DNA from: an uncultured delta proteobacterium
GTDB taxonomy: Bacteria > Myxococcota_A > Polyangia > Polyangiales > Polyangiaceae
DNA length: 32,000 nt
Direction of reading: 5' to 3'
Assembly: GCA_963811985.1 (NCBI GenBank)
Contig: CAWEUH010000051.1
Span: forward strand, 116,162 to 148,161
In this document: in pieces, positions 1 to 32,000 of the stretch
How positions within the stretch are numbered: the stretch's first letter is position 1
Layout: every line of letters begins with the position of its first letter
Program-made: the position numbers and the translations under genes
The notes under the pieces: model-generated
The model's input: the letters and a program-made list of their open reading frames with translations, nothing else
What the model was told of the DNA's origin: nothing
The model's database searches: none

Positions 1-1720
1 GCTGTTCCATGCGTCTCATGATGTCGCTGGCGCGAGCGGCATCGCGCGGGCCCCAGTACTTCAAGAGCTCGCCCCAGGCGCTTATGTCGCTCGGCACAAT
101 CTCGACGACGCGTTCGAAGTGTAGCCTCGATTCTTCTTCGCGCCCTGTCCGTGCCAAAATCAGACCCAGGTTATAGTGTGCCTTTGGATATTCGGGGTTG
201 ATCGAGAGTTCCGTTCTGAATTCTGCCTCGGCCTGAACCAGTTGCCCTTGGTTCATGTAGATAAGGCCCAGGTTGTTGTGCGCCACGGGCCAGCGCGCAT
301 CAATCGCGACGGCTTCTCGAAACTGCCGTTCGGCGGCATTGAGATTGCCTTCCCGATATTCCGTTGAACCCATGTTCACGTGAGCCAGCGCCAAATGCGG
401 CGAACCCGCGACGGCGGCTTCGCAAAAGGCGCGCGGCGATTCAAATGCGCCTTCATACCGTAGGGTGAGTACGATCAACCCGAGGCCCCCGACCAGTCCA
501 CCCATGCGCCAAAGGGGCTCAGTTTGGGGCCGTCGCGTCAGCGCATGATTCACGCAGGCCAAGATTCCGAGGGCAATGCCGGCGAGCGGCAGGTACAGGC
601 GATTGTCCAAAATCAGCTGCTCGGAAACGGCCAGGGTCGGCGCAAGCGACAGCGCGGGAACTAGCAGTGCCGCCCAAATGAATAGCCGGCGCGATGCTTC
701 GCGCAACATGGCTACCGCGACACCCAAGAGCACGAGCGCAACTAATGCTGGCCAAATCGACGAATCACGCAAGGTTGCCAACACCTGCAGATCAACGGGC
801 AGCAGCAGTTTGCCAAATGCCACCGGTACCATTAGAAGACTCCGACTCCAACCTCCAAATTCGCTGCTTGCGCCGATGCCCCCGAGTTCATGCGTGCGCA
901 AAGCCAGCCAAGCTGCGCTGGAAACGAACCAGCCTGCCAAGATTGGGCCCCATTTCAGCTGCCGGTAACGCTGAGTCACGAACAGCGAGTACGTGAGCGC
1001 AATTGGAATCACCGCAACGGCGGTCTCTTTGCTCAAGAGCGCTGCGAGCAGTGACGCACAATGCACACCGAGTGCCCAGTACCTCCTGCTCGCTCCGCCG
1101 CGCTCTGGGCGAGGTGGCGACCTGGAAGCTCGGCTCAAGTGCAACGAGTTCTTCGCCTCAGTGTCGCCGGAGCCTTCGAATTCAATCCACGCGTAAAGAC
1201 TAACCAACGCGAAGACGGCCATTAGCCCGTCGGACCGCCCCGGCACCCAGGCTACCGTCTGCGCCGCCGCTGGGTGCACGGCAAATAGCAGCGCCGCGAT
1301 CACGGCGAGCGCTCGCCGGTTAATGAGCCGTTGCGCTATGGCAAACAGCAACCCTGCACTGATTGCGTGCAGGAGGTTGTTGGTTTCGTGAAACGTCCTC
1401 GGCGTCAACGGTGTTGCTCGCCGGGCATCCGCCATGAATGTGAGCGTGACGAGCGGGCGGTAGTATTGCTTCATGGCTCCCGACCTCGGGAACAAGGCCC
1501 GTTGGAATGCGTTGGGCAGAGCGGTTCCACTCGTCAGAAACTGCGCATCTTCGACAATCAGTTGGATGTCGTCCGTGTCAGTCCAGCCGTAGCCGAGCGA
1601 AGGCCAGTAGAGCACGTACGCGCCCACCATAATCAGAAGCGCAGCGATCAAACGCCACCGCAGCGGACTTTGCGTATCGTCGCCGGTCGATGGGTGAGCT
1701 GAATTCGGCGTCTGAGGCAT
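1..1720 (-). CDS. Polytopic membrane protein, GT-C-like (PMT_2/TMTC-like glycosyltransferase) with C-terminal TPR repeats. The 3' end runs off the window.
   Basis: Not in the ORF track because there is no in-window stop. My hand translation from ATG at 1720 (minus strand) stays open to position 1. N-terminus: MPQTPNSAHPSTGDDTQSPLRWRLIAALLIMVGAYVLYWPSLGYGWTDTDDIQLIVED, followed by many hydrophobic segments. The C-terminus shows classic TPR signatures (AHNNLGLIYMNQGQLVQAEAEFRTELSINPEYPKAHYNLGLIL). The track lists no competing minus-strand ORF in this frame. Confidence 0.6.
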   Translation of the reverse strand, partial: MPQTPNSAHPSTGDDTQSPLRWRLIAALLIMVGAYVLYWPSLGYGWTDTDDIQLIVEDAQFLTSGTALPNAFQRALFPRSGAMKQYYRPLVTLTFMADARRATPLTPRTFHETNNLLHAISAGLLFAIAQRLINRRALAVIAALLFAVHPAAAQTVAWVPGRSDGLMAVFALVSLYAWIEFEGSGDTEAKNSLHLSRASRSPPRPERGGASRRYWALGVHCASLLAALLSKETAVAVIPIALTYSLFVTQRYRQLKWGPILAGWFVSSAAWLALRTHELGGIGASSEFGGWSRSLLMVPVAFGKLLLPVDLQVLATLRDSSIWPALVALVLLGVAVAMLREASRRLFIWAALLVPALSLAPTLAVSEQLILDNRLYLPLAGIALGILACVNHALTRRPQTEPLWRMGGLVGGLGLIVLTLRYEGAFESPRAFCEAAVAGSPHLALAHVNMGSTEYREGNLNAAERQFREAVAIDARWPVAHNNLGLIYMNQGQLVQAEAEFRTELSINPEYPKAHYNLGLILARTGREEESRLHFERVVEIVPSDISAWGELLKYWGPRDAARASDIMRRMEQ

Positions 1721-1745
1721 TCGACGAGATCCGGGTAGGTAACCG

Positions 1746-3152
1746 CTATACGGCACCGCGGCGCGCTTCCAGTTCTTCGCGAATCTTGACCATGCGAGCT
1801 TGAGTCAGCGGGAAAGAATGAACGATGACGGCCGCCAAGAGCAATGCTGCCACCGGAAAACCGGCGAATATTCCGCGCATCCACAGCAGGGTAGTAGGAG
1901 ACTGGGTCGTGAGTTTGGCGTCGAAGCCCGTTACCTGATCGAGTAGTGGTCCTACGACAATGGCGCTCACACTCCAGCCAAGTTTGAGGACCCAAGAGAA
2001 GGTGGAAGAGTACGCGCCTTCCCTGCGCTTGCCACTTTTCACTTCGTCGAAATCGACGACGTCGGCGCACATGGAAGGAAGAATTACCCAGAGCCCCGTT
2101 GCGGCCAGGCCATTGAAGCCGCCCGCCACGACGCTCAACCAAGGAGCCTTTGGCGTATAAAGCCACCAACTGGACCCAAACGCAATCAATCCGCCGACAA
2201 GCACAATCGTGAGCGCCTTTGGCTTGCCGAGACGGCGCGAGAGCATTGCAGCCAGGGGTATTCCGGCTATACCGCAAACCGCATACGCGACGCCTGCGTT
2301 TCCGATGACGGCACCGGCATTCGCCATGTTGCCGGAGAACACATAATACGTGGTAACGTAGAAGCCGAGCGTTCCGACCAGCCCCGTTGGTATTGCGTAC
2401 ACGAGGGCAACGGCAAGGAGTAAGAGGTACGGTCGGCAAGTGAACGTATCACGGAACATGGCGACGAAACCCACCTTTTCTTGGGTCTTCGCTTTCACGT
2501 AGTAACGCTCGCGCACCCACGCGAAATTGGCCAGTCCTGCGAGTATCATCACGCCGCCGCAGACTGCGGCGGCCCACATGGCACCGCGCGCGACATCGGG
2601 CTTACCCGTAGCGGGGTCATTGAAAATAGAGAGACCGGCAAACCAAAGGCCGTAACCTACGAGCATGCCGGCAAGCTTTTGGGTCACCGCCTTCCAAGAC
2701 ATGATGCTCGTGCGTTCGTGGTACTCCGGCGTAAGCTCCGCGCCGAGACTCTGGTACGGCATGTTGTAGGCGCTGATGAGCGGCGCATACAGAATTGCCG
2801 ACACAATCATGAACGTTAGGATTGCGTGCTGGCTCCAAGCGCGTGACGCCATGAACAGGCAAGGCATCGCGAACCCGGAAAGAATGGAGCCAACCACGAT
2901 GAACGGGCGCCGCCGCCCCCAACGCGACCGCGTATTGTCCGAAAGCCATCCAAACAGGGGATCTGTAAATGCATCGGTCAACCGCGCCGTGCCCATCCCC
3001 AGGCTGACTTGAGTCGGCGTCAAGCCGAGGTACACATTAAACACGGGGTTGACCATGTTGTTGTACAACCAGTGACCGAAGATGTCGGTCGTGCCGCCCA
3101 GGGCGTAGGCGAACTTGCTTTTGAACGGAACGCGGTCCTCGGCTTTCGTCAT
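1746..3152 (-). CDS. MFS transporter of the glycoside-pentoside-hexuronide (GPH):cation symporter type
   Basis: ORF 1746..3170. N-terminus FKSKFAYALGGTTDIFGHWLYNNMVNPVFNVYLGLTP...DAFTDPLFGWLSDNTRSRWGRRRPF is the typical MelB/GPH signature, and the protein has about 12 hydrophobic segments. The ATG at 3152 (MTKAEDR) is preferred over the TTG at 3170. Confidence 0.8.
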   Translation of the reverse strand: MTKAEDRVPFKSKFAYALGGTTDIFGHWLYNNMVNPVFNVYLGLTPTQVSLGMGTARLTDAFTDPLFGWLSDNTRSRWGRRRPFIVVGSILSGFAMPCLFMASRAWSQHAILTFMIVSAILYAPLISAYNMPYQSLGAELTPEYHERTSIMSWKAVTQKLAGMLVGYGLWFAGLSIFNDPATGKPDVARGAMWAAAVCGGVMILAGLANFAWVRERYYVKAKTQEKVGFVAMFRDTFTCRPYLLLLAVALVYAIPTGLVGTLGFYVTTYYVFSGNMANAGAVIGNAGVAYAVCGIAGIPLAAMLSRRLGKPKALTIVLVGGLIAFGSSWWLYTPKAPWLSVVAGGFNGLAATGLWVILPSMCADVVDFDEVKSGKRREGAYSSTFSWVLKLGWSVSAIVVGPLLDQVTGFDAKLTTQSPTTLLWMRGIFAGFPVAALLLAAVIVHSFPLTQARMVKIREELEARRGAV

Positions 3153-3266
3153 GCTGATCCGGTTGCCCAACGGCGGCTAGCCTGACGCGAGGCGGGCCGA
3201 TTGGCAACGCCCAAAATGGTTCACCAGCCGCGCTCGGAACCAACCCGAGCGGTCAATGATGAATGC

Positions 3267-3782
3267 TCAGCTGCGTCGATGGTACGTTTCGTACGTGAAG
3301 CGCACCGTCTGGTTGCCAATGCTATCGAGCCCCTCGTGCTCTTCCGCGGTTACGAGTTCCCACTCAGCAGGATCGAAGTCGGGGAAGCGCACGTCCCCGG
3401 GGTAGTCGTGGTGGATGCGCGTCAGCTCCAATTGATCGGAAACCTTCATTGCCAACCGATAGATGGTGGCTCCGCCCGTGATGAATGCCTTGTCGAGGCC
3501 CAATGTGCGCACGTAAGCAATCGCTTCGTCGAAGTCGTGAAAGAGTGTGACGCCGGGCGGCCGATAGTTGCGATCCAGCGTAAGAACCACGTTCTCACGG
3601 CCCGACAGCGGCCGCGACGAATCGGGAAGCGATTTGAACGTCGCATCGCCCATGACGCAGGGGAACCCCATGGTCAGGCGTTTGAAACGTTTGAAGTCGT
3701 CACTGATGCGCCAGGGGATGTCGTTCTTTCCGCCAATTACGCCGTTCTGGGCGACGGCCGCGATGATGATTAGGTCAGTCAT
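3267..3782 (-). CDS. folA: Dihydrofolate reductase
   Basis: 171 aa. IIIAAVAQNGVIGGKNDIPWRISDDFKRFKRLTMGFPCVMGDATFKSLP matches the DHFR N-terminal nucleotide-binding signature. It lies 9 nt downstream of thyA on the same strand. Confidence 0.9.
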   Translation of the reverse strand: MTDLIIIAAVAQNGVIGGKNDIPWRISDDFKRFKRLTMGFPCVMGDATFKSLPDSSRPLSGRENVVLTLDRNYRPPGVTLFHDFDEAIAYVRTLGLDKAFITGGATIYRLAMKVSDQLELTRIHHDYPGDVRFPDFDPAEWELVTAEEHEGLDSIGNQTVRFTYETYHRRS

Positions 3783-3791
3783 GGGGTGGAC

Positions 3792-4658
3792 CTAGACGGC
3801 AATTTCGAAGGGGATTTTCGGATGGTGGCGGTAGCCTTGCACTCCTGAATCCGTGTGGCTCCAGCTGAAGATGTCTTCGAATTTGTCCGTAACGATCTGG
3901 CAAAGGGGATAGGGCTCGCGTTCGAGTTGCAGGCGCATGCCATCGACGTGGTTGACGTAGATGTGCGTGTCGGCAAGAAACCCCACGAGTCGCCCCTCCT
4001 TCAAGTTGGACCCCTTGGCGAGCAAGTGCAAGAGCAACCCGTAGCTGGCGATGTTGAAGGGAAGCCCGAGCGCCACGTCAACGCTGCGCTGGTTCCACAG
4101 CAGGTTGAGCCTGCCTGCAGTGACCGTCACTTGGAACCCGTAGTGACACGGGGGCAAAGCCATGCGTTGAAAGTCCACTGGGTTCCAGGCAGACACAATC
4201 ATTCTGCGATCCGTGGGATCCGTCTTGAGTTTTTCGACCACGTTGCGCAATTGATCGATGCCCGCGCCGGTTGGGGGCGTATCGTACGCCACGTATTTTG
4301 CCCCAAAATGGCGCCACTGCCATCCGTAGATGGGCCCAAGCTCGCGCTCCTCAGCCATCCGGGCGAGCGTTTCGGGATCGTGCCCGTAGGGGACGATCTC
4401 AGGACTGCACCACTCGTCCCAAATATGATTGTTGCGCGAACGCAGCCACTCTTTGTCCGTGATGCCCTTGATGAAGAACTCGAGTTCGGACGCCACCAAG
4501 CGTAGGCTTACTGATTTGGTCGTCAACAGCGGAAAACCGCTCGCAAGATCGTGCTCGAAGATTGCACCGGGCAAAGTAATAGCGTTGACTCCGGTGCGGT
4601 TCGGTTGACGCTCACCGCTGTCGAGGATCCGTCGGGCTATGTCGAGGTAGGCCTTCAC
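3792..4658 (-). CDS. thyA: Thymidylate synthase (ThyA type)
   Basis: 288 aa. Matching segments: MKAYLDIARRILDSGERQPNRTGVNAITLPGAIFEHDL..GFPLLTTK, the catalytic-site context MALPPCHYGFQV, and the C-terminal PKIPFEIAV. Confidence 0.93.
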   Translation of the reverse strand: MKAYLDIARRILDSGERQPNRTGVNAITLPGAIFEHDLASGFPLLTTKSVSLRLVASELEFFIKGITDKEWLRSRNNHIWDEWCSPEIVPYGHDPETLARMAEERELGPIYGWQWRHFGAKYVAYDTPPTGAGIDQLRNVVEKLKTDPTDRRMIVSAWNPVDFQRMALPPCHYGFQVTVTAGRLNLLWNQRSVDVALGLPFNIASYGLLLHLLAKGSNLKEGRLVGFLADTHIYVNHVDGMRLQLEREPYPLCQIVTDKFEDIFSWSHTDSGVQGYRHHPKIPFEIAV

Positions 4659-4980
4659 GTGCGGCGACGAGAGCGTCCTAGCGCTTGCCGGAGGTCATGT
4701 CCACTGCCGCCTTGGCCGCAGCTGCAACAGCACCTGTGGCGGCGGCAGCAACAGCGGCAGCACCCGCCGCTGAAATCCAGCCCTCGGGCTGCCTTCGCTC
4801 GGCCTTCGCTGTGAGTTCGCTCTGCCTTCGCTCTGCCCTTACTCAAGGCTTACTCCCTGCCGGAAATCGCCTCGGAGGACGCTCGCCGATCCCGTGCGGC
4901 GCAGCCAAGCCGCACTAAATCCTTCAGCGGTAGTACCGGGCGGCTTGACACTCGGTCGCTCCGCCCCAGATTCTAGCGCG

Positions 4981-5505
4981 ATGGGCATACTCGATAAGGC
5001 CAAAGAGGCCACGGCAGCTGCTGCGTCGCGCGCGACCGAATTGCGCGACCAGGCCACTGAGGTGGCCTCAAGTGTCACTGGGCGAGCCGCCACGACAATT
5101 CGCGATCAGGCTACGGATCTCAGCGCGGGTCTCCGCGAGCGCGCAGCGTCGCTTTCGGCGAGCCTAGCTGACGCCACGATCGTGCCCGTCAAAGCGGCAC
5201 TTGCTGATTTCAATGCCGCGCTCCCAATCCTAGCGCTTGCTGGCTATACGGTGAGCGAAGTTGCAGCTGAACTTGGAATTCCGCCTAAAATTGTTGCCAA
5301 CTTTGCGAGCGCCGAAGCGGTACCGGACGAGCGAGTCGAGGAAATGCTAAACGAGCACAAGGACGCGGCGCTAGCAACCATGCTCGTGCGAGCTCTCATG
5401 GGTGCGCGTAAGCTGCAGGATTCCGTAAAGGTGGGGGGGCTTCGTCCAAAGGGGCTTGCTCTCACCATTGGAATATCGCCATCAGTCGTCGTGAAATTCG
5501 GATAA
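4981..5505 (+). CDS. Hypothetical protein with an Ala-rich helical N-terminal half
   Basis: ORF 4894..5505. I prefer the ATG at 4981 (MGILDKAKEATAAAASRATELRDQ...). I recognise no family. Coding status rests only on ORF length and a non-repetitive C-terminal half. Confidence 0.4.
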   Translation: MGILDKAKEATAAAASRATELRDQATEVASSVTGRAATTIRDQATDLSAGLRERAASLSASLADATIVPVKAALADFNAALPILALAGYTVSEVAAELGIPPKIVANFASAEAVPDERVEEMLNEHKDAALATMLVRALMGARKLQDSVKVGGLRPKGLALTIGISPSVVVKFG

Positions 5506-5595
5506 AGTATTGGCACCGTGCCGGCTCGACTCACCTGTCAATCGACCTGCCTTAGGGCTTTGCTTGGGTCGTGAGCTGGTGTGGTGCGGTTGCCT

Positions 5596-6993
5596 TCACA
5601 CGACCACGCGTTGGCCAAACTCGGGAACGACGACGGGACAATCGAAGCGCGCCAGGACTTGGTCGGCAAAGCTTGCCGTGACGTTCGTGCCCCCGTGAAC
5701 CACGGCGACATGACGCGGGCCATCGGGCATTTGAGCGAGCCAGTCGAGAAGCTCGTTGCGATCGGCGTGGCCCGAAAAGCCGTGAACCTGAGCTACCTGG
5801 ATCGAGACGGGCATGAAGCGACCGAAGAGGCGAACCTCCGGCGGGCGCTCGAGAAGTTGGCGGCCGAGCGTCCCCGTTGCCTGGTAGCCAACGAACAGCA
5901 GGGTGCTCTCGGGTCGCTCGAGATGCCGTGCAAGGTGATGCTTGATGCGGCCGCCCGTGCACATGCCCGAACCGGCAATGATGATCGACGGGTGTCGGTA
6001 CTCGTTGATGCGCTTCGATTCTTCGCACGAGGCGCACAAATGCAGTTCGGGCATCTTGAACGGTGAGTGCCCGCCCTGCAACGCGTCACGCGACGACGAG
6101 TCCATGGCTTCTGGATGTTGACCAAAGACTTTCAAGAGATTGACTGCCATCGGGCTGTCGAGGAAGATGGGGCAGGGACCGATACGCCCCGCATCGCGAA
6201 GCTTCTGTAGGTAAAAGAGCAGCTCTTGGGCGCGCTCGACGGCGAAACACGGAATGAGTACCGAGCCTCCGCGTTGCAACGTGGGGGTGATGACGCCTTC
6301 GAGCTGCGTGAGCACGTCGATCGTGTCATCGTGAATTCGATCCCCATACGTTGACTCGATGACGACGAGATCGGCGAACGGCGGAGGCGACGGATCGGGC
6401 ACCAAAGGGCGGCCCGGTCGCCCGAGATCCCCCGAAAATAGCACGCGCTTTTTGCTCTCGTGATGCTCGAGCAGCACGATGCTTGCCCCGAGAATGTGCC
6501 CGGATGGCAATAGGGTGGCCGAAACGCCCGGCGCGATGTTTTCGGGCTTGCCGAAGTTCAGCCCGCGCAAGACTTCACACGCACGTGTGACGTCGTCTTC
6601 GTCGAAGAGTACCGCGGGCGGAAAGCGCGATTGGCGGCCTTCGGCCTGGTGACGCTTGCGTTTGTTCGCGACGTCTTCTGCCTGCAGATGGGCGGCATCA
6701 TACAACACCAAAGGGACGATTCCCGCCGTAGCGCGGGAACAGAATGTAGGCCCGGCGTACCCCATACGAACCAACCGAGGCAACCAACCCGTGTGGTCGA
6801 TGTGTGCATGCGTGAGCACGACGGCGTCGATCGCGGACGGCGCAACGGCGAAGGCATCCCAGTTGCGCCCGGCGTTTTGCCGCTCTTGATAGAGCCCGCA
6901 GTCCACGAGCACCCGCGCGCCCTCGAACTCGACGAGGTGCCGCGACCCTGTCACGTTGCGGGCAGCGCCGAGAAATGAAATGCTAGTCGTCAT
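5596..6993 (-). CDS. MBL-fold beta-CASP family hydrolase (RNA-metabolising metallo-beta-lactamase type)
   Basis: ORF 5596..7275. The conserved body starts at MTTSISFLGAARNVTGSRHLVEFEGARVLVDCGLYQE. It has the HxHxDH motif (THAHIDHTG) and a C-terminal ..VHGFSGHADRNELLDWL.. motif typical of beta-CASP. Start set at ATG 6993 because the upstream 94 codons look like a spurious GC-rich extension. Confidence 0.8.
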   Translation of the reverse strand: MTTSISFLGAARNVTGSRHLVEFEGARVLVDCGLYQERQNAGRNWDAFAVAPSAIDAVVLTHAHIDHTGWLPRLVRMGYAGPTFCSRATAGIVPLVLYDAAHLQAEDVANKRKRHQAEGRQSRFPPAVLFDEDDVTRACEVLRGLNFGKPENIAPGVSATLLPSGHILGASIVLLEHHESKKRVLFSGDLGRPGRPLVPDPSPPPFADLVVIESTYGDRIHDDTIDVLTQLEGVITPTLQRGGSVLIPCFAVERAQELLFYLQKLRDAGRIGPCPIFLDSPMAVNLLKVFGQHPEAMDSSSRDALQGGHSPFKMPELHLCASCEESKRINEYRHPSIIIAGSGMCTGGRIKHHLARHLERPESTLLFVGYQATGTLGRQLLERPPEVRLFGRFMPVSIQVAQVHGFSGHADRNELLDWLAQMPDGPRHVAVVHGGTNVTASFADQVLARFDCPVVVPEFGQRVVV

Positions 6994-7147
6994 TCGAATC
7001 TTCGACGTTACAGCGTCGCGGTCGCCAGAACAAGCGGATTCGGAACACGTTACAAGCGTCGCAAAAGACCTTGTCAAGCCCATACGAATGCTACACTCTC
7101 GGGGTTTCAAGCCAAGTGACACCGGTAAGCTGCCTCGAATACAGTCA

Positions 7148-9118
7148 ATGTGCCTGGGCATCGGTCTGCTCCGGGCGAGTTGTAAACGGCAGGTCAGCGT
7201 GAAGCGGCCGGCACTTCTAGCGTTATGGACATTGGGCTGCAGCCACCCGGCCATGGCAGGCACTGGCCTCGACAATCAGTCCGAGGCATTGAAAAACGAT
7301 CGCGAGGTTCAGCCTCGGCATTCAAGCGTTTCTGCGGACCCGATCAATGGCCAAGCGTTTCCTGACCGAGTGCTCGCGTTGACGTGGGATGACGGTCCCG
7401 ATGTACACACCGTTGAGCTGGCGCGGTATCTGCAGTCCGAACGAGTGTCGGCAACGTTCTTCGTCGTCAATGAGTGGCAGCCCAAGATCTCGTCCGATCC
7501 GGGCGAAGGGCGTTACACGTTCCACACGGGATACAAGCATATCCCCGTGCTTGGCGATTTGGTCGCACTCGGGCATCGCGTTGGCAATCATTCACAGAAT
7601 CATGTTCTTCTTACCGAAGTGGCTCCGGCACAAGCCCTCGAACAGATTGCCTACGGGCAACGCGCAGTTGACTTATTTGCCAGCAATGAGCAGCGGTTCT
7701 TTCGCGCACCGGGCGGGGCTTGGAATATCTCAGTAGCCACCGCAGCGGACTGCGATCCCAATATCCAAGATGCGCTGCCTCCGATTCGCTGGGACGTGGA
7801 TCGCAAAGACTGGATGAATTCGATCGAGTGCAATTCCGACCGTCCGAAGATCGAGTGTGAGTGGCACAACGACCGATGGCGTGTCAAGGCCGCCGTCACG
7901 GCACGTCGTTATGTCGATTCGGTTCTGTCGTTGCGGCACGGAATCGTCCTTTTGCACGATCGAGTCGGAGACGTTGGGTCGCAGTATGCCCTGGATGTGG
8001 CCCAAATCTTGGTGCCTGCGCTGAAATCCCGAGGCTTTGTGTTTGCTGCGCCCGTGCTTCGGTTCTCGCCACTTGCTGAGCGAGTCAATTGGACGAACCC
8101 GTTAGCGGCTTCAGCCCTGTTGACGTCGAGCTTGCGTCTTGCAAAAGGCAGAGAGCACGGCGCCTATCTATGCGGGGAGTCGAACGTCGGCGCCCTCTGC
8201 GTTCCCGCAAGACACGCAAGGCCAACGAATCGGATGCCCTTCAGCGACTTTGGGGGTGGATCCGTCCTCGACGGGAGCGAGCATCAGTCAACAATGACCG
8301 ACCGCAATGCAAGCAGGCGTTACGGTGACATAAATGGCGACGGTGCAATCGACTATTGCGAAATCTCTTCGAACCGTATTGACTGCCGTTTGGGGTCCGG
8401 TGGGGGTCAGTTTGTCGGCCCCGCAACCTGGTCACTTGGGCCAAGCGACGGCCCTGGTGTAGTCACGCGGGCGTCACAAAACCTGGGTCGCGACGGCACA
8501 GACTTCTGGCTCGCAGATCTCGACGGAAACGGGCGGGCGGATTTATGTGGCTGGGCTGGGTCACAGCTCGTCTGTGCGCTAAGTAATGGGTCCGGTTTCT
8601 CTGCAACGACGGTGTGGTTATCGGAAGATGAGGCTATGCTCCAAGACAGCGAGCTTTCAATGAATCGTCGGCAAACGCTGGAATTTGGTGACGTTAATGG
8701 GGACGGTCGAGACGACGTGTGCTGGAGCAATTCGAACGGCGTCACCTGCGCGCTATCGACCGGGACCCGATTCGATCAGCCGACGCAATGGTCCGGTAGC
8801 GACCGACTTGGCGTGACATTGCGCGATCGATGGGTTCCCCAAGGTGTCTACGGGGCCACCCTCCGCCTCGGTGATCTAAACGGCGACGGCTATGCCGATC
8901 TGTGCGGGCGGTCGCCGTCGGGAGTTCTTTGCGCGTTGTCAACAGGTCATGAATTCCTTGCCCCCACATTGTGGCTCGACCAGGGAATGCGAGATAGTGA
9001 TGGCTGGCTTGACCCGCGCGCACACCCTTCAATCGAGCTTGTCGATCTTAATGGCGATGGTCGCGCTGATCTCTGCGCAATTCTATCCGAACGAGTCCTG
9101 TGTGCGATTGCGCCCTGA
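7148..9118 (+). CDS. Secreted polysaccharide deacetylase (NodB/CE4 homology domain) fused to Cys-containing FG-GAP/VCBS-like repeats
   Basis: ORF 6956..9118. NodB motif LTWDDGPDVHTVELARYLQSERVSATFFVV and HSQNH. The C-terminal half has about 6 repeats of GD(I/V/L)NGDG(R/Y)(A/D)D(L/V)C...CALS(N/T)G. Start at ATG 7148 gives a signal-like N-terminus (..PALLALWTLGCS). The start is uncertain. Confidence 0.7.
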   Translation: MCLGIGLLRASCKRQVSVKRPALLALWTLGCSHPAMAGTGLDNQSEALKNDREVQPRHSSVSADPINGQAFPDRVLALTWDDGPDVHTVELARYLQSERVSATFFVVNEWQPKISSDPGEGRYTFHTGYKHIPVLGDLVALGHRVGNHSQNHVLLTEVAPAQALEQIAYGQRAVDLFASNEQRFFRAPGGAWNISVATAADCDPNIQDALPPIRWDVDRKDWMNSIECNSDRPKIECEWHNDRWRVKAAVTARRYVDSVLSLRHGIVLLHDRVGDVGSQYALDVAQILVPALKSRGFVFAAPVLRFSPLAERVNWTNPLAASALLTSSLRLAKGREHGAYLCGESNVGALCVPARHARPTNRMPFSDFGGGSVLDGSEHQSTMTDRNASRRYGDINGDGAIDYCEISSNRIDCRLGSGGGQFVGPATWSLGPSDGPGVVTRASQNLGRDGTDFWLADLDGNGRADLCGWAGSQLVCALSNGSGFSATTVWLSEDEAMLQDSELSMNRRQTLEFGDVNGDGRDDVCWSNSNGVTCALSTGTRFDQPTQWSGSDRLGVTLRDRWVPQGVYGATLRLGDLNGDGYADLCGRSPSGVLCALSTGHEFLAPTLWLDQGMRDSDGWLDPRAHPSIELVDLNGDGRADLCAILSERVLCAIAP

Positions 9119-9135
9119 ATTGGAGGTTCCGTGAG

Positions 9136-9846
9136 ATGACCGTAGCCATATTGATGCCGACGTACAATGAAGGAGGTCGTCTCGTCGCGACGCTTGAAGC
9201 GCTACGCGAGCGTGGCGCAGAATTCGGCGGTCTGGTCGTCTTGCTGGTGGATGATGGGAGCGGGCTACCCGTGGGCATTCAGCAGCTTCCCGGAGCGACA
9301 CGTGACTTTCGCGTGCGGCTAGCACGGCATGCACTCAATTTGGGGCAAGGCGCCGCACTGGAGACCGCGCGCAGGATGGCGCTCGAGCATCCGGGCTGTA
9401 CGGCATACGTAACCATGGACTCTGACGGACAACACAGCGTTGACGGCGCCTTGGCAATGGCGCAGGCGGTTGCATCGGGGGCAGACGTGGCATTTGGCAG
9501 TCGCTTTCTCTCCGGCTCCGTTATACCGCCGCGCAGGCGTGCACTGCTGCGGGCTGCGCGGCTGTTCGAATGGTCGCTGAGCGGGCTTCGGCTATCGGAC
9601 GCCCACAACGGGCTAAGGGGGTTCAGCCGACGTGCACTTGAGCGCCTCCGCATCCGTCAGAACGGAATGGCGCACGCTACCGAAATCACGTTGTCGGCAT
9701 CCAACAAGCGAGGGTGGTCGATCGTAGAAGTGCCCGTCTTGGTGAAATATAGCCAAGAGTCGTTGAACAAGGGGCAGCCAACCTCATCCGCGCTCGGAAT
9801 TGTGAATGATCTGCTGCTTCAGTATTTGTTTGGAGATCGCATATGA
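9136..9846 (+). CDS. Family 2 glycosyltransferase, polyprenyl-phosphate sugar synthase-like (GtrB/DPM1-like)
   Basis: MTVAILMPTYNEGGRLVATLEAL...LLVDDGSGLP...TMDSDGQH is the GT-A/GT2 signature. A GGAGG sits 10 nt upstream of ATG 9136. The stop overlaps the next start as ATGA at 9843-9846. Confidence 0.8.
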   Translation: MTVAILMPTYNEGGRLVATLEALRERGAEFGGLVVLLVDDGSGLPVGIQQLPGATRDFRVRLARHALNLGQGAALETARRMALEHPGCTAYVTMDSDGQHSVDGALAMAQAVASGADVAFGSRFLSGSVIPPRRRALLRAARLFEWSLSGLRLSDAHNGLRGFSRRALERLRIRQNGMAHATEITLSASNKRGWSIVEVPVLVKYSQESLNKGQPTSSALGIVNDLLLQYLFGDRI

Positions 9847-10229
9847 ACTTCGCGAGCATACTTCTGCTGACGTTTGTCATGGGTCTGGTCGTATTCGACA
9901 CAATAATGCTCTGGACCAAGAACCGAAGAGCGTTGTTGCTCGAATGGTTGGTATTCTTCACGGGAGCATACTTCATTGCTTTCCCTGAGCAGTCAACGGT
10001 ACTCGCGCATGCGTTCGGCATTGGTCGTGGCGTAGATTTTCTAATCTATCCGATCGTTATCTGGCTAACTCGGGAATCGCTTCTCAATCGACGGCGACGT
10101 ATCCAGGATGCGGAGAACATTACCAGGCTCACGCGCGCATTGGCCCTCGCCGGAGTACAGGCACAGGAAATGCACTTTACTCCACTGCGCGATAGTCTCC
10201 ACACTCAAGCTTCGATTCCACGGACTTGA
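9843..10229 (+). CDS. Small membrane protein, DUF2304-like (a common partner of GT2 genes)
   Basis: 128 aa with 3-4 TM segments. The motif FGIGRGVDFLIYPIV, followed by a charged helical tail, resembles DUF2304 as I remember it. Translationally coupled to the GT2 gene. Confidence 0.55.
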   Translation: MNFASILLLTFVMGLVVFDTIMLWTKNRRALLLEWLVFFTGAYFIAFPEQSTVLAHAFGIGRGVDFLIYPIVIWLTRESLLNRRRRIQDAENITRLTRALALAGVQAQEMHFTPLRDSLHTQASIPRT

Positions 10230-10857
10230 CAACATAGTCGCGTCGCGAGTGGAAGGGGGCAGCCCAAAGCAAGTTGTAAGGTTGATGGTTCACGCAGATT
10301 CGGGAGCCGCTTTCCAAACGTGCGATCTGCCGGCTATCGACTTTCTCGCGCACGAGATCCGAAAACGAACTGCCCGAAGCATAAACGTAACCGCCATGGC
10401 TAACGACCACGACGACGCCCGTTGCAACAACGGCGATTAGGCCTTGTATCCTTCTCAGGGGCTCTCGCGGGACGAGCCACAGGTTGAGTGCGGTAAGTAC
10501 AATCATCCAAACCATGTAGTATCGTAGCTCATGCGACTGCGGCATCGCCGAAATCAGCACTGTGATCAGAGCAAAGCCACCGCCGAGGGTCCAGGCATTG
10601 CGCGATTTCATCCGGGTCAATAGATACGCAAACAGCGCCAACTGCCAGACCACGTAGGCACCAAAGAACCCTCCCATCCGGTAACTGGGGGAATCGCTTG
10701 GAGTCCATTGATCAAGGGTCCATCGATGGGGATCGGACAACGGCACCGAACGAAGTTCCAGTATCGAGGCCACAAAAGCGCAAGGGTCTTGGTGAACTTG
10801 CAAGCCAGTTAGGCGACGACGCATAGGGCTCTTCAGTGCCTGCGTAGTGGTGCCCAA
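10177..10857 (-). CDS. Membrane protein. It is either the C-terminal part of the upstream gene, separated by a frameshift, or a separate 166-aa gene starting at ATG 10677.
   Basis: ORF 10177..10857 overlaps the 10712..11704 ORF by 146 bp in another frame. The hydrophobic core is MGGFFGAYVVWQLALFAYLL...QSHELRYYMVWMIVLTALNLWLV. Its 3' end overlaps the convergent DUF2304 gene by 53 bp. Confidence 0.45.
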   Translation of the reverse strand: MGTTTQALKSPMRRRLTGLQVHQDPCAFVASILELRSVPLSDPHRWTLDQWTPSDSPSYRMGGFFGAYVVWQLALFAYLLTRMKSRNAWTLGGGFALITVLISAMPQSHELRYYMVWMIVLTALNLWLVPREPLRRIQGLIAVVATGVVVVVSHGGYVYASGSSFSDLVREKVDSRQIARLESGSRICVNHQPYNLLWAAPFHSRRDYVVKSVESKLECGDYRAVE

Positions 10858-11704
10858 GGATGGAAAAGTCCAGCGGATAAACGGGGTTATTTTGCCGAAC
10901 TAGATTCCTAAGCGGAGTGGCGAGAACAAGGGCTAGCACGAATGCAGCCGTCCCTAGCGCGACCAGTTTTCGAGTGCGAGTCCGAAGAGTCATCGACCGA
11001 TGATAGAGCGCCAATGCACGTAGGCCGAACAGGGTCAGGGCGGTGAGAACTATTGGCACAAGCAGCATCTTCGAGTTTGCAGAGAACGCCGCGGCCAGCA
11101 CCGCTAGAGCGACGGCCGACAAATTGGGTGGGTCCTTGCGTACGTAGGCCTCCAACGTGAGTAGGATTAACGCCGCCAGCGCGGTGTTTGCCGGCAAATC
11201 GACGTAGCAGGAGGTCATATGCAGCTGCACGAGTGGCACTGCAAATAGTCCCAGAATACTAAGAAAGATAGGTACGCCGAATCGACAGCGAAGGAACAAC
11301 GCAAATAAGGGAACGCTCGAAAATGCGACTAGGTTTGCTGACTCAGGACGCCCCGTAAGCCGCCAAAGCCACCCCTGAAGCAGCTCGCCAAGCAAAGGGA
11401 AACCCTGAAACCGTGCTGCGTTCGCCGAATCGAAGACGAACAGGCTGCTTGGCACGATGCCGGCCAGGCGCGCCGCAAATGGCAAATGGTAGTACCAAAC
11501 GTCCCAGGCCTGCGACGCATCGTGCAACGCGCCAACCAATGTGGACGCCACCAAGCCGAACGCAAGCCACTTGAGCAAACGTTCAATCCAATTCCAGCCA
11601 ATTCCCGACGCCATTCCGACTAGACGCACTAGTCGCGCGATTCCACTGAAGTGATGGTCCGTTGGACCCGGCCGCTGCGCGGCCAATCGCGCCACTATCC
11701 TCAT
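10712..11704 (-). CDS. Polytopic membrane protein, candidate N-terminal portion of a GT-C-type glycosyltransferase
   Basis: 330-aa ORF with about 8 hydrophobic segments and an early loop HDASQAWDVWYYHLPF. No confident family call. The start could be ATG 11704 or ATG 11614. Confidence 0.5.
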   Translation of the reverse strand: MRIVARLAAQRPGPTDHHFSGIARLVRLVGMASGIGWNWIERLLKWLAFGLVASTLVGALHDASQAWDVWYYHLPFAARLAGIVPSSLFVFDSANAARFQGFPLLGELLQGWLWRLTGRPESANLVAFSSVPLFALFLRCRFGVPIFLSILGLFAVPLVQLHMTSCYVDLPANTALAALILLTLEAYVRKDPPNLSAVALAVLAAAFSANSKMLLVPIVLTALTLFGLRALALYHRSMTLRTRTRKLVALGTAAFVLALVLATPLRNLVRQNNPVYPLDFSILGHHYAGTEEPYASSPNWLASSPRPLRFCGLDTGTSFGAVVRSPSMDP

Positions 11705-11746
11705 TTTTTGGGCATTCGCCCAAACCCAAATTTGCTTCGCGAATTT

Positions 11747-11780
11747 CTAGTACCTCGATTCAACAGAATCGAGGTACTAG
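11747..11780. other. Perfect inverted repeat or hairpin (15-bp arms, 4-nt loop)
   Basis: CTAGTACCTCGATTC-aaca-GAATCGAGGTACTAG, read directly from the sequence. It lies in the roughly 500-bp divergent intergenic region between 11704 and 12208. Confidence 0.85.
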
Positions 11781-12207
11781 TGAGTTCTATCTGCCAAGAA
11801 CGCAAGCCATCTGGGTAATGTCTGACAAATTCCCTCATGTTCGAGCATCAACTCAGCCCGTTTCCGTCAGCGGGCTAGGGACCCGCTGACCCACCAGATA
11901 AGCCAACCGGGCCTTGATGGCTGCTACGGTGTCCAACAATCTTGAACAGCGTTTCGGCGAGCTAGGTAGTTGAAGAAATGCGCGGGCTTTGCCAGTCTTT
12001 GGGATAACACCGCAGGATATGAGGAGCCAATTCAGGGCGCACACGCGCTATCAATTTGGCCCGCCGACTGATTACTGTCCTGCAGAAACATAAGGGGTTG
12101 CTCTCATGGCGCGGGCAAAGCACCTTGATTTGCCCTACAATGCCGCGGGCGCGCCGCGCGGGCGGCCATCCTTCGACATTTGAAGAACGTGAGAATGAGG
12201 AGAAACT

Positions 12208-13608
12208 ATGCTTTTTTGGGGTGAATCGTCGTCGTCAATTCGGTCTTGGGTTACGTTGGCACTGGTGTGCGCTTTTGCGTCGTGCAAGCGCGAGCCTGCT
12301 CCCAATCAAGTCCCCAGCACGCCTGCACCTGTCGCACCGGCTGCAACAGGCGGCGCACCGCCGGCCGTTGCCTCACCGTCAACGGGCGGCACCCCGGTTT
12401 CGACCCCAAGCACGGCCGTTGCGCCCGTCAACAAGAACGCGCTCTCTCTGCAGAACATCAGCGCGTTCACGGCCAAGTCAGGCCAATTCGTCACCGTCCC
12501 GTACGTCGAAAAACTCTACGATGAGCAAAATCAATTCGACAAGGCGAAACACTCGTTCAAAGCAGCCAAGGCCAACTCTTTCCAGTTCTGCGCGTCTCTC
12601 GCCTCTCTCAGTAAGGATTTTGACATCAACCTGTTTGTCAACGGCGTTCGCAATAGCGTTTTAGCGCGAGCCAAGCGCGGCAGCGCGCAGGGTTGCCGCA
12701 CCCTCAAGCTGAAGGCGAACGACATGGCAGACGTGCGCGTCGAGCAAACGTTGGGCGAGCCACTGTCATTCCAACCCAATGACAGCTGGGACTGGATGAA
12801 CATCCAAGCTATCAGCGGTAGCGTCTCGCTAGACAGCATCGACCCCTTCGTGGCCGAACCCAACAAGTTCACCAAGGTTCAGTACGCTTCCAAAACGGTT
12901 GACGCCGACAAGCAGTTCGACGTGAAGACAAATCGCTTCACGGCTGCGGAAGCGGGAGACTACCGGGTCTGTTCCGCCTTGGCGTCGCCGTCACCTGACT
13001 TCGAACTCGACCTCTTCGTCAATGGACAGCGTACGAACGCGTTCTGCTCCTCGCGTCAGGGCTTCTGTGATGGCTGCCGTACCGTACGTCTATCAAAGGG
13101 GCAGTACGTCAACATCTGGGCGTACTCGCCTGGCGGTGGCCCGATCGAATTCAAGCCGAAGAAATTCTACGACTGGATGACCGTCAACAAGATTTCGGCG
13201 AGCATCACACCCCTCGACGTGTACTTCGACAATTTGACGAGTTTCCCCGCGGCGCAGAACGTGCCAACGAAAGTCCGTTACGGCAGAAAGGTCTACGACA
13301 ATCGAAATCAGTTCAACGCGCAGAACAATCGCTTCACGGCGGCTGAACCGCGCGACTATCGAGTCTGCGCGTCGTTGGCGGATTTCGCACAGGACTACGA
13401 CCTTGTGATTGCCATCAACGGCGTTCGAGAGAAGGGCCTTGCCATGAGCGCAAACGGGTTTGCTCGAGGGTGTCGGACCGTGCGGCTCAAGAACGCGGGC
13501 GATTTCCTGGAACTGCTCGTTGTGCAATCGGCCGTTGCCTCCGTTCCTTTCAACGAGAACAGTTACTGGAATTGGCTGACGATCGAACCGGTGGACGTCA
13601 TCAAGTAA
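12208..13608 (+). CDS. Lipoprotein with a Pro/Thr/Ser/Ala linker and three tandem repeats of about 125 aa that resemble C1q/TNF-like jelly-roll domains
   Basis: GGAG sits 7 nt upstream of the ATG. The signal peptide ends in a lipobox-like FASC (Cys26). The three repeats share ..V.Y..K.YD..NQF....N.FTAAE..DYRVC..LA...D.DL....NG.R........GCRT..L...D. The FtA..G.Y pattern and layout are C1q-like. This is motif recognition only. Confidence 0.7.
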   Translation: MLFWGESSSSIRSWVTLALVCAFASCKREPAPNQVPSTPAPVAPAATGGAPPAVASPSTGGTPVSTPSTAVAPVNKNALSLQNISAFTAKSGQFVTVPYVEKLYDEQNQFDKAKHSFKAAKANSFQFCASLASLSKDFDINLFVNGVRNSVLARAKRGSAQGCRTLKLKANDMADVRVEQTLGEPLSFQPNDSWDWMNIQAISGSVSLDSIDPFVAEPNKFTKVQYASKTVDADKQFDVKTNRFTAAEAGDYRVCSALASPSPDFELDLFVNGQRTNAFCSSRQGFCDGCRTVRLSKGQYVNIWAYSPGGGPIEFKPKKFYDWMTVNKISASITPLDVYFDNLTSFPAAQNVPTKVRYGRKVYDNRNQFNAQNNRFTAAEPRDYRVCASLADFAQDYDLVIAINGVREKGLAMSANGFARGCRTVRLKNAGDFLELLVVQSAVASVPFNENSYWNWLTIEPVDVIK

Positions 13609-14119
13609 GCGCTAGCTTCCACGCCACTCTAACCATCGCGACCGTTCGAGGGTCACCTTGCCCTGGTCATGACGTCACGCGCACCATCGAAGCTAACCAC
13701 TACCTCGCTCGGTTCGACGTGTGCCGTCCAAGTGAGGGTGCGTTTACCCGCGTGGGTCGCAGCACAACAACAGGCCAAGGCTCAATAACCCAATTCGTCG
13801 AGCCAGATGGCTTGTTGCACCGGCGCTACGCATCGCTCTAGTTAGGCCTTGATCGAGTTCATCAACCGTAGCACCGACGCCGCCTGGGAAGCCCTCGACG
13901 GCCGCAGCACGCAATTCCGTGCCGTCATGCCAATAGTTCGGCAGAATAAAAGCGGTCAAGGCCCCACGCCGTGCGCGCCGAGGGGCCGGTCCCGACGAAA
14001 ACACCGAGGGCGTCGGTTGAATAGTACTGGCCAAACTGCGGTAGATGTGGCTATCTCGCGGTCGGGAATCGATTGTCTCCTGTGGTGTTCACATCCGCAA
14101 GGGACCAGACGGGGATATC

Positions 14120-15541
14120 ATGAAAAAAACCGCACCCTTTGTAACCACCACAATAGGTTCATTGCTCGTCTTGTGCGTTGCTTGTGGCAGCGACGACAAC
14201 GGGCCCGCCAACACGAACAACGCTGCGACCGGCGGAACGACTACCGTCGGGAGCTCGGTCACCGGCGGCAAGACCAACGGAGGCACCAGTGCGGCAGCCA
14301 CGGGCGGCAAGGCCACTGGCGGCACGAGTACGGTAGCCACGGGTGGCGCGGCGACCGGTGGCACCAGTGCGGTTGGCAACAACACGGGCGGAATGGCAAC
14401 GGGCGGCAGCAGCGCAGTGGCTGCAACGGGCGGCGCCCCCACCGCCACTGGCGGAGCGACTAGCAACGGCGGCAGCAAGGCTACCGGCGGCGCGAGTACA
14501 GCAGCCACGGGTGGTGCGGGCGGCAAGGCCACGGGTGGAACCGGCGCCGGAGGCAAGGCCACGGGCGGCACTAGTTCGGGCGGAAAAGCGACCGGCGGCA
14601 GCAGCACGGCCCCCACGGGCGGAACGACTAGCAACGGTGGCAGCAAGGCCACGGGTGGCGCGAGTACAGCAGCCACGGGTGGCGTCGGAGGCAAGGCTAC
14701 GGGTGGCAGCAGCACGGTCAACCCCACGGGCGGAACGACTAACAACGGGGGCACTAGCGCAGTCGGAACGGCGACCGGCGGCAGCACCGTTGTCACCGCC
14801 ACGGGCGGAGCGACAAGCAACGGTGGCACCAGTGCCGTCGGATCGGTCACCGGCGGCAGCAGCACGGTTACCCCCACGGGCGGGACGACTTCCATCGGCA
14901 GCACCGCAACGGGCGGAAGCACCAGCAGCGGTGGGGCAACGTCAACCTGCACCAACTTGACAACCGCCTGCGGTGGTGACGTGGTTGGAACTTGGAAAGT
15001 GACGTCGTCGTGTCTGACCGTGAGTGGCGCGTTGGACATATCGTCGGCGGGTACAGATTGCACGACCTGGCCCATTACGGGGGGTTCGCTTACCGTGACC
15101 GCAGCGGGAACCATAACGTTTGCCGCCGACCTGACGTACACGGACAACACGACCACGACGGGCAACGTGCAGCTCACGGTGCCGGCCGACTGCAAGAACC
15201 TGTCAGGGACCAGCGCCACCTGCGCGGGGCTAGGCGCAGTCATCCCCTTGAACGTGGGCTTCGACTCGACCTCGTCTTGCGTAGACGCTACGAGCGGCGG
15301 CGGGTGCACGTGCCAGGCTAACGCTAATCAGTCCGGCTGGTTAGGGGTGGTATCCGGGGCTGCGTTAACAGGTAACGGCGACCAATACACGGCTTCGAGC
15401 AACGTGCTCACGCTCACCACGAGCAACTCGCATACCCTTACAGCCACGTATTCGTACTGCGTCTCAGGAAATACGCTGACCTTGACCCCGACGCCCACGA
15501 GCATGACCCTAGCGGGCACGATCGTGCTTACGAAGCAGTAG
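14120..15541 (+). CDS. Lipoprotein with a roughly 265-aa Thr/Gly/Ser/Ala-rich (xTGGx) repeat region and a Cys-rich C-terminal domain
   Basis: ORF 14045..15541. ATG 14120 gives MKKTAPFVTTTIGSLLVLCVACGSDD (signal peptide plus Cys). About 30 ATGG/KATGG motifs follow. The C-terminal roughly 200 aa are non-repetitive with about 9 Cys. Confidence 0.7.
   Translation: MKKTAPFVTTTIGSLLVLCVACGSDDNGPANTNNAATGGTTTVGSSVTGGKTNGGTSAAATGGKATGGTSTVATGGAATGGTSAVGNNTGGMATGGSSAVAATGGAPTATGGATSNGGSKATGGASTAATGGAGGKATGGTGAGGKATGGTSSGGKATGGSSTAPTGGTTSNGGSKATGGASTAATGGVGGKATGGSSTVNPTGGTTNNGGTSAVGTATGGSTVVTATGGATSNGGTSAVGSVTGGSSTVTPTGGTTSIGSTATGGSTSSGGATSTCTNLTTACGGDVVGTWKVTSSCLTVSGALDISSAGTDCTTWPITGGSLTVTAAGTITFAADLTYTDNTTTTGNVQLTVPADCKNLSGTSATCAGLGAVIPLNVGFDSTSSCVDATSGGGCTCQANANQSGWLGVVSGAALTGNGDQYTASSNVLTLTTSNSHTLTATYSYCVSGNTLTLTPTPTSMTLAGTIVLTKQ
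14226..14940 (+). repeat. Coding low-complexity tandem repeat region (GGC-ACN-GGY-GGC type), including a near-identical 89-bp internal duplication
   Basis: 14450..14538 and 14618..14706 are nearly identical, with an offset of 168 bp (56 codons). The antisense ORF 14089..15309 (PPVA repeats) is an artefact of this repeat. Confidence 0.75.
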
Positions 15542-15712
15542 GTCACAACCCCGGCCTTTCCAAGTCGCTAAGATCCAGGCGAAATCCTGGCGCCTGCGAT
15601 GTGTTGATTTTCTTGGCGAGACGGCACGGCAAAGTCGCTGCACGCTGACCACAATTGTCGTCGTCACTACGAGTTGCGACCTGCCTCTGCTGGTCGTTGT
15701 CGAGTCTGAAAC

Positions 15713-15797
15713 AGCGTGTTGGATGCTAGCATGCTCAACCGAGTCAATCGCATTACAGGGTCGTTGGTTCGGTTGGTTGAGGGCAAGCGGTACTAGG
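15713..15797 (+). pseudogene. 3'-terminal remnant of a four-helix-bundle (23S-IVS family) gene
   Basis: 15713..15792 matches 18833..18912 with 3 mismatches in 80 bp, at an offset of exactly 3120 bp. It reads LDASMLNRVNRITGSLVRLVEGKRY*, against the intact gene's LDASMLNRVNCITGSLVRLVEGKR*. There is no upstream coding part. Confidence 0.7.
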
Positions 15798-16055
15798 CGC
15801 GAAGCATCAAAACCAGCTTCAATGGGGCCGCCGATTTCACTCGGCGGAATGTGGAAATGGAGTCTTCGGTGCCAGGCTGGGCCGAAGGCGCGTGACTCTG
15901 TTTAGGCCCTGACTTTGCGACCTGACGACACTGCGCTGCCGCTCCGGCAGCCAGGCGAGACGGGTACCGGTGCCCAGGCTCTCGCCCGTCAGGCAAGAGT
16001 GACAAGGATTGACGGGAACATTGCCGCGGTCGTCCTCTTGGTGTATACGATGTGT

Positions 16056-16247
16056 ATGCGCACCAACATCGTACTCGACGACGCTCTGGTCCGTGAGGCG
16101 GCTGAGCTCACGGGCATTCGAACAAAGAAAGACTTGGTCAATGAAGCGCTGCGGCTCCTGGTGTCCATGCGCAAGCGTCGCAGTTTGCTCGAGCTGCGCG
16201 GCAAAATTCAATTCGCACCGGGCTACGATTACCGCAAGCTCCGTTAG
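16056..16247 (+). CDS. vapB: Type II antitoxin, VapB family (DUF2191-like)
   Basis: MRTNIVLDDALVREAAELTGIRTKKDLVNEALRLLV is the typical VapB/DUF2191 N-terminus. It lies 14 nt upstream of a PIN gene. I prefer ATG 16056 over the ORF-track start at 15915. Confidence 0.8.
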   Translation: MRTNIVLDDALVREAAELTGIRTKKDLVNEALRLLVSMRKRRSLLELRGKIQFAPGYDYRKLR

Positions 16248-16261
16248 CACGGTAGGGCCCC

Positions 16262-16663
16262 GTGATCATCGTTGACACATCGGTTCTCGTTCAGTTGTTT
16301 CGCAATGGTTCGACCAAAGCAGTTCGAGCGTTCGAGCAGCTCAAACAGCAAGGCGACCCTTTCGCCATCCCGGCAATCTGTTGTCAGGAATTGCTGCAGG
16401 GCGCTCGCGACGCGCGCGAGTGGCGACTGCTGCACAACTATCTCACGACACAAATATGGGTGAGCGCTCTGGATGAGCGTGAAACCCATGTGGCGGCAGC
16501 CAAAATCTACTTTGACTGCCGACGCAAGGGCTACACAGTGCGAAGCACGATCGACTGTCTAATTGCGCAGTTGGTCATCGAGCAAAATGGCGAACTATTG
16601 CACGACGACCGAGATTTCGAGACCATTGCCAAGGTACGGAGGTTGAGGTTCGTCTTGACGTAA
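16262..16663 (+). CDS. vapC: Type II toxin, VapC PIN-domain ribonuclease
   Basis: 133 aa with a GTG start. IIVDTSVLV (Asp5), CQELLQGA (Glu) and HDDRDFE (Asp) fit the PIN acidic residues. Confidence 0.85.
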   Translation: MIIVDTSVLVQLFRNGSTKAVRAFEQLKQQGDPFAIPAICCQELLQGARDAREWRLLHNYLTTQIWVSALDERETHVAAAKIYFDCRRKGYTVRSTIDCLIAQLVIEQNGELLHDDRDFETIAKVRRLRFVLT

Positions 16664-16827
16664 GCAGCCGCAACTGGACCAGGTTCTGCGGCAGCAACCG
16701 CAACCACGCCCCTGCTTCCGTGTCGAGAGTAGCCCCGCTAAGCGGCGTCAATGCCAACTTCGCCATCTGCAACGCCGCCAATTGCAGGGGGGTCGGCTGC
16801 AGCGCAGGCAGCGGCTTGCTCTCGCAT

Positions 16828-16856
16828 CTCGAATTCCCCCGACAGGAGAATTCGAG
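16828..16856. terminator. Hairpin between the convergent TA operons (9-bp stem CTCGAATTC/GAATTCGAG, 11-nt loop)
   Basis: The inverted repeat is read directly from the sequence. There is no U-tract, so terminator function is only a guess. Confidence 0.2.
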
Positions 16857-16982
16857 GTTATCCGAATCAAGTCGCCGCTGTGAAGGCAGTCCACACCGAA
16901 AATCGACCGACCAACGCAACATGCCTATGCGCGGCTGAGATTTGTCTGAATGCCTGTGCAGGTGCAGGGGCGGCGCGGGACG

Positions 16983-17468
16983 TTAGGGTCGCCCGTCGTT
17001 GGCGTTGTCCAGCGTCACGAGGAATCGATCCAACTGTTCAAGGTCGGCTTGCAGCAGTGGTTCAAGCGCCAACATGTCTGTCTTTAGCGCCTCGAGCCGC
17101 CGAGCGTCGAGCGTCACTGCATACGCATGTCGAAAGAAATGCCGGAACGCTAGAAGTGTTCTCAATATTCGCAAGGTCTCGTCACAGAGCACTCTTGGCC
17201 TCACACCATCGAGTTCGAGAGCCATGCTTTCCAACAGCTCCACATGCCAATCGGGCCCCGCGGGTAGCGCGCCTTCGACGTACCTTGACAGGCGCACCAG
17301 CGATGACTCGACGGCGCCGTAGCCGTGGTGCAGCGCCACAGCAGCCTGAGCAGCCGTGGCGGGCGCAGCATCTGCGAGATTGATTCCCCTCAGTTCGTTT
17401 GCACGAGCAGAGAACGAGGCATAGTCACTCCTAATCTCGGCCCTCAACCTCTGTAGTGCAGCATTCAT
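16983..17468 (-). CDS. HEPN-domain toxin (HepT-like ribonuclease)
   Basis: 161 aa. The Rx4H motif in its typical context (LLAFRHFFRHAY) sits near the C-terminal third. The start overlaps the upstream nucleotidyltransferase gene by 4 bp. Confidence 0.7.
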   Translation of the reverse strand: MNAALQRLRAEIRSDYASFSARANELRGINLADAAPATAAQAAVALHHGYGAVESSLVRLSRYVEGALPAGPDWHVELLESMALELDGVRPRVLCDETLRILRTLLAFRHFFRHAYAVTLDARRLEALKTDMLALEPLLQADLEQLDRFLVTLDNANDGRP

Positions 17469-17893
17469 AAGATACGACCTTCCCGTTCTATGCGGTTCCG
17501 CAGGCTTTCATCTGCCTCTTCCACTCGAACCAGGTCAACGGGGCCCCTGAACAACTCCATCAGAGCTGCCAGCGCTCGAAAATAGGAAGCCGGTGCAAGC
17601 CCTGCCACGGCCAGGTCAACGTCACTGGTCTCGGTAGCCGTGTCGTTTGCCAGTGAACCAAAGAGCCACACTCTTCGCGCGCCAAACTCGTCAGCCAACA
17701 TCCGCCGTGCCTCTGGCAGTCGCTCCCGCAAACGTCCGGCACGAATCTCCGAACGCAGACGCAATGCGCGTTGCATGGTCTCCAGGTGCAACAACGTCTC
17801 TTCTGGCGTGACCGACATGGTTGCAAGCGTAGCCGAAATACGTTTCCCAAGCCAGAGCCGCTCTATCACGTCCTCGCTCGCGGGCTCGCTCAA
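17465..17893 (-). CDS. Minimal nucleotidyltransferase (MNT/MntA-like) antitoxin
   Basis: Motif RVWLFGSLANDTATETSDVDLAV (GS...DxD of the pol-beta NTase fold). The true start may be ATG 17818 (MSVTPEE, 118 aa). Confidence 0.75.
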   Translation of the reverse strand: MSEPASEDVIERLWLGKRISATLATMSVTPEETLLHLETMQRALRLRSEIRAGRLRERLPEARRMLADEFGARRVWLFGSLANDTATETSDVDLAVAGLAPASYFRALAALMELFRGPVDLVRVEEADESLRNRIEREGRIL

Positions 17894-18040
17894 GACGCAT
17901 TTTGGCGCCGGTCTCCGCGCGGGTTACCGCGCTCCGCCCCGCCGGGAAAGCGCTTTGTCGTTCACTGCTCACAGCAAGAGGCGATCACGGCCCCACTCTC
18001 GTTCGCGACACGCTCCGGAGCAGCCCTTTTACTTGCCCAA

Positions 18041-18145
18041 CCTCCTCTTGCGTAGACGCTGCGAGCGGCGGTGGGTGCACTTGCCAGGTCCACCCCAACC
18101 AAACTGGCTGGCTCGGGGAGATATCCTCGGTTGCGGCGACGCGGG
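18041..18145 (+). pseudogene. Remnant of a paralogue of the 14120..15541 lipoprotein gene (C-terminal domain fragment)
   Basis: About 100 bp are alignable to 15270..15375. The fragment reads SSCVDAASGGGCTCQV..NQTGWLGE, against SSCVDATSGGGCTCQANANQSGWLGV. No intact ORF surrounds it. Confidence 0.55.
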
Positions 18146-18586
18146 CTTGCGTCGCTTGATGCCCGGGATCCATTTTTGTTGGCGTGACGGCAATGCAAAG
18201 TCGCTGCGCGACTGCGATCAGCGTGCAGGGTGCAGGGTGCAGGGTCAAAGTTTGGTGGGTTGGGGGGTGCGTTAGGAGGGTGGAGTGGAACGTGGTGAGT
18301 AACAGGAACACGTCACGCCCAACCCACCACTCATCGCTTTCAACACAATCCCCAACCCTCATTACGCCGACGCTGCACGCTGACCGCTGCACCCTGACCT
18401 CAATTCACGGCTCATAGTCGAGTCACGATCCGCCTCTCCTCGGCACTTTTGATTCTGCCAGCGTGCTCGGGCGCGTCAAGGACTGCGCGGCTCTGCCGCT
18501 TGCCGCGCTTTGCGCGGGCTTCGCCTCCTTGACCCGCCCTGCGCGCGCTGGCGTTCGGGTGCTGTTTTTTTTCAAGGAGGCACTCG

Positions 18587-18913
18587 ATGCTCAACATCTA
18601 TCCTGTCGTTATTGAATTCATTACGGCACTGCGGCCGCTGCTTGCTCAAATCGAGCGGCGTGACCGTGACCTGGGGCGGCAACTGCGTCGGGCTTCTTCC
18701 AGCGTGGCGTTGAATCTCGGTGAAGGCATGTACTCGCGCGGGGAGTTGAGGACCGCTCGGTATCACACGGCCCTCGGCTCCATGCGCGAGAGCTTTTCGT
18801 GCTTGGAAGTGGCTCATGCGTTTGGGTATGTCAGCGCGTTGGATGCTAGCATGCTCAACCGAGTCAATTGCATTACAGGCTCGTTGGTTCGGTTGGTTGA
18901 GGGCAAGCGGTAG
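18587..18913 (+). CDS. Four-helix-bundle protein (23S rRNA intervening-sequence protein / Avd-like family)
   Basis: 108 aa. MLNIYPVVIEFITALRPLLAQIERRDRDLGRQLRRASSSVALNLGEGMYSRG..R.ARYHTALGSMRESFSCLEVA matches the family pattern (..l.dQl.RAs.Si.lNiaEG...). Confidence 0.8.
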   Translation: MLNIYPVVIEFITALRPLLAQIERRDRDLGRQLRRASSSVALNLGEGMYSRGELRTARYHTALGSMRESFSCLEVAHAFGYVSALDASMLNRVNCITGSLVRLVEGKR

Positions 18914-18962
18914 GGGTCCAGGTATGCAATGCGCCGGTTGACGTCCCAGATTCCCAGGGACA

Positions 18963-21900
18963 GTTTCAACTCACGCCCGCGCGCGGCGGGCGACCGCGGA
19001 CTTCGCCGCTGGGGGTTACGGGGTGGGTTTCAACTCACGCCCGCGCGCGGCGGGCGACAATGTCGTCAATGTAGCATTTGGGCACGATTCGTTTCAACTC
19101 ACGCCCGCGCGCGGCGGGCGACAACAAGCGGTGGCATCGGTGGAGATGTCGTGCTGTTTCAACTCACGCCCGCGCGCGGCGGGCGACTATCTTGACGGGA
19201 AGTTTACGTGCCGGAGTGACGTTTCAACTCACGCCCGCGCGCGGCGGGCGACACATCGCGCGCCGTGAGCCATGCCAATGGATTTGTTTCAACTCACGCC
19301 CGCGCGCGGCGGGCGACGCTCAAAAGCATGCAACGTTCGACAAGCTCAAGTCTCAACTCACGCCCGCGCGCGGCGGGCGACCTGCTGGTTTTACGGAGGA
19401 ACTTACGGACGAAGTTTCAACTCACGCCCGCGCGCGGCGGGCGACCACTTTACCAAGAGCCTCAAGTTCTTCCTTACGGTTTCAACTCACGCCCGCGCGC
19501 GGCGGGCGACACGGGTTTGCTTGCTGCTGCCGTTAGTTGTCCGGTTTCAACTCACGCCCGCGCGCGGCGGGCGACTTTGCCGCGAACGAATTATTAGAGA
19601 CGGACAAGTTTCAACTCACGCCCGCGCGCGGCGGGCGACGTTTTTCAGCTGCACACCATCAAGCCCCAAAATCGTTTCAACTCACGCCCGCGCGCGGCGG
19701 GCGACCGGCTCCAGCGAAGTTTCGAAGGGCCCGGACAGTTTCAACTCACGCCCGCGCGCGGCGGGCGACCAAGGGATGCCAGCGACATGCCGGGCAAATC
19801 GGTTTCAACTCACGCCCGCGCGCGGCGGGCGACCCGGCGGAGTACAGCTAGCCGGTACGGTATTCGTTTCAACTCACGCCCGCGCGCGGCGGGCGACACC
19901 CGAGAGTGACGACGAATCGTCAGGAATTGAGGTTTCAACTCACGCCCGCGCGCGGCGGGCGACTTTTGGAGGCGTGAATGACGCAGTGGTATACAAGGTT
20001 TCAACTCACGCCCGCGCGCGGCGGGCGACAGTCCCTCGAGATCCAACTCGGAACCGTGTGGGTTTCAACTCACGCCCGCGCGCGGCGGGCGACTCGCAAT
20101 AGACACGCCCGACGATGCCGCCTCGAGGTTTCAACTCACGCCCGCGCGCGGCGGGCGACCACATCGCTGAGACGGTGATTCCAAGGCTTGCTGTTTCAAC
20201 TCACGCCCGCGCGCGGCGGGCGACTATGACACTAATCGACCAGTTGACCGATGAACAGTTTCAACTCACGCCCGCGCGCGGCGGGCGACCTTAGGCCTCT
20301 TGTTGAGGCCACCCCATTGTTTGTTTCAACTCACGCCCGCGCGCGGCGGGCGACATGACCTATGCTCACTATGAGGCCTGTTGTCGTGTTTCAACTCACG
20401 CCCGCGCGCGGCGGGCGACGTGATGGATTTCATTGTCGGCCACCCCCGGTTGTTTCAACTCACGCCCGCGCGCGGCGGGCGACCACCGAACTTGGTCGCC
20501 AATGCCAATGCATAACGTTTCAACTCACGCCCGCGCGCGGCGGGCGACCAAGTCGCACATGCGCCTCGCGCCGAGAACTGGTTTCAACTCACGCCCGCGC
20601 GCGGCGGGCGACGAGAAGATGTCACGAAGCGCGCGCGGGCCTCTGTTTCAACTCACGCCCGCGCGCGGCGGGCGACTTCGACGCTGCAACGACGGGCAAC
20701 CTGTTCATGTTTCAACTCACGCCCGCGCGCGGCGGGCGACGGACCAGAGATTTCGGGGAAAGAGGCTGTTGAGTTTCAACTCACGCCCGCGCGCGGCGGG
20801 CGACCGGGAACGTCAGGCAATTTCGGAGGCGAACGTGTTTCAACTCACGCCCGCGCGCGGCGGGCGACGGGTCTTAGGGCCAAAGAGTCTTTGCAGACCT
20901 TGTTTCAACTCACGCCCGCGCGCGGCGGGCGACGGTCCGGTAGTCCTGGATAGTCGCGGCAGATCTGTTTCAACTCACGCCCGCGCGCGGCGGGCGACTT
21001 GGGCTGGGCGTCAATCTGCGCGCTCGTGGTGGTTTCAACTCACGCCCGCGCGCGGCGGGCGACCCGGTTGGCGACATCACACGCAATGACGCACTGTTTC
21101 AACTCACGCCCGCGCGCGGCGGGCGACTTGGGCTGGGCGTCAATCTGCGCGCTCGTGGTGGTTTCAACTCACGCCCGCGCGCGGCGGGCGACCCGGTAAT
21201 TGCAATCAAGTCGGTACTTGTAAAGTTTCAACTCACGCCCGCGCGCGGCGGGCGACTAAGTACCAACGTGGCGCCAGCTGGTACCGTGGTTTCAACTCAC
21301 GCCCGCGCGCGGCGGGCGACAATCGCGACTTTACCCGCTAAAGTCCAGTTGATGTTTCAACTCACGCCCGCGCGCGGCGGGCGACCAGCCGAGCCCACGG
21401 TCGTGGCCGCGCACTTCACGTTTCAACTCACGCCCGCGCGCGGCGGGCGACCCGGATTTTGACGCCGCGGGGGACTGCTAGGGAGTTTCAACTCACGCCC
21501 GCGCGCGGCGGGCGACTAGCGTCGATGCAAGACGAGGCATTCGTTGTTGTGTTTCAACTCACGCCCGCGCGCGGCGGGCGACTAAAAATGGAAACGGACT
21601 GGATAATCGAAGAGGTTTCAACTCACGCCCGCGCGCGGCGGGCGACCGGGGTTGCGCTTGATCTGTGATAAGGACTTGGTGTTTCAACTCACGCCCGCGC
21701 GCGGCGGGCGACGACGAGAGTCGGAGCCAAGGTGTCGAACGATTGCGTTTCAACTCACGCCCGCGCGCGGCGGGCGACCGTCGGGGGCGATCGCGTCAAA
21801 ATCCCCGGAAGTTTCAACTCACGCCCGCGCGCGGCGGGCGACAACCTTCGCACCCAATTGCGGGTGATTCAAGAGTTTCAACTCACGCCCGCGCGCGGCG

Positions 21901-24900
21901 GGCGACGAGCGGTCGGACCACGCGTGAAGGCCCAAGATGTTTCAACTCACGCCCGCGCGCGGCGGGCGACTGGCGGCAGCGGAAAGGAACGGGATTCTTG
22001 AATGTTTCAACTCACGCCCGCGCGCGGCGGGCGACCCCGCGGCTCATGTTGGACGGCTGGATATTCATGTTTCAACTCACGCCCGCGCGCGGCGGGCGAC
22101 GAGCTAGGCAAGCGCGCCGGAAGCCGATTTTGGTTTCAACTCACGCCCGCGCGCGGCGGGCGACAACGAGGATTGCCACATGTGCCCGCGGTTCGCATGT
22201 TTCAACTCACGCCCGCGCGCGGCGGGCGACACCAACATTCCAAGGCACGTCGATGATTCGACCGGTTTCAACTCACGCCCGCGCGCGGCGGGCGACCTGC
22301 CGCCGATTAATACACTAGCCGAATCTATTGTTTCAACTCACGCCCGCGCGCGGCGGGCGACGAGCGTGCGACACGAATGAAAGTGGCGGGATCGGGTTTC
22401 AACTCACGCCCGCGCGCGGCGGGCGACATCAACCCCCTTTCGGAAGCTGATCGATGCCCACGTTTCAACTCACGCCCGCGCGCGGCGGGCGACCCGTCCA
22501 TAGAAGAAGGGGTCGATAGTTGTGATCGTTTCAACTCACGCCCGCGCGCGGCGGGCGACAGGGTACGAAGACGGCGAAGGCCTAGGAAAAGGTTTCAACT
22601 CACGCCCGCGCGCGGCGGGCGACCGCCAAGGTCAACATTTGTAGCTAGTTGCCGTATCGTTTCAACTCACGCCCGCGCGCGGCGGGCGACCACGGAGCCC
22701 ATTACACGCGGCATTCAATTGGGTTTCAACTCACGCCCGCGCGCGGCGGGCGACTAAGTGCTGAGCGAACGAAGAATGCCGATTTTGTTTCAACTCACGC
22801 CCGCGCGCGGCGGGCGACTTTACTTTTTGGGACGAGGTTTAGTGCATTCGTGTTTCAACTCACGCCCGCGCGCGGCGGGCGACACTAAAACGAACTGGCA
22901 GAACCAAGCTGTTGCGGTTTCAACTCACGCCCGCGCGCGGCGGGCGACAGGATGAGCTTTTGCGGCCCACGTGGCCCAGTGTTTCAACTCACGCCCGCGC
23001 GCGGCGGGCGACAGGGTCACCGCGGAGTTAGATTGAGCCCAGAAGTTTCAACTCACGCCCGCGCGCGGCGGGCGACAAGCGTTGCTCGCAGTGCTTTGCC
23101 AACAAAATTGTTTCAACTCACGCCCGCGCGCGGCGGGCGACGCGACTTCCCGACTCGCATCGGTCGAGACGAGCAGTTTCAACTCACGCCCGCGCGCGGC
23201 GGGCGACTTCCAATCGAAGTCGCTGCAGCGTCGAACAGATAGTTTCAACTCACGCCCGCGCGCGGCGGGCGACTCCGATTCTTGAAGCTGCAACCGGTGA
23301 CATCGTGTTTCAACTCACGCCCGCGCGCGGCGGGCGACAACGCAGCTGCGGCGAATGACACTAGCCGCAGTGTTTCAACTCACGCCCGCGCGCGGCGGGC
23401 GACTTTGTCGCGCTTCTGCGGCGCTTCAATCATACTTGTTTCAACTCACGCCCGCGCGCGGCGGGCGACTGCGAGTCTGCGCGATGCATCCAGAGCTGAC
23501 TAGTTTCAACTCACGCCCGCGCGCGGCGGGCGACTTGCCGGAGTAATCTCGATCCACTGTCCATTGATGTTTCAACTCACGCCCGCGCGCGGCGGGCGAC
23601 CCCAAGATGCTGCACGCTGTTATCGGAGGCATGTTTCAACTCACGCCCGCGCGCGGCGGGCGACGTTGAATCTGCGAGCTTGCCCGGATATCCCTTCAAG
23701 TTTCAACTCACGCCCGCGCGCGGCGGGCGACTGCCGACGAAGCGGCACCAGTCGAAGACGAAGTGTTTCAACTCACGCCCGCGCGCGGCGGGCGACCAAC
23801 GCTGACCGTCTTCACCGTCCGCTTCGATTGTTTCAACTCACGCCCGCGCGCGGCGGGCGACGCGGCTGCAGGAATCCAGGCGCCCAAACCATTGTTTCAA
23901 CTCACGCCCGCGCGCGGCGGGCGACTTTGCGGCCTTCGTCGTGCTGTTGCACTGTGGGTTTCAACTCACGCCCGCGCGCGGCGGGCGACCGTTGCTGACC
24001 TCTTGTTCGGTCATCCCAATTTGGTTTCAACTCACGCCCGCGCGCGGCGGGCGACTGTAGCGGTCGAAGTTGCAACTCCTCGACAATGTTTCAACTCACG
24101 CCCGCGCGCGGCGGGCGACTTGGTGCTAGCTCCATCGACACATGTTCAATTGTTTCAACTCACGCCCGCGCGCGGCGGGCGACCGTCCAAGCTCGAGCGG
24201 CTTATGGAGCGCGGCATGTTTCAACTCACGCCCGCGCGCGGCGGGCGACGCCGCGACTCGCTGGCATTGATTCGAGCAAGTCGTTTCAACTCACGCCCGC
24301 GCGCGGCGGGCGACACCCCCATTGTAGAAAGTGCTCTCAAGAGCATGTTTCAACTCACGCCCGCGCGCGGCGGGCGACTTTTGCATGCAAGAAAGTAGGA
24401 CAACAACATGGGTTTCAACTCACGCCCGCGCGCGGCGGGCGACCGCAAAACTGTCTGAGCTCTTCAGCGAAGCGAAGTTTCAACTCACGCCCGCGCGCGG
24501 CGGGCGACGTCAATAGCCAGCAACGCGCGTTGAGCAGTCAGTTTCAACTCACGCCCGCGCGCGGCGGGCGACGCTTGTTCTTCTCCGGACCGACTGCGTA
24601 AATCTGTTTCAACTCACGCCCGCGCGCGGCGGGCGACCTGCGAATCATCTCACCGAACCGCTCAAGACTGGGTTTCAACTCACGCCCGCGCGCGGCGGGC
24701 GACCGCAACGATTCGAAGGGTGGTCGCGAAATGATGTTTCAACTCACGCCCGCGCGCGGCGGGCGACAGGCGCGCCGGCATCTTGGCGATGCTCGCAGAG
24801 TTTCAACTCACGCCCGCGCGCGGCGGGCGACGTCCGACACTGGCAACAATCCCGTGGGCTCTTGTTTCAACTCACGCCCGCGCGCGGCGGGCGACGTCTG

Positions 24901-27900
24901 AATCGTACGATCCGGTAAACAGGTTGGGGTTTCAACTCACGCCCGCGCGCGGCGGGCGACTCCAGTGGAAGATCAGCAGACGAAGTGCCAAAAGGTTTCA
25001 ACTCACGCCCGCGCGCGGCGGGCGACACACGTTCGTCCGTCACCAGGTCATGCATTGGCGTTTCAACTCACGCCCGCGCGCGGCGGGCGACGGCCTCGTA
25101 CGTGTACCACCCGAAGTCATAGACGTTTCAACTCACGCCCGCGCGCGGCGGGCGACCAGCATGGTCCGTATGTCCCACAAGCAGTACAGCAGTTTCAACT
25201 CACGCCCGCGCGCGGCGGGCGACATCCGATTCGATGACCCTTCGCTCGGCACTCGGTTTCAACTCACGCCCGCGCGCGGCGGGCGACTAGGACGCCTTTC
25301 CACGCGTCGTGCTCGGTGAGTTTCAACTCACGCCCGCGCGCGGCGGGCGACCAGACGAAACCCAAACCGCAGTCGGGCTATGCGTTTCAACTCACGCCCG
25401 CGCGCGGCGGGCGACTGTGCCACGTGTTGGTTGACCACCTGTAGTAGAGTTTCAACTCACGCCCGCGCGCGGCGGGCGACCGCGTCGATTCCAAGTCTCC
25501 GTCGAGTTCGGCGTTTCAACTCACGCCCGCGCGCGGCGGGCGACACCCTACCTCAATAAAGCGGCCGCCGATGCGATGTTTCAACTCACGCCCGCGCGCG
25601 GCGGGCGACGCAATGTGATAAATCCTAGGTCGTCGGGACCGGGTTTCAACTCACGCCCGCGCGCGGCGGGCGACGGGTGTGATCGTTCTTCCAAAATGCC
25701 AACTTCATGTTTCAACTCACGCCCGCGCGCGGCGGGCGACCATCACTGGATCATCCGTGGAACATCCAGTGGTTTCAACTCACGCCCGCGCGCGGCGGGC
25801 GACCGACGTCCGAAACCGCCGCGGATTGACTTTGGGTTTCAACTCACGCCCGCGCGCGGCGGGCGACAACCGAAATCGCGCGATGGTCAGCAACCCATTT
25901 GTGGTTTCAACTCACGCCCGCGCGCGGCGGGCGACGTCAACGTCCTACCGAGTGGTTCTTTGACAGAGTTTCAACTCACGCCCGCGCGCGGCGGGCGACG
26001 ACTCGTTTGGCGGGCTTGCTCCGATCAGCTTGTTTCAACTCACGCCCGCGCGCGGCGGGCGACATCTATGTGTTCGGACATGATACCAATTACCTGTTTC
26101 AACTCACGCCCGCGCGCGGCGGGCGACAATCGAGTTCTGTCAACCGCGACCTGCAATTTGATGTTTCAACTCACGCCCGCGCGCGGCGGGCGACCTGCTG
26201 CTGGGTCGCCGTGATTGCGTCCGTCGCGTTTCAACTCACGCCCGCGCGCGGCGGGCGACCTGCCCGACATTCCGACAATGCGCGAGCGGATGTTTCAACT
26301 CACGCCCGCGCGCGGCGGGCGACCGCACCAATTCTGGCAATTGGCGCCCGCGAATTGTTTCAACTCACGCCCGCGCGCGGCGGGCGACCCAGCGCCCCAC
26401 CGTCAGCACATTGTAGGTGTGTTTCAACTCACGCCCGCGCGCGGCGGGCGACATGGATTCGCCAAATGACCTATCGGTATGTCTTGTTTCAACTCACGCC
26501 CGCGCGCGGCGGGCGACATCCACAATTGGGGCAGAGGTGGGCAACGGATAGTTTCAACTCACGCCCGCGCGCGGCGGGCGACGAATGATGCAATCTGTGG
26601 CCAGCTCGGCATTTCTGTTTCAACTCACGCCCGCGCGCGGCGGGCGACCTCGTCAGTCGCGCGAGTACTCGGCGCGAGCCACGACGCGCAAGACGTAGGT
26701 TTCAACTCACGCCCGCGCGCGGCGGGCGACCCGCAGTGGCAACGCGCGCAATCGACCCGACGGCGCGAACGCAGTGTTTCAACTCACGCCCGCGCGCGGC
26801 GGGCGACAGCTCCATCGACGTCTGACTGCACACACGCGCGACTTACTTGGACAATGACTACGTTTCAACTCACGCCCGCGCGCGGCGGGCGACCCCGAAT
26901 TTCTCGCGTACGAGTCGTACCAACTGTTTCAACTCACGCCCGCGCGCGGCGGGCGACCGCACCGCTTCGACACTCACACCGCGGTGACTCGTTTCAACTC
27001 ACGCCCGCGCGCGGCGGGCGACAAGCTTGCGAACGAAGAGCTGACGCAAGCGGCGTTTCAACTCACGCCCGCGCGCGGCGGGCGACCCACAGTCTCGCGA
27101 ATTTGATAGCCGCTTCACGTTTCAACTCACGCCCGCGCGCGGCGGGCGACAATACGCTGAGTCGATATTCCGCCGTTGGTTGGTTTCAACTCACGCCCGC
27201 GCGCGGCGGGCGACCCCAACGCGTCGGCGATCAGCGCAATGGAGTACAGTTTCAACTCACGCCCGCGCGCGGCGGGCGACCAGGGGGTTGACGAAAACGA
27301 CCACCCGTTGCTCGTTTCAACTCACGCCCGCGCGCGGCGGGCGACCGGGGTGTCGTCCATTTCCTCGGGGAAATTCAAGTTTCAACTCACGCCCGCGCGC
27401 GGCGGGCGACCTCTTGAATGGTATTTTTGGGAATGCCCCCAATTGTTTCAACTCACGCCCGCGCGCGGCGGGCGACCGCCGGCACAATGCATCTGCGACG
27501 GCTTCAGGAGTTTCAACTCACGCCCGCGCGCGGCGGGCGACACCTGCAATCTCAGCACGAACCGGGACAGTAACGGTTTCAACTCACGCCCGCGCGCGGC
27601 GGGCGACTCGGCGAGTTTGGAGGCCTGATCTACTTCCTCCTGTTTCAACTCACGCCCGCGCGCGGCGGGCGACCGTTGTGCCATCGTCGCTGCATCCCAG
27701 CGCGAAGTTTCAACTCACGCCCGCGCGCGGCGGGCGACCCTTGGAAGGCACCGGGGAACACCTAATTTGGAGTTTCAACTCACGCCCGCGCGCGGCGGGC
27801 GACTGGCGACGACGGACGAATGTCAACGGCCACGTCGAAGTTTCAACTCACGCCCGCGCGCGGCGGGCGACCCTTGGTAAACGCCGACACCCCGGCAGGA

Positions 27901-28324
27901 TTCGTTTCAACTCACGCCCGCGCGCGGCGGGCGACTCTCGGAGTGTATTTGAGCGAAGGTCTTAGGGGGTTTCAACTCACGCCCGCGCGCGGCGGGCGAC
28001 CGCGTCGATTCCAAGTCTCCGTCGAGTTCGGCGTTTCAACTCACGCCCGCGCGCGGCGGGCGACCGCGGGCCGTGGACAATTGTGGTTGGCTCAAGGTTT
28101 CAACTCACGCCCGCGCGCGGCGGGCGACAACCACTGCTTGGGGAAATCTGGCGTTGCATTTTTGTTTCAACTCACGCCCGCGCGCGGCGGGCGACTCCTA
28201 AAAGCAACTGAGACAGGGTGGACGAATAGTTTCAACTCACGCCCGCGCGCGGCGGGCGACCTTTCCGTTCCAATGCTTCAATGCGGGTGCATGTTTCAAC
28301 TCACGCCCGCGCGCGGCGGGCGAC
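18963..28324 (-). CRISPR. Type I-C CRISPR array. My hand count is 144 repeats of 32 bp and 143 spacers.
   Basis: The plus-strand repeat is GTTTCAACTCACGCCCGCGCGCGGCGGGCGAC. On the minus strand it reads GTCGCCCGCCGCGCGCGGGCGTGAGTTGAAAC, with a 7-bp GC stem, a 5-nt loop and an 11-nt ..GTTGAAAC tail typical of I-C. The period is 63-68 bp (spacers of 31-36 bp), apart from three long spacers. The cas2-proximal end is at 28324. All track ORFs in this span (FQLTPARGGR, VSTHARARRAT, FNSRPRAAGD) are repeat translations. Confidence 0.98.
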
Positions 28325-28511
28325 AGCGGGAGACCATGGGGGCATGATTTCCCGCGATTACGCTAAGGTTTGCGCTAAAGCACTTCCGGGCCGTTGGTCG
28401 GCGTTGCGGCCGGGAGAGGTAATTGTCAAAGAGCGGTTGGATTCCTGCAGAAAAGTTGCTGTTCGCTAACTGCCCTGGGAATCCAGCGGAGCTTGAGGTT
28501 AGCGAAGTCGG
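28325..28511 (-). promoter_or_regulatory. CRISPR leader (187 bp between the cas2 stop and the first repeat)
   Basis: Assigned by position and orientation relative to cas2 and the repeat polarity. It contains the hexamer CGCTAA three times and TTAGCG once, plus a minus-strand TTGACA at 28429-28424. I could not identify a convincing -10 element. Confidence 0.65.
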
Positions 28512-28802
28512 CTAAATCAGCAGAAGCGCGTCTGCATCGGGCCCCTTCTGAACACCGTGGTGTTCGATTCGGCTCTTCCAATTTGAACCTAGGAAGTAAA
28601 ATCGAAGGCTGTCGTCGGCCGGTTCAATCAGCGAGAGAAGCCGCACCTTGAGGCGTTCCCACTGCGCTGGGTCAACGTCACATTCGAAGACGGAATTTTG
28701 CACTCGGTTTCCGAAGTCTTTGCAGGCCTTTGCAACGCTGTGCAGTCGCCTTTTGCCGGCCTGGCTGGCTGTGCTGACGTCGTAGCTTACGAGTACCAAC
28801 AT
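28512..28802 (-). CDS. cas2: CRISPR-associated endoribonuclease Cas2
   Basis: MLVLVSYDVSTASQAGKRRLHSVAKACKDFGNRVQNSVFECDV is the Cas2 ferredoxin-fold signature. ATG 28802 lies 2 nt after the cas1 stop. An alternative GTG start is at 28814. Confidence 0.9.
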   Translation of the reverse strand: MLVLVSYDVSTASQAGKRRLHSVAKACKDFGNRVQNSVFECDVDPAQWERLKVRLLSLIEPADDSLRFYFLGSNWKSRIEHHGVQKGPDADALLLI

Positions 28803-28804
28803 CG

Positions 28805-29839
28805 CTACCTCCACAACATCGCGGGATAGAAATCTAAGTCACCTCGAATGTGCCGTGCCAGCAGACGCGCCTGCGCCAAAAAGGCGACTCCGATTTCCAT
28901 GTCTTCTTCGAGAAACGGGTGTTGCACGGTTTCGCGTTTGCGCTTTTGATACGCAGCCAAAAACAGTTTGCGAGTGTCCGGCTTCATTTCCACTTCGCCT
29001 GACGCCTGGACGGTGAAATCGTCTGGTGCAACTTGCTTCAGATTGACCAAAGAAAGCACAAGACGGTCCGCAAATGGCGCACGAAATTCCTCTGCCATGT
29101 CGAGCGCCAAGCTCGGGCGGCCAGGTCTTTCGACATGAAGAAATCCCACGTAAGGATCGAGCCCCACGCTTTCCAACGCGGAACGCATATCGAGTGCCAA
29201 TATCGAATAGGCAAACGACATGAGGGCGTTCACCCTATCGAGCGGCGGACGGCGGTTGCGGCCTTCGAATTTGAGCTCGGGATCGGGCACACGAATTAGG
29301 CAATTGAGGACTGAAAAATACGTTTCCGCGGAATCGCCCTCGATGCCTCGAAGTGATTCATGACATTCAGCGCTTTCGATGCGACGTTGAACGGCTGCCA
29401 TCTTTTCAATTGCCGACTCGACGTCGGCTGCACCCTCGGCGTCGGTGTGATTTCGTAGAAATCGCAGAAGCACGTTTCTTTGGTTGCTGACCTTGGCGGC
29501 AATGCAACACCTGGCGATGTCTAGCGACCGCAGTTTGTCGTCCGCGTCACGATACTGCCGACGGCGCAGCGACACGTTACCGTGCATGGGGCCCACCATT
29601 CGAGCCAAGAAACGCCCATTTCCGTTTAGGTACGTAACCGTGACTCCCTCACTGGCGCAATGCTCGGTAAGTGGCGCCGATACCGTGACGCCAAAACCAA
29701 AACAGACAATCTCGCCAATGGCATGCATGGGAAATTGCGCAATCTTCTTGTGATCATGATGAATGACGATTGATTCGCCGTCCTTGTGAACGAATGCACC
29801 TTCTTGAGTCACGTAGAGCGTATTTTGGATGTGCTTCAT
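28805..29839 (-). CDS. cas1: CRISPR-associated integrase Cas1 (I-C type)
   Basis: MKHIQNTLYVTQEGAFVHKDGESIVI...LRGIEGDSAETYF...NALMSFAYSIL...DPYVGFLH are typical Cas1 motifs. ATG 29839 overlaps the cas4 stop as ATGA. Confidence 0.93.
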   Translation of the reverse strand: MKHIQNTLYVTQEGAFVHKDGESIVIHHDHKKIAQFPMHAIGEIVCFGFGVTVSAPLTEHCASEGVTVTYLNGNGRFLARMVGPMHGNVSLRRRQYRDADDKLRSLDIARCCIAAKVSNQRNVLLRFLRNHTDAEGAADVESAIEKMAAVQRRIESAECHESLRGIEGDSAETYFSVLNCLIRVPDPELKFEGRNRRPPLDRVNALMSFAYSILALDMRSALESVGLDPYVGFLHVERPGRPSLALDMAEEFRAPFADRLVLSLVNLKQVAPDDFTVQASGEVEMKPDTRKLFLAAYQKRKRETVQHPFLEEDMEIGVAFLAQARLLARHIRGDLDFYPAMLWR

Positions 29840-30489
29840 CCAAAGAGCTCCTTTCGGTAGGCTTGCGCCTTGGTTCCATTTTGCGACCGCGGTTGGCAGA
29901 CTTCGATGAGCGAACAGGCGCGACAATGGCGTTTATACACCGGCGCGGGCAGCAATTGCTCGACAATGATTCGCCGCAACCGAGTGGCCATGGCCTCCGT
30001 TTTGGCCCTGAGCGAAGCATCGAATTGTACTTGCTCTCGCCGCCGGATATCACCGTAAAACACGGAACCTGATTGAATGGGGGAACCTGTCATTTCCTCC
30101 AGGCACAATGCTTGGGCGCAGACTTGAATCCGATCCGCGTCGTGCTTCTTGGGTTTACCGCGCTTGAATTCTACTGGGTGCAGCTCCCACTGACCCTTTA
30201 GCCGCAGGAATTGGGCGTTGTCTGGCTCGTCTGCGGTCTTGACTACCTCGACCACGTCCAATTGCCCATAAATGCCCAGCCGCAGATTGCGCACGTGCAC
30301 CCCAGAGAATTGACGCAGTCCGCGCCGGTACTCCCGGTAGCCCTCGTCCACTCGCTCATGCAGCGTGCGGCCCTCAGCCGTCAGGCGATTCTCCTCCCAC
30401 TCACGCTCAACATGGATCAATGCACATTGGCGCTCACAGAACGCCAAGTGCTGCAATGCCGAAAGAGGGATTAGATCTTCGTCACGCAT
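29836..30489 (-). CDS. cas4: CRISPR-associated exonuclease Cas4
   Basis: It has the N-terminal Cys (LQHLAFCERQCAL), RecB-like motifs (..QLDVVE.., EFKRGKPK) and the C-terminal CRACSLIEVC cluster. I prefer ATG 30489. The ORF-track TTG start is at 30498. Confidence 0.9.
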   Translation of the reverse strand: MRDEDLIPLSALQHLAFCERQCALIHVEREWEENRLTAEGRTLHERVDEGYREYRRGLRQFSGVHVRNLRLGIYGQLDVVEVVKTADEPDNAQFLRLKGQWELHPVEFKRGKPKKHDADRIQVCAQALCLEEMTGSPIQSGSVFYGDIRRREQVQFDASLRAKTEAMATRLRRIIVEQLLPAPVYKRHCRACSLIEVCQPRSQNGTKAQAYRKELFG

Positions 30490-30521
30490 TGAAGGCAATT
30501 TCCCGCTGAGTCAGACTGACG

Positions 30522-31355
30522 TTAACCTTTCTTTGTCGATAGGCGCTTCGGCGCCCGCTCTGGCAAATAGTTGTGCGAACTCACGACCTTTCGCCCTGTT
30601 CGCCCTTCCAATTCTTTTCGTGCCCGACCGGCAACGCTACCGCCCTCGCGCGCAGCCTTTTTGCTTTGACCGAACCCTTGAGCATCCTTGACTCGCGTAA
30701 TCTCGGTTGTTGCGGCTTCGCCGAGCATGCTGAAGATCAGCTCCAGGTCGTTCATGTGATCGCGAAGATTCTCGCGCTTGAGGCCCTTGACCTCTTTATA
30801 TTCGGAAGGAGTAATCCCGAATGCCGCCTTCGAAATCTCCGCCGTCAGAATTGCGTAATCGCGATCTTCCTCGACGCCGCGATTCTTCCATTCCTCCGTG
30901 AGCTCCTCGCGAATCGCGATCGCGCGCATGCGTTTCTCAACCCAATCATCCGGGTAACCCTTGGCCTTATAGAGTGCGCGCGTGCGCTGGGTGGCCAGCT
31001 CAGGGTCCTCAATCTCCTGCACCCGCTCGTAACCCACTTTGGCCAGCCATCGCTTGAAGGGTTCGGCTTTGGGGGAGGGAATACCCTGAATAATGCGGAA
31101 AATACCTTCGGTATTCGCGCAACCCAACTTCTGCGGACCGCCGGCCGTCTCGATCGAAAGGGGGGTGACAAATTGTCCCCACCCTTTCTCGAGATGCTCG
31201 TCACGCAGCCGCATCTTCCGGACGTAGTCCTTTGGGTCGGGTGTGTCTGTTAGGGCGGCAACTACGTCATTGACGACGAACCACCACTCGTCGTTGTGCA
31301 GCGTCTTGCGGATCTGCTTACCACGGAAGAGGGCGATTTGGGTGTTGGGACTCAC
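30522..31355 (-). CDS. Bro-N domain protein of the DinD-like (DNA-damage-inducible protein D / phage antirepressor-like) family, embedded in the cas operon
   Basis: 277 aa with a GTG start 2 nt after the cas7 stop and an AAGG 7 nt upstream. The Bro-N pattern is IALFRGKQIRKTLHNDEWWFVVNDVVAALT...TAGGPQKL..ANTEGIFRIIQGIPSPKAEPFKRWL. The C-terminal half (..LRDHMNDLELIFSMLGEAATTEI..) resembles E. coli DinD as I recall it. Confidence 0.8.
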   Translation of the reverse strand: MSPNTQIALFRGKQIRKTLHNDEWWFVVNDVVAALTDTPDPKDYVRKMRLRDEHLEKGWGQFVTPLSIETAGGPQKLGCANTEGIFRIIQGIPSPKAEPFKRWLAKVGYERVQEIEDPELATQRTRALYKAKGYPDDWVEKRMRAIAIREELTEEWKNRGVEEDRDYAILTAEISKAAFGITPSEYKEVKGLKRENLRDHMNDLELIFSMLGEAATTEITRVKDAQGFGQSKKAAREGGSVAGRARKELEGRTGRKVVSSHNYLPERAPKRLSTKKG

Positions 31356-31357
31356 CG

Positions 31358-32000
31358 CTACACCTTGCGCAGAATGGTTACGCCTTCCGGCATGTCCGCC
31401 TCATTCACCGTCACTTCGTAATCCGCGAAGCTTCGAGCAGGGCCGTCTGATTTGTTTTTGCGCTGCACTTGGACACGCTCGAACAGCGCATGCGCGGGTG
31501 CGTTGCCCAAAGCATCCTTATGTTCAAAGACAATAAGCCCACGCGTCGCCATAAGCCCGCGCGCGGCTGAACGATCATGCTCGAACATATTAATGACAGC
31601 ATCCCAAAACAGCTTGAGGTCGTCTTCGTTGAAACCGGTTTGATTCGCCAGATGTGCCGAAACGAACCCGTGGGCGCGATACAAGCCGTAAGGTATTGTA
31701 AACTTGCGACCCATCGTACGATTGTCGCCACCCTGCTTCTCTGCCTCCGCCTCCGTGGCAACAGCCATGCGCGTAATGCTATGCTCGAGAGCGACCACAG
31801 GTTCAATCGAACGAGCAAACGTCAGCTGGATTGGGCCGCGGACTTGGCCGCAATTGGGCGCTGATTTCAATGACATCACTGCACCAAATGTTCTAATGTC
31901 ATAGAATCGGTTGCACATCCAATCCCGCCCACGTTCAACTTCGTCAGCGTTGGGCTTCCTCGCCTTTACGCCTTTCAGAGCACCGTCCAAGAATCGTTTG
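31358..32000 (-). CDS. cas7: Cas7 of type I-C (Csd2). The 5' part lies beyond the window.
   Basis: ..[15 protein letters not shown]....[17 protein letters not shown]....[35 protein letters not shown].. are characteristic Csd2 motifs. The frame stays open to the window edge. Confidence 0.9.

Follow-up and report, generated by a model that had tools for sequence, protein, structure and literature searches.

Accessory genes in immune operons have repeatedly proved to be working parts of a layered defence, the classic case being PrrC, found with a type I restriction–modification (R–M) system. A survey of type I R–M loci reports dinD/RhuM, Fic and DUF1016 genes between the core genes (PMC9881135). 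DinD (PcsA) of Escherichia coli is itself an SOS-induced protein under LexA control, the 'DNA damage-inducible protein D', and has been listed among regulators of the RecA filament with reference to Uranga et al. (2011), a paper whose title describes DinD inhibition of postsynaptic RecA filaments. DdrC, which is induced by DNA damage in Deinococcus radiodurans, binds DNA and traps nicks or double-strand breaks two at a time; the form that binds the two nicks or breaks is an asymmetric domain-swapped homodimer, and according to published descriptions DdrC has no homologues beyond Deinococcus.

Here we describe a gene, called X below, that lies between cas7 and cas4 of a type I-C CRISPR–Cas operon in a stretch of 32,000 nucleotides (the window, meaning the whole stretch of DNA that was analysed). 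Profile matches and an AlphaFold2 model assign to it a Bro-N domain followed by a DinD/DdrC-like domain, and place it in the PADLOC candidate family PDC-S13. Our literature search found no published mention of a gene of this type in cas operons, and no paper that names PDC-S13.

Results

Position of X in the cas operon

The minus strand of the window carries the entire cas/X/array locus. At its upstream end is the 3' part of cas7 (31358..32000), cut by the end of the window, whose product is Cas7/Csd2 of type I-C (PF05107, E = 1.4e-70; TIGR02589, 292 bits against a 182-bit cutoff). Downstream of X follow cas4 (29836..30498), encoding an adaptation-module nuclease of the PD-(D/E)XK type (PF01930, E = 2e-24; TIGR00372, 128 bits), cas1 (28805..29926; PF01867, E = 1e-100) and cas2 (28512..28814; PF09827, E = 3e-25). 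The probable start of cas1 is at 29839, giving a protein of 344 aa, the length of Cas1 in all relatives looked at; from this start cas1 overlaps the cas4 stop by 4 nt, which is again the case in relatives. The probable start of cas2 is at 28802. Next comes a CRISPR array of 144 repeats and 143 spacers (18963..28324; 144 matches, with a chance expectation of 0), with a 32-nt, type I-C-like repeat that reads GTCGCCCGCCGCGCGCGGGCGTGAGTTGAAAC on the minus strand. Because cas3, cas5 and cas8c lie outside the window, the system was assigned to type I-C from Cas7, from the repeat sequence and from the complete operons of close relatives.

Gene X is an open reading frame of 277 aa (30522..31355) that begins with GTG. 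An earlier note, made from the sequence alone, had placed it on the same strand as cas7 and cas4, between the two and at the interference/adaptation boundary; this placement was verified, with cas7 upstream, cas4-cas1-cas2 downstream and operon-tight spacing on both sides. At the cas7/X junction (31356..31366), the cas7 stop (TAG, 31360-31358) is followed by the two nucleotides CG and then by the X start (31355-31353), and a Shine–Dalgarno-like AAGG (31366-31363) lies inside the 3' end of cas7, 7 nt upstream of the GTG. The X stop (TAA, 30524-30522) is separated from cas4 by 23 nt (30499..30521) if cas4 starts at TTG 30498, or by 32 nt if it starts at ATG 30489. The tight gaps and the AAGG that the note had pointed out are therefore present, and, in line with its view that there is no room for a separate promoter or terminator, neither promoter-like nor terminator-like sites were found flanking X in the window sequence. 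Gaps of the cas7/X type, ranging from -11 to +4 nt, are conserved across seven related operons, and spacing of this kind is typical of translationally coupled genes.

GC content is uniform over cas7-X-cas4 (0.55-0.59), and the window shows no transposase, repeats or integration scars on either side of X. A recent insertion of X is ruled out by the even GC content, the lack of a flanking promoter or terminator and the absence of decay.

Domains of X and its family profiles

The N-terminal part of X (aa 15-106; 31038..31313) is a Bro-N domain, as the earlier note had proposed (PF02498, E = 7e-12, 46.2 bits against a 25.6-bit gathering cutoff), and in the AlphaFold2 model it has the predicted order beta-hairpin, three helices, beta-hairpin, helix. 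The same profile scores above its cutoff in cas-embedded relatives from V-A, I-E and I-C loci. A helical C-terminal domain follows (aa 136-253; 30597..30950), recognized by the model, by weak DinD matches and by a DdrC fold match; it is modelled as a four-helix bundle plus one short helix, and contains the conserved motifs KGLKRENLRDHMNDLELIFSMLGEA and GGxVAGxAR. Invariant residues include K101, W103, R142 and D199. The protein ends in a basic tail with a net charge of +6 (aa 254-277; 30525..30596), predicted to be disordered from its low pLDDT (about 59 at aa 261-270 and <50 at the last 11 residues, aa 267-277).

The suggestion that the C-terminal half resembles DinD held in part. The DinD model NF008573 matches X over aa 142-235 only, with 21.6 bits against a cutoff of 242 bits, which rules X out as a DinD equivalog (NF008573/PRK11525). 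A weak BLASTP match relates aa 140-218 of X to aa 131-215 of DinD (28% identity, E = 0.003), and a profile comparison with hhalign gave a weak match over 99 columns with a probability of 48% (E = 2e-4). The half appears to be of DinD type and matches colinearly, and X may be a distant family relative of DinD, not its equivalog.

Over almost its full length, X matches the PADLOC family PDC-S13 (model PDLC04920; E = 3.3e-111, 369 bits; aa 1-268 on model positions 1-271 of 286). The earlier note had known of no established function for such a protein in a cas operon; X is still a candidate only, but its family had already been catalogued. X is not a core or recognized accessory Cas protein: no Cas family was among its matches in Pfam, NCBIfam or PADLOC, and most sampled loci of its family are not cas-linked. 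There is a weak match to PADLOC Specificity_I. Some members of the family are fused to a PD-(D/E)XK (YhcG) nuclease domain or to the effector-associated domain EAD11; fusions to an HTH_3 domain are rare.

Because Bro-N is found in phage antirepressors, X might control, in an antirepressor-like manner, how cas4-cas1-cas2 or the entire operon is transcribed, and both the matches to PHROG Ant families (E = 6e-9 to 1e-4) and the rare HTH_3 fusions could be read in this way. However, except for a weak phrog_130 match, the Ant families match only the N-terminal part of X, and the top-scoring families in both PHROG and PADLOC are of unknown function rather than Ant. The family is also rare in phages: 4 of the 50,697 phage records match, and the relatives in IMG/VR do not exceed 58% identity. 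It occurs in many unrelated contexts that share no common target operon, and a regulator normally has a transcript of its own instead of being placed in the middle of an operon. We consider a regulatory role very improbable. Identification of X as a phage antirepressor (Ant) proper is ruled out by its rarity in phages and by the near-confinement of the Ant matches to its N-terminal part, and a phage or plasmid gene by the 4 phage and 24 plasmid records.

A structural match to DdrC

An AlphaFold2 monomer of X, built on a 104-sequence alignment, reached a pLDDT of 88.4; it superseded a model from a shallower alignment (>=71% identity) that had a pLDDT of 56 and an unusable C-terminal domain. In a Foldseek search of the PDB, the model matched DdrC chains 7UDI, 7QVB and 8U0G with a probability of 1.00 (E = 8e-7 to 3e-5), the 216-250 aligned columns spanning both domains, and no PDB entry other than DdrC gave E < 1. 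Whole-chain TM-scores against DdrC are low (0.28-0.51), and no sequence-level link between X and DdrC was detectable in PDB sequence searches, where the matches of profiles A1 and A5 (flavivirus NS5, villin, USP37) were chance hits. Foldseek also matched X to phage Bro-N 'repressor domain' proteins (E = 4e-7 to 1e-3). The order of elements described for the N-terminal domain of DdrC matches that of the X model (PMC9303277). The modelled DdrC-like fold suggests that X binds DNA ends.

Recurrence and selection

When homologues of at least 76% identity were looked up, all seven were found in the cas7-X-cas4 arrangement of complete I-C operons, and every one is full length and without decay. The dN/dS of X is 0.06-0.08 at dS > 1, and at the protein level X is conserved better than its Cas neighbours. 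The earlier note had held that its reading would be refuted by the lack of a profile match, or by a layout unique to this strain together with signs of recent decay: the layout is instead shared by these seven close relatives, their copies are intact at a dN/dS of about 0.07, and both Bro-N and DinD models match, the latter below its cutoff. Such a dN/dS implies that X is useful to something, not necessarily to CRISPR.

In one locus, L001, X is 86% identical to that of the window and Cas4, Cas1 and Cas2 are 94-95% identical, whereas Cas7 is only 30% identical; this sequence comparison indicates that a swap of the cas7 type leaves X together with the adaptation module. Other lineages of X lie in the orders cas4-X-cas1 (I-C), cas6e-X-cas1 (I-E) and cas12a-X-cas4 (V-A), and in another locus, L077, X-cas4 is part of an orphan adaptation module. 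These placements other than cas7-X-cas4 fall at no fewer than four other places on the X tree, and at least five independent lineages occupy the same type of junction. The association of X is with the adaptation module, and its adjacency to cas4 or cas1 extends across subtypes rather than being confined to I-C.

We therefore considered that X might be a dedicated adaptation accessory, acting in physical partnership with Cas4-Cas1-Cas2 so that prespacer DNA is captured or protected, and in this way linking the products of interference to acquisition. That X nearly always adjoins cas4 or cas1, on the adaptation side, in I-C, I-E and V-A loci agrees with this idea, as do its co-inheritance with cas4-cas1-cas2 on the cas7 swap, its retention in the orphan module, the very large array of the window (143 spacers) and the DNA-end binding suggested by the modelled fold. 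Nevertheless, homologues of 72-74% identity function without nearby cas genes, unrelated Fic, RhuM and YhcG genes occupy the same position, and most described I-C systems, which have the canonical operon, contain no such gene. On balance we regard a dedicated adaptation role as unlikely.

X outside cas operons

Clustered at 50% identity, the X family comprises at least 7,400 clusters. Identities of 60-88% across phyla, bacteria and archaea included, imply frequent horizontal transfer. About 8 of 80 genome loci and about 13 of 80 metagenome loci of the family are cas-linked, the others being R–M operons or solo copies; these fractions are inflated because the loci were sampled in order of their similarity to a query that was itself embedded in a cas operon. 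About 85-90% of the sampled members are not beside cas genes, many having housekeeping neighbours only, and only the clade at >=76% identity (7/7) is consistently embedded in cas operons. It follows that X requires no Cas partner and that its co-location with cas genes could be permissive rather than functional.

Such observations raise the possibility that X is a selfish or neutral hitch-hiker that contributes nothing to CRISPR, the junction being a permissive, well-expressed point of insertion or recombination. Its neighbours are highly diverse across the family, horizontal transfer appears to be frequent, and the junction is a breakpoint of module recombination that takes other cargo, even an IS200 transposase. 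Against this, the layout persists past saturation of synonymous sites, with a dN/dS of about 0.07 and conserved tight or overlapping junctions; lineages that reached the same type of junction independently number five or more; and the flanks of X in the window bear no trace of a transposase, repeats or integration. A mere passenger seems improbable to us.

Relatives at 72-74% identity lie between mod and res of type III R–M operons, or solo among housekeeping genes. The link of the family to R–M loci that the earlier note had drawn is borne out, by PMC9881135 for type I and by the mod/res placement for type III. HsdM and HsdS are absent from the top-25 neighbour families of X relatives; a home mostly in type I R–M operons is ruled out, as the R–M contexts seen here are type III mod/res, and embedding in type I operons rests on the literature and the weak Specificity_I match. 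In other cas loci, the slot that X occupies holds Fic/DOC, RhuM or DUF1016/YhcG nuclease genes.

The company that X keeps bears on a further explanation, in which it is a back-up effector of the abortive-infection type, guarded by its host immune system after the model of PrrC/EcoprrI. X would be silent while Cas or R–M is intact and, once a phage inhibits them, toxic through DNA binding and blockade of the nucleoid or of recombination. Because predicted toxins (Fic, RhuM) fill the same slot, this model fits at least as well as break binding; the fusions to EAD11 and to the YhcG PD-(D/E)XK nuclease domain, the status of PDC-S13 as a defence candidate and the embedding of X in R–M and cas operons alike also favour it. 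Yet no catalytic or toxin domain can be recognized in X and no antitoxin adjoins it, many solo copies sit amid housekeeping genes with no guard system nearby, and X is extremely conserved, whereas toxins usually diversify fast. Moreover, its relatives E. coli DinD (by family) and DdrC (by fold) are DNA-maintenance factors, not toxins. We judge a guarded toxin to be rather unlikely.

Discussion

The anatomy, domain content, recurrence, selection and contexts of X are established here. Because the arrangement recurs in many unrelated microbes, X, although a candidate, is probably a real immune accessory. We tentatively prefer the explanation, to which we give a probability of roughly 0.45, that X is a self-contained DNA-break-binding accessory that has repeatedly lodged at the module boundaries of DNA-cutting immune operons.

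According to this explanation, X would be a self-contained two-domain DNA-binding protein of a superfamily that joins Bro-N to a DinD/DdrC-type domain. It would be one of several small genes (X, Fic/DOC, RhuM and the DUF1016/YhcG nuclease) that form a horizontally mobile set and repeatedly lodge, presumably without a promoter of their own, at effector/adaptation boundaries in CRISPR–Cas loci and at mod/res boundaries in R–M loci. In the window, X would share a transcript, probably with translational coupling, with cas7 and cas4-cas1-cas2, and within its clade strong purifying selection has kept it in place. We infer that X may act as a dimer, like DdrC, and that the dimer may bind nicks or ends made by the neighbouring nuclease (Cas3, Cas12a or Res). 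Like DinD, it may hinder RecA-type processing of those ends. As a result, cleavage of an invader might become harder to repair, damage from self-cleavage might be limited, or both; in cas operons, X could also keep fragments available to Cas4-Cas1-Cas2, and in this way may affect interference or adaptation.

A stronger form of the break-binding explanation makes X a DdrC-like dimer that clamps the nicks or ends left by Cas3 or Cas12a and passes the DNA to Cas4-Cas1-Cas2 while RecA is kept off, a dedicated physical coupler of interference and primed acquisition recruited independently by I-C, I-E and V-A systems. We think this quite doubtful; if true, DdrC and DinD would both belong to a single old and widely distributed family that is built on Bro-N and handles breaks.

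X is fixed at the interference/adaptation seam across a whole I-C clade, and has been captured independently at the corresponding seam of I-E, V-A and type III R–M loci. If it handles breaks, as the fold suggests, it would offer a handle on how the products of immune nucleases are routed to repair, destruction or spacer capture, and on how cells limit damage from their own immune nucleases. A testable function can also be offered for PDC-S13. X is a member of that family by its full-length match, although the PADLOC entry is silent on placement in cas operons.

The accessories of R–M operons (PrrC in EcoprrI; RhuM, Fic/DOC, DUF1016 and dinD-like genes between hsd genes) resemble X in sitting between core genes. 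Here, however, the host operon of X is CRISPR–Cas (I-C, I-E, V-A) and its slot the effector/adaptation boundary, and X has no HEPN or other toxin domain. Phage Ant and BRO proteins share the N-terminal Bro-N fold, but the subfamily of X is cellular, and its C-terminal domain appears to be of DinD type, not KilA-C/Ant-C.

E. coli DinD is close to X in length (274 against 277 aa) and in plan: its N-terminal domain is likewise Bro-N (aa 10-105), the C-terminal regions of the two proteins are colinear and have in common the motif KGLK..L.DHM..EL, and both families are highly conserved over distant taxa. However, the two are only about 28% identical over 88 residues, and dinD is a stand-alone LexA-regulated gene, whereas X is embedded in an operon. 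DdrC and the X model have the same order of elements, with a beta-hairpin, a winged-helix-like N-terminal domain and linker helices followed by a bundle of four helices that includes a short connecting helix, although the N-terminal domain is acidic in DdrC and slightly basic in X. The comparison suggests that DdrC, thought to lack homologues outside Deinococcus, is a member of the same large family as X, with its 7,400 or more clusters.

Arrangement of the cas operon in the window

The minus strand carries all cas genes of the window and the CRISPR array. The 3' part of cas7, which runs from the window end (32000) down to 31358 and matches the type I-C Csd2 model TIGR02589 (292 bits against a 182-bit cutoff), is followed by ORF X (31355–30522; 277 aa, GTG start) and by cas4 (30498–29836), cas1 (ORF 29926–28805, start probably at 29839) and cas2 (28814–28512), each matched by Pfam and NCBIfam models. 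The earlier note, made from the sequence alone, had placed an ORF between cas7 and cas4 with spacings of 2 nt and 23–32 nt and an AAGG ahead of its start. The junctions agree: cas7 and X meet as TAG-CG-GTG with AAGG 7 nt 5' of the GTG, and the X stop lies 23 nt from cas4 if this starts at TTG or 32 nt if at ATG. No promoter-like or terminator-like sites were seen on either side of X, and GC content is level over cas7, X and cas4.

The array (28324–18963) is very large, with 143 spacers between 144 near-identical 32-nt repeats. The repeat at 19350 carries a single T-to-C change, and three consecutive spacers at 26649–26861 exceed the usual 32–36 nt at about 50, 45 and 54 nt, with repeat spacings of 82, 77 and 86 nt compared with 63–68 nt elsewhere. 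The remaining genes of the window are ordinary chromosomal ones (MFS transporter, thymidylate synthase, beta-CASP nuclease, glycosyltransferases).

Recurrence and conservation in type I-C operons

We surveyed recurrence of the cas7-X-cas4 layout, as the note had suggested. It was present, in a complete I-C operon ordered (WYL)-cas3-cas5-cas8c-cas7-X-cas4-cas1-cas2, in 7/7 close homologues looked up (76–87% identity), which come from separate metagenomes and MAGs, one a Fibrobacteria MAG; a metagenome scan added two further loci, L090 and L091. In related operons the cas7-to-X gap is −11 to +4 nt and the X-to-cas4 gap −4 to +88 nt, the 88 nt hinging on the cas4 start chosen. For X of the homologue locus L001 against the window copy, dN/dS is 0.077 (dS = 1.13); synonymous sites are saturated in more distant I-C operons. 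We reject X as a decaying or recent insertion, given this dN/dS, the flat GC and the layout kept in all seven relatives.

In the more distant I-C operons X is 76–83% identical to the window copy, and Cas4, Cas1 and Cas2 only 61–71%. Cas7 of L001 and L086 is merely 30–35% identical to window Cas7, whereas Cas4, Cas1 and Cas2 of L001 are 94–95% identical to their counterparts; X therefore moves with the adaptation module through a swap of the interference module. These comparisons point to recombination of the two modules in L001 and L086, with the breakpoint at the cas7/X junction or close by.

Two irregularities were seen. An X-containing I-C operon, L089, carries a toxin–antitoxin-like pair (DUF3368 PIN-like and UPF0175; L089:1544-2279) in opposite orientation between cas3 and cas5. 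L004 is the L003 locus as assembled by Logan; here cas4 is called as two short ORFs (L004:10840-11408; compare L003:10923-11534), and tblastn nonetheless matches an intact Cas4; this is probably a gene-calling difference.

Other cas and restriction–modification contexts

Among 80 representative-genome loci, ranked by similarity to X, about eight were CRISPR-linked. X lies between cas4 and cas1-cas2 in L018 and L030, the latter a complete I-C operon; the order is cas12a-X-cas4-cas1-cas2 in the type V-A locus of a Treponema (L067) and cas5-cas6e-X-cas1-cas2 in the type I-E locus L071. X also lies at an array's far end (L059), upstream of cas3 (L016) and, in L032, before a Fic/DOC gene that is followed by a cas4 fragment. 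In L077 (Ignavibacteriota; L077:1-13867), cas9-cas1-cas2 and a type II-like array (6007–9855) are directly followed by X-cas4-IS200 transposase-cas1-cas2 with an I-C-like array; no I-C effector genes were seen within 10 kb upstream of X, which suggests an orphan adaptation module. A metagenome sample gave 13/80 cas-linked loci, including three more I-E cas6e-X(-cas1) and three cas4-X arrangements. The literature searched contained no report of X-family genes with a conserved position between the interference and adaptation genes of I-C, I-E and V-A operons.

By a rough estimate, a random gene should adjoin cas1 or cas4 with a probability near 5e-4. X did so in 5/80 loci; this >100-fold enrichment is an upper bound, the loci having been ranked by their similarity to a query that is itself cas-embedded. 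A neighbour-joining tree of X groups the I-C cas7-X-cas4 copies as a single clade and places the remaining cas-embedded copies in at least four other positions amid non-cas copies; this scatter indicates several independent captures by cas operons.

X also occurs between mod and res of type III restriction–modification (R-M) operons (L007, L069, L042 and L253; also L054 and L062), and as a solo gene among housekeeping genes (for example P0043 and P0083, 74% identity). No conserved partner gene was found across all 80 genome loci. Because near-identical proteins occur without cas neighbours, X is not a Cas-specific subunit. Its co-movement with cas4, cas1 and cas2 might suggest a true adaptation accessory, which such solo copies make rather improbable to us. 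We give similarly little credence to a hitch-hiker; the diverse neighbours of X would suit one, and the low dN/dS speaks against it.

Protein family of X

The Bro-N domain anticipated at the N-terminus was recovered by Pfam (aa 15–106, E = 7e-12). The rest had been expected to resemble DinD. E. coli DinD has Bro-N at aa 10–105, and the C-terminal halves are colinear (28% identity, E = 0.003; profile–profile probability 48%, E = 2e-4). X as a DinD orthologue is ruled out by this distant similarity and by the NCBIfam DinD equivalog model, whose 242-bit cutoff X misses by far, with 21.6 bits over aa 142–235 only. We thus regard X, from sequence, as a probable distant relative sharing DinD architecture. 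Full-length matches are to PHROG 15286 (function unknown; E = 2e-85) and PADLOC PDLC04920 (E = 3e-111); the family is already catalogued under the latter as 'phage defence candidate' PDC-S13.

At 50% identity the family forms 7,403 clusters when E ≤ 1e-3 is required, of which 658 reach E ≤ 1e-30. Conservation is unusual, with 37 invariant positions in an alignment of 104 sequences (40–87% identity). Members of 60–75% identity span Patescibacteria, DPANN archaea, Bacteroidota, Planctomycetota, Verrucomicrobiota and Proteobacteria, a spread that implies frequent horizontal transfer under strong constraint. Few phage (4/50,697) or plasmid (24/72,556) records match the family, and none of the 290 IMG/VR relatives exceeds 58% identity.

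Several members are fused to a YhcG nuclease domain (YhcG_C proteins P0356, P0374, P0380 and P0381, 414–419 aa). Other fusions are rare; single representatives among P0163, P0173, P0266 and P0217 carry EAD11 (an effector-associated domain), a low-molecular-weight phosphatase (LMWPc), a reverse transcriptase (with the C-terminal part of X only) or a C-terminal HTH_3; some may be gene-calling artefacts.

Predicted structure

A shallow alignment had yielded a poor model; the 104-sequence alignment gave pLDDT 88.4 and pTM 0.70. In a Foldseek search of the PDB the only significant matches were chains of Deinococcus radiodurans DdrC (7UDI, 7QVB, 8U0G; E = 8e-7 to 3e-5, probability 1.00, 216–250 aligned columns), the best other match having E > 1. 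Whole-chain TM-scores are modest (0.28–0.51); the chains of one DdrC dimer likewise do not superpose whole-chain. The order of elements (beta-hairpin, three helices, beta-hairpin, helix, two linker helices and a helical bundle including one short connecting helix) agrees with the published description of DdrC (PMC9303277). Of solved structures, DdrC alone resembles both domains of the Bro-N/DinD-type family (model m11559c494dd6). Against a viral structure library, phage Bro-N and KilA-N proteins matched with E-values similar to those for DdrC. That X is a regulator, as the Bro-N domains of phage antirepressors could suggest, seems very improbable, given its varied contexts.

DdrC forms a homodimer, is induced by damage and binds nicks or double-strand breaks in pairs; according to the DdrC paper, it has no identifiable homologues outside Deinococcus. 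The model suggests that it could belong, as a divergent member, to this very large family; no report of the DdrC fold link was found in the literature searched. E. coli DinD is under LexA regulation and is listed among proteins that regulate RecA via its nucleoprotein filament, with reference to Uranga et al. (2011), whose title has DinD inhibiting postsynaptic RecA filaments.

A shared slot in DNA-cutting immune operons

Other I-C and I-E operons carry Fic/DOC (L016, L146, L132) or RhuM or RhuM-Fic (L158, L169) genes at their effector/adaptation junction, at times together with X; in L032, where no effector gene is visible on the contig, X and the cas4 fragment are separated by a Fic/DOC gene. 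These slot genes encode about 336–356 aa (L016:18196-19818, L146:2189-3241, L132:4832-5875, L158:2483-3493, L169:1480-2520, L032:1612-2682). DUF1016/YhcG PD-(D/E)XK nuclease genes occur at other cas-operon positions in L091 and L132; such genes lie between cas5 and cas8c, after cas6e or adjoining X (L091:312-1361, L132:2831-3901, L016:10921-11685). No report of a slot common to X, Fic, RhuM and YhcG genes was found in the literature searched.

We favour, with a probability of about 0.45, X as a self-contained, predicted DNA-binding module of a DinD/DdrC-type superfamily, belonging to a mobile gene set that would settle at the seams between modules in DNA-cutting immune operons and be expressed from the host operon. 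From the fold similarity to DdrC and the distant family similarity to DinD, X might bind nicks or ends made by the nucleases, and possibly interfere with RecA. A guarded back-up effector, to which the nuclease fusions might point and for which the solo copies offer no host system, is unlikely. The earlier claim that relatives are often lodged in R-M loci is borne out by the type III copies and by the documented embedding of dinD-like genes in type I operons (PMC9881135). That survey records dinD-like, RhuM, Fic/DOC and DUF1016 genes between type I R-M core genes, where embedded genes are read as extra defence layers by analogy with PrrC; the set is the same as that in cas operons.
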